A DNA stretch of 64,000 nt from Okamejei kenojei (lineage: Eukaryota): NCBI GenBank assembly GCA_035221665.1, contig CM069162.1, positions 26,846,001 to 26,910,000 on the forward strand. Direction: 5' to 3'. Position 1 is the stretch's first letter, and each line of letters begins with the position of its first letter. Shown here one piece after another: positions 1 to 64,000 of the stretch. Both the position numbers and the translations under genes were made by a program. Under the pieces are notes generated by a model. The model searched no databases and had not been told where the DNA came from. It worked only from the letters and a program-made list of their open reading frames with translations.

Positions 1-228
1 TGATTGTATACCTCGTTGTCACCTTCCCCTCAGCTAACAATGAACTATTCTACATTTCCTTCTCATCATCTGCTTTGATCTGTCATTTTCAAACCTTACT
101 GTTCCATATCCCTGGACTTCCTCTCCCCTGACTCTCAGTCTGAAGAAGGATCTTGACCCAAAATATTACCCATTCCTTCTGAGATGCTGCCTGTCCCACT
201 GAATATTCTTGTTTTTTGTGTCTATCTT
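1..228 (+). mobile_element. Penelope-like element 3'/pLTR-derived fragment (degenerate)
   Basis: Contains CAGTCTGAAGAAGGATCTTGACCCAAAA...GAGATGCTGCCTGTCCC...TTTTGTGTCTA, the motif repeated many times in this window. Confidence 0.65.
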
Positions 229-881
229 TATGGGTACGCGACAGTTAGGGTTGGGTCCCTTTTTCATACTGTGTCTGTGCTGTATAGCTCTATGAATCAT
301 GACACATTCAGTCCACAGAAATCTAATTATTCAAGTTATATTTTACACTAAGTTATTCAATCTTTATATGGCAAAACCTTTACAATAAGAAAAGGATACA
401 ATTTGATTATCCTTGCCTGTAATACAAACTTTGTGAGTAGCATACAAAGTCCCCAAATTCCTTTCAACACCAGCATCCACTCGCCTTTCAATAGATGTTC
501 TCCTTTTCTGTTCCCGCTACCCATTGTGAACAATTTCATACTTCCATACACCATCTGCCCCCTCTTTTGCCCAGTCATTCTCCATCAATTTGACGTCCAC
601 AATAATCTACTAGCCACAACCTGTGACACCGAAAGGGCCCACTTATTCATTTTAGGACTTTGCAATGATACAGCCCACGGTAGACGGAAGGGCGAGGGGG
701 GGAGGGGACACCCGGTGTGGATGAGGGGAAGACGAGACGCCTGGGAGTTACAGAGCCCGGGGGCGGAGCAGGTGTCGCCCCGGGAGTTTCTGCTTATCTC
801 CAGTGCGGGGATTGCTTTGTGTGAGCCACGCACACACACATATATCTATATACACAGCAGTGACAGCCGGCTGCCACTCAC

Positions 882-968
882 CAGCTCCTCTGGACTGCGG
901 CCCTCTCGCTCCCCGCAACAGCAGCGGCAGCAACAGCAGCCCCACGGCACACCTCGACCGCTCGCCAT
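882..968 (-). CDS. CLCN6: CLCN6 (H+/Cl- exchanger ClC-6) coding exon 1; gene continues beyond the left edge
   Basis: Minus strand reads MASGRGVPWGCCCCRCCCGEREGRSPEEL then a GTGAG donor. This matches the Cys-rich human N-terminus MAGCRGSLCCCCRWCCCCGERETRTPEEL (29 aa), and it is head-to-head with MTHFR as in human. Confidence 0.95.
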
Positions 969-1039
969 CGCCGCGCGCGTCACCCCGCCCCCACACACAC
1001 GTGACCGCTCGGGCCACCCAGACTGCCGTCACGTGCTGG

Positions 1040-1104
1040 GGACCGGCCTATCGCGGAGGAGGAGGAGGCCCCGCGCGGCTGGCGCGTGCCCGGTTGTCCG
1101 TTAG
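1040..1104 (+). other. MTHFR: Putative non-coding exon 1 of MTHFR (start approximate)
   Basis: Donor-like TAG|GTTGGG at 1104/1105 in the CpG island, divergent from CLCN6; alternative donors CAG|GTAGG at ~2045 and CAG|GTAAG at ~4645. Confidence 0.4.
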
Positions 1105-1177
1105 GTTGGGTTCGCGCGGGCGCGCGCTGGGACGGACTGAGGGAGCTCGAGGGTACACAAAAGCAAAAAGATTATAG

Positions 1178-1271
1178 CACAAAAGGCCGGAGAAACTCAG
1201 CGGGTGCAGCAGCATCATCATCTAAGGAGCGAAGGGGATAGGCGACGTTTCGGGTCGAGACACTTCTTCAG
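1178..1271 (-). mobile_element. Penelope-derived short element with hammerhead-like core
   Basis: Reverse complement reads CTGAAGAAGTGTCTCGACCCGAAACGTCGCC. Confidence 0.7.
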
Positions 1272-1439
1272 TCCCTGAGGGAGCTCGATCCGCGCGGCGC
1301 TGGTCAGCCAGCGAGTGGGTCGGAGCGGCCGTGGACGGGAGGGTCTGAGGGCATACGGTAACAACTATTAGCCGGACTGGCTGTAAGGGGGCCGTGGAGT
1401 GAACACGAGTGCTGGGAGAATGTTCTATTCATTCACAGA

Positions 1440-1710
1440 ACGGGTGGCGCAGCGGGTAGAGCTGCAGCGACGGAGACCCGGGTTCGATCCTGACCTCGGG
1501 TTCTCCCTGTGAGTGACCGCGTGGGTTTCCTTCGGGTGCTCCGATTTCCTCCCACATCTCAAAGGTGTGCGGAGTTGGAGGTTAATTTCCCTCTGCAAAT
1601 TGCCCCCTAGTTTGAAGGGAGTGGATGAGAAAGTGTGATCGGGTGATCGATGGTCAGGGTAGCCATGGTGGGCCGAAGGGCTTATTACCACGTTTTATCC
1701 CTAAACCTAT
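1440..1710 (+). mobile_element. tRNA-derived V-SINE (HE1-like)
   Basis: A box GGTGGCGCAGCGG, B box GGTTCGATCC, V-domain GGGTTTCCTTCGGGTGCTCCGATTTCCTCCCACA, CR1-like tail GGGCCGAAGGG. Confidence 0.8.
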
Positions 1711-2496
1711 CTAAGAACTCCGTATGAGTTTGCCCTGAAGGATGTGAAGTGTGGCATTGTGTAGCTAACTAATTTAACGTGAGTAACTCAGCCGGTTAGG
1801 CGACATCTGTGGAGAACATGAATAGACGACGCTTCGGGTCGGGTGACAACTCAGTCTGAAGAAGGGTCCGTCATTTCCCTCCACGGATAGTGCGTTTCTC
1901 ACCGCTTCGTGCTTTGTTCGAAAATATAAGATCCTTTTGAATTGGTTTGAAAGTCAAGTTGCGATTCTGTTCTGCGTCAATGGGAAGGCGCTCGTGGATT
2001 TCATAATGTCGAGGCGACTCGAAAACGTTTTAAACGATCCCACAGGTAGGTTGGGATAAAGTTTCTAAAATACTGACCTAACTAATGTTTCTAGGTCTGC
2101 TGCGAAACCGTGCCCCAGATCCCCTAAGTCCGACGGTGGAGTTACTGATTTTCCATCGCGACTGAAAAACATCAGACGACGACGATACCGACATGGATAC
2201 TTGTGAAATTAACGGACGAGTGAACTTGTACAACAGAGAAGGCTGAAGTGATTTTGGCAGGAAGCATATGGAAAGAATAAGTTTCATGGAATCAAGAACG
2301 CAATTTGTGCAAAAGACTTGGTTTATTTAGAAAGCGTCAGGGCAATCCTACTGAGAATGAACGTGGGGTGGGGTTTGGGGTTTATGAAATAGCCACGAAG
2401 ACAAAGGGGAGAAAGGCCGTGGAAGGTGCGAAGGACGAAATAAACACGAAGGTAGGAAATTCACGAGGTAGCCCAAATATATTTTTAAAAAGTTAA

Positions 2497-2680
2497 AGAC
2501 ACTGAAGCCTGCAGATACTGGAACCTTGAGCAAAACACAAAGTGCTGGAGTAACTCAAAAGGGTCAGGCAGAATCTCTGTGGAGGGCTGAATCTAAAGAC
2601 TCGTCCCAACCCGAAACGTATATATTTCCTCCACACGTGCTGCCTGACCTACAGAGTTCCTCCAACATTTTGTGCTTTGC
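2497..2680. mobile_element. Penelope-derived inverted pair (palindromic short element)
   Basis: ACAAAGTGCTGGAGTAACTC...GGTCAGGCAG pairs with CTGCCTGACC...GAGTTCCTCCAACATTTTGTG. Confidence 0.65.
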
Positions 2681-4077
2681 ACGAAGTTAACTATGTTTTT
2701 TTCCACAGCTGTTTCCTGACCAGCTGAGTGTTGAAACAACATTTCGTATTTCAGTTTCAGTTTCCCAGAATCGACACTTTTTGATTCAGTTTCAGATCCC
2801 CAGAATCTACACTGTCAAGCCTGTTCCTCAATTAGGAAGATGGTGAATTGTGTCCCAAGTCCACTTTGCTCTCTGCTTTCTCCTGGATATTCAAAAATCT
2901 GTTGATTTTGTAATTTCTACCCTTGAAGGGCTTTGAATCCTTGGCTATCCTTACATTAAAAACAAATCAATAAATTACAACTATCTTGACTGAAGGCATA
3001 TCTCATCAGCAGTCCTGAATGTTTGAGACCCCCCCCCCAAACATCTGACACAGTGTCATAGGTCTGTAAATGGAACACCATTCACTCTGTCAAACGTTTC
3101 AATAAGGCTGATTCTTAACTCCAGAGAGTAGAAACTCTCTATTCAATATCCCTAGGATAACCCCTTAAACACTTGAATCCAGTGAATGCAAATATAGAGG
3201 TCAAAACTGCACACTATATAATGTTGCTTGGAGTAAAGAAAGATTGGTTATGGGATAAATTGACAAAGGTGTTTAAAATGTGATTTTTTTTTAAAAATTA
3301 ACACAGGTTTGTGTTTATTCAATGAATTGTTTTGTGTTGTTAAAATCTCTTTTATTGTGGAGGTGGTTTTCAGATATTGCGATATGATTCGGTCCTGCTC
3401 TTGGTGCTCTCAGCTGGTGATCAAAATTGTGAACATCGGTGTATGCTTCTAAGTATAGAGGTTCTTCAGTCTTTGAGATTGAGTGCCTTGAGTTCAGCTT
3501 GCCATTCATTCTACAGCATGTCAGTTGCATTCTAGTCATGAGAGTTGGGTTTTCAACTGCCTCTGAATCTGCAGTGGGAGAGTCTGTGATTAGTTGTGTT
3601 GTGAAGTTAACCACATTTTACTTTCGCAGAACTCCAATTTGGTTCTAATTGGGAAAGCAGAGTGAAAAGAAAGCCAAAAGGAAAATGGAACGAGAGAGGG
3701 TAGGGACAGATGGGGAGGCTGCAATGGATTTTACTCGCATCGTATACTGATTTTGACCCTGCCAATTTTTTAATTGTAAAAACGAAACTTGAAGACATAT
3801 GATTCAAAAGGATGACTTAAGGAGTGTCATCAGAGAAGAGAAGGGAAGAGACTTGCATGGATATGAGGATTGGGGCTACTGGGTACAGTGAGGATGTCAA
3901 AGTGTCAAAGGGAACTGGCTGAGTATAATTGAAGGGAGACAGTGAGAACCAGGAGCTGGATGTTTAGTGTGCTGTGGGGATAAGGTCAGTGGTGTTGAGG
4001 AAAAATGATGAAGTTTGCAGTGTTAATCTCTGTCCTGAGATTGTTTCCTTTTGTTGTATGGATGTTATTTGAAAAGA

Positions 4078-4770
4078 TATAGGAAGGTTGCATGACAGTC
4101 GAAGTCACGACCCATGACCCGTACTGTTGCCACGCACCGCCTTCTAGAGTACACGCGGTGAACATCAGGTAAGCATTTACTATGGCAGCCAGTACAGACA
4201 AACGTTTTCTGTCCTAGCATCCGGACTCCACGCTGACTGGTTCTACACTCACGGACCCCGGGCTGTCTATCCCCGTGTGGGGGGGGGGGGGGAAGAGGAG
4301 GTCGGGGTGCCTGTGCAGCATGGTCAGTGACTCTGGGTGGGCGGAGGGACCAGACTGTCCCCAACTCTGCTGCAGCTGACGGGAACGTTGCGGGTTTTCG
4401 TCCCCGCGTGTCCGCTGCCCAGAGCCGCGGCCCTGCTCCGCCAGGCCCCGCAGGTCCACAATGGCCGGACAGTGTTGACCCCAGGGGGAGAATGGGGGCT
4501 GTCCTTGGGATCCGCTCCTTCGGCCGCTTACACCTTGGTGCTTGGGTTCAGAGCAAAGATACTAGAGCATTTGGTTAAGATTGCTCAGTCACCCTCCACA
4601 ATTATTTCCAGTGCAAAAATTGACTATTTCTGCGGTTTTTAACAGGTAAGAAAGTACGCGTTTTGTGTGTTAACAGTGTATGCCGGATGCTGCCATGTCC
4701 TCCAGTAGGATTGAGCTGCTCTGTGCGTCACGCCCTGTGACCCGATGACCTTACGCGCAACCCCCCTATA
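4078..4770. mobile_element. GC-rich non-autonomous DNA transposon with degenerate TIRs
   Basis: Left end TATAGGAAGGTTGC...GTCAC...TGAC; right end GTCAC...GTGAC...GCAACCCCCCTATA (inverted). Confidence 0.55.
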
Positions 4771-5195
4771 AATGGTGGCATAGGAGTGGGAATCTGACTA
4801 ATTGGCTGGCAGTGATTGCCATTATTGCAACCACAACCCAATCCTAGGTCTTACACCCCTTTACTACCCCCCACCCATCCCCATTCCAGTCTCCCGTTGA
4901 AGCTTTCAGGAGAGACAGATATGAGGAAGTCACGTATCAGTCTTGATTCCATCAAAAGGCTGAATTTACTTGAGAAATGAATTGGCTTACGGTTCAAAAA
5001 AGTGGCAGTTGCATCACATCCGGTTTGAAAATTCAAAATTCTTCATATAAATGGCAACATAATTCAGATGCTTATCAAATGTAAGATCTGTCACCAATTG
5101 ATCAGTTTTGAGGATTCTGGGGCATCTGAGAGTCACATTTACCTGGTGGAAATATGTGTGATGTGAAGGAGTAAAATGGTGACATGTATTTTGCT

Positions 5196-5249
5196 GGGGT
5201 GGAAGATTGCAACCTTCACGTGGTCCGCCCTGTTTCAACTAATGCAATC
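5196..5249 (+). ncRNA. HDV/CPEB3-like self-cleaving ribozyme fold (minimal P4)
   Basis: P1 GGGGTGG/CCGCCCT with G.U at position 1; P2 GATTGCA/TGCAATC; P3 ACC/GGT; L3 TTCACGT; J4/2 CTAA. Confidence 0.75.
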
Positions 5250-5334
5250 AACTCGACGTGCACAAACGGAAGATCAAATAGAACAAGTTGTGCAACAACT
5301 TTTAGCTGTGCACGCCACACGAAAGAAGAAGAAG
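5196..5334 (+). mobile_element. Short non-autonomous retroposon (Vingi/RTE-type tail) with HDV-like ribozyme head
   Basis: TSD ATGTATTTTGCT (5184-5195) / ATGTATTTTTCT (5335-5346); (GAA)n tail; second copy at 60524-60650. Confidence 0.85.
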
Positions 5335-5720
5335 ATGTATTTTTCTATCCTAGTTAGTCCAGCAGTGAGAAGAGATTCTGTTGGGACTACAACACCTTTG
5401 ACTACAGCTCTTCAAAGTCGGGAGTGTACTTCAAAGTGTATTGTAGATAGCCTTAATTTCCAGTTGATCAACAATAACCAGTTAAAGATTAGGGGGGAGT
5501 TAAAATTGTCTTCCTGATTCTTGGCTTGGACCACTATGTGGATCAGAAGTAGGGAATATGCGAGGTGCAGATTCACTGTGTCCTTGGATGACCCATTGCC
5601 AATTACCAAACAAGTTGTGTGCTAATGCACCATTTCCTTCTGCTACTTATTGCATGAGAGTAACAGTTCCAATTAATTAAGGAGCTGGATTTTTTTGTTT
5701 TTGTTTGCAGATAACTAGTG

Positions 5721-5938
5721 ATGCTGATCGAAGGACATAAAGGCATGGGGCGTGTGTCCAAATCTGATGAGGGTTCCAGAGATGGTTCGAGGGGAAGTTC
5801 ATGCAGTTCAACTCCTCTGGCTGACACCGATCGACTCAAGGATAAAATGCGCCTCCGTATTGAATCAAGAGACATCTGGTTCTCCCTGGAGTTTTTCCCT
5901 CCGCAAACGGCCAATGCTGCTGTTAATCTGATCTCCAG
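5721..5938 (+). CDS. MTHFR: MTHFR coding exon 1 (acceptor at 5710/5711)
   Basis: [19 protein letters not shown]...SSTP...[21 protein letters not shown]; AG|GT donor. Confidence 0.93.
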
Positions 5939-6600
5939 GTGAGGCTGGTCATGACCGGGTATGTTAAAGCTCAAGAGAAGACTTGGCTTGGTGATGAGTC
6001 TGACTGTTTTATTTATTTATGGAGTCTGGGTATCACTAACAATCCCAGTTTCATTGTCCATCCCTAAATGGTCCAAAGGTGCAGATTCATTGTGCATTGG
6101 ACATATACAGTAAAATGGCAAAGAACTCAGGACTGTTGATGTGCAGAGGGATCTCGGGGTGCAAGTTCAGCTCCAAGAAAAATACACTACAGGTGGATAG
6201 GGTCATGAAGAAGGTAATTAATGCAGAAGAGATTCATTAGGTTGATGCTTGGAATGTAGGGCTTTAAGTTGGGAGAGATTGTTTATTCTCACTTGAACAT
6301 GGGAAGCAGGGACAACCTTATATAAGCTTATGTAATTGAGGGGCATAAATTGGAGAGATGGTCAGAAACATGTTGGCAGAAACATCACAATTGAATACAT
6401 TTTTACTTTGAGACGTTGGAATTATTTTTTTAATTACTTGATGACTATTGAGGGTAACCATCCCATTTTTACCAACCGCTGATGCAGGTCAGTTTACTGG
6501 ACAGATGAATGATCCTCCTGCATCGTCAAATGTTGCATACTTGGGATTTTGCAATAGATTCTGTGTTGTAACTTGTTGACTGTGACCTTTGCTTGGTTAG

Positions 6601-6839
6601 GTTTGACCATATGGCTGTTGGTGGGCCACTCTTCATTGATGTAACCTGGCACCCTGCTGGGGACCCAGGTGGTGACAAAGAGACATCTTCTATGACCATT
6701 GCCAGTACAGCAGTAAATTATTGTGGCCTAGAGACACTGTTGCACTTAACCTGCTGTAACCAAACCAAGGATCAGATCACACAGCACCTGAAGAAGGCTC
6801 GTAGCCTTGGACTGAAGAACATATTTGCACTTCGTGGTG
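6601..6839 (+). CDS. MTHFR: MTHFR coding exon 2
   Basis: [52 protein letters not shown]...LKNIFALRG; 239 nt, canonical splice sites. Confidence 0.97.
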
Positions 6840-7381
6840 GTAAGAAATTGAACAATGTTCTGCTTTTCACTTTTTCTGTAACTCATTTCCTCCTCCTCTT
6901 GTCACCCACCCCACCTCCCAGCCATTTAACAGAGAATCTCAAGGCTCAGTGTGAGGGCACGAATCCAGCCTTTCCATTGTCTATATTAATTCTAATGTCC
7001 ATGGATATAGCAAAGATGATTGTCAAAAGAAACTCAGGCTTGTGATTAAAACTGCTTTCTGTGGCATTTTCCATATGTTATCCTTTCATATTCTTCAATC
7101 TGTGAGGTATAGTTATTTTTCTATTGGACCTGTTAGACAAATAACATTGGGGAGGGGCAACTATAGACCCCATTAATTTGAAATATTTGTCACCTTCCTG
7201 TAAACAATACCATCACAGTTAAACACTGTTTGCTGCAGAGTTGGCCCTGTGTTAAATAAATTAAATATGATAGTCTATTCTGCATTTTTCCACGTTGACA
7301 ATGAAAGGTAGAATGAAAACCCAAAGTTCAGAGTTAATGGGATGTACGAGTCAGTAACACATGCTGTTTTGCATTCTTTAG

Positions 7382-7492
7382 ATCCCCTGGGTGATGAGTG
7401 GAAGACTGAAGAAGAAGGATTTAATTATGCCAGTGACTTGGTCAAACACATTCGCTGCGAGTTTAATAACTATTTCGACATCTGTGTGGCTG
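7382..7492 (+). CDS. MTHFR: MTHFR coding exon 3
   Basis: [37 protein letters not shown]; 111 nt. Confidence 0.97.
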
Positions 7493-7588
7493 GTAAGCGA
7501 AGCTCTGCAAAAAAAGTTTTTTTTTTGTATCTCCGTCTTGATGTCTGTCTTGAGGCAAGATGCTGATTTAAATGTGGTTTCATTGTAG

Positions 7589-7782
7589 GTTACCCAACTG
7601 GGCACCCTGATTGTGGCAGTTACAAGGAGGATCTCAGACATCTGAAAGTAAAGACAGATGCTGGCTCAGACTTTATCATCACCCAACTATTCTTCAAACC
7701 TGAGACCTTCCTAAAGTTTTATACGGACTGCCGTGCGATAGGAATTACTTGCCCCATTCTGCCAGGGATATTTCCCATTCAG
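7589..7782 (+). CDS. MTHFR: MTHFR coding exon 4
   Basis: [36 protein letters not shown]...[10 protein letters not shown]; 194 nt. Confidence 0.97.
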
Positions 7783-7945
7783 GTATAGTGGTCCTAGAGC
7801 AAGCCTTTCCAGCTGTGCCTTTGGTGATATACCTTGAGATTCCAGAGCAATAACATCACCCAGTTTGTTGTAGTGCAGTACAATGCTTCTTGTGCTGGTA
7901 CAACTACTGCTATTAATCTCATTCTTCTCATACCTTGTGTGACAG

Positions 7946-8196
7946 AGTCATCACTCACTGCGACAACTGGCCAAACTCTCCAAGCTGCAGGTTCCACAGG
8001 AAATCAAAGATGTCATTGACCCAATCAAGGATAATGATGATGTTGTTAGAAACTATGGTATTGACTTGGCCACTGATATGTGCAGGGTTCTACTGAAGTC
8101 GGGGTTGGTGCCAGGGCTCCACTTCTACACCCTGAACCGAGAGGTGGCTACTGTTGAGATTTTGAAACGACTCGGACTGTGGACTGAGGACCCTAG
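7946..8196 (+). CDS. MTHFR: MTHFR coding exon 5
   Basis: [31 protein letters not shown]...[10 protein letters not shown]...WTEDPR; 251 nt. Confidence 0.97.
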
Positions 8197-8512
8197 GTGG
8201 GCTTGAACAAACAATTTAATCACGCACATGATTGCTACAACTCGCCGCACTTAAGATTAATGGCCCAACTACACAATTTGTTAAATATTACTTAAATTCT
8301 ACATGTACGTGCTGCCCCAGTTTATTAACTTGCATTGTTGATAAAAGGATACCATATTTATTTTCTCTGTAGAGATTATTGCTTTACTATGCTGGTGCTG
8401 TAATTGTGCTCGGGAACTATTTGGATATTTCCCAGCTTTGGACCATTTTTTAAAAGGCTCACGGCATAAATTGTGTGCAAACATTTTAATTGTTAAATTT
8501 TTGCATTTGTAG

Positions 8513-8647
8513 GCGAGTGTTGCCATGGACCGTCAGTGCCAATCCAAAGCGAAAGATTGAGGATGTCCGACCAATATTTTGGGCTTCGAGGCAGAAGAGT
8601 TATATCTACAGAACTCAGGACTGGGATGAATTTCCAAATGGAAGATG
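8513..8647 (+). CDS. MTHFR: MTHFR coding exon 6
   Basis: [45 protein letters not shown]; 135 nt. Confidence 0.97.
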
Positions 8648-9321
8648 GTATAATCATAAATCATTACTGCACTCTTTTGACTGAACGACTGCGCTAAAGT
8701 GCAATACCAATATAGCTTATCATGCAAGGAAATTTACAGTTGTAATTAATTGGCATTATACCAATCTTGGATTTTGTCAGTGGTGCATGTGGAACATTCT
8801 CACTGTGTCAAAGAGAACAGCCTGAGCTGTGTGGAGAAGTTGGGCAGGCTAGGACCTTATTCCTTGGTGCACAGGAGGATTAGGGGTGGGAATAGATAGG
8901 GTGAATGAACAGAATCCAGGGTAGGGGAATCAAGAACGAATGGGCATGGGTTTGAGGCGAGAGGGGAAAGAAGTAATAGGAATTTGAGGGGCAACTTTTC
9001 CATACAGATGATGGGTATACGGTGTGAGCTGCCAGAAGAAGTAGTTGAGGGAGATACATTACATCAGTTTTGCATCTGTTCTCTGCAGCTCAGGCTGTTG
9101 AATCTTTCATTTTCATTTTTAAGAGGATGAGTATGGATTTCATTGTGGAATTCTCTCACAGATGTTAGTTTATTGAACAGCCTGCCTCCAATGTGGAGCA
9201 CTTAATTTTCTGATGAAACAACTGTAGAAAAGATATTTACTGATGAAATCAACTCAATTGGTGGCTTTGTTGTAACTATGTTACTCAGTGCCATAGTGGT
9301 ATGCTTTTTATTATATTTCAG

Positions 9322-9502
9322 GGGGAACTCATCATCTCCTGCATTTGGTGAGTTGAATGATTACTATATTTTCTATCTGACGAATAAATGTCCCAAGGAG
9401 GACCTGCTGAAGATGTGGGGGGAAGAACTGGTAGACGAAAATAGCATCTTCGATGTCTTCACAGCATATATCACTGGGCAGCCCAACAGCAATGGGATAA
9501 AG
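9322..9502 (+). CDS. MTHFR: MTHFR coding exon 7
   Basis: [19 protein letters not shown]...[16 protein letters not shown]...NGIK; 181 nt. Confidence 0.97.
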
Positions 9503-10108
9503 GTAATATAACGATAAGGACCAAATAAAAACAACCCAAAAGATTTATGAAAATAACAATTTTGTGACTAATTCCGAAGACGAGAGTTAAATTATAAATC
9601 CTGTAGGAGTTTCTGGAAACAATATTTTTAAACTAAATGTATAATGTATAATTTAATGATCATGTCTTTACTTTAAATTAATAAACACCTTGTGGAAAGC
9701 TGGGTATATGTGTTATTTTGTCATTGATTGGGATAAGATTTATTCTGCTAGCAGTTCACTAAATTTGACTAGAACATGACTTTATGTGACAAATGCAAAT
9801 GCACAAAATCTTGAATTCTGGAATCCAGAGGCAACTATTTTCACTGATCATGTTTCAAAAAGAGTGCAGTAACAATCATTCATGAGAGATGTACTCGGGT
9901 TCAGTTCTTTCCCTTTTATTCTTCCCTTCTCTCAATATCTATTCTCTCCCGGTAACATGGCAGCTGAGGTTTCACATGTAGCTAGTTAACTTGTCCAATT
10001 AAAGTAAGCCTGGCAATTTTCCATCTTAGAGGCTCAAGGGTCTAAACGGTCAAGCCAGTCCAGTTCTTAAATATAAATAAAACTCTGTATTTCTGGTTTG
10101 TACTTCAG

Positions 10109-10291
10109 GTGACATGCATGCCCTGGAACAATGATGCTCTGGCACTAGAAACATCCTTGATGAAAGAGGAACTGGAGAGGGTGAACCAAATGGGAATTCT
10201 CACCATAAACTCCCAGCCCAACATTAATGCTAAACCTTCAACTGACCCCATGGTGGGCTGGGGTCCTGAGGGAGGCTATGTATTTCAGAAG
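10109..10291 (+). CDS. MTHFR: MTHFR coding exon 8
   Basis: [17 protein letters not shown]...[12 protein letters not shown]...[12 protein letters not shown]; 183 nt. Confidence 0.97.
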
Positions 10292-10437
10292 GTAAGATTC
10301 CAATGACACTAAGAATAAAGAGATCCGTTTGAGATTTCATAAGTCCTTAATTTAGAAATAAGACCATGTGAAGATAGACCATGAGCATTGTTGCCTTTTT
10401 TTTAACCTTTGCTTTAATCTTGCTATTCTTATTTTAG

Positions 10438-10539
10438 GCATATCTTGAGTTTTTTACCTCCTCTGAAAATATATCTGCTCTGCTCAAAGTTCTGAAGAAA
10501 TATGAAATGCGTGTGAACTACCAGATTGTGAATGTGAAG
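10438..10539 (+). CDS. MTHFR: MTHFR coding exon 9
   Basis: [34 protein letters not shown]; 102 nt. Confidence 0.97.
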
Positions 10540-10735
10540 GTAAGGAGCTATCATCACCAGTACATGAACACCATAGAAACAAATTGATAACAGTCCAATT
10601 CATGGAGTAACATTATGCAGATTTCCAGATATGTTCAGATGCAGTATTCTATCCAATCTGACATGGCTAATTATGACTACAGCTGCTTTTGGTCAGATTT
10701 GTCATCTTACCTGTACCACTTGTGACCTTTCGTAG

Positions 10736-10855
10736 GGCGAGAATATAAATAATGCTTTCAATCTGCAACCGATTGCGGTTACATGGGGTATCTTTCCAGG
10801 ACGTGAGATAATTCAGCCCACAGTGGTCGACCCTATCAGCTTCATGTACTGGAAG
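10736..10855 (+). CDS. MTHFR: MTHFR coding exon 10
   Basis: [40 protein letters not shown]; 120 nt. Confidence 0.97.
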
Positions 10856-11160
10856 GTAATGAAAATTGAACTTTGTGGAGAATTTAATAAAAACAACTGG
10901 TTGCTTTGTAAAGAAGTGACAATATATAAATTTCATGTATTTTCGCTGCAATTGGCCTCAGCCCGTTATCTGTACGTGTGTGACAGTTCTCAATACAATG
11001 CTCTGGGATTTCTGACTTGGGGTCCTGACCTGAAATGTTGTATATCCATTCCCTCCACGGGTGCTGCTTGAACCACTGAGTTCCTCCAGCACTCTGTGCT
11101 TTGCTTGTTATTTTGAGTGGTTAACAAAACAGAAATATGGCATAACCTCCTTCCATTTGG

Positions 11161-11644
11161 ATAATAATAGAATATTGACTGGCCTTGAGGGGGATACGAC
11201 ATATATTGCCTGAAGTAGATTCATATTGCCCGAGTCGAAGACGAGGGCAATATGGATCTAGTGAGGGCAATATATGTCGTATCTCCCGAAAGAGGACAGT
11301 CAATATTGTTATTATTACCCATATCAGACATCTAGAGGAAAATCTGAAAATCTCAGCTCGGCGGACTTCCACGTAAAATTTAACCAAAATGGACGCGGCA
11401 GTCTTCCTGTCTGCCGTTTGAATATTCTAAATTTCCCACGCAGCGTCACGTTGCCAAGTTCCCGGATGTGAGACCAGGGGAATATAAGACTATATTCCCC
11501 GCTGTTTTAACAGGTAAAGTCCATAGGCGTTCGCAAGAAAGGGGAATACAAGAAAATATTCCCCTGTTACCCCTGCTGGCAGTAAAAACGAAGGGAATAC
11601 AATTTTGTAAAAGCATACCTCAGATGTGTGATATGGGTAATAAT
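11161..11644. mobile_element. Crypton/Eulor-like non-autonomous hairpin element
   Basis: ~70-bp inverted arms around CCCGAGTCGAAGACGAGGG, plus a second inverted pair ATTATTACCCATATC (11311-11325) / GATATGGGTAATAAT (11630-11644). Confidence 0.6.
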
Positions 11645-11810
11645 GAACAATATTGTGTTTCCAACACTTTAATTAATATGTCATCCATGTGTTTCTGTAG
11701 CTAACTAAAAAGGAGAAATACTTTTGACTGGAGAGAAGGGAAAAGTCTGTTTGAGGTGATGGAGAAGGAAGCAGATGATAGAATTGGTAACATTGTCATT
11801 TTGTTTTTAG

Positions 11811-12020
11811 GATGAAGCCTTTGCCCTGTGGATTGAACAATGGGGAAAATTGTATCCAACTGGCTCTCACTCTCAAAAGATAATTCAAGATATTCATGAT
11901 CAGTATTACCTAGTCAATCTTGTGGATAATGACTTTCCACTTGAGAACTGTCTCTGGCAGGTTATTGATGACCTCTTTAAGTTAAAGGCATCGGAACAGA
12001 CTCATGGTTCTCCAGCTTGA
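11811..12020 (+). CDS. MTHFR: MTHFR last coding exon
   Basis: [15 protein letters not shown]...[23 protein letters not shown]...GSPA then TGA; joined CDS 1944 nt = 647 aa with no stops. Confidence 0.97.
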
Positions 12021-13367
12021 GATGTACCAGTGGAGTCAAGTTGTCTCAATGTCCAGGATAACTTGCAATCTCAAATGGGCATTAAATGTGTTGATGTGCC
12101 CATGGACTCAACATGAGAGGAACACCACATCTCAGCCTGCCGTGTGCAAATTAAGATGTTCCTGAACTGAGCAGAATGGATTTCTAATAGTATTTGATGG
12201 TGTGCTGTGATTCATGTTGCTTTGCACTGAACAAGCAGACTTTCTACAGGTTTCAGTGGAAGAACAGGAATGAATAAGTACTTGGTTCTGGCAAAGCCTG
12301 TTAATAATGGAAGATCATTAATTTATTATGTCCCCATATCTCCATTGTTCAGCAAATGCCAAGTTACCATTTTTCATTTGGATGTAATGGTAAGTACACT
12401 GCAAGAGTTAGAAAATTGCGCCTGAAGCTTGATTGCTTTTGCCAAACATCTAGAATGGAATCATTCAATATCCGCTAGTCTAATCGGAGCAGGCAATTGT
12501 TGTAGCTTGTTTACATCCCCTTACCACTTTGTACACGTGTAACACTTGTTGTATTGTAGTAGTTGAGATCCTAACCTAATTCTAATAGTAAGTAGTGTGG
12601 ATTGGATAAATTACATTTCCACAGTGGAGTGGGGTGTCACAGGGAATAGGGTTCTGTGACAAACATCGCCTGGGCCCATGCCATTCAGCGATGACTGAAC
12701 CAATTTTGTTGTCTCATGACAAGCCCATATTGCAATATTCAGTGGTGAGATCAGAGGTTTATGTAGTAAAGATGTTTACAAGTCTAACCCACTGAATTGA
12801 TAGCTTACAATTTAGACCTGCCACCAGCTGTTCCCTTGAATAATTCTGATCTCTTCCTGTTTTCATGTTTTTTTAATATTTGCTGGAAGACAGATGCTTT
12901 TCCTGGACTGTGCAATGAACATGTCTTGATATAATCTAGGTATTAAAATAACCCTTATCCCATGTTTAAGCTTGGTTTAGAAACTGGCTTAAACTGCCTT
13001 GTTTTAGATTCTACCATTGTGGCAATCCCTATTGCTGGCTGCTGAGCTGCAGTATATTTATATAACTGGGAATCAGTGATGTTACAGGGTCCTAACATGA
13101 GTGTGGCAGTAAAGCTGCCAAATGTCCCTCTATAGATTTCATCAATCCCATGTGCAGGATCTATTGAAATAATCTGAGCAGCCTGGAAATGTGAGGAATA
13201 GATAGTGCCATAGTATTTTTTTAATGTTTGTCTGAGAGTGCAGTTGGAGGTGTGTTCAAATCACTAGAGAGGGATATAAAATCATGTATTTATTTGGGTG
13301 CTATTGTGGGAGTTGGTGACATGTAAATCACTGCTGTATTTCTTTAAATTCCAACAGTGCCCACTTC

Positions 13368-13373
13368 AATAAA
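13368..13373 (+). terminator. Candidate MTHFR polyadenylation signal AATAAA
   Basis: AATAAA about 1.35 kb after the stop; another lies at ~14058. Confidence 0.35.
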
Positions 13374-14669
13374 ATGCATTGGCTATAAAGCTCTAACAAT
13401 AAAGGGGAAAAAAACTTGGATATAGATCTGGTACTAAATTCAGATTATGACAAAAGTTGCTCAACATCAACCTTGCAAAGTCCAACTTGAACGGCTGTCT
13501 GGTGTCTAAATTTCGACAGCTGTTGTAACAAGTTATAGCTGATGCAGGCATACTCCCAAAGCCATAACTTACTGAAAATGTGCCAAAATGCTTCCTCAAA
13601 ACCTGAGTATATCCAGTCCTGCTGGCAGGACAGACCCAATAGGAGTAGTAGCTTAGTAGTATTCGGGTGGGAGAAAATAGCCCTGCCAGTCCTCAATATT
13701 GACTAGCTCCTGTGAAGTCTCCTGGCATCTGGTTGAGCACAGAAAAAGAAACCTTCCCCTGATTATTGCAACAGCTAATGAAGTGTTTCTCCATATTACA
13801 TGATATTTGGAAGTATCAAAGATACAGGATGTACTCTGGACAGAGTGCTTCAGTGTTCACCACCAAGATGGCTTGGGAGCGCCAGCACTGATTAAATTAA
13901 AGGACATGGCTGCCAAACTGAGTCTGAATCAACATGACCTATAATTCAGCTTTATTTTGGGAAATTAAGGAATTTGCCAACACCATTTGCTTTTAAATGT
14001 CACTGCCAACATTCCTTAAACAGCCAAGAGAAAAGTAAATGTTTAAATTATGTCACTTAATAAATTTAATCATTGGTAAACAACTAATTTTGTAAGACAT
14101 TTGTAAACGATGATATCACCTGACTGCATAAGCTTGGTGGTAGTTGGACATATCCTTAGTTTGCATTCCTTCTGGCCTCTTGTGGGATGGCACTGTGGGA
14201 AGTCCCCAACATTAGGTGATGCATGGTTGCCAAGGGTAAGTGAGCTTGTAGGATTAGTATGGGAGATGCAGTGCACTTCAACCCATATTTTGTGTGAGGA
14301 ATTCAGTGGAATATGAAGATCTCTGAAAAGATGCATTGGTAATAATACTCTTTGACATCACTTCTACTGATTATTAAAATACTGATTATTAAAATACTAT
14401 GTTTTACTTTGAATGACTGGCTTTTTCTTCCAGTAGCACAGGGAAAGAGACAGATAATAAGACATCTCTCATACGCCATCTGAAAAGACTCAAGGTGCAG
14501 GAGAATGTAGGGTAGCAACAGAGAAAAAATATCTATTAATTCAATGGGTATAGTAGCTCGCACACAAAATCTGTATTCAATCAGACATTAATGGGAATTC
14601 CCTCAGTTTGATTTTACAGGCCATTTGAACAAACTTGTTTCAAGCAGTTTGCCAGAAAAGGGCAATGGT

Positions 14670-15907
14670 ATGTAACTAGTAGCGTGGATAAGGGAGAACC
14701 AGTGGATGTGGTATATCTGGACTTCCAGAAGGCTTTCGACAGGGTCCCACATAAAAGATTAGTATACAAACTTAAAGCATACGGCATTAGGGGTTCAGTA
14801 TTGATGTGGATAGAGAACTGGCTGGCAAACGGGAAACAAAAAGTAGGAGTAAACGGGTCCTTTTCACAATGGCAGGCAGTGACTAGTGGGGTACCGCAAG
14901 GCTCAGTGCTGGGACCCCAGCTATTTACAATATATATTAATGATCTGGATGAGGGTATTAAAGGCAATATCTCCAAGTTTGTGGATGACACTAAGCTGGG
15001 GGGCAGTGTTAGCTGTGAGGAGGAAGCTAGGAGGCTGCAAGGTGACTTGGATAGGCTGGGTGAGTGGGCAAATGTTTGGCAGATGCAATATAATGTGGAT
15101 ACATGTGAGGTTTTCCACTTTGGTGGCAAAAACTGGAAAGCAGACTATTATTTAAATGGTGGCCAATTAGGAAAAGGAGATGCAGCGAGATCTGGGTGTC
15201 ATGGTACACCAGTCATTGAAAGTAGGCATGCAGGTGCAGCAGGCAGTGAAAAAAGCAAATGGTATGTTAGCTTTCATAGCAAAAGGATTTGAGTATAGGA
15301 GCAGGGAGGTTCTACTTCAGTTGTACAGGGTCTTGGTGAGACCACACCTGGAATGTTGCGTACAGTTTTGGTCTCCAAATCTGAGGAAGGACATTATTGC
15401 CATAGAGGGAGTGCAGAGAAGGTTCACCAGACTGATTCCTGGGATGTCAGGACTGTCTTATGAAGAAAGACTGGATAGACTCGGTTTATACTCTCTAGAA
15501 TTTAGGAGATTGAGAGGGGATCTTATAGAAACTTACAAAATTCTTAAGGGGTTGGACAGGCTAGATACAGGAAGATTGTTCCCGATGTTTGGGAAGTCCA
15601 GGACAAGGGGTCACAGCTTAAGGATAAGGGGGAAATCCTTTAAGACCAAGATGAGAAAGACCTTTTTCACACAGAGATAGGTGAGTCTCTGGAACTCTCT
15701 GCCACAGAGGGTAGTTGAGGCCAGTTCATTCTCTATATTTAAGAGGGAGTTAGATGTGGCCCTTGTGGCTAAGGGGATCAGAGGGTATGGAGAGAAGGCA
15801 GATACGGGATACTGAGTTGGATGATCAGCCATGATCATATTGAATGGTGGTGCAGGCTTGAAGGGCCGAATGGCCTACTCCTGCACCTAATTTCTATGTT
15901 TCTATGA
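14670..15907 (+). mobile_element. CR1 (HER1-like) LINE, 5'-truncated, RT to 3' end
   Basis: VDVVYLDFQKAFDRVPH, SGVPQGSVLGPQLF, KFVDDTKL, then a frameshift into QRDLGV...RRLRGDLIETYKIL; (TTTCTATG)n tail. Confidence 0.93.
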
Positions 15908-17965
15908 AAGGCTTTGGGCTAATTTAGAAAAATCTTTCATGCCTACTTTGACTATAGAATGTGATCATACACCTGGCGTATGCTATGAGGCATGGGATAG
16001 GCTACAGTCCATCACCTTTCATCTGCATGCATGTGGCAAATTCAGTTGTCAAGGGGCAGCAATTTCTATTAAACACCTGAATCTGCTCCAAGGAATCCAC
16101 TAGTCCTGAGATATCTAATTCAAGGTTCTCTTCTCCAATGTCAGCTAAATGCTAGGATTGAACTTGTTTGGTGCCAGGCTATGCTCTCAAGGGTCTAGTA
16201 TCTGGTTTAGGTTAATGTTTTAATACACGTCTCAAGTTGTTTGTAACTAAAGGAACAAAAAGAAAGTCTGAAGAAGGATGTTGACCCGAAACATCACCCA
16301 TTCCTTCTCTCCAGAGATGCTGCCTGCCCCGCAGAGTTACTCCATCATTTTGTGTCTACCTTCAAAAATAAATACCCTTTTCCTCCTAAAGATGGTCTTG
16401 AAGCACTTTAGTGCTGAGGTCAGTTCAGGTTTCATATTGTTCCTGTTAGATGAAATTACCCTATAGGTTTACTCAAATCATATATTTTAGAAATTGTGTT
16501 TCAGCAGCTGATAGCCCATGCAACAATATTTTGTTTCCTGTTCCTCCTGCAATCCTAGGATAGTGGTCTAGTAGCAATAATGTGTCAAGACTAAAACAGG
16601 TCTAATATAGCCTGGTTGAGCTTTGTGAACCTATGTGTAATATACATCTAGCTCAGGCATCCTAAGTGTAGCACTATTCAAAGTATAACTTGCACTCTAT
16701 TCTCAAAGCCTTGATCTAACCTCTCATGATACACTCACAACTGAACTATTGGATTTTTGTGTTCAATGTTGTGAGTTGCCATGTTACAAATGTAAATTTT
16801 AATCACTCTATATTTTCAATGCACTATTCATTATTTGAGTCTTATTACTCAAATGTTCAAGTTCTGAGACATTGTGCTACAGGGGGAAAAGGTCACTTGT
16901 TGCTGTTGAAACCAATACTTTCAGCTGATTGATGGGAGTGGATGGGGGAAGCGGTTTGTGGATTAATCCAATAAATAAGTTTGGTGAGTTCATAAACGGA
17001 ATGGATGCCTCAAGAATGGATTGTGGCAAAACCAGCTGAGGTGTAGGTTGTGCTGCAGCATGAACAGTCTACTGAACAGAAAACTCTGGGCATGGTCTAT
17101 AATGTTACCAAGACCTCAAAATGCTGGAAACATTTTAAAAACATTCAGCAATAGTCATGCAAAACAGACAGGTTTTTCAGTTATATGCTAATTTTTCATC
17201 AGCAGAACCTGCCTTACCTGTTGACTATTGGCACTTTTTCGGGATATTTCCGAAGTTTCAGTTATACACAGCCATTTACAGTGAGCTCCCCACTTGTATT
17301 TCAATAAAAAATGAAACCACACAAACACACTGCTGCGTCTCGAACAATCAAAACTGGGGCTTGGTAAAACAAATACAAAGCTCCCCAATGCCAGATAAAA
17401 TTCATTATTCCAACAAAAGGATTTTGGAACACACATTTGAACGTGCAGAAATAAAACTTTATTTTAGAGCAGGTTTTATAAAGAAACATACCCAAAGTAC
17501 AACTTATTGAAAGTAAGTCAAAAATGAATGCAGTTAGATAAAGTCCACAACGAAATCTGCAGGTGAGACTGGATAGAAAACACACCTCCAGTTATAATTG
17601 CAAGTGGATTACATTTTGAGAAGAGCCCTGACTGTACAATGTCTCCTCACCAGAGTCGTTAGTACCATGAATCAGGCGTTGGGCTAGATCTTGAGGCCGC
17701 TAAACCCAACTTTGATCTCTGAAGTTGTTTGTAATCTAATAACTGGCAGCGCAAAAAGTTAGAATTCCCTTACAAATGAGATTTCCCAAATGCACCATCT
17801 TCAACCTGTCCAACGAGATTGGAAACTGAGTGAACCAGAACAGACTGACTGGACATAGAGGGTTTTTGTTGGAACGTTGTGGCATCATTCTGTTCATCTT
17901 CAGAAGTAATGTCAGAGGGAAGCCCCAAGCCTTTGTTTGTGGGCAAGCTTAAGATTTACCCACTA

Positions 17966-18016
17966 TCACGTATTTCTCTGTTTTTCAACAACCAATCTGA
18001 GCCAGGTCGTGAAAAC
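17966..18016 (-). CDS. C1orf167: C1orf167-like terminal coding exon
   Basis: TTAG|VFTTWLRLVVEKQRNT*; phase 0 matches the preceding exon; minus-strand AATAAA at 17458-17463. Confidence 0.7.
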   Translation of the reverse strand, partial: VFTTWLRLVVEKQRNT

Positions 18017-18986
18017 CTAAGGATAAAATAGATACATCAGGTTTACAGTGAGTGGGTTCAGTGTGTGAGTGAGGATCAGAGTAAGTCAGAGTATGTTGCT
18101 GACGTGTATAATTCAAAAGCATCAGAGACTGAAATGCTCTGCTGTTATATAACAATTATGCACCCTATTAGTGAAATTTTATGCTATATAATTTGAGTGA
18201 ATAGTATTGAGTGAAACAAAACACTAATTAGGAAGGTCATTATTTCTGTGCTACTACTGCTGAAACATGCCTGTCTCAATTAATTCCTCTGGCAGCTTAT
18301 TCCCTATACCCACCACCCTCTGTGTGAAGAAGTTGCCTATCAGATTCCTAATGAATCTATCCGCTCTAACCGGAAACCCATGCCCTCTAGTTTTTGAAAA
18401 TAATTGCCCCCTCAGAATTGGCAGAGATTTAAGATGACAATTTTAAGCATATATAATTTTTTTGTTTAGGACATCTTTGGTTTGTCTGAACCAAAGGGTG
18501 GCACTCAGTCAGTTTAAAATATTTAAACATGTGCCTCTACATTTACTGGAGAATACAGGTCTGTAGAGTAACAGGCTGAGAATCCTGATACAGAAACATA
18601 GAAAAATAGATGCTGGAGTAGGCCATTCGGCCCTTCAAGTCAGCACCACCATTCAATATGATCATAGCTGTCATCTAAAATCAGTACCCCGTTCCTGCTT
18701 TTTCCCCTCTTGATTCCTTTAGGCCAAAGAGCTAAATCTAACTCTCTTTGAAACATCCAGTGAATTGGCCTCCACTGCATCAATGTAAATTGTTTAGAGA
18801 AAGTGGAAATCAGTAACTGTTCCTACTGCTGATCACAGAGAGTTGGGGTGTGGGGAGCACATAAGAGACAGACTTTTATGCTCCAGAATTTACTCCACTG
18901 CTGGGTAGGAGAAAGAGAAACCAGCCAGGCTTCATCAGCACACCTCTGATCCCTAGGTTAAGATTTTAGGGAGGAGGGTGTTTCGA

Positions 18987-19010
18987 GGGGGGGGGGGGGG
19001 GGGGGGGGGG
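18987..19010 (+). repeat. Poly-G run (24 nt)
   Basis: Uninterrupted G homopolymer. Confidence 0.9.
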
Positions 19011-19176
19011 AGAGAGAATCAGTTGTAATTCCTGGAAAAACACGAAAACCAGACTGCTGATCCACAGTATTTGGCTCAACCATGATGAAAGGTGACTGAG
19101 TGATACACCAAGGCATTTAACAAGAGAGAGACGTGACTAATGTTGTAATGGTGCTATATGTAACTTTGGTACCTAC

Positions 19177-19287
19177 CTCCAACAGTAGGATCCTGTTGTC
19201 CTGAGCTGCAAACGCTTTTGACACCTGCATCTGTATGAACCGTCTCCGCCACAACTGCCATGCATGCAGCTCCAGCTTCTGCTCGTA
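19177..19287 (-). CDS. C1orf167: C1orf167-like exon
   Basis: YEQKLELHAWQLWRRRFIQMQVSKAFAAQDNRILLLE; strong acceptor and donor, phase 0-0. Confidence 0.8.
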
Positions 19288-20216
19288 CTGTGGGGGAGAG
19301 AGAAGCTTCTATCAGCAAAATACGTTATAAACAGAGCATAGATCCAATAGACCTGACTGTTTACTACTAGAGGCTTCCAGATTATGAGCTGATTAAAGTG
19401 GAGTGAATTCCCTATTGCCATCATTCAGGCAGGGTGTGTGTCTCCTGTTTATGCCAATAGGAGGACAAAGATCAGGGTGGATCCCATTATCTCAGTCCTT
19501 CCCATAAAGACGGCCGACAGATGGATGGCGAAGCTTCTTCAATGGGAAGATTCTCAGAGGAGGCTGCCTTACCCTCATATATCTTTGCTGTAATGTATGG
19601 TTCAACATATTACCAGCCAAAGCAGGTGAACAGAATGTCCCAGAGACCACAACTAGGTTTCTCATCCCCAGAAAAGAGGATAATAAATGACACTGGAGCT
19701 GGCTATATTCGATTATTGCTGAAACTGACAAACACAGCCTAGCCGATGTCTGTGGATGAAACAATTAGTAGCCAAGGAGCTTTGAATGGAATGGCAGAGC
19801 ATTCCCATTCAGTCAAGATGACACTTTTAACACTCAAATTTTATTTATTTGTACACTGTACAGTTTATTGTCACGTGTACCGAGGTACAAAGAAAAATGT
19901 TGTGTGCTATCCGGTCAGGAGAAAGATAATACATGATTACAATTGAGCAAATCGAGTCAAGACCGGATAACCAGTTAAAGTTAGTCAAACTCAAGAAATA
20001 ATTATTTTAAAAATAAATCTTTATAAAATCATTGCAAGTCAGAACTGGGCTGCTGTGTTTAGTCCTCCCGGTCCTAGTCTGCTGCGGCCTCTTTAACATA
20101 ATTTACATAGAAAGTGACATTAAGATTGCTACGGAAATGTAAAGCTAGATTAAATTAGTCACAGCTTAAACTGATTAAATTAAAAAATAATTTTTAATGA
20201 GAACTGCTTTGCTCAC

Positions 20217-20352
20217 CAGTCCCCTGGTCACCAGCATGCTCACAGTGAAGCTCTTCCACTGCTCCCAGATCTCCTGCAGCTTCTCAACTCTTTTCTTCTC
20301 CAGAAGTTGCTGTAGGAGTGTTTTGTTCCACCAGATTATCAACAGTCGTTTG
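20217..20352 (-). CDS. C1orf167: C1orf167-like exon
   Basis: KRLLIIWWNKTLLQQLLEKKRVEKLQEIWEQWKSFTVSMLVTRGL; phase 2-0. Confidence 0.8.
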
Positions 20353-20394
20353 CTGTGGGGGAAAAATAGAAACAGCTTGTAAACTCATTCAAAT

Positions 20395-20695
20395 GGGGAT
20401 GCAGCTGACAGAGTTGCCGCCTCGTGGTGCCAGAGATTTGATTTCGACCCTGACGTCGGGTGCTGTATGCGTGGAGTTTGCACGTTCCCCGTTTCTTCTG
20501 GGTGATCCCATTTCCTCCCACATCGCAAAGATGTGTGGGTTTGTACATTAATTGGCGTCTATAAATTGCCTCTAGTGTGTAGGGTGTGGATGCGAAAGTA
20601 GGATAACAGAACTAGTGCAAACAGGTGATAGTTTGGTCTGCATGGACTCGGTGGGCCAGGGGCCTGTTTTTATGTTGTCTCTTTCATTCAATTAA
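20395..20695 (+). mobile_element. V-SINE (HE1-like)
   Basis: GGAGTTTGCACGTTC, TTTCCTCCCACATC, AAATTGCCTCTAGTGTGTAGG; similar to 1440-1710. Confidence 0.75.
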
Positions 20696-20920
20696 AATCC
20701 ACAAAATGCTGGAGGAACTCAGTGGGTGAGACAGCATCTGCGGAGTTCTTCCAGCACTTTGTATTTTGCTCAAGATTTCAGCATTTACAGTTTCTTCATA
20801 CAGTACATTCACAACTCATCAACCCAATGCACCCGTCCTATTTCGTATAGGAACATTCTGTGTCCTAAAACAATGAGACAGCTAGAGAAAGTCTTTCAGT
20901 GACAAAGCAAGACCAATCAC

Positions 20921-21063
20921 CATAATTGATTCCTGTGGTGTTGCTCTGCACGGGATTCCTCCACATCACACCGATCTGTCTGCTTCTCTGTCAGTACAAA
21001 AATAATCCACCGTGACACAAATTTCCGTGACACATATCTGACACGATATCTGATTGCTTGCAG
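20921..21063 (-). CDS. C1orf167: C1orf167-like exon
   Basis: LQAIRYRVRYVSRKFVSRWIIFVLTEKQ...RAEQHHRNQL; phase 0-2 bridges its neighbours. Confidence 0.7.
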
Positions 21064-21330
21064 CTGTGAAAGAAGGACAGATTTAAGCAGTGCCTCAGAT
21101 AAAGATCACAAAGTAAGCAGTCAAACCTGTCAATGCCTTCCCTCCTGCATTTCCATTGAACAGGTAGCACTGTTAGAAATTATAAACCATATAACCATAT
21201 AACAATTACAGCACGGAAACAGGCCCTCTCGGCCCTTCCAGTCCGTGCCGACCATTTGTTTTCCCCTAGTCCCATATACCTGCACTCAGACCATACCCCT
21301 CCATTCCCGTCACGTCCATATACCCATCGA

Positions 21331-21418
21331 GTTCTTGCTGGCCTGACAGTCCTTTGTCTCATGGCCCTCCGTCTTGCAGTTTTTGCAGACAACTGCAGTG
21401 CATTGGGCCATCACATGT
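21331..21418 (-). mobile_element. L1/Tx1 ORF1 zinc-knuckle fragment
   Basis: HVMAQCTAVVCKNCKTEGHETKDCQASKN (CX2CX4HX4C). Confidence 0.65.
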
Positions 21419-22736
21419 AGTGAACTCTTTAATTACATTTCAATTCTACTCTGAAATAATCTACTCAAGTTTGATTTTTTCTCTCAGTCGCTCAGAAGCA
21501 CTGAGATCAGTCAAGCTTTTTGTCCCCTAACCCCCCTCCTTTCACCCCCACCACCCTTCTTTCTTCCACCCCCTCACCATCCCTCCCCTGGACAGCTATC
21601 TATTTCTCCCCTCAAATCCCCCCCCCCACCCCCAGTCATTTTCCTTCCTCTAGTTTCCAAATCTGCAACACTTAGAACCAGTCTCACACCTGATACCTGG
21701 CCTTTGTTCCAACCATCTGCCCATCAAAAAAACCCTCTTGCCTGTGTCAATAAAGGTCTCAACACGAAAGGTCACCCATTCCTTCTCTCCAGAGATGCTG
21801 CCTGTCCCGCTGAGTTACTCCAGCTTTTTGTGTCTATCTTCGGTTTAAACCAGAATCTGCAGTTCCTTCTTACACATTCCACCTATTGCCTGCCAGGCTT
21901 TGTCTCAACCTGAAATGTCATCTGCCCATGGTCTCCAGAGATGCTGTCTGACCTGTTGAGTTGCTCCAGCACTGTCCTTTCAAGCTATACCAAGCTTCCA
22001 TGCTGGAATCAACTGGAACCTAGACCAGCGAAGCATCAACATGACCCTTAAACTGGAACGTAGGCCCTTCAACACACAATGTCTGTGCCGTACAAGAAGC
22101 CAAGTTAAACTAATCACCGCCTGCACGTGATCCATATCCCTCATTTCCTGCATATCTATGTGCCGATCCAAAATCCTCTTAAATGCTACTATCTGCCTCC
22201 CCTCCTTGGTTACATGTTCCAGACACCCACCACTCCCCATATAAATAAATCTTGCCCTGCACATCTCCTATAAACTTTAACTATCACATCTTAAAGCTGT
22301 GCCCTCTTATCTTGGGCATTTTCACCCTGGGAAAAAGGTTGTGACTGTCTACACAATGCTTCTCATAATTGTATATACTTCTATCAGATTTTTCAACATC
22401 TCTCAACGCTCCTGAGAAAAAACTTCCAAGTTTCTCCAACCCATTCCAGCTAATACCCTTTAATCCAGGCATCTGGATCTGATTACTTTGTACCACCGTG
22501 AGATCTTCTTTTACCTGTTTGGAATGCAACCAGCAACTAAAGACATTTTATTTTCTTTGATGACAGACCATAGTAAAGCAAAATCTTTTGAACTAAGAAG
22601 ATAGTCAAAAATGCTGGAGAAACTCAGCGAGTGAGGCAGCATCAATGGAGCGAAGGAAATAGGCAACGTTTCGGGTCGAGACCCTTCTTCAGACATTTCA
22701 ACTACTGTAAGTTAGCGCACAGCTCTCCATACCAAC

Positions 22737-22938
22737 CTCCATATACCAGGATATCAATGCTTTGCGCAAGATTCGTTCAGTCTGTCGTTGCACAAAAGAG
22801 GCCATCTTATATTGCAAGTGCAACTGACTTCTCCAGATCACAAATGTCGAGTTTAGCCGCAACAATAAAACTCGAGCTGATGCAGTCAATGCCCAATGCT
22901 TCTGCTGCTGTACGTTTCCAACCCAAGTGAGAAAGCAC
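22737..22938 (-). CDS. C1orf167: C1orf167-like exon
   Basis: CFLTWVGNVQQQKHW...TFVIWRSQLHLQ...ILRKALISWYME; phase 2-0. Confidence 0.8.
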
Positions 22939-23124
22939 CTAGGGATTGATGGGAAAGTAAACCGATTCAACTCAGTTTATCCAATGTGCAGAACAACACA
23001 CCAGTAATCGCTTTGCTCAATCCCGAATATGTGCTATGTTAGCAGAGGTACAAAAAACAAGCAGCAACTGCTGGGTCCCAATAGTTCTTATCAAACTGAA
23101 GCTGCATCTCTTTACCGATATTTT

Positions 23125-23810
23125 AATTAATTTCAAAAATGAACTTTGTTATAAAAAATACATACATAACAAAAACCATGCAAAACTCTGAATACATTCT
23201 GAGTATGCTAATGCATACAATAATGCTAGTGTTATACCCAGTAATGTTTGAACATCTCTTTACATCTTTGGCACTCATGTGGTCCCCTGGGGTGATATCC
23301 TGCCCATTATTTGAGGGGTGTCCTCACTGGATTCAGCCCTTGAATATCCAGCAGCAGAAGGACCCTGGATGTGGTCCTCCCCCACAGAGCCTTCATGTTA
23401 GCTGTACAAAGCTTCAGTGCATCCCTCAGCACATACTCCTGGTGGGGCCTGGATTGGGCCAGGCAGCAACATTCCCATATGGGCATCTTGCTGTGCTGGA
23501 AACTAACAAGTTTCGGGCAGACCACTGAATGAATTGGTCTTCCAGCTGCACTTGATGTCTGTCTCAGTATGTGTCCCATGGAACTGCCCGTAAATTAGAG
23601 AGCCCTCTGTCATGCAGCTGCTTGGGGTGAACCCGGAGGATGACTCTTGCATTTTTTGCCAGACCCTCTTAGCAAATTCACTCGGCAAAGAGGTGGGCAG
23701 CTGCTCCCAGGGCAGCATCCATTGAGAGTGAGATCCCAATGGCACAGGAAGGTTTCCATATGGTTCTTCATTGCTGCCAAGTACATTGTGAAATGTAAAA
23801 TATTCCACCT
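23125..23810 (-). mobile_element. Tx1-clade L1 LINE 3' end (degenerate ORF2 C-terminus)
   Basis: FAKRVWQKMQ...YGQFHGTHTETDIKCSW and YVLRDALKLCTANMKALWGRTT, typical of Tx1 ORF2 ends. Confidence 0.75.
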
Positions 23811-23934
23811 TGTGCTCCCTTGCTCTGGTAGCAAGTATTACTGAAAACTGCAGTGCATTGGTTTAAATTTAAACAAGGCAGTTTCCAAACAGTTCAAAAC
23901 AAATGAACTATTTTAATAGAATATAGAAAATATT

Positions 23935-24505
23935 CGGGTAACGTCGTACGATGGCAACCTCGCCAACAGTCTGCCTTGTCCTTTTCTTCTTTTGCTGTTT
24001 TTAGTCTGTTGTTAAATGCATGTTTCAGTGTATCTTTCGTTTTGTATTATGTGGGTGGTGGGGAAGGGGAAACTTTTTAAAATCTTTTTCCTCGACGGAG
24101 ATGCCACTTTTCCCGTATCGTATCTCCGTCCGCACTGCGGCCTAACATTGTGGAGCTGACGGAACCCTTTGCTGGGGATCGACTTCGGGAGCTCCAACCG
24201 CAGAAGCCTGCGGACTTAACATCGTGGAGCTTGCGGTCCCTTGGTTAAGGATCGACTTCGGAAGCTCGAACCGCAGGAGCTTTGACCGCCCCGATCGCGG
24301 GAGCTTCGATCACCCCGACTGCAGATGTTTTGACTGTCCCAACCATGGGAGAAAAGGAGGGAAGATAATACATTATTGCCTTCCATCATTGTGCTGTGGC
24401 GGTTGTTTATGTTAATTTTTATGCAGCTGTGTGTCTTTATGACTGTATGGCAAATCAAAATGTTTGTATGTTTTTACTTGGCTAATAAATTAATTACAAT
24501 TACAA
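23935..24505 (+). mobile_element. Non-autonomous retroelement with internal tandem subrepeats
   Basis: GATCGACTTCGG(G/A)AGCTC and ~21-bp GAGCTTYGAYCRCCCCGA units; AATAAA plus (ATTACA)n tail. Confidence 0.55.
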
Positions 24506-24728
24506 AAAGTCAAGAAACATTATCAAGGCAATTATACACACAAGTTTTATTCTAATGACCTGTGATGTGATGTACAGGGCGTTGCTAGATTTTAGTTTGT
24601 TACTTGGCAGCAATAAAATAAAGAGCAGCAAAGGATGGGGAGCTGGGATTTGAACTATAATGAAATTAGTTTCAGCCTGAGTGTGTGTGTGGTATGAGAG
24701 CTCAAGGACTGTTCTGGACGTATCATAC

Positions 24729-24873
24729 CTGCGGAGTAATGTTTGCTGGGAGTGCGTGATAGCCCCTCTTTGCTTCAGACACAATGTTGCCATCTGATGA
24801 AACGCAGCCTGCACTACCCGGTGCCGTGATGCAGACATCACCTTCCTCTGCCTCACACCCTCGTCCTTTCGTT
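24729..24873 (-). CDS. C1orf167: C1orf167-like exon
   Basis: ERKDEGVRQRKVMSASRHRVVQAAFHQMATLCLKQRGAITHSQQTLLRR; phase 1-2. Confidence 0.75.
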
Positions 24874-25692
24874 CTGGAGAAGCAAGGGATTGAGGGCTGC
24901 TCATTTATCAGCACTGATTAAAATGAAGACTACAATATGCCCGTCCGTTCCACACCCCCAGATATTTTCCCCTGGACGTGCTTGATGTAGAAATGTTGGA
25001 GTTACAGTGATGCACATGGATGATATTTAGTGAGGAGGCAACATTTCGATGACTAGTCTGCTAGCATACTCGAGTAGTAGTCTCACCCCGGTCACTCTCC
25101 CTTTCCCCCCTCTCCCATCAGGCAAAAGGTACAGACATTTGAAAACGCATACCTCCAAATTCAGGAAAAGTTTCTTTCCGACTATTATCATGCAACTGAA
25201 ACGGTCTCTCACCAACTAGAGTGCAATCCTCACCTCCCATTTACCTCACTAGAGACCTTTTAACTATCTTTATTCGGACTTTATCTTCCACCAAATGTTG
25301 TGCACTTTATCCTTAATCTGTGCACTGTTGATGGCTTGATTGTAACATTCAAACAAAAGCTTTTCAATGTACTTCGGTAAACGTGACAATAATAAACTAA
25401 ACTAAGCTAAAACAAGGGTGCTGGAGAAACTCAGTAGGTAAGGCAGCATCTGTGGAGGGAATGGACAGACAACATTTTGGGTCGGGCCCTTTCTACAGAA
25501 TTAGTGAGCCTGGAGAGTTGCTGACAGAAATATTTTCTGCAATGTTAAATTTCACTCTAATTTCAGTGCAATTCTCTGTGGCGATACAGCCATCATCTCA
25601 ACTTCAATGACAGTTTATTACATTTCAGGGCAGTTTTCTATAAAAGAAAGACAAGTAACTCATGCAACGTGATCTTAAGAAGAATTTCTCAC

Positions 25693-25810
25693 CTTTCACC
25701 AATCTGGCCCAGGCATGGAGCAGGTGCTTCAAGTGCCTCTCTCCAATGTTACCAGCGAATTGCTGAGACAGCTGGGATAATCTGACAGCCTCCTTCCAAC
25801 TATTGAACAA
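25693..25810 (-). CDS. C1orf167: C1orf167-like exon
   Basis: LFNSWKEAVRLSQLSQQFAGNIGERHLKHLLHAWARLVK; phase 0-1. Confidence 0.8.
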
Positions 25811-26634
25811 CTGCAAACAAAACCAATCAGAAAGGGTGAAATCATGGTGCAGTCACAGGAGAACATAGTAGTATTAGGACTATCAAAAACTAATTTAACT
25901 GTCTGCCATGAGGCTACACCTTGTGAACCCCAGGGAATCCCTTGTGGATAATTTTAGATGGGTGATATTAAATGTAACCTATCTCAAACTTGGTCGTGAG
26001 ATACATCACAACAAAAAATGACCTTGCTTCCATCTAAAATTCCTCCAACGACAGCAGATCCTGATTGACAAATACTGTTGGAAAATAACTGTGGAAATGT
26101 GGTAAGAGATTGGCTTGGCTGGACCCCAAGGATATGCCTCAATGGCACATAGGAAATGTATGCACAGTGAGGCACCAGAGACCCTGCTGCTTGTGAATAG
26201 GAACCAGCAAGAGTTAATCCCTTCATCAGCATGGTAACAATAATAGTCTACAACCTGTGGGTTGTTGTACTGACTTAGCATTGATGAATCGATCAAAGAC
26301 CGTGTTAATGCACATGGACAAATCAGAATGAACAAGCTCGGGCTCCAAAAGCACCAGCTGATACGTGGAAGTGGCCTGCGAGGCAGTTCTACTCGAGCTC
26401 ACACAGAGTAACATAGAAAATAGGTGCTGGAGTAGTCCCTTCAAACGAGCACCGCCATTCAAAATGATCATGGCTGATCATCCAGAATCAGTACCCCATT
26501 CCTGCTTTCTCCCCATATCCCTTGATTCTGTTAGCCCTCAAAGCTATATCCAGCTCTCTCTTGAATACTGCCAAATTAGACAAGTTTTCTCACTGGTCTT
26601 ACTGGTGAATCCTGCACTAATAGCGCACAGATGA

Positions 26635-27270
26635 TTAGGGGTAGCAGGGAGTTGTGTGTGGGAAATAGTGTCCCATTAATTTGACAGTTTGTTAAAGAGA
26701 TCACCAAGGGGATTGAGGAGGACATTGTCTACATGGACTTTAGCTTGGCCTTTGACAAGGTTGGCTGGAACAGAAGGTTGGATAACATGAGACCCAGGGT
26801 GAGCTAGCTAACTAGCACAACCAAAGTTGGCTGTGTGGAAGGAGTCAGGGATAATAGTTTTTATGGTTGGACACTTGTGACCAGCGGTGTGCCACAGGGT
26901 TCTGTGCTAGGCCCATTGATGTTTACCATCAATATAAATGATCTGGTGACAAGAGAGTTCATATTGTTCACAAATCTGCAGATGACACCACATTTGGTGG
27001 TATAGTGCACAGTAAGAAGGTTATTTAAATCTACTGAATTAACCAGGGAAGTGAGTCAAGGAATGGTAGATGGATCTTAACTTGGGACAAGGGTGAAGTG
27101 TTGCATTTTGATAAATCAAAGCAGAACAGGACTAACACAGAAAATAGTGTGGTAGAGCAGAGTATAATGACAGCATAATTTCCCAAAGGTAATGACACAG
27201 ATAGAAAGGGTGGTGAAGAAGACATTTGGCATGTTTGCATTCATTTAAGGATATTAAGTACAGGAGCAAA
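26635..27270 (+). mobile_element. Degenerate CR1 LINE RT fragment
   Basis: VYMDFSLAFDK-like, SGVPQGSVLGPLMF and ADDT motifs with indels. Confidence 0.7.
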
Positions 27271-28362
27271 AAAAAGAAGTGTAGGAAGAACTGAGTGGGT
27301 CAGGCAACATCAATGGAGGGAATGGATAAGCTATGTTTTGGGTCGGGACCGTTCTCTAGAAAGAAGTCTGAAAAAGGTCCCGACTCCAAACGTCCAAACC
27401 TCGTCTGTCAGTCTAAAGAAGGTCCTGACCCGAAATGTTGTCTGTCCTGTGTACCCGAGGCTTCGTAATTTTGTGGAATCACTCAACACAGTTTCAGACA
27501 TTATACTTCGAATGGCAGTGAAGTAGTGCTGCCATCTTATGGCCTCTGCTAATTTTGCTTTGTAAGTTCTGCCCTCTTGTGGCCTCTGGATAATGCTACC
27601 TTGTATCTGCCTAACCAGCAGTCAGAGAACACAGAACAGCACAGGAACAGGCCCTTTGACCCACAATATCCATGCCAAATAAGGTCAGCTCGGCCAAGAT
27701 TCACCAGGAAGCAATTATGGTGTGACTAATGTCATTTGAACAATCATTCAAAGGAGTATAGACACAAAATGCTGGAGTAACTCAGAGTGTCAGGCAGCAT
27801 CTCTGGAGAAAAAGAATGGTGAAGTTTTGGTCGGAACCCTTCTTCCGCTGAGTTACTCCATCATGTGTGTCCATCTTTAGTTTAAACCAGCATCTGCAGT
27901 TCCTTCTTGCACAGTAAGAGGAGCGTGCCCTGCATGTGGAAGGGTGGAAAGGATTTGAAAGAAAGTGAGCATGCTCTGGTGTAATATTTCCAGGTACTGC
28001 GGTGGAGAAAAAAGAATCAGAATGGTGTGTCTCAAATCTGAGTGCAGAAACGTTAGGAAGGGGAATTGGATTTGGAAGAAATCTGGTGTTAATAATTCAC
28101 TGAGACAATCCTCGGAAAATTAAAAGAACACCTAAAAGTAAAGTAACAAAGGCAAGAGGACAAAACCCAATAAAAACTGTTTGAAATGAAACCAAAATAT
28201 CTAGTTTTAGCACAAAAGGGAATGGGGAAATCAAATGGTTTGAGAGAGCCATGGGTGCAAAGTTTTGTTTACTTGAAGGAAATATTTGAGCAGAGATAGG
28301 ATTGGGATGGAGCTGGAAACGGGGATTAGAGACAAAGCTGTTCAGGAAAAATCTAATTTCAC

Positions 28363-28619
28363 CTACTATTTGAGTGTGGACAGTATCTAGATGTCTCAGA
28401 GCTTGGTGTAGTATTGTCCTCTGTCTCCAGCACTGGATGACTCTCTGTGCTGTTCTAAGTTTCCTGTGATTCTCTGAGGAACACTGCAGCACCAAGTGAT
28501 ATCTCCATCTACTGAAAGCCTCCAGCAGGACCCGCAGGTTCTGTGTGGTTTGAAATGCCCACGATTTCTGCCACATCTTCTTTTTCTGAAGTGTGGCGGA
28601 GTGCCAAACCCGCATACAC
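28363..28619 (-). CDS. C1orf167: C1orf167-like exon
   Basis: CMRVWHSATLQKKKMW...LLEAFSRWRYHL...AQRVIQCWRQRTILHQAL; phase 2-1. Confidence 0.8.
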
Positions 28620-28852
28620 CTGTGCCAAGGAAACAATGAATGAGTAACAGTTCACGGGGATATTGGAATTAAGAACAAAATCAAAAGCAGATCTTTCAGC
28701 TCATTGAATTAAATGCTGCCTGATTGCAGTCAGCAACCTTTGTATCCTTTAATATCTCAATCTTTCAATCTTGAATTATTAATTGATCTTGCACCTAATG
28801 CCATCTGTGAAAGTTTCAAGCGTTTATGTAGAAATATTTCTTATCTTCACTT

Positions 28853-29820
28853 ATGACATGCCTCAGCCCCCTACTGTACTCCCTGTACACACATGACTGT
28901 GTGGCTAGGTTCAGCTCCATCTCTATAATCAAGTTTGCTGATGACACTGTGGTGGTGGGCCTGATCTCCGATAACGATGAGAAGGCCTACCGGGAGGAGG
29001 TGGCTGATCTGGCACTCTGGTGTCAGGACAACAGCCTCCTCTTGAGTGTCAAAAAAACTAAGGAGCTGACCGTGGACTTTAGGAGGGCACAACATCCGAG
29101 AATGTACACACCATTGAAGATAAATGGGGATACTGTGGATAGGGTGAGCTGCTTTGAATACCTGGGAGTCCACATCTCAGAGGATCACACTCTGCAGCAC
29201 TGGTGAATAAGGCAAGGCAGCGCTTTTACCACTTCTGGCAATTGAGGAAATTCAGAGTGTCTCTGAGGATCCTCCAGTGCTTCTACTCAGCGGCTGTGGA
29301 AAGCATCTTGTCCGGAAACATCACAATTTGGTTTGGGAACTGCTCTGCCCAGGACAAGAAGGTTCTGCAGAGAGTAGTGCGTTCAGCCGAACGCACTATG
29401 GGAACTACACTCGCCCCCCCTGCAGGAACTATACATCAGAAGGTGCAACTCCAGAGTTAACAAGATCATGGGAGACCCCTTCCACCCCAGCAACGGACTG
29501 TTCCAGCTGCTACGGTCAGGCAAACGCCTCCGTTGCCATGCTGTGAAAACGGAGAGGATGAGAAGGAGTTTCTTCCCAGAGGCCATTAGGACAGTAAACT
29601 CCTATCTCACCAGGGACTAACTTACTGTACCAATTTACTGTTGTGTGGTGTCTTTTTAAAATTGCTGTTTTTTCTTTTTTTTCCTCCCACAAATATGTAA
29701 TATGTGAATCTGTTCCATTCAGTTTTGTCGTTTTTTTGCACAATCTGCAAGCATTGCCACTTTTCATTTCACTGCACATCACGTATGTGTATGTGACGAA
29801 TAAACTTGACTTGACTTGAC
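28853..29820 (+). mobile_element. Rex1/Babar LINE 3' part
   Basis: LSPLLYSLYTHDC, IIKFADDTVVVGLI, KKTKEL, YLGVHISED; AATAAA(CTTGA)n tail. Confidence 0.9.
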
Positions 29821-30059
29821 TCCAATTAGTTGTTTGTGTGCCTTTGTCCCAAATTCTCCACGAGCAAAAAGTTCATTTTTCTCTAACCATCTGTTTTTAT
29901 TAATATTTCAAAATCTTCAATTAAGACAACTCTTGGTCTTTTAAATTTCAGGATATATAACACTTGTTTGCGCAATGCAGGCGCGCTCATTGAATGGAAC
30001 GCAATGAATCATTAACTCAACACAAATGACACTAACTCACAGTAATAACTGTGCCAAAC

Positions 30060-30204
30060 CTGCTCTGCGCCTGCTTGTCTGCCATTATCTTCACATTTCC
30101 CTGTGTCTCTGCTTTTTGCATCCAGGTGCGTAGAATCAAACGCTTAACTTTCAGTGCGTGGATGGAAAGGAAACGAGCCTGGAGACCTTGGACCTGCTTT
30201 CTTT
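30060..30204 (-). CDS. C1orf167: C1orf167-like exon
   Basis: KRKQVQGLQARFLSIHALKVKRLILRTWMQKAETQGNVKIMADKQAQSR; in-frame donor CAG|GTTTGG, phase 1-2. Confidence 0.7.
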
Positions 30205-30647
30205 CTGGAAGAGGCAGCACAATTTGCAGAATAGGAATCACAAGGAGAACTGGCAATTAGTTTTACTGAACAGATTGCACGTATCACTAGCACAATAGAA
30301 ATACAAAGATAAGCAAGAAATTGTCCCAGAAGTGAAGGGTGGACTATACTGATGCAGCACAGCTCACCAAGAACCACTTTGGTTATGGATCCACTGCTTG
30401 GACTTACTGGATGCGTAAACAACACCTAACATGCTTATGGTGCAGAATATTGTGTAGTAATATCCAAATGATCACTCTTTCACACTACCGCTAGTAATTA
30501 ATTTATTCAGGCAAAGCCTGAGGTGGTAACCAGTCCATCTGGGCAATACTGGTCTCCTTGCCCAACATCAGTTGATAGAAAATGTTCTTATTCTGCTGGA
30601 GATCTTAATGCATCATCTGCCCTGATGTAAATAACTATTCTGTCTCA

Positions 30648-30890
30648 TCGGCAGCACAGTGGCGCAGCTGGTAGAGCTGCTTCCTCACAGCGCCAGAGAC
30701 CCAGGTTCAATCTCGAACTTGGCGTGGAGTTTGCATGTTCTTCTTGTGACTGCATAGATTTCCTCCAGTTTCCACTATTGTAAATTCCCCTAGTGTGTAG
30801 GGAGTGGATGCAAAAGTGGGATAACATAGAACTAGTGTGAACGGGAAATCGATGGTCAAGGGGCTTGTTTCCATGCTGCATCTTTCAATC
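30648..30890 (+). mobile_element. V-SINE (HE1-like)
   Basis: GGCAGCACAGTGGCGCAGCTGGTAGAGC...CCCAGGTTCAATC; CR1-type tail. Confidence 0.75.
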
Positions 30891-30918
30891 AATTAACACT
30901 TCCTGCGCTGACACTCAC

Positions 30919-31127
30919 TCTCTGTATACTTGTGCCAACAGGACATTGCCTTTTGGATTTTCTGGTGCAACTTCTTTCTGTACCTTCTGTCAGCTTCCTG
31001 TTTTTGTAATAAACGTATTTTCCAAAGAGTCAGCACGACTTGACACTGTTGGCCAAAAGAAAACCCAGCAACCAATTCCCGATATCTCTTGCGGGTCTGC
31101 CTCCATTTGCTCCAACTCTGAAATACT
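30919..31127 (-). CDS. C1orf167: C1orf167-like exon
   Basis: VFQSWSKWRQTRKR...VLTLWKIRLLQKQEADRR...AMSCWHKYTE; phase 2-1. Confidence 0.8.
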
Positions 31128-32131
31128 CTGCAGGAGAAAAGTAACACATAAATTATTGATTGTTTGAAAGATAGAGCTTGGAAAAAAATATCTTTGGCCC
31201 ACCAAGTCCATGCCAAACATCCATCCCCCAATTCACAACATTTCTCTTATCCCACTTTCACATCCACTGTGTTACAGAACACAAACTACATCTGCTGTGC
31301 CATTAACCTATTCTAGGCATGACAAAAGTAAGACACCGTGATGAGCCTTATTCCCTCTGGTTGCCAAATAGGAAAGAAGAGACACAAGAAGGGAGATGAG
31401 GCAAATTTGGTACTGTTGTCCGTTAGCCCTCACCACTGTTGTGGCATGATTACATATAAAGAGAAGACATAAAAACTGCAGATGCTGGAATTTGGAGCAG
31501 AGAACAAACTGCTCGAGGAACTCAGCAGGTCAGGCAGTATCTGTATTTTGGGTCTAGACCTATCTATCCTCAGGACTGAAAGAGTGGAGACGAGGTAGTC
31601 TGTTTAAGGTGCTGAGATGGGCTGGATGAGGAATATGGGAGGTGGATTGGGCAGATGTGAACGGGGGGGGGGTCCAAGACAATGGGAGGAGTGGGTGGGA
31701 AAGAAACTGGTTGAGGGGGGCAAATGTTGTGGGACAGAAGGGTAAGTGTGGATGTATCTGGGTGGAGAGAAGGACTGGAGGAGGAACAGATTAACTAAAA
31801 TTAGAGAGTTGATTGATAAGATGCTCATACCACAAGACTGAAATCTGAGGTGTTGTGCTCTAGTTTGCATTGTAAACTACCGAGTGGTTAAATGTAACAC
31901 TCTTGTGAATTAACAGCCTATCTAGGCATGCATACGTCAGAGGCAGACACTGCTTGCAACACAGTGAGAGTTAGCACCTCCAGAGGAGGGCTGAATCCAT
32001 GTGAAGAGGGAATTTCAATCTCACTGACTGTTGAAAGCTTCTGGAAAGAGGGGGGAAGAAAAATACAATGACAATAAAAAACAATGAAGCAGCTGGCAGA
32101 CAGTGGAATAACAGGACCAACACAGACATAC

Positions 32132-32307
32132 CTTGTCAGCAGGGACTGTCGACGAAACTGATCCACCTGGCACACCTGCCACAACCGCGCAGCCCAGAGC
32201 ATCAAATGCTCTTTAACCAGACACTCCTCCAGTTTGCACTGAAGCCACTTTCCTGCTCTCTCCAAGTCAGTTCTGTTTGCTGGTCTTGCCTCACTCGGAA
32301 CAATGCT
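32132..32307 (-). CDS. C1orf167: C1orf167-like exon
   Basis: SIVPSEARPANRTDLERAGKW...HLMLWAARLWQVCQVDQFRRQSLLTR; phase 0-2. Confidence 0.7.
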
Positions 32308-32575
32308 CTACAAATGAATGCCACAAATAATCGGTTTGAACTTCATCACATTCAAATTTACTTCTTATTTTAGGGCTCTCTAGCTGGATATAAAACCAAA
32401 CTATAAAAGAAAAATAGAGCACAGTTAGAAAGGATAATATTTTCAAACAGGTAAACAACGGTAAAAGCCTGAGCTGCATGTAGGCAGTGGTAAGTTTTAT
32501 ACATAGGAAGCTTGGAGCACTGTCCAGGTGTTGTTTGGCCAATCTGTCAGGGTCTTGCATGTATTCTCCATCTAC

Positions 32576-32720
32576 CTGTTCAGGTGTGCTGCAGTCAGAC
32601 TCCTCCATACCCTGTGGAATTGTGCTGTTCTGCAGAGGCAGGTGCTTGCTAAATTCTTGCAGACACGGACCCTCAGGCCAGAGTTTCAGAATATCTTGCA
32701 ATCGGTTCCAAGTTGGGATC
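32576..32720 (-). CDS. C1orf167: C1orf167-like exon
   Basis: IPTWNRLQDILKLWPEGPCLQEF...STPEQ; phase 2-0, donor CAG|GTAGAT. Confidence 0.55.
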
Positions 32721-32922
32721 CTGTAAAAATCACCACATTAAAAAAAAATCATTAATTCAGTGCCAAAATATTGCTCAGAACCTTCAGATAACCATCACAC
32801 TGTTTGTCTGAATTCCAAAACCTTCACCGATAATGTTCCAGAATGTATCTGTTTTCTCTCAATAAAGATTAAGGTAACCCAAAGTAATCTCAACACCACT
32901 TTCTCCAGCGCCCAGATTGTAC

Positions 32923-33115
32923 TTAGCCAGCTGAAGTCTGTGAAGCTCCTCTCTCCAGTCTTGAAATCGTGGCTGATGTGTCTGCTCAGAGCAAGCAATT
33001 GCTGGTGAATGTAGCTCTCGATGAGTTGCCTGGACACTAACCAGTTGAACTGATGTTGCATGTTCTGACTTTTGGTTGCAGTCGTTATCTTTCCCGTTAC
33101 TCTGACAACTAAGAA
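32923..33115 (-). CDS. C1orf167: C1orf167-like exon
   Basis: VLSCQSNGKD...QPRFQDWREELHRLQLAK; phase 1-2. Confidence 0.6.
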
Positions 33116-33466
33116 CTAAGCAGAGGAATAAACAAACACCAGGTCAATTGAAAGAATGAAGGCACTGATTTTACAATTGTGTAAGATCACTTCATTCCTC
33201 GAGAGAGTGGAGAGAAAAGGAGAGGAATGGCAAAAGCTGGAAGAAGTGGTATGGGGAGTGATAGGGAGCAAAAAGGAGAACCAGTCTCTGAATTCCACTA
33301 TAAGATATCAGGTTTCTGCCCCAGTGCAGTGGACCATCTATCAAAAAGCTTCAGGTACTCAACTAAATTATCAAAATTACTTCTTTAAAAATAAAGGCTC
33401 GGATGAACTACTGCAGTACCTGGCAAAAAGCAGCAGAGGGTACCAGTCAGCCAGACATGTTGAAAA

Positions 33467-33702
33467 GACAGGCACAAAATGCTGGAGTAACTCAGTAGAA
33501 CAGGTGGCATCTCAGGTGAGAAGGAATGGGTGACGTTTCGGGTCAAGACCCTTCTTCAGACTTTCTTCAGTCTGAAGAAGGGTCTCGACACGAAACATCA
33601 CCCATTCCTTCTCTCCAGAAATACTGCCTGACCCGCTGAGTTACTATAGCATTTTGTGTCTATCTCCGATGTAAACCAGCATCTGCAGTTCCTTCCTACA
33701 TA
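33467..33702. mobile_element. Penelope-derived inverted dimer with two opposed hammerhead-like cores
   Basis: GTGACGTTTCGGGTCAAGACCCTTCTTCAGAC followed by GTCTGAAGAAGGGTCTCGACACGAAACATCAC; ~90-bp arms. Similar pairs at 27760-27910, 34216-34425, 50570-50790 and 62310-62550. Confidence 0.8.
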
Positions 33703-35480
33703 TCTTGAAAAGACAGTTGGACTCAGCAACTTCTATTTGATTTCCAATCAACCATCAGATTCTCTGCAGGTCCAGCAAGAGCACAGACCCTGAGACAGAT
33801 GTGGCTGAATTGGTTTGTTGGCATATTATAATTTTGATTAAGACAAACTAAGAGTATAACATACAAGTTCAATCCATTCTTAATACACTCAAGATTTATC
33901 TATTGAATTATATAGGATTTACACCACAACAGCAGGCAATTAAACCCAAGTGGTTTATTTTGTGTTTCACTCTTTCTCCAAACTCCAACAATTTCTATCT
34001 CTCTCATGTACTTAACAAACATTCCCTTAAATTCCTTTCCTCTCAGTTGTACCACACTGCTAAGTTCTACATCTCAATCTTTCACCAGATATAGTAGTTT
34101 CCCTTGAATTCCTTAATTATTGGTAAACAACTTATACCACCCCTACTTTAGCATTCTCCAACAAAGTGGACCATCATTTGTATATTCTCCTCATGAAACC
34201 ATTTCATAATCTAAAATAGACACAAAAAGTTGGAGTAAGTCAGCGGAACAGGCAGCATCTCTGGAGAGAAGAAATGGGTGATGTTTTGGGTCGGACAGAA
34301 GAAGGGTTTCGACCCGAAACATCACCCATTCCTTCTCTCCAGAGATACTGCCTAACCTGCTGAGTTACTCAAGCTTTTTGTGTCTATCTTCGGTTTAAAC
34401 CAGCATCTGCAGTTCCTTCTTACACATAATCTAAAATGATGGCTACCAAGTCATCTGCAAAAAAGAGCTTGGGCCATTTCAATCTTTCCTTTATATTTAA
34501 TAGAAATGTTCAGTAAATGTACTCTAACAAAACTCAAATACATTTCTATTCTTCTGGAAATTAGTTCAAGTACCAGGTTTGCATTTCAAGAGTGCTTTTA
34601 ACCAATGTAACCATGTCCTTAGACCCCTGCCACCTAGCTCCTCTTGATCATTTGCCAGTTATGGCCTCATTTCTAACACAAATCTGCAGCAAAATTAATC
34701 TTGCAGATATACAAGTTTTTGTTGTCTTTTCAGGATTGACTATATCCCAACCTGAAACCACATATCTGATATCCTGAAAACATAAGCAAATTATGTTGCA
34801 GGTGAGTGGTAGCGAGTCGGCCTTGTTTGAAAATATTACTCTCCATCAAAAATTCATAGAGAAAAGGTGAGGGCTTGGTTACATTTGCTGGATTCATCAA
34901 AAAGCAACAACATTGTTGGGCTGTTCCTGTTCCTACTTTCTTCTTCCATATATCAGATTATAATCACCTTCAACAGTTTAAAACAAATCTTTTTTAATTG
35001 AGTTGTGCATTGCAAAAGGAAACAAAGAATTCCAGAGATTTGAGCACATAATCCAGACCATTGTACTAAGAGTGTGCTGTACAATCAGAGGGCCTATTAT
35101 TCACTCACTGTTGTACTCAGTGCATGACACTGTTTATAAAGATGAAAAGAAAAACCTGCCCAATACATACCAGTTAACCATTATCACTAAAACAAATTAC
35201 CTGGTCATTGAACCAGTGAAAGAAACTGGCCCATCGGCCCACCAAGTCCACGCTGACCATTGATCAACTTAAGACACGCATGTATTTGGGACTTTGTTGT
35301 ATGAAATTTGGCTGCCATGTATTCTATATATGGCTACATTTACAAAATAGCAAAATAGCTGTCAAGTGCTTTGAAGGAATACACGTTTCTGAAACTTTTC
35401 TCTTAAGCTCTAACTGAAATTGATTGAGCAAATCAATATACTTGATACATCAAAAGTGTATAAAATTCTCGTGCTCAAAC

Positions 35481-35671
35481 CTGCAGTTTGTTGCTGTGTC
35501 TGTGCATGACACCGTTGGAATAGACGCAGCAAAGCCATTTTCTTTCCCCATTTTACATTCAATAATGTGTGCCAATGCAGGAGGCAACTCTCCACATTGG
35601 CAGAATGAATCCTGACACGGTGGGAGATAATATTGTGTGCAAGAAACCATGTCTGTGCCTCAAAGCAATCA
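35481..35671 (-). CDS. C1orf167: C1orf167-like exon
   Basis: DCFEAQTWFLAHNII...VESCLLHWHTLLNVKWGKKMALLRLFQRCHAQTQQQTA; phase 2-1. Confidence 0.65.
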
Positions 35672-35867
35672 CTAGGAAAAGAAACGCATAAAACATAGGT
35701 CAGAGCTGTGGAGATGCACAAATAGCAATTTCATCAGTACATGATGATGAAAAATGATTTAGCTCTTTGGTGCTGCAGGGTATTGCATGACCAGGTAATT
35801 AATGTAAACATTGACAGCCTTGCCTCAAACTGTGCATCACAATTCATAGCGAGGGCCAATTACTCAC

Positions 35868-36117
35868 AGCAAGGGGAACCACTAAATGCCAATGGCTACT
35901 TCTACAGGACTTCGCAAGCTCTCAGTCAAGCATTTCTGTTGCAAGGGACAATGTTCAAAGGTTTGCAGTCTTTTTCTTTATAGGCAACCCTCCCACGTTC
36001 CTGGGAGCTCTGAGTTTCATTCCTTCTGTGATGGTTCTCTTCTGACAGTTCCCTCAATGCCCTTCTTCAGGTGAGCCTGGATTGAGCATTGAAATACCAA
36101 CCTTGCCTTCGTTTGTC
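35868..36117 (-). pseudogene. C1orf167: Disabled C1orf167-like exon with three in-frame stops
   Basis: TGTAG acceptor, GTGAGT donor, 250 nt, phase 1-2 bridging its neighbours; stops at 36017-19, 35978-80 and 35882-84. Confidence 0.55.
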
Positions 36118-36692
36118 CTACATGAGATAGTCACACGAGTGGACCTTACATGGGCAATCAACCAGAGCAGCTGCGGCCAGTTGTAGAATTCCTTATGTCA
36201 ACCAACTTTGATGGGTTTGTCTGTCCTGAACGGTGTTGAAATGGTAAGTAAAGACAAGCTTTTTCCACAGGCAGATTTGTAATGACTACATACGATCCAG
36301 AGACCACAAAGGTTATAACTACAAAAGGAGTAGCCTTGATCTGGGATATATTGTGTCAGCAAAGGAGATGGAAACAGAATCAATAACTATCCCATGGGAT
36401 TTGGTTAAATACTTGATAGGTAAAAGTTCCAGGACTGTGTGGGAGAAGAGGAGCAAAGTGGAGAGGAAAATATACAAGGAATAATACTAGGACTTATGTG
36501 AATACAATAAATAAATAATTATTGTGTTATACCTCACTGCATTGATGTATTAAAAAAAATGGGGATCATCTCATCTTGTTCTGCTCTCCCTTTCTAAGTT
36601 TGAACTCTTGGAGTTGCAGCTGTCCACAGCAGTCTCCAATGAGCAGTGGAAAATTACTTGTGGTTTCTTGCTGTGAAGATGCCACGCATTAC

Positions 36693-36778
36693 CTTTCAAC
36701 ACAGCTGTCTCTTCCCCACCAGAAGGCATAACTTTCTTTGACATGCTGTTAGTTTCCAGTTGAAGGGCTGCAGTGTAG
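36693..36778 (-). CDS. C1orf167: C1orf167-like exon
   Basis: SYTAALQLETNSMSKKVMPSGGEETAVLK; phase 2-1. Confidence 0.5.
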
Positions 36779-36903
36779 CTACAAGAGTCTTACAGAAAGC
36801 TACCCATCAGAGGCCAGCGATGAGGAAAAACTGCACTCTCAAAACGAAGCAACTCTTTAAAACATCTTCACATATCATTCCACATAAAGGATACTAATCT
36901 CAC

Positions 36904-36987
36904 CTGCTTGTGCCCTCCTGTCTCACTTGCCATGGATATTCAGTGACAGCTCTCTCAGTCTCGAGGTGGAAAGTGCATAATGCCTTT
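36904..36987 (-). CDS. C1orf167: C1orf167-like exon
   Basis: RKALCTFHLETERAVTEYPWQVRQEGTS; strong splice sites, phase 2-2. Confidence 0.65.
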
Positions 36988-38266
36988 CTGGAAAAAGAAG
37001 AATATTGAAGAATTATAACGTCAAACTGACATCCCGGGAATCACTGACTCTTCAAAACTAGCAGGTTATGAATCTGGGCCCATTTATAAATATTCATAAT
37101 TTTAACATCCCAGTATGTGGCAGCTACCACATTTGTGGTCATTTGTGGTTTTACTGGGTCACCTGAGTACATGTTGGATGACGACACAACAGACTATGAA
37201 TCTTGAGCAAAACACAAAATGCTGGAGGAACCCAGCGGGTCAGGCTGCATCTGGGGAGAGAATGGACGTGACTTTTTGGGTCGGGTCCTTTCTTCAGGCT
37301 ACATCCTGGGTGCTACCTCTGATTTACTCTGGAAAAGGACAAAGTTTGGTCAATTAAATTCAAGTACAGGTGTTGGATTTTGGAGGATAAGTGGGGCCTC
37401 AGGTGATGTGACCCAAGGAAGAGATTAATGTCCTTGTCTCGCGGGGGTAGGATGGACCTCAGGAAGTGGTGAACTGGTGGTGGATGGGGGTTGCGGTCAG
37501 GAGGATGAAAGACAAATTAGGAAAATACAGTGATCCCTATCCAACCTTGCACTGTGAAAAGCAACATCATTGGAATGGCCGTCGCTGGACAAATTAATCA
37601 GCAAAAGCCTGAAAGGGAACGATATTATCCCTTGTAAAAATTGCATTGAGTGCACAAGGATAACTTATGTCAGAAAAGGTATTTTCCAAATTTCTTAAAG
37701 ATCCAAAACATCCTGGGACATGGTTGTTATTGCATTTCTTTCCAGAAAAAAAATCAATTGCTTAACGCTAATAAAAAAAAGCAACAAAATGTGATTGAAT
37801 TTTTCGGCAAAGAACTCAGATCCCTGTCGGGGGTCCCACTTTAAAGCAGTTTATCATCAACTCAGAATTGATTACTGCCACAGCTACTCTAAGTGAGAGA
37901 GAAGGCCGATCCTCTATCAAGCTGCACCAGCTGGCTCTACGCTATATACATAATTCATTTCCTCTGGCTATATTCACACTTCAGCTTCAAACCTACATCT
38001 TCTCTTTACACTATATATATGTATTTTTTAACTTGAAAATCTTGCAGTTTGATGATTTCACATCAACTGCAGAGCTCAAATGCAAAATACACCCCAGGTG
38101 AGACTAGAGAATATCACAATATCCCTATGGGTCCATGGTCTGTCTGATGTGGGACTGAGCTCCACGGAAAGCAGATACCAGGTTTGGTTCCAAACTCTGC
38201 CGCAATAGCATCTCTAAGAATAAACAACTGCTGACAAACTGCTGTAATACCGCCGTCCACTCATAC

Positions 38267-38469
38267 CTGCAATGAAAACTTGCCAAACTCAGGAACTGTA
38301 CATCCTCATGTTGTAAATGCTTGTGTTGTTTCCGCATATGTCTGTAAATTTTTGGCCCAAGTGGCTGCAGTGTGGCCGACATCCTCAGGTGAACAGAACA
38401 AGATTTGCTGACTGCATTCGGATCTTTGGCCATCAGCTGACATTGGCTAGCGTTTGCTGCGTCTCTCCA
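38267..38469 (-). CDS. C1orf167: C1orf167-like exon
   Basis: WRDAANASQCQLMAKDP...FLSLASFHCR; completes CFNQ|WR across the junction; phase 0-2. Confidence 0.7.
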
Positions 38470-38829
38470 CTGTGCAAGATAGAGGAGATATCAGGATAAT
38501 CACAACATAACCACCTTCATAAAGTTTTTTGAAAGAAATAATATGCCCCAAAGACATTATTTCACAAGGAGAAGTCAAGAAAATAAATCTCAACTTTAAA
38601 ACATTTTGTGGTTTCTGTACCTTTTTAAAAATTATGTTAGGCTACATTGCTAGTAAATGGGAATACTATATGCTCAGCATATACATAGTGGGCTGAAGGG
38701 CCTGTTTCTGCACTGTATGATCTCAGGTGTAAGTTTTATTCCTCGTTTACAAGTTATCCTTCCTTTGAGTGGCAGGCAGAATGAAATCACCAAGGTTTCA
38801 ACTGCTAACATTTTGATTACTTTTTTTTG

Positions 38830-39660
38830 ATTTGATTCAATTTATTGTCATTGTCTTCAATTGAGAGACAACGAAATGCCATTTTCCTTAGTCATAAAAA
38901 TAAAAAAAACACAAAAACACAGTCGTCCACCACGCAAACATCCCCACAGCGGCACCAAAGTTCCCCACTGTGAGGGAAGGAACCAAACTCCAGTCAACCT
39001 CCTCACTGATATTCCCCAATGTTCACCCGTGGTTGGGCCTCCCGAGCCCTCCGCAGTTGCCGCTATGGGCGGCCCGATGTTCAGCACCTCTTGCCGGGAA
39101 CGATGGAACCCCGACGTCGAATAGTAGAACAACCTCAGCTGCCTGGACCTCTGAATCGGCCACCTCCCACCGGAGTCCGCGGCTCCCGAAGTCCACAGGC
39201 TGAGCTGAGCACAGATTCACGCTGGCGACCCCCAGCAAAGGGTCCCAGGACTCCGCGATGTTGGTCAGCGACCCCCGCGCTGGGAGCTCCGCAACCACAG
39301 CTCTGCGATGTCGATGCGGTAGGCCCAACACTCCGGAGCCCCAAACGGCGATCACAGGTAAGGCCTCGCCCGCTCCGCGATGTATCCAGCACTGCGCTGC
39401 TGCTGCTGAAACTCTGGTTGGTCCCGGCCGGAAAGGCCGCGCCAATCCAGTTGGTAGGCCACGAGGAGGGGGGCGAGAGCGCGACTTGGATAATAGTCGC
39501 ATCCTCGCCAGGAAGTGACTGAAGGACAGTTTCCCCCTTACCATACCCCCTTCTTCCCACATAAAATACTAAAAAAAAGAACATACTTAAACATAACAAA
39601 AAATAAAAAAGATAACCGGACTGTAGGCGGAGGCAACCATCAGCAGCGCCACCGGGTGTC
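38830..39660 (-). mobile_element. GC-rich non-autonomous retroelement with Rex1/L2-type tail
   Basis: CpG-rich block with sharp edges; minus-strand end GACAATGACAATAAATTGAATCAAATC. Confidence 0.55.
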
Positions 39661-40379
39661 CAAAACAAGCAAATGACTGAATCGTCAGTAAAAACATGTG
39701 TATTTAAATAATGTGATCATTCTGTAGGGAGTAACAATTTTTTTTCACAACCGTCAAAATATCCAGTAATGCTTGTAGATCATAGTTCTTCACTTTTTCT
39801 CACCATCAGACTTAACTATTCACATCAAAACGGCACCACGTTCTTCATGACCAACCACATTAACTCATAATGAAAGGTTCCACTTTATATACAGAACTCA
39901 AGGTACAATGCATGAACCTTCAAATTGTATGTGCGACTAGCAAAGCATGGGATGCTGGATGTTCACGAGGTTTTGGAATCCATCCACTTGTTTTGAGAAT
40001 TACCAGACTTTCTTTCATTACAATGAAGCTCATTCATATGATTTTGCAGAATGTATTTCTTACCGCTCAAATATATTCCAACAAATTCCATTCTCTTCCT
40101 CAAATTTCAGCAATTTTGTTGGAAGCAAGTGTGCGTGTATGAGCCGCAGAGGATGATCTATAAGAAATTTGTAACAACAAAGACCTTGCTCTCAAAACGT
40201 AGAAACAAGGAACTGCAGCTTCCACCCATCCATGTTCTCCAGAGATGTTTCATGACCCGCTGAGATTCTCCCAACATTTTGTTGGGAGTGGATACTCTGC
40301 CCACTCATTATTCCATGCAGTATTTTCTAATCATCCCTCTGACAGCTACATATCTATTTGTGTCCAACCTTACTCTCAA

Positions 40380-41150
40380 CCTTTATCAGCAAAACCTATG
40401 AAATTATCGTCGATTTTAAAAGAGGAAGGCCGAACATCCACAAACCAGTCCAACAATGTTTCCTTGATGGAGAGAATCAACAAGTTCCTGGGCATGTCTA
40501 TCTCTGAAGATCTGTCCTGGATCTAGCATATTGATATAATTTAAAAAAAGCCCATCAATATCTCTACTTCCTTAGAAAATTGTGGACATTTGGTATGTCA
40601 CCAAATACTCTCTTGAACTTGCACATGTGTATGGTGGAAAGCACATTGACTGGTTGTATCATGGCCTGGCTCAGCAACTTGAATGCCCAGGAACATATAA
40701 GATTATAAAAAGTGAACACTGCCCATTCCATCATGGATACTATCCTCCCCACCATTGAAGGATTCTCTAAAAGATCCTGCCTCAAAAAAACAGCCAACAT
40801 CATGACTCACACCATCCTGGCTACGGACTTATTTCACTCCTGCCATTGGGAAGAAGGTATAGCAACTTTAACGTCCAGGTTCAGGAACAACTTCTTCCCA
40901 ACAACCATCAGGCTATTGAGCACTACGAACTTCAACTAAACTAAGAACTGCCTTGGTTTTACTGGGGACTTCGGGCTTTGTTTTTGTTTTGCACTGCATT
41001 GGGTTTTTTTATTTATTGAACTTTATTTTCTTGTTTGTTTATTGTATAATCTATTGAGTAATGTGTTTATAAACCTATTTTGCTGCTGCAAGGAAAAAAA
41101 TAATTGTTCCTATATCTGCATAAAAATACAATGTTCTTGACTCTTGAATG
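40380..41150 (+). mobile_element. Degenerate Rex1 LINE 3' fragment
   Basis: KFLGMSISEDLSW, TAHSIMDTILPTIE, SRFRNNFFPTTIRLL. Confidence 0.8.
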
Positions 41151-41337
41151 GCAAAGTGCGAGCAGAAATTAGAATCCCCATCCAAAAACTAGCATCTGAC
41201 TCATCTACACTTAGACATTTTATCAAAGGGAGAGGCGCGACCCGCTAACAAAGATAATTAAAGTTAAGCATACAATATTTGTCAGGGACTGCTCATGTTC
41301 CCACTTGCTAACTCTCCATGATTCTGATAACACTCAC

Positions 41338-41557
41338 TTGATTAAAGCAATGAGCCAAGACTTGTCTGCATTGCCTTCTCTCCAAAAATTCCTTCTGCAT
41401 TTGGGTGAACTGTACTGCCCAGTACAATGCATGCAGTCCTTTCCTCAGCAATTGATGTTTCTGTAGTGATACAGCTGAAGCATAATGCTGTTGCGTAGCA
41501 TTGCGCCAAGCACAAAGGCACCGTGAAAGAAGCCTTTTGTGACATGGTTTTAAGTAG
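41338..41557 (-). CDS. C1orf167: C1orf167-like exon
   Basis: YLKPCHKRLLSRCLCAWRNATQQH...LLRKGLHALYWAVQ...RQVLAHCFNQ; phase 2-0. Confidence 0.85.
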
Positions 41558-43207
41558 CTAAAAGAAACAAATGTCAGAATCATTTACACACACATATAGC
41601 TCCATGCTCAAGGTGAACAATGTATCCCTGCTTTGCCACCAATATTCAATCAAACTTTTAAATGAAACAGAATCACCTTTTCTTGCCTGTTGAAGCCAGT
41701 TTTCTTCCTCCTTCTGAAAGTGCGAACTCTCGATGAAATTCAGGTTGGTATTGGTTTATTATTGTCACTTGTACAAGATACATTCAAAATACTTTGAATG
41801 CCGGCTATCCAATTAAATCGAATCATATTATCCATTAACACAATCAAGCCATACATAAGTACAAGGCGTATTGAGCTACGATACTGAGAACCATATTCTG
41901 CATTCTGTATCTTTTCCTTTGTTCTATTTATTGCACTATAGTTCGACGTTAGTGCAGGATATAATTTCACAGCAATACCAAGAGGTTCCCCCATATCTTT
42001 CTGGGGTCCTGAACTTATTTCCACTCAACTGGACAATGGAAGATAAACTGAATCATTAAAGGTCAGATTTTTGCAAAACTGTACATCCAGCAGGCTAGTT
42101 CATTATCAAGTTGGTTTACAACCAGTCAACATGTGACCTCAAAGTGTCAAGCATCTCTAGAGGCAGAAATAGTGTGAATTGTATTGGCCTGTGACTACTC
42201 CAGCATTTTGTGTCTATCTTTGGTGTAAACCAGTATTTGCAGTTCCTTCCTACACCATTCTTCAGAAACTGTTTCTAATGAATAAAAAGCACTGACTGAA
42301 ATGTTAATTTGTTTCACTCTCCAGAGAAGCTGCCCAACTTCCTAGTATATTCAGCATTTTTTGTCTTCCTTCAGGATTCCAGCATCTCCAGTATTTTCAA
42401 ATTGCAAAAAACCTTAAACTGCAGTCAATATTTGATGGTTTGATTGAAACAGTGCCTGTTGTGAAAGGTGTTTAGTAGTGAATGATTTCATTCCCCATTC
42501 CCTCTTTACACTATTTGCACGCATGCAATTCAGATTTACGAGTAAAAAATAATAATTTGACATTCACAGTTTATTGTTACACTGACTCTGTCGGGATTAT
42601 ATAGGTGTTTCTTAAAATTCCTCATGATTTTGATGAGTGTATAAAAAAAAGATTTCAAACTGTTTGCACTTCTAAATTGATTTAAATTATTTTTCAGAAT
42701 ATACATCATAAATCTTCTGCAATATTGAACCCCAAACAAATTTTAATCTAATTGTGAAGTCTGTCAGGTTTGACTGCAGTCAATTTTTTCTGATCTTTCC
42801 ATTACACTCTCCTTAAGCACATAAATCTACCACATTGCGTGATTTATTCTACATCAGGCTACTCCTAACCCGCTGAGCCCCATCTGTACTCATCTCCATA
42901 GAAACGCAAAAATACAAGAGACGTCCCACTGACCCTGTGTTGTTACAGCGGGAAACAGACACAGACTAACAGCAGTTACTGCAAATGCTTCACTTAAAAG
43001 AAACACTTAAGCAAGTCCAACTGAGATGGGAATGAGATGCTGACTAAATCATCTTTCAAATGGTTCTCAGTGTTCACACAAATGCTTCATTTCCATAGGT
43101 TGTGTGCAACATCTTTCAAAGCCATGAACTCAAAAGAGACATTTTGCTGTGTGTCATTTTGGTTTTGGCAATATAGAGCTGTTACTTGCCAACTGGTATA
43201 TATTTTT

Positions 43208-43485
43208 AAAGATACAGCATGGAAACAGGCCCTTCGGCCCACCAACCCATTCACACTCATTCTATGTTATCCCACTTTCTCATCCACTCTTCACACACTA
43301 GGGGCAATTTACAGAGGCTGATTAATCGACAAGCCCACACGTTTGGGATATGGGAGGAAACCAGAGAACCCGTAGGAAACACACGCAGTCACACGGAAAA
43401 CCTGCAAATTCCACCTGTCAGGATTGAACCCAGTCTCCAACACTGTGAGGCAGCTCTGCCAGCTGCGTCACTGAGCTGGCCGTGT
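43208..43485 (-). mobile_element. V-SINE (HE1-like)
   Basis: Reverse complement of the tRNA head, V-domain and CR1-type tail. Confidence 0.75.
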
Positions 43486-44478
43486 TAATTTGTGTTCAAC
43501 CGCTCTTTTCTTACTGGAAACAGGTTCTCCACATTTATTCTATCAAAATCTTTCATGCGTTTGAAAACTTCTATTAATTCTCTTCTTAAGCTTTCATGGA
43601 ACAACTTAAGTTTCTTCACGTTTCTGAAATCTTTCATCCCTGATATAATTCTTACAAATTTAATCTGCACCCTCCCTTAGGACCCCAACACTTAATTTAA
43701 TGTATTGCACGGAGAACTGGACATGATATTCCAGCTGCCACATAACGGTTCAGTATTGTAAGAGTGTCGGGAGATAAGTAAAACAAATTGGGTCTGAAAG
43801 AAAATTGTGTTATATTATACCCTTGTAACTACTTATTAGGACCAAATGCTGAATATAAATATAATATATCACCACATTAGTACTATTCCAATCCCTCATG
43901 CATAGCTTGAAATTAAGACATGATAATTAAACTTGAAGAGAAAGTTTCCATTATCTTTAAAGCACAAATTTGCCATCTGTGACTCATTCGGAAATCTTTG
44001 CAACCTCCATTTTGAAAGCATAAAATCTTTTTTTAAATGTAATGACGGCTCAGCAGATAATGCTGCCGCCTCACACCTCTAGAGACCCAGGTTCAATACT
44101 GACCTCGGAAGCTGTATGTGTGGAAAGGAACAAAGGAGGATGCCGTGTGAGGGGTCCGCCATGAGGGAGGGGGAAGGGGGAGCGGAAGGGGGGAGAGAAC
44201 AAAGGGGGACCTGGCGCGGAGGTACTTTGTAACTTTGTAAGCACCGACTATGTGGCGACTATTTGCATAACTTGGGGATGCAAGCAAAGAATTTCACTGT
44301 TACTTGTCACTGAAATTCCAAAGGCATGCCTGTAAGTTATTTTGTTGCTGCAAAATTGACCCATCGTGTAATTTAATGCCAATAGAATTAAAGACTTGTT
44401 GGGATGGACCTTTTTTCAGACTGTTCCAGTCTGCTGAGTTACTCCAGCACTTTGTGTCTTTTAAGCTTAAAGCTAGGC

Positions 44479-44977
44479 GCCAATGCCACTGGTCTGCACC
44501 AGCGGGCCTTTATTCACTGGCTACCGCAAGGTCCCGTTTACATGGCTGTTGTTGCAGCTCACGTTGTAGCCTCTAGAGACATCGCTTTCTTTCGGGCCGC
44601 CGCCACCAACAGGACATGCTCAGTCACCATGGGGCTCCCTCCTCTCTCACCGGCTGCTGCTTCTTCATGCAAGCCGTCACTTTGTCTGCTCCCCACTCCA
44701 CCGCCACCTCCTCCTCCTCCTTCTACCCCGCAGTCGCCGACATCTGAGGAGATGGTGGTGATGGGAGGAGAGGCCGACTGGACAAAGTGACAGCTAACAA
44801 GAAGACGTGACAGCTGTTGAGAGGGGAGGGAGCCCCAGTGACTGAGTGCGTCCTGTTAGTGGCCGAGGACTGAAGAAAGTGCTGCGCCAGAGGCTATAAC
44901 GTGAGCCGCAACAACAACGGCATCAACTTGACGGTGCAGCAGTTGCTGAAGAAAGGCTCTCTGGGAGTGGCACTGGC
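44479..44977. repeat. ~500-bp foldback (palindromic) element
   Basis: Arms pair over >200 bp, e.g. GTTGTTGCAGCTCACGTTGTAGCCTCT vs AGAGGCTATAACGTGAGCCGCAACAAC. Confidence 0.85.
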
Positions 44978-46412
44978 AGCGTCAGTAGGTCCGTCGCTAT
45001 AACCAAAATCTATTAAAAAGGTGGTCTGTTAAAATGAGGGTTTATTATACTGCCAATTACACCCAAGGTTAAAAGCCTTCAGCAAAACTAAACACCATTG
45101 CACTTTTTCTTCACTGAATCCAGAATGAGGTATCAGAGCAGTGATGTTTGGTCAAGGGAAAGAGGCATTGGAGCCTGATCATGGATTGTTAGAGTAATGG
45201 AGAGTAGTGTCAGAACCCTGCTATAGATGAGAAGTAGAAAATTAGAGTCTGGTGATGCATGGTCAACAGGTAGGAAAACAATAGATGTCTGTGTTCAATG
45301 GTGTTGAATAGGACTCATCAGAACCTAGTGTGTGGATGACTTTAGGGTGGGAATTACCTGATCAGTTTGGATGTTGTGAAAAGGAGGAAATGGCGCAAAG
45401 AATGAAATGTACTCCCTCGAGTTAATCAAAAGGCATTCCAGTCCATCGTGCCAATGGGAAGGCCACATTGTTCAACATGGTCCGAGCGACCCTAAAAAAA
45501 GTTGCATGAGAGATGATGTCATCTGTGCACTTCAACAGAGAAATTGGATTGGAACAGATGGTGAACCTCCTCTGCATCCTCTCTAACGCCTTTACACCCT
45601 GGAAGTATCTGGTCATGTTTCTGGAATGATGCTAAATTACCCAGAAATTATCATGATGATATTTCACACCAAAAAAAGAAATCAAATGTCAATTGCATAA
45701 TAGTATAAAAAATAGCACTATTATATAACTATGTTTCTTGACAAATCAGTGACACGGATCTTAAGGAAATGGAGCACAGAACTGTGAAAGGGTATTTGTT
45801 AAACCTGACTTAAATACAGTAATTAACAAAGACAGTTCCTGTGCTCCTATTGTTAATGTAGCTGCACACAGATCTGTAATAATCCTTTATCGTTTACGTA
45901 CAAATGTCAATGAGAATTTAACAATCAGCAAATGTGTTCCAAAAAGAGTCCAAGTCTTGAATTAAGTGTTTGTTCTGCACACTGCCAGAATTCTCCTGAT
46001 ATTAGTTGGTGGAATTCACATTATAAATGTTAATTGTGAGTGCCACGCTTCACCAATTCTTGTACTTAGAAATATTTCCAAACTTTGCTGCTGAATAATT
46101 AATGCTCTAGCTTAAAGGTTATCTCAATTATCGTACACACCTGCAATAGCAGCAAATGTGTCTGTCATATCAGTTCCTTTCAACGTATTCCTTAAAGTTC
46201 TATATTCTACAGAATATGTAAGATATATATAATCTATTTTTTCCTAACTGTTCCTTTGTTGTATGGTTTCTCGACTGTTGGTGCAAATAAAACCGAAATT
46301 ATGTTTCCAAGCTCCATATTGTCTTGACTGTTTTGGTGGGGACTGTAAACTGCCTGTACTTGTATCAAGCAGTCTTAAATATCTTTAACCTATTCCCCAC
46401 ACAATGCTTTAC

Positions 46413-46468
46413 CTTTCCACGGGTATCTTTGTCCTATCATCCAAAGAAAATCTTCGATATTTAGTACT
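46413..46468 (-). CDS. C1orf167: C1orf167-like small exon
   Basis: STKYRRFSLDDRTKIPVE; TTTTGGCAG acceptor, AG|GTAAAG donor, phase 0-2 fits both neighbours. Confidence 0.7.
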
Positions 46469-48592
46469 CTGCCAAAAACAAAACCCAAATCAATAGGCAT
46501 TCCAGTCCATCGTTCCAACGGGAATATAGCCAAAGTTCAACAGCTTAAGACAAAATCACATTTATGCACATTACATCATGATCACAGATTTGCATCGATT
46601 TTGCAGCAGGCATATTTTATCAGTTATGCGGGGTTAGATGGGCGACAAGTTTACTCCCCATCTATACGATTAACAAAATCTTTGTGTACGGTTTTATCAT
46701 CCCAAGGTGAATTTTTTTGTGCTAAACAATAAATTCACTAGTTAAATTCAAGTGCATTGTGGAGATGAATTTATTTTATGGCCTGCTAGAGTTTTCCACA
46801 AATTAAAGACTGAAGTGGCTGCTCTCGTTATATATTTTTGAATCTAATTTTACAAAGTCAATTGTCATACATGCAAGGAATTCCAACATTATATTCATGT
46901 TAATACAAGACCACTGTATTTATTCAACAATCCAGGGTCCTATCACCCAAACACACTACAACTTAAATTTCACCCAATGACAGAAAAAAATGAGGACTTA
47001 GAACTTGGAAAACTTTATTGTCATTTAGACCTTGTGGTCTGAACGAATTTTTGTTGCCTGCAATCATACATATAGTAAATAACAAAAACACACAATAGAC
47101 ACATATTTAACATCCACCACAGTGAGTTCATCAGACACCACCTCACTGTGGTGGAAGGCAAAAATCTTGTCTTTTCAGTCTTGTCTTGACTGAAGAGTCA
47201 AGAGTGTTTTATTGTCATATGTCGCAGATAGGACAATGAAATCCTTACTTCCTGCAGCACAACAGAACAAGTAAACATAGTACACAACGGGAGGAAAAAA
47301 AAAGTTCAGTGTGTATATATACACATTCACACATACTCAATAAATAAACAAATATAATGCAATACTTCAATGCAAATAAACAAATATGGTGTAGAATTCA
47401 TGAGATTAATCTATAATTCATCTCATGAATTCTAATTAACCCCAAAATGCATGGTCTTAAAAGTAATTTAAATATCTGGGCAGGATTTAGGGGGAGGCTC
47501 CTTCCAAAGGCAAGGTTTGCCTTGTTCTGCAAACTTACTCTACTTAGAAAGAATTGTGCAGAGTTATTCAGCGCTGTCGCAATTTTTGGGCCTAAACACT
47601 GACAAAACACTCCGAATTCAGATTGTACATACTGTTTAAGTCAGTAAAGGTAGAGAATTGTGTTAATCCTGAACACTGAAGATTACATTTAATATTAAAG
47701 TTTTTTTTTAAGTTTTAATGGAACCAGGGTTGCAGGTTGTAGAAAATAGGATTGCTCTTGGAGCAGAAAGGTTAATGAGAGATTTAATCACAGTATTGAA
47801 AATGACAAAGCGCAAAGAGTAAATAAGAAGAAATTGTTTCCAGTGGCAGAATAATCTGTAAATAGACCACACTTCAGGGGACTGACAATTGAATAATAGG
47901 TAGGACAGTATGAGATTTTTCTGTTAAATTCAGTCACTATGAAAATCAGGAATGCACTGTCTGAATGGGAAGTGAAAGCAGATTCAGTTTCTGCTTTGTG
48001 GAATAACCTTCAAAATTCAGTTGGATAAATACATGAAGGAGAAACATTTGCAGCAGGGTAAAGGACCAGTGTAAGTTGGGCCGAAAGGTCCGTATCCATA
48101 CTGTATCTCTATGACTCTATGTAACTCTTTCAGGGAGTCAACACAAACACTACAGGCTGAATAAACCTTATCTGAACTGCAATATTTATGATTCTGAAGT
48201 TGAAGTCTAATTTGCAGTGTTCCTCCAATCTTCACAATGTGTGGTGTCTGACAATGATCAAGCACATTCATATATGATGCAATGGATTAGACTTAATAAG
48301 TCTCTCCACATCCATAACTTTTTTTTCTGACATGACAAATGTCGAACGGCACAGCACGCACAATAAATCAAACAGCATAACCTATCGAACAGCAGAACGA
48401 ATAAACAGAAAGATCCTCCCATTTGAAGCAACTAAATGAGAAGTCACCATAACCCACGCTCAGAAACTCTCATCAAAATCAAGAGCTCTCATCAAATCAC
48501 ATCACCTCATACTTTCAGTTTCAACAAATCAGTCAAAAGAGATAATTGATTTGGGAAGTCATATTTTTGTTGTACAATTATTATCATCTTAC

Positions 48593-50359
48593 CTGTAACA
48601 TCTGGCTGTCCATCGATGGGAATGTTTGCAGGAGCTGCTTTGTTGTGACATTACATTTTAAAGATACCATTAGGATTGGTTCATGTTCCCAGCTGAAAAA
48701 AGTTGTATTATCTTCCACTGTCATGTTAAAGTTTTCTCCATCGTTATTTCCCTCTCCTCGCCAAGGAGTGGAATTCTCAGAATAATCTGAATTTTGATTC
48801 ATTTCCACTGCTCTGTTTTCAACCGCTATTGTCCCCAGATCAGGTATTTCTTCCCCCTGTACCGTGGTGCAGAAATTTCCCTGAGTTGAATTGTTCTCAC
48901 ACGGTGCCAGGGAGAGACCTCCATAAACTGGGCATTGGACAGACTCCTGTTTCCGCAAATCATTCGTAGTTCTCTGGTGTTTGGTGTAAATATTACTAAT
49001 GATGCCAGGGTAACGGGGTTGAACGCAATGTTTCAGGCTGGAGTCCACAGACTTTTCTGATAACATTTTCCCATTTTCCACATCATTTGAAAACGCATCT
49101 TCAGTATCTGATTTTTTTCCTTCTTCTAGCATTCTTTGATTAATCTCCACTTCTATCACAGAGTCAGACAAGTCTATTGACTTTGTTGGAATATAACACG
49201 AAATGCCTGCACATGTTCGATGCAAAGCACAAGGGTGATGCAAGTCTTTTATGTCCTTTTGGGAAAATGTTAGTGTGCCAGTCATTTCCTGGGTCTTCCT
49301 ATCAGAGGCAATAACATTTGAGGTTTTGTGATAGTCACCTACAGAAACCTCTGATTCAGAAATTATCATACTACTGTCAGCAATCTCATGTCTGTCATAA
49401 ATGCAAGTTAGCCCAGGAGGGCACAACCAACTCTTGGTGTTTGAACAAAGTTTAGGCACATGCAACACAGGATGTGAACATTTATCATTCAGAAGACAAT
49501 CGTAGTCCGGTGTCTTTGATATATCTTGGATTTTTGTTTTATTTTGATACATTTTTACTGAACATTCCTCTCTTTCATTACCAAGAGGAAAGTGTAAATA
49601 GTTTAAAGGGTGGTGGGCCAAATTAATGTGTGCTGCTTTGCTTGAAATGTGTCTTGCATTATAGTCACTATCACTGAGGCTGATTATTGAGCAATGCAGA
49701 CTTGCAGATGTTTGGGATGATTTAAAAACAGAGCGTTGTGCGTTGGATTGCCCATTTATCAATGATTGGCTGCCGTTATTTGGAGAATCAAAATTCAGTG
49801 AATCATAATGATTCTCAAAGACTTGCGAGAGATTTGTACCACAAACATCCTGACTGCTTAACCTTGTTGGAGGCAAATTCTCATCCCCATGAAAGTATTT
49901 TTTCTGCTTCCTGTGGGTTTCTTTCTTAATCTCAGCAGATCCCTTACTCCGATTAATGTTTATATTTCTCTCAGAATCCTGTGAATATGATCCCCACTCT
50001 GTTGGTAAAACTTTGGATTCCACGAGCGACATAGAGTTTGTATTGCCTCTGTCCCTCATGGAGTTTTCAAAGTTAGGCTTCTGTCTGAAGAGTTCTACAT
50101 TGGATTGCTGTCCACCGTGTGAAACTGTTGCTGGTAGTGGAAACACCGCTGGCTGCCCATAGCTCTGAGAAGCACAGGTCAAGTTGGTTTGTACCAATCG
50201 CTGGTTGCGTATGTCCTTGTTGAAGGCCATCGTTTTTGCATTGTGTCTTGTATTGCTCTCGAACCAGGCTTGCGTAGTATTCTGTCTGAACTTGCCAGAA
50301 CAAGCCAAGCTTGGATGTGGGCCATAATATAATCCATCATTCTCTGTACAAACTTTCAT
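48593..50359 (-). CDS. C1orf167: C1orf167-like large first coding exon (acceptor at 50388; 589 codons from ATG 50359)
   Basis: 1.8-kb stop-free ORF, Ser/Asn/Gln-rich, ending MLQ|GTAAG; identity rests on synteny between AGTRAP and MTHFR and on the downstream exons. Confidence 0.8.
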
Positions 50360-52099
50360 CTTCAGATTCTCCTGAATTTTTCTGGAATCTAGAAAACACC
50401 AAAAGGTTTGAAAATGCTGAATCACAAGGGTGAGAAAGAACAACTGAAAGTGTTGAGTATGAAAGCTCTTTATTTTAAGCAATATTTAATATTAAAAGGA
50501 CAATCATCGAATACTGAGCATGTGGATAAAAGAGTTCTGGAAGATGCTTAATGTGCTTTTTGTTTAGAGACACAAGAAACTGCAGATGCTGAAATCATGA
50601 GCAAAACATTAAGTTTTAACTTGAGTTAACATGAACTCAGCTGGCCAGGCAGCATCTGTGAAGGGAATGAATAGATAATGTTTCAGGTTGGGACCCTTCT
50701 TGAGTTTGGGGACCACAACTTGTAATGTTGCCGGTCCACTCCCTCCACAGATGCTGTCTGGCCTGCTGAGTTCCTCTAGCACTTTGTGTTATTTGTTTAC
50801 ATACTTTTCACTCAAATGGATTAGAAACAGGACTATATTCAAATTCAGAGGAACAGTGCAGTAATCACAGCAAGACACCGAAGAACTCATGTACAAATTA
50901 CTGGTGAATTTTTGGGAAATAATTTTTCATAGTTCAGTAAAGTGTACAAAATTAATCAGATGCAGTTCATGAATAATGTGCTCACTACAAACAAGGCGAT
51001 GACCGAAGCTCTAATCCTAATTCTACTGAGTGCTTTCGTCAAGATTCCCACTAATGTATTCTCAAAGTGTGAAATGTGCTGGAGCACAAGTTTCAATGAT
51101 CAAGGAGATGCACAGAACTGCAGCCCACTGATGGAATCTTGAGCAAAACACACGTGTTCTGGAAGAACTCAGCAGGTCAGGCAGCATCTGTGGAGGGAAT
51201 GAATAGGCAATGTTTCAGGTCGGAAACATTCATTTTTCACCCAATGCCTGTTCTTCATCTGGTGAATCTTGAAGCATAACTGTCCTCAAGGAACTCAAAT
51301 AAAAACATTAGAAACAATTGTCTACAACTCAAATGACAAACTTTCAGCAAGGGGCATTTTGTCAACAGCAGGACCCAACATTTATTTCTCTCTCCGCTTA
51401 GGCAACTTCAATCAATTATGTAACAACACTGATCAGGGACCATTTGATTTGAATGTCTCAGTATTTAAGAAGTTTTCCTTCTCTCTGACAACCAGCATTG
51501 ATAACCAGCTTAATCCCCCCCACCCACTATAATCAGTCTGAAGAAGGGTGCAAACCGACGTGCCGCCTGAGCATTCCCTTCACAGATGTTGCCTGACCTG
51601 CTGAGTTACTCCGTCACTTTGCAACAATTCCATCATTTGCAGTTCCTTGTGTACTCAGTCACTGAAACAGCAATATTTTTAAATAACCTTCCAGAATAAC
51701 TCCTCCATATGGGAATAATTTGCAAATTTCTTAACACCTTCCCTCATGTGCCCAACTTCCAGACTTATCTCCTTTTATGAATCCCTGTGCAAATTAATTG
51801 GATCGAGCATACTCTCAGATATAAACACATGTCACAGGGCTTCCTTTTATTAATTATCATCGCACCATTTAGTACTTTATATGTTCACCATGGTTCTTTA
51901 TCAACTCTTTGACATGCCTTGATATGGAATCAAAATATTCTGGCAGTTTCCAAGGAGTTTTTCAACTCAATACCACAGCTGAATTATGGCCTCGATGAGG
52001 ATCTGTCTCATGGTACAGTCTTTCCTTTCAGTCTCTCCTTGATGACAAATTCTCAATCGGATTCAGGTTTGGCGAGTTGCCAGGCCAGTCCAAGGTATG

Positions 52100-52745
52100 A
52101 TATGATACGATAGAACTTTATTTATCCCAGGAGGGAAATTGATCTGACAAGTCATAAAACACAAAATACATGAAACATGAAATTAAAGTAATTAAAGTAA
52201 TACATGAAACATGAAATTAAAGGGGATGTGCAAAAATTGGGGTGGGGGGGGGGGGAGTCAGTCTACCCCACGACAGAAGGGGGATGAGTTGTACAGTTTG
52301 ATAGCCACAGGGAAGAAGAATCTCTTGTGGCGTTCAGTACTGCATCTTGGTGGAACCAGCCTGTTGCTGAAGGTACTCCTCAGGTTGACCAGTGTGTCAT
52401 GGAGGGGGTGAGCTGTATTGCCCAAGATGCTCCACAGTTTGAGGAGCATCCTCGCCTCCAAGACCACTTCCCATGAATCCAACTCCGCCCCCAGGGCCGA
52501 ACCAGCCTTCTTGATGACATTGTTAATCCTATTGGTATCCACAGCCTTTGCCTTGCTGCCCGAGCACACGACAGTGAAGAAGATGGCGCTGGTTTCCACC
52601 GATTGATAGAACATCTGCAGTATCTTACTGCAGACTTTGAAGAAGCGGAGCCTTCTAAAAAATTACAGCCGGCTCTGTCCCTTCTTGTACAGGGCCTCAG
52701 CGTTCCTGGACCAGTCCAGTTTACTGTCCAGGTACACTCCAAGAT
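52100..52745 (-). mobile_element. Rex1/Babar-type LINE 3' fragment
   Basis: YLDSKLDWSRNAEALYKKGQSRL-like, then HPLHDTL...STFSNRLVPPRCSTERHKRFFFPVAIKLYN. Confidence 0.85.
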
Positions 52746-53019
52746 ACGTATTCCCTTTCAGCTGGAAAGATAGGGTCACCATCTTTAATGTGTCACACAG
52801 TGCAAGGTCTTACTGGAATATCTCAGAACCATCTGTAAAAAGTCTGCGCCATGTCCAGCACCACTCTTTTCCACAATAGATCAATATATTGCAGCAATCT
52901 CATCATTCTGTCAAATGGCTGCAGTAAACTAACACTGTAGAAAGGCTGAACAACCCCAGAACATCTTTTCAGGATGTTTGATGAACTGGACGATGTGGCA
53001 TTTTCTCACCAACTCGCCG

Positions 53020-53275
53020 AAAGATTGCCTGTCCTTCTCAGATCAACTTTACTTTCCAGAATCAGCAAGGGCTTATCGCTCGGAGTGGTCTTCCTTTGTG
53101 GCCACACCTGTCCATCTCCTTGGGCGATAGCCGTCTGGGTTTGGAACCTTGTTTGACAATCCTGGACACAGAAGCTTTGCTCACCCCTACCAACTTTGCG
53201 ATCTCTCGCTGTGACTTTGAGTAATGTTCAGACAAGGTTATGATCTTTGTTCACCTCCGTGGAGTGCTATCTATT
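53020..53275 (-). mobile_element. Decayed Tc1-type transposase N-terminus
   Basis: STPRR*TKIITLSEHYSKSQREIAKLVGVSKASVSRIVKQ (HTH), then after a frameshift RCGHKRKTTPSDKPLLILESKVDLRRT (GRPRKTT-type linker). Confidence 0.7.
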
Positions 53276-55126
53276 TTGTAAATTGTTTGATATCTTTTTT
53301 GGGGAATTGCTTGATGGGTAGATTATGATAATGGGTAAAATGATGATAAATCACTGGAAATGAATACCAGAAGAATGAAAAATGACCAGAACTTCTTCAG
53401 AGAGATTTATAGTGGTTTCAGAAAAATATAAGAACAAATGGTGGTCAGAGAATCCCATTATATAAATAACAGCAAAATCAGCCTGTGATTCAATTAATTT
53501 ACACAAGAATGTAATGACCCAAAATGGCAGATATTATAGACAATGTAGACAATAGGTGCACAAGTAGGCCATTCGAGCCAGCACCACCATTCAATGTGAT
53601 CATGGCTGATCATCCACAGTCAGTACACCGTTCCATTCTGAAAACATTCTAAAAATAATCATATTGGAGCACTTCCTATTTTGTGAGAAAATATTAGCGC
53701 ATAATTATTTACATGCTTTTTAATGAAACATGAGTATGCATACATTTCTAGAACCAGCTTGAGGACCTGAGCTATGGGAAGAGGTTGGGCAGGCTAGAAT
53801 TGGAAATTGAGGGGTAATCGTATTGATGTGTATAAAATAATAATAAGAATAGATAGTCTTTTTCCCAGGGTAGGGGAATCAAGAACTAGGGAGGCAGAGA
53901 TTTAAGGTGAGAAGCAAAATATTTAATAGGAACCTTTGGAGCAACCTTTTCATAAAGGATGGTGCGTATACTTGAGACAAGTACAATAACAATATTTAAA
54001 AGACATTTGTAGTTAAATAGATTAAAAAAAAGGTTTAGAAGGATATGGGTCAAGAGTGGGTAACTCGGACCAGCTTGGATGGGGTATCTTGGTTGGCATG
54101 GACGAATTGGAACGATTGGCCTGTTTGCGTGCTGCGTAACTCTATGACTCTAAATGTCATCCCACTCCTCAGCAACTGTGAGTTTCAGTTATTTACTTCC
54201 TCAGATTCCAATAGAGTTTGAAGGCACTGGAAAATTGAAAAAACGATGAAGAAATGCCATCAGCACTGAGGTCCCAATATGCAATCAGAGATTTCTTACT
54301 CTAGGCTAAACTGCTTTACATGGTTTGCAATTCGCTATATATAAAAACAATGACATTGAAGAACAATGTTCTTTTCATGAATTAATAACGTCTTGTTCCT
54401 CCAACTAACTGTGTATTGTGTCTCCACAGTGCATGCACAAACATTGTAAAACTGAGCTTCACATTCTTCCAACTGCAAATAATCAAATTACAGTAGACAA
54501 ATGGGGTGGGGGATCATGATAATTTAAGATATTTAAAATAATCTAAGAAAGCCACACAAAGTAGATAATTGGAAAATCTCTTTCATGCCTAATAATTTAG
54601 GCTACAGTATATTGTAGAACAGTTACGTACAGTACATTGCAGCTCAGGTGTTTCTTCAGCACCATTGGTTGGAGATCGTTTTGTTTGAAAGAAACACAAA
54701 TAATTCTTTGCAATGGAACATTAAAACAAAAGTCTTGAATTGCTCTTACTGAACAGAACAACTCCTTTCTCAATTATTATATGCCTTCACCTAAAGTTTT
54801 AAGCGGATGACACAGACATTCAGTGAATTGGGACAAAGGTTCATGCACTCTGTTTAAGCACAAAACAATGTTTGGCCTTTCCCTCATTAACGACCTAGTG
54901 ACCACAGCTTACTTTATCTACCAATCAGACAAATGTTAATAAATCATGCTCTCCATCTCAAAATAAGGAACTGCTCAGTCATTTAACTGTCCCTGTGTAG
55001 CTCAAGAAGGGGCTAAGTGTAAGACATCATTCATCGTTTGCTTTCCGATACCCTCCTCAGCCCCCTTCATTCATTGCCTCTCTCATTGAATTCTCTACCT
55101 GTCAATCCATGCCATCTTCCTCTCTG

Positions 55127-55307
55127 CCAATCCTTCCTCCAAGACTACTCCCAATCCTTCCTCCAAAACCAATCCCAACCTTTTCTTCAAACCCAATCCA
55201 AATCTCTTCCTCAAAACCAATCCCTTCTCCAAAACCAATCCCAATCTCTTCTCCAAAACCAATCCCAATCTCTTCTCCAAAACCAATCCCAATCTCTTCT
55301 CCAATAC
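55127..55307. repeat. 24-bp minisatellite (CAATCTCTTCTCCAAAACCAATCC), about 7-8 copies
   Basis: Direct tandem copies, decaying towards the left. Confidence 0.9.
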
Positions 55308-55510
55308 CTATTTCAAGCCCTTCCTCTTGGACCCACCTCGCCCTTCAGCAGCCGTTGGACTGGCCACGTGAGTGTCGGCCGAGTGCGCGCGCGGTGGGCG
55401 GGAGGGTTTCCGCAGAGTCCCCCAGGAGTCGAGTGGCGGGAAGTCGGTCGGCTGTCCGGCGCAAAAATCATAGAGCTTCGCACCGCTCTATCTTCTTTAG
55501 TCCGGCGACG
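55308..55510 (-). promoter_or_regulatory. CpG-rich promoter and probable non-coding exon 1 of the C1orf167-like gene
   Basis: E-box CACGTG 55365-55370, GCGCGCGC, GGGCGGG, CGGGAAGT; minus-strand donor TAG|GTATTG at 55308/55307. Confidence 0.5.
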
Positions 55511-56699
55511 CCATAAGGAGTCTGAAGAAGGGTCCCGGCCAGAAACGTCAACTTTCCATTTTCCCCAGAGATGCGGGCTGACCCGCCGAGTTACTCCTCC
55601 AGCACTTTGTGTCTAACCATGGGATGTGCCATCGGTCGGTGGCTCGACAGAAGAATTGCTTGGTTCAACCGAAGGATCGACAATTTCGGCAGCTTTGGGA
55701 GACAGGAGTGGAATTAGGTAATGTAGTCATTTAATCATCTGCCTTCTGCTCATAATGTCGTGTTCACTAGGTAATGCCAGAACAATAAAACAGCTTGAAC
55801 TTCATGATGCATGATACCGCATTGAACGATATAAATATAATTTATTCTGTTATGAGTAACAAGAAATAGCTCTTAAAAGCTGGAAAGTAAACAGTTGATA
55901 TGGGATGTCTCAGATTCGTCACAGGCCCCGTGGTTTCCACATATCTGCTCCAATAAACAGCTTTGCTGTGGAGAAATGCCATCAAGGAGAGAGCAGATAG
56001 ACTCAACTCACTGTCCCCTCACAACCTCAAGCCACACTGTACATGATCAGGGAGGGAATTGATGCAGAACTGGACATCAACCAAGTAACCAAATAATCTC
56101 AATTGTGTCCCTGGGGCCTTTTCTCCAAATAATGTTGTTAGCTAATGATAGATTATAATACAAACTGTCCTCCGTCAGTACAGCATGGGAAAGTTCTAAT
56201 TCAATTATTGAGGCCACACTGGTTTACAACTCCAAAGTGAATATCCTTTATTGTTCTCCAGCCTGTGAGACCCGCTCTCTTACAACTCTCAAAGGGCTGA
56301 AAAAGAACAGGCATTATTAATAATGAAATGAACTATGTACCACACACACATAGAGTAATCTGAATGGCATCTACCAGTTCAGCCATCAAAGTTGATCTAC
56401 TACCGAAAATCTTTGTTGTTGACTTGTATCTCTGTACATTTATTTCTGAAATAACTAATTTCATGATCCCTGCGTTTCTTTAACTTGGGACAATGCCTCA
56501 AATTTCAAAAAGTTCCCATCTTTGGTAATGAATATCTGCATAGCCATAACCCTCCTTAACACTGTAACCTTTTGCAGTCATAGAAATTGAATTATTTTAT
56601 TCTAGCCTAATAAATAACTCCAGTTTTAATCACTTTAATAACTCACAAGCTGCTGGTCCAATTACATGGATTACACTATTGAGTGCTCTGGACAGTTAG

Positions 56700-59185
56700 T
56701 TACCAACTGGTGGCAGGGGAATGTCTAACCTTGCAGAAGATCGCACTTACAGTGAATGCAATGCCAGAAAATTCCGTGTAGACCACCATTGTGCACAGAA
56801 ACCTGCAAGTAAGGCTGAAGTGGAAGGGACTATTACCCCTTCCTCTCCCTATCATCCTATATGTTAATGTACAGTTCCAAGAAAGTAAGGTTGAGAATTT
56901 AAGGCCCAGGCTGCTTTATCAAAGAGAGATGAGGGAATGCTGCGTGCTCTGTTTCGCAGAGACATGGCTCAGCCCCCTGCTCTCCAGACTCAGCCCTCCA
57001 GCCTGAAGGTGTCTCATGGTTAATATCGTATGCCAATGCATTTCTTATCATAGCTGGGGACTAACAAGGCCAGTACCAGTGGATGAAACACCCTCGACCG
57101 CTGCTATTCCACCATCAAAGATTCCTACTGCTCCATCCCTTGCCGTTACTTTGGGAAATCCAATCACCTGGCTGTGCTCCTTCTTCCTGTGTATAGGCAG
57201 CAACTGAAGAACACAGCTCCAGCAGTGAGGACTGCATAGAGCTGGTCAAGGGAGGCAGAGTAGCGATTCCAGGATTTTTTGGAGTCATGACTAGGCGATG
57301 TTCAACGGACCTGAACAAATAAGCCACAGTTGTTATCGACTTCATAAGGAAATGTGTGGAGGAGTGCGTTCCCACCAAAACCATCCAAGTCTTCCACATT
57401 CCGAAACCTTTGATAGTCATGGTCATACAGCGTGGAAACAGGCCCTTCGGCCCAACCACCAGCATGTCATCCATCATAAGGTCTTAAGTGATAGCAGCAT
57501 GATTTTCGGCCCATCAAGTCTACTCCGCCATTCAATCATGACTAATCTATCTCTCCCTCCTAACCTCATTCTCATGCCTTCTCCCCATAACCCCTGACAT
57601 CCCTGTGCCATCTACACTAGTACCCCACCTGCCTATGTTTGGCCCGTTTCCCTCTAAATCTATCCTATCCATGTATCTGTCCAAATGTTTCTTAAACGTT
57701 GCAATAGTACCTGATGAACCAGGAGGTCCGCAATCTTCTGAGGACCAGATCTTAGGCATTGAAGTTGGGTGACGCAGATTCATACAAGAAGTCCAGGTTT
57801 GACCTCGATAAGGACATTGAAAAAAGCCAAACTTCCTGAACTTCCTCATCAACAGACCATAATCGATTCAAATTGGTTAGAACACTGCCTCCTTGATAGT
57901 CATCAGCACTGGGGCACCTCAAGACTGTGTGTTCATTCCCCTGGTCTACCCACTCTATACCCATGACTGTGTAGCTGGAAGCCGTTCCAACTCCATCTTT
58001 AAATTTGCCAACAACACTACTTGTTGGACAAATTATGGGGAATGATAAGTCATAGTGCAGGAGGAAGATTGATCATTTGATTGAAATCGATCATCTGATT
58101 GAATGGTGTTAGTACAACAACCTTGCTCTCAATGTCATTAAGTCCAAGGAGCTGTTAAGAGTTTAGAACAGGAAGGACAAAAGTAAACAAACCTGTCTTT
58201 ATCGATGGGTCAGTGGTGGAGGAGTAAACAAGTTCATGTTCCTGAGTGTGCATACCTCTAAAGATCGGTCCTAGACCCAATACATTGATGCAATCACGAA
58301 GAAAGGCCATCAACTCCTCTACATCTTTGGAAGATTGAGGAGATTTGGTATGTTGACAAATTCTCTCTTGAACTTCTACAGGTATACGGAGGAGAGCGTA
58401 TTGACTGGTTGCATCACAGCCTGTTCGGCAACTCGAACGTCCAGGGACGAAAGAGATTACAAAAAGTGGTGGACACTGCCTCTGACAACCCCACCATCAA
58501 AGGGATCCATATGTGCGCTGCCTCAACAAGGCAGCCAGCATCATCAAGAACCCACACCACCCTGGCCACAATCTCATTTCATTCCTGCCAACAGGAAGGT
58601 ATAGTCTGAAAACCGTTATCTCCATCGGCATAATGGCATAGCGGTAGAGCTACTGCCTTACAGCGTCAGAGGCCTAGGTTCAATCCTGCCTATGGGGTTT
58701 GTACGTTCTCTCCATGACCTGCATGCTGATATCTTTGGTTTCTTCCCATACTCCAAAGACGTACAGGTTTGTAGATTAATTGGTTTGGTATAAATGTAAA
58801 ATTGTCCCTTGTGTGTGTAGAGGATCTATTAGCGTGTAGGGTCGTTAGTCAGTGTGGACTCGACGGGGCCAGTTTCCGTGCTGTATCTTTATACTTTAAA
58901 AAAACTAAACTCCAAGTTCAGGAACCGTTTCTTCCCAACTGCTAATAGGCTGTTGAACACTACAAACAGCAGCTAAACCTGGAACTATGAACTGTTATGG
59001 TTGCAACTGGGGACTTTTAGCTTTTGTTTTGTTCTGCATTAATGTTAGATTTTTTTAATTCATTACACTTTTTTTGTTTTATGTTATCTATTGAGTACTG
59101 TGTTCACATACTTTTTATGCTGCTGTAGGAAATAATTTCATTCTTCCATTGTGGTACATATGGCAATTAAACATTCTTGACTTTT
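56700..59185 (+). mobile_element. Fragmented Rex1 LINE (APE to RT to tail) with nested SINE/CR1 insertions
   Basis: NVQFQESKVENLRPRLLYQREMRECCVLCFAETWL (APE), LYTHDCVA, IFKFANN; V-SINE nested at ~58627-58910. Confidence 0.75.
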
Positions 59186-60523
59186 CTGAATGATGGCTGA
59201 ATCCGCAATTGCTCGGCACCAAAGATTTAAAATTGCCCATCTAAACATCCCCTTCTTCCTTTAAAATGTTAATTATCACTTACCTCTTTCAGCAAGCTTT
59301 TGTTCATCTGTCCTGTAGCTCAGTGTTAACATTCTTTAGTACTCAATGGTGCATGACAGTACATTAAATTATATAAATACAATTTATTATTGTTATTAGT
59401 AACAAGAAATAGCTATTAAAAGCTGTAAATTAACTGACATAGGATGTCTTAGATTTGTCACACGTCCAGTGGCTTCAACATATATGTTGTCTTTAATTCT
59501 GGTGCACAGAACTATACTGGGAGAGAGAAAATTGTTTTAAAAGGCTTTATGTACAGACTGGATAGAGAGGTGGGCGAGGAAAAATGTAGCCCTTTACAAA
59601 GCAATGCGGCAACTCAGTAAAAGTCTTGGGTCAGAAATAGATGCAATAAATTCTGTTACTATTACCAGTGTGCAAACTGATTTCTTAAAACAAAAATCCC
59701 TGGAGTCCCTAAATCTCTAATTGGAAAAGTTTGCTGCTTGGTTGCCTTTTCATTGAGCTGCATCTGGTTTTCTGGTGGTAGGTTGATGTGTGCAGAATTG
59801 ATACTAGAATACGGTTCCTTCCTCCTCCTACTGAAACTTTTCAGATAATTATAAGTTCCACATCCAAATAAATGTTTAGGGTGATTGATGGGCTGCAATT
59901 AAGTCTTGTCCTGGATGTCATTAAGCTGCAAAAGTGTTATTGAAGCTAAACTCGTCTAGGCAATTGAGGATATTCCATCACTTTCCTGACTGTGACTTGC
60001 TGATGGTGAAAAGGCTTGTAGATTTCTGAATCTGCAAGATATTCAGCATGACCTGTGCTCTTAGGCATTGTATGTGCCTATTTCAGTTAGGTTTCTGGTC
60101 AATGATGATGCCCAAGATGCTAATATTGGGGTACTCAGCAAAGCTGATACTATTGAATGTCAAGGATGGGTGGCTGAATGTGTTAGGAGCAGGAGTCTGC
60201 TGTGACCTTCTTGAGCTCTGCCATTTAATTTCTCAAAGCTGTCCACAGTAACCTTTCACATCTTTGCTTATCAATAACCCATCTAGCTGTACCATGAGAC
60301 TAATCTAAAGGCTTACTATCCTGGGATTGCGATAAATAATATCTAATAACCACAATCATCCAAATATTGTAATTTTTACCCCTTGATTACTGATAAAGTT
60401 CACTACTTAAAACAGACAACAACACAAAGAGTTAAAGGTAAACCAAGCCAAGCTTTACTCAATTTGTCGACAGGGGTGGCGGGGACCAGTACAGAGAGTA
60501 TACCAATTCACTCAGTACTTGCC

Positions 60524-60650
60524 AGGGTGGGTGATTGCAACCTTGGCTTGGTCCGCCCCGTTTTGACTAATGCAATCAACCTGGTGTGCAATCAAATAGA
60601 ACAAGTTGCCCTCCAACGTTCGGCTGTGCACGCCCTACCCAAGAAGAAGA
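60524..60650 (+). mobile_element. Second copy of the ribozyme-headed short retroposon
   Basis: TSD AGTACTTGCC (60514-60523) / AGTACTCGCC (60651-60660); same 5' start and (GAA)n tail as 5196-5334. Confidence 0.85.
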
Positions 60651-63087
60651 AGTACTCGCCGAGCAGCCACCCAAAGATACAGTATCCAAATATTGTCATT
60701 TTTACCCCTTGATTACCAGCAACTTCAGTTTTACCATGGGATCCTTTATGCCTTCATCAAATGCTCCCTTGATGTCAAGAAAGCTCACATACATGAACAT
60801 TCATACCAATATCATCAGTGTTGTGCATATTTTTAAATGGTCCACATCCATACCTTGTTATGGTTTAGGTTTCCTAAAATGCAGGAATTCGTACTGTTGA
60901 AGAAAACCTAATGCCAGTAGTCCATATTGTTTAATGTTAAAACATGTGTTGTTCTGCATTGTATTTAATACCATTGATTCAGAGATTCATTTACTGCAGC
61001 TGATGAGTTTAATCAAGTTTATTGGCAATAATAATGTATTTAACAATAAGTATGCAAAAAAAAGGTAGTCAATTCAGAATAAATGGCACAAAATAGAACT
61101 GAATTACACATTGGGATTTAAATGTTCAGCCAGAAATACCAAGGCCAAGATTGATACCTGGCTTCTTGTTTGCACAGCAATAAGATTATTTGTTGAGAAT
61201 AGCAACCAACTGAATGTGGGAGTGCAAGAATGCTATTATGGAAATTATCATTCACCGTATGCCATTTTCAACAAACAATACAGCAGATCCTTGATAGTTG
61301 CATGCACGGTGCTCGCTAGTTACTTCCCGTTACTTGTATAAATAAGCAATTATACAAAATAAGAAGTTCCAGCTTTTTAAAGTCAATTACATTAATATTT
61401 TACACTATTTATGTTCAAAATGTAAACATAATCCAAGCCCCATCTTCTCATGGCCAGGAAATGTCTTGGAGGGAATGAGTCCCTCTCCTTTACTGCAGCG
61501 TTATAACTGATTCCACACTTTCATGAAATGGAAGAGTTATATGATTTCTACCAACGTTACTGTGTGGAAACCAGACCTCCAATTATAAAATGGCAAGTTG
61601 CTAAGCCACTTTCTTGGAGAGAGAGGTCACTTGGTATCACAACTATATGATTCCCAAAACCCCTCTGGCAATCCCTGGCTAAATTCTGGGACCATAATAT
61701 TGTTAACAGCATTCCAATTTAAATCAGTATTACACTCTACCCAATCTTGGGAGAAAATATATTTATCAAGGTAAAATTACAGAAGTTACAAAACTTATTG
61801 TTCAATGTTAGTACAACTTTTAAACAACCATGTTTCAGAAACTGATTTATATCACTCTTGCAGCAAGCTACAGGTAGATAAATCCCCATCAGCTGATTCT
61901 GACAAAGGGTCTCTATACATTTTTTTTATAGACATCTAACAGTTATACATAGAACAGTTCATACAGCGCTATTGGCTGCAGTACACCAATCTAGTTTTTA
62001 AACTTAGAGGTGCTGGTGTGGTGTACCATCACAAAAAACTAAGCACTGGTCTCAGATCCAAAATGTTGACTAATTCTCTTTACACATGTGCTGCCTAATG
62101 TACTGTTTTTTCCAGCATTTTCTGTTGTTAATGCTATTAATTGAATGTTGTGTAACTGAATCAATTACATTCAAGGGTGCAATTGGCCACATTCACACCT
62201 GCTAATAAAGCAACTTCAATATAAAGCAGCAAAAGCTCCTCGCCTCCTGAATATTTTGCATATACCGCAACCTCCTCCCACTACTTTCCAACCAGGATCC
62301 ATTGCACTCAAGATAGACACGAACATGCTGGAGTAACTTAGCAGTTCAGGCAGCATCTCTAGAGAAAATGGACAAGTGACGTTTCAGGTTGGGATCTTTC
62401 TTCAGACTGAAGATGGGTCCCGACCTGAAATGACATCTGTCCATTTTCTCCAGAGATTCTACCTGACCTACGTTATGTTGATGCTATGTTACTCCAGCAT
62501 TTTGTGTGTATGTTTGGTATAAACCAGGCTCTGTAGCTCCTTGTTATTACATTCCATTACACTGAAGATCCATTATCCACAAAGAAGGGTGTGTTAGTAA
62601 AGTATCTAAACTTAGAAAAATTACATAGTCTACAGCAGTCATGTTTGGTATCCCAAAGCCTTTTCATAAAGGAATGAGGCAAATCATCTTCAACCCTTTA
62701 ATCATTAATGCCAAGTATAACCACTGGCTCTAAACCTCAGAGAGACTTACAAGAGCTTTAATTTAATCAAATCTGTAATGCCCTGAAAGTAAGTTATTCA
62801 ATTGTGACCTAATAGCCACATTTGAATTCACCAGGATAAGAATTTTTCTTATGATTTTCCAATCTGCCATCTTCAACTCCAGATGCTATTGTGTCACAGA
62901 CAAGATTGCTTTTTTTGTGGATGGTCATTATTGTAATGTTACCATCTGGAAGACAAACAGAGGTCCGGGGCACCGATCACTGACAATTTGACCAAAGCAC
63001 ACACGCAACACTCAGAAGCACGTGGTTATTGAATCTAAGGCAGCAGATGTTTATACAAGTTTTCTTTTGGTAGCATATTAAACTAAG

Positions 63088-63206
63088 TTAATAGCCTGGG
63101 ACAGTAATCTTTGTCTCTGAGGAAGTAGAAGGTGGGCGGTGAGGCTCCTGCTCACCAATGGTCTGGTATGAAGTTCGATCTCGACTACGAGTTAAATCGG
63201 GAAAAC
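63088..63206 (-). CDS. AGTRAP: AGTRAP last coding exon; gene continues beyond the right edge
   Basis: GFPDLTRSRDRTSYQTIGEQEPHRPPSTSSETKITVPGY* resembles the human C-terminus (GFLGSSQDRSAYQTID...RGY); syntenic position. Confidence 0.88.
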
Positions 63207-64000
63207 CTGCATGGAACAATTCAGAGAAAAGTCATTTTTCATGTGTCTCACCCAGCCCTGCTCCCAGCAGAATAAAATGAAAATACCAAATACCCAGAAC
63301 CTCAACAAAGCTGGTATCAGCCATTGATTCATAAAATTAACAAAGCTTGTAACTCTGCATCTCTCCAGGGATGAATAGTAAAGCCATTTGTAACCTAAAC
63401 AAATTAAATAGAAATGTTGGCAAGGAAATACGTTATTTATTCGTCCATTCCTGCTTCCAGTTTTCTTTATTCATTTTTCCTTCTGCAGACACTATATCTG
63501 TTCTCAAATGTTATTTTTCTTCAATTGCAGCCTCCAGTAATACATTCTACAATCTCAGCTCTAAAATAATATTTTTTATTATTTTGTCCAAAATCTCTTA
63601 TCTATAGTCACTCATGGGAATTCTTCTGTTCTTAATAATTTTAAACATTTTTATAAATATCAGTAACAGATTACAAACCATTCTCAAGGCACTTCACAGA
63701 AATGTAATCATACATTAATTGATAACAAGTCAATAGAATTATCACGAAGAGCGAGTCAAAGGTGCAGGCAGACAGAGCATTAAGAATAGAATGTTTGACT
63801 CTGGGACTAAAAATGGAAACCAGTGCTACCAAGGTGGTGAAAGGAGGAGTACCCACAATAGTTAGAGGTCCATCAGATCATAAACAGAAGCACGAGGCAG
63901 CCAATGGCACCTGATGCCTGGTCTTCCATTCTGTCACTTATTTGCATTAATTCATATCCCTTCATTTCCTTGTTATTCCAAAACTATCAGATTTCATCTT

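Follow-up and report, generated by a model that had tools for sequence, protein, structure and literature searches.

Introduction

Minimal HDV-like ribozymes are treated by Kienbeck (2024) and are reportedly the subject of a 2014 study by Riccitelli. According to sections 7 and 8 of PMC10879173, for which human, mouse and protist genomes were searched, approximately 99% of the ribozymes without the P4 helix are confined to Caudoviricetes. In the same paper, theta ribozymes are described as often lying beside tRNAs; four of them cleave in vitro, the fastest at more than 10 per min.

HDV-like ribozymes also stand at the heads of retrotransposons. The ribozyme of L1Tc and NARTc is described as cutting just 5′ of position +1 (PMC4035085, PMC3383444), and SIDERs are a further precedent (same papers; review, PMC6765202). 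The LINEs of the Vingi clade, which is in use as a gene-insertion tool, are described as approximately 3 kb long with a single ORF that encodes APE and RT without RNase H (PMC13708176). Internally deleted bipartite derivatives of Vingi are reported in section 23 of PMC5786205. The intronic CPEB3 ribozyme, conserved for approximately 159 My, lies 9,931 nt from the next exon and cleaves with a k of approximately 0.3-0.4 per min. Its sequence is described in PMC8256844 as substantially different from that of HDV, and domestication has been suggested for vertebrate ribozymes generally, with the source unnamed (PMC7761336, section 10).

Here we analyzed a 64-kb stretch of DNA (the window) in which an earlier note had proposed a self-cleaving ribozyme within an intron of MTHFR. 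In the reading that we consider probable, these 54 nt head a short Vingi-type retroposon and have the predicted fold of a minimal HDV-like ribozyme, which likely frees the RNA of the element from host transcript upstream; the copy in MTHFR is most likely a passenger.

Results

A predicted HDV-like fold at positions 5196-5249

The nested double pseudoknot proposed in the earlier note was found with its helices as described there. On the plus strand, P1 is formed by 5196-5202 and 5225-5231, with a G.U pair at G1 and a second wobble, U.G, at 5200/5227. J1/2 is AA. P2 (5205-5211/5243-5249) consists of seven Watson-Crick pairs. P3 is formed by 5212-5214 and 5222-5224, and encloses the 7-nt L3 at 5215-5221, which has U first and CG late. 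As the note had indicated, this loop is shared with the CPEB3 ribozyme (RF00622 model consensus). P1.1 is the single pair C5217-G5232 with a U.U apposition. P4, which the note had called almost absent, is replaced by a 5-nt link. J4/2 is CUAA, and its leading base, C5239, is the predicted catalytic C (equivalent to C75 of HDV), in agreement with the candidate named in the note. The predicted cut is at 5195|5196.

We built a descriptor that demands a P1 of 6-7 bp with a G1-Y pair, a P2 of 6-8 bp, a 3-bp P3, a 7-nt L3, one P1.1 pair and C as the first base of J4/2; these features follow the description of HDV-like ribozymes in PMC6326823. Over both strands of the 64-kb window, a single match was obtained, and none in 100 dinucleotide shuffles. 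The match, 5196-5249, has the nested P1/P2/P3, the G1-Y pair, the 7-nt L3 and C5239 at the head of J4/2. As a false-positive control, the descriptor was run with the catalytic C replaced by A, which gave 17 matches versus 59 with C; the 17 probably represent those same copies in a register shifted by one base. The locus departs in two respects from PMC6326823. Its CUAA differs from the CRRA of the design descriptor, although CUAA is common in the theta table of PMC10879173, and its P1.1 has one C-G pair and a U.U, whereas the classical P1.1 has two pairs.

The Rfam models, which the earlier note had named as a check, did not reach their thresholds. The scan of the whole window gave no gathering-level match, and an E-value scan of 4700-5700 (1 kb) gave five weak matches, none of them a ribozyme. 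In a scan of 91 nt, RF02682 alone was matched, at exactly 5196-5249, with 16 bits against a gathering threshold of 44 (E 0.32); this was the best result among the HDV-like families (RF00622, RF02682 and others), and RF00622 itself gave no match. The label "HDV/CPEB3-like" is thus right as to the HDV-like fold and the L3 of CPEB3, and wrong if taken as membership of the CPEB3 Rfam family.

In ViennaRNA, the z-score was -0.23, and nested folding yielded P1 alone. A weak nested-fold z-score is expected, because the pseudoknot is beyond the reach of this program. Competition between P1 and P2 within the model makes the z-scores and a comparison of P1 with that in 38 other copies uninformative. In the MTHFR context, the predicted P1 probability ranged from 0.98 to 0.01, depending on flank length and temperature.

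The z-score, which is not significant, and the lack of a gathering match in Rfam are what would be seen if the fold were a chance match, or if the head of the element were that of a tRNA-derived SINE. However, the absence of matches in 100 shuffles and the recurrence of the fold, built from different sequences, at the heads of LINE families located by protein search rule out a chance fold. A tRNA-like head is contradicted as well: ARAGORN found no tRNA gene in positions 1-10000, and the match of the head to a LINE runs from nt 1. We therefore regard this explanation as extremely improbable. The HDV-like arrangement at 5196-5249 is confirmed as a real feature.

The fold opens a short retroposon

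The predicted ribozyme is the head of a 139-bp non-autonomous bipartite retroposon of Vingi type at 5196-5334 on the plus strand. The element lies between target site duplications (TSDs) of 12 bp at 5184-5195 and 5335-5346, which are identical in 11 of 12 positions. The left TSD ends at 5195, so the predicted cut coincides with the TSD boundary, as the earlier note had observed. By blastn, the element consists of nt 1-72 of a parent LINE, a middle of approximately 27 nt and the last ~40 nt of the LINE. The ribozyme is followed by the remainder of the LINE 5′ segment (5250-5267, element nt 55-72); the alignment to the LINE copies stops at nt 72. The middle piece at the deletion junction (5268-5294) has no match in the parent LINE. 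The 3′ part (5295-5334) contains the ORF end, the 3′ UTR and the tail, which is (AAG)4 at 5323-5334, and would be the recognition site of the RT. The element thus has TSDs and a microsatellite tail, and shares both ends with an autonomous LINE, of which it lacks the middle.

The same genome holds many copies. Exact matches numbered 8,051 for an 18-nt core, at least 10,470 for the middle 20-mer and 109 for the entire 54-mer ribozyme, with none for the reversed-pattern controls. The window copy is 96-98% identical to the 29 closest other copies fetched. We also examined 30 copies picked by the middle motif only; these were the first 30 on contig C1, and two of them are a duplicated pair. In this sample, 28 copies reach position 1, two are 5′-truncated and none extends 5′ of G1. 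A TSD candidate ends at most 1 nt from G1 in 25 of the 28 full-length copies, three candidates being just 6 bp long. The strict descriptor was passed by 11 of the 30; should this proportion be representative, the genome would hold a few thousand intact folds. Of 66 distinct flanks in the family, 40 have T at position -1, which may be a target preference or an added base.

Among 29 copies, the frequent variants are at the unpaired positions 8 (J1/2), 42 (link) and 45 (J4/2). The catalytic position is covered in 28 sampled copies and is C in 26 of them. The first P3 pair is broken by a change that occurs in five sampled copies and has 421 exact matches genome-wide, which crowd near contig ends. 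Since 421 is 5% of 8,051, we rejected the idea that this variant is a large subfamily; it is likely a recurrent mutation.

The parent LINE

A pattern for the LINE 3′ end, in which the ORF end lies upstream of the common tail, had 305 matches in the genome. The parent LINE opens with the same predicted ribozyme; an ATG lies near nt 107, ahead of the APE domain. One P1 pair is U-A in the parent, whereas it is U.G in the short element. One copy (L301) has a TSD and spans 3,044 bp, from G1 through the AAG tail. In another (L187), pieces match the Pfam domains APE and RVT_1. L093, an RNase H-bearing LINE of this genome, gave no tblastn match on L301 with its RNase H region. No intact ORF was present in 150 scored parent matches, and every parent copy examined is frameshifted; the driver of the young copies was thus not found. 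Read across the broken frames, the parent has a compact single ORF with APE and RT and without RNase H, and in its sequence it fits the Vingi clade as described.

The RT of the parent is 36-43% identical to those of sister families versus 26% to that of the RNase H-bearing LINE. The midpoint-rooted RT tree comprised 12 of 18 loci (six were dropped for short or no matches) from the genome's own families, without an RTE row or a named Vingi reference protein, and it speaks for kinship among these families only. The name Vingi is based on the 5′ end of Vingi-2_Gav, which matches the heads of sister LINE families. In an Atlas search, the C-terminal piece matched unnamed eukaryotic RT-associated clusters only.

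Many parent copies are rearranged at the 5′ end. At least 12 of 27 copies with an ORF start (L189-L215) are inverted relative to the body, and the ribozyme piece is inverted in 6 of 30 3′-end loci (L157, L158, L165, L179, L183, L185 and L187 are among the loci showing inversions). These inversions have the pattern of twin priming, and the A-rich tract at nt 72 is often their starting point. In one of these loci, L165, the segment enclosed by the P2 arms has been flipped back.

L093 itself (G000:C2:28223500-28230500, minus strand), which we take to be an I/Nimb-type LINE, has an uninterrupted APE-RT-RNase H ORF of 1,276 aa and an AAG tail, and is apparently intact.

Sister families and the pairing between them

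None of the top 30 Pfam APE loci matches the element; all are other LINEs. Of 16 further APE loci, one led to Vingi-type families. The 5′ ends of these LINE families, located by protein search, carry the fold, and six element families in the genome begin with it. Between six representatives, both-sided changes were seen in all seven P2 columns, three of six in P1, two of three in P3 and at the P1.1 pair, which is U-A in family V2. When strands were swapped between families, they paired fully in 2 of 30 combinations for P2 and 5 of 30 for P1. Because the descriptor used to select the representatives requires pairing, each necessarily pairs with itself, and V3 and V4 are closely related; the weight of the covariation therefore rests on the position of the fold at the 5′ ends of the elements. 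A seventh family fits the fold with one mismatch per helix, and in the families of L148 and L297 the full fold was not recovered.

The P4 region is kept in four of the LINE families and is missing from the window's family and from family B. The latter (L248-L277, e.g. G000:C1:162590280-162590450, minus strand) is a second short family of approximately 165 bp with TSDs and an AAG tail. Its fold lacks P4 and has a 6-bp P1 and a CPEB3-like P3 and L3. There were 1,324 first-look candidates, and 17 of the 30 best copies passed the descriptor. Its parent was not found in the 27 loci tried.

These data bear on a second explanation, in which an internal Pol II promoter, comparable to Pr77 of L1Tc, fixes the 5′ end, and the fold inherited by the short element is slow or idle. 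A fixed start site would likewise give sharp 5′ ends, and the first 77 nt of L1Tc are described as both promoter and ribozyme (PMC4035085, PMC3383444). The single-pair P1.1 of 5196-5249 and the loss of the fold in many copies would also agree with an idle ribozyme. However, pairing is kept between families despite the turnover of sequence, for which a promoter in DNA has no need, and the frequent variants among copies avoid paired positions. We consider this explanation unlikely, though an internal promoter may coexist with the ribozyme.

The copy in the MTHFR intron

An exon at 5711-5938 (plus strand) encodes the N-terminus of MTHFR, with an in-frame ATG at 5721 (E 2e-13 to human MTHFR). RNA-like contigs from three runs of one study (X1, X2 and X3) join to it, in contiguous coordinates, an untranslated exon at 2095-2451 with AG/GT ends. 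A further untranslated exon, inferred to be the first, is placed at 1065-1152 with an approximate start. It corresponds to 88 contig bases 5′ of the 2095 exon and is followed by GT at 1153; this piece is absent from the contig alignment table, and its placement also rests on a difference at 1120, 32 nt from the end of the piece. The contigs are approximately 98% like the window and possibly derive from a relative, which may not carry the insertion.

The element lies in sense in the 5′-UTR intron at 2452-5710 (3,259 nt), 515 nt from the acceptor at 5710|5711. The sense orientation within a transcribed MTHFR intron and the distance to the first coding exon are therefore as the earlier note had them, and transcription starts upstream of the element, as two untranslated exons lie upstream in the contigs. 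These exons make the intron the second of the contig isoform, not intron 1. Many contigs run from the host flank into 5196, where the depth is high; they have no bearing on cleavage, because contigs reveal no ends, strand or level.

Two neighboring features were seen in the window. The minus-strand stretch 882-968 is likely the first coding exon of CLCN6, a gene arranged head to head with MTHFR; the sole match among PDB sequences is ClC-6 (E 0.4). A GC-rich repeat at ~4090-4765, with short terminal inverted ends and multiple copies in the contigs, resembles a MITE more than a promoter island.

The earlier note inferred that this copy could cut MTHFR pre-mRNA co-transcriptionally. In this reading the copy is a working regulator, which lowers MTHFR output by cutting the pre-mRNA before splicing, as has been shown for the CPEB3 intron. 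The copy lies in sense in a transcribed intron, its ribozyme is intact by the descriptor, and folding predictions for short contexts allow the upstream flank to pair internally, with P1 left available. The time available is short. At the Pol II rate of 3.5-4.1 kb/min given in PMC10919898, the polymerase reaches the next exon after approximately 8 s (calculated by hand from mammalian values at 37°C; splicing may lag as well). At the rate of the fastest theta ribozyme, ~75% of transcripts would be cut in this time, and at that of the CPEB3 ribozyme, which itself has 9,931 nt, only ~5% would be cut over the 515 nt (also calculated by hand). Against a regulator, moreover, the copy is young (~97% like the closest other copies) and is one of 109 with an identical ribozyme in a family of more than 10,000, no sign of selection on it was seen, and spliced MTHFR contigs cross the intron, with the reservation on their source given above. 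A working regulator is thus improbable, and the special effect on MTHFR did not stand as the main point. With only ~8 s before the next exon, a real effect on the host is likewise unlikely. The location in MTHFR, taken alone, is probably incidental, and the ribozyme likely serves the element rather than MTHFR.

CPEB3-type heads among the sister LINEs

Family B matched RF00622 with 26.9 bits (E 1.1e-5), under the cut-off of 35. When the genome was searched with RF00622, 42 of 59 scored candidates matched; 30 exceeded the cut-off, the best with 66.8 bits, and in 14 control genomes there were none. Of 20 places fetched, three continue into an APE start resembling that of the other families, and one adjoins an inverted APE piece. 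CPEB3-type heads include L305, L308, L310/L327 (G000:C14:7155335) and L325 (G000:C31:21564843-21564930, minus strand; 38.1 bits). L327 and L325 run on into APE and RT related to those of the window element's parent.

The 5′ end of the gharial element Vingi-2_Gav is printed in the supplement of PMC5786205, a paper in which CPEB3 is not mentioned. Compared by eye with the RF00622 consensus, it agrees at 35 of 37 and 11 of 11 displayed positions. This near-identity and the sister LINE heads over the RF00622 cut-off suggest that the mammalian CPEB3 ribozyme originates from a Vingi 5′ end. PMC8233481 makes no mention of origin, retrotransposition, transposable elements or Vingi, and our literature search did not find the CPEB3-Vingi link, of which earlier notice is possible. 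In addition, the 3′ end of the alligator element SINE2-1_AMi, labeled "unknown", resembles by eye the tail of L325, and may be a Vingi 3′ end.

Discussion

We propose that the ribozyme would act in the life cycle of the element as follows. A sense copy inside a transcription unit would be transcribed by read-through. The nested double pseudoknot would form, and C44 (5239) would cleave 5′ of G1, leaving an RNA that begins at G1 with a 5′-OH. The LINE protein would bind the common 3′ end in trans, and a new copy would be made by target-primed reverse transcription; new copies are found to start at G1 between TSDs. The MTHFR copy would be a chance insertion with an intact ribozyme. Some pre-mRNA may be cut, probably a small share, since the polymerase is at the next exon ~8 s later, and the copy is most likely a passenger that the host tolerates, and may serve as a source copy.

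We extend this proposal with less assurance, while still leaning towards it. The Vingi clade would begin with HDV-like ribozymes, of which thousands in this genome would be P4-less, theta-like and intact, many of them intronic; the CPEB3 ribozyme would be a domesticated Vingi 5′ end. If this is true, the insertion in MTHFR replays in the present the event that gave rise to the CPEB3 ribozyme.

Minimal HDV-like ribozymes would then reach beyond gut phages into a vertebrate genome, in thousands of copies, and Vingi would join the ribozyme-headed LINEs. As a consequence, the 5′ UTR of Vingi would likely self-cleave in RNA templates. Two questions can now be put to the test: whether the removal by hosts of ribozyme insertions lying in sense in introns depends on how far away the next exon is, and what the source of the CPEB3 ribozyme was. 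Our literature search did not find Vingi ribozymes, of which earlier notice is possible. To judge from its repeats, the host may be a cartilaginous fish; the papers listed on that group were unrelated.

Comparison with known systems

The CPEB3 ribozyme (RF00622 consensus) and 5196-5249 share L3, a single-pair P1.1 and a sense, intronic location. However, the CPEB3 ribozyme has P4 and is single-copy, whereas the window ribozyme is P4-less and multi-copy. In build, 5196-5249 is closer to the minimal theta ribozymes than to CPEB3.

We compared 127 of the 7,704 rows of the theta table of PMC10879173, together with search matches. Theta ribozymes and 5196-5249 are both P4-less, with a 7-bp P2 and a 5-nt link, which is within the range of the rows compared. 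Many rows have a P3 and L3 identical to those of 5196-5249, a link of 5-8 nt and CUAA. By eye, row no. 1782 is one base off the commonest core form from P3 to P2′, P1′ aside. In contrast, P1.1 has two pairs in all 127 rows, where 5196-5249 has C-G and U.U. Furthermore, theta ribozymes are located in phages, often beside a tRNA, whereas 5196-5249 lies in a vertebrate intron at the head of a retroposon, with no tRNA gene in positions 1-10000. Judged from its sequence, 5196-5249 is thus predicted to work like a theta ribozyme, yet it is not one.

The element itself resembles NARTc/RIME, the derivatives of L1Tc/ingi, and the R2 SIDEs as far as these are described in the sources cited: all are short and built from the 5′ and 3′ ends of a LINE. 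Like Pr77/L1TcRz, it has an HDV-like ribozyme at nt 1 with a cut just 5′ of +1, which is predicted in the window. However, L1TcRz is 77 nt long with P4, and the window ribozyme is 54 nt long without it. Unlike NARTc/RIME, the element has a vertebrate host, more than 10,000 copies, a parent without RNase H and an AAG tail. With the Vingi LINEs and their non-autonomous derivatives (Kojima), as described, its parent shares the single-ORF APE-RT build of ~3 kb without RNase H, and the element itself the bipartite make-up. The retrotransposon origin indicated in the earlier note is borne out by the copies, the TSDs and an Ingi-related parent LINE. The window element is a ribozyme-headed non-autonomous retroposon of a known kind, unusual in its P4-less build, its vertebrate host and its copy number.
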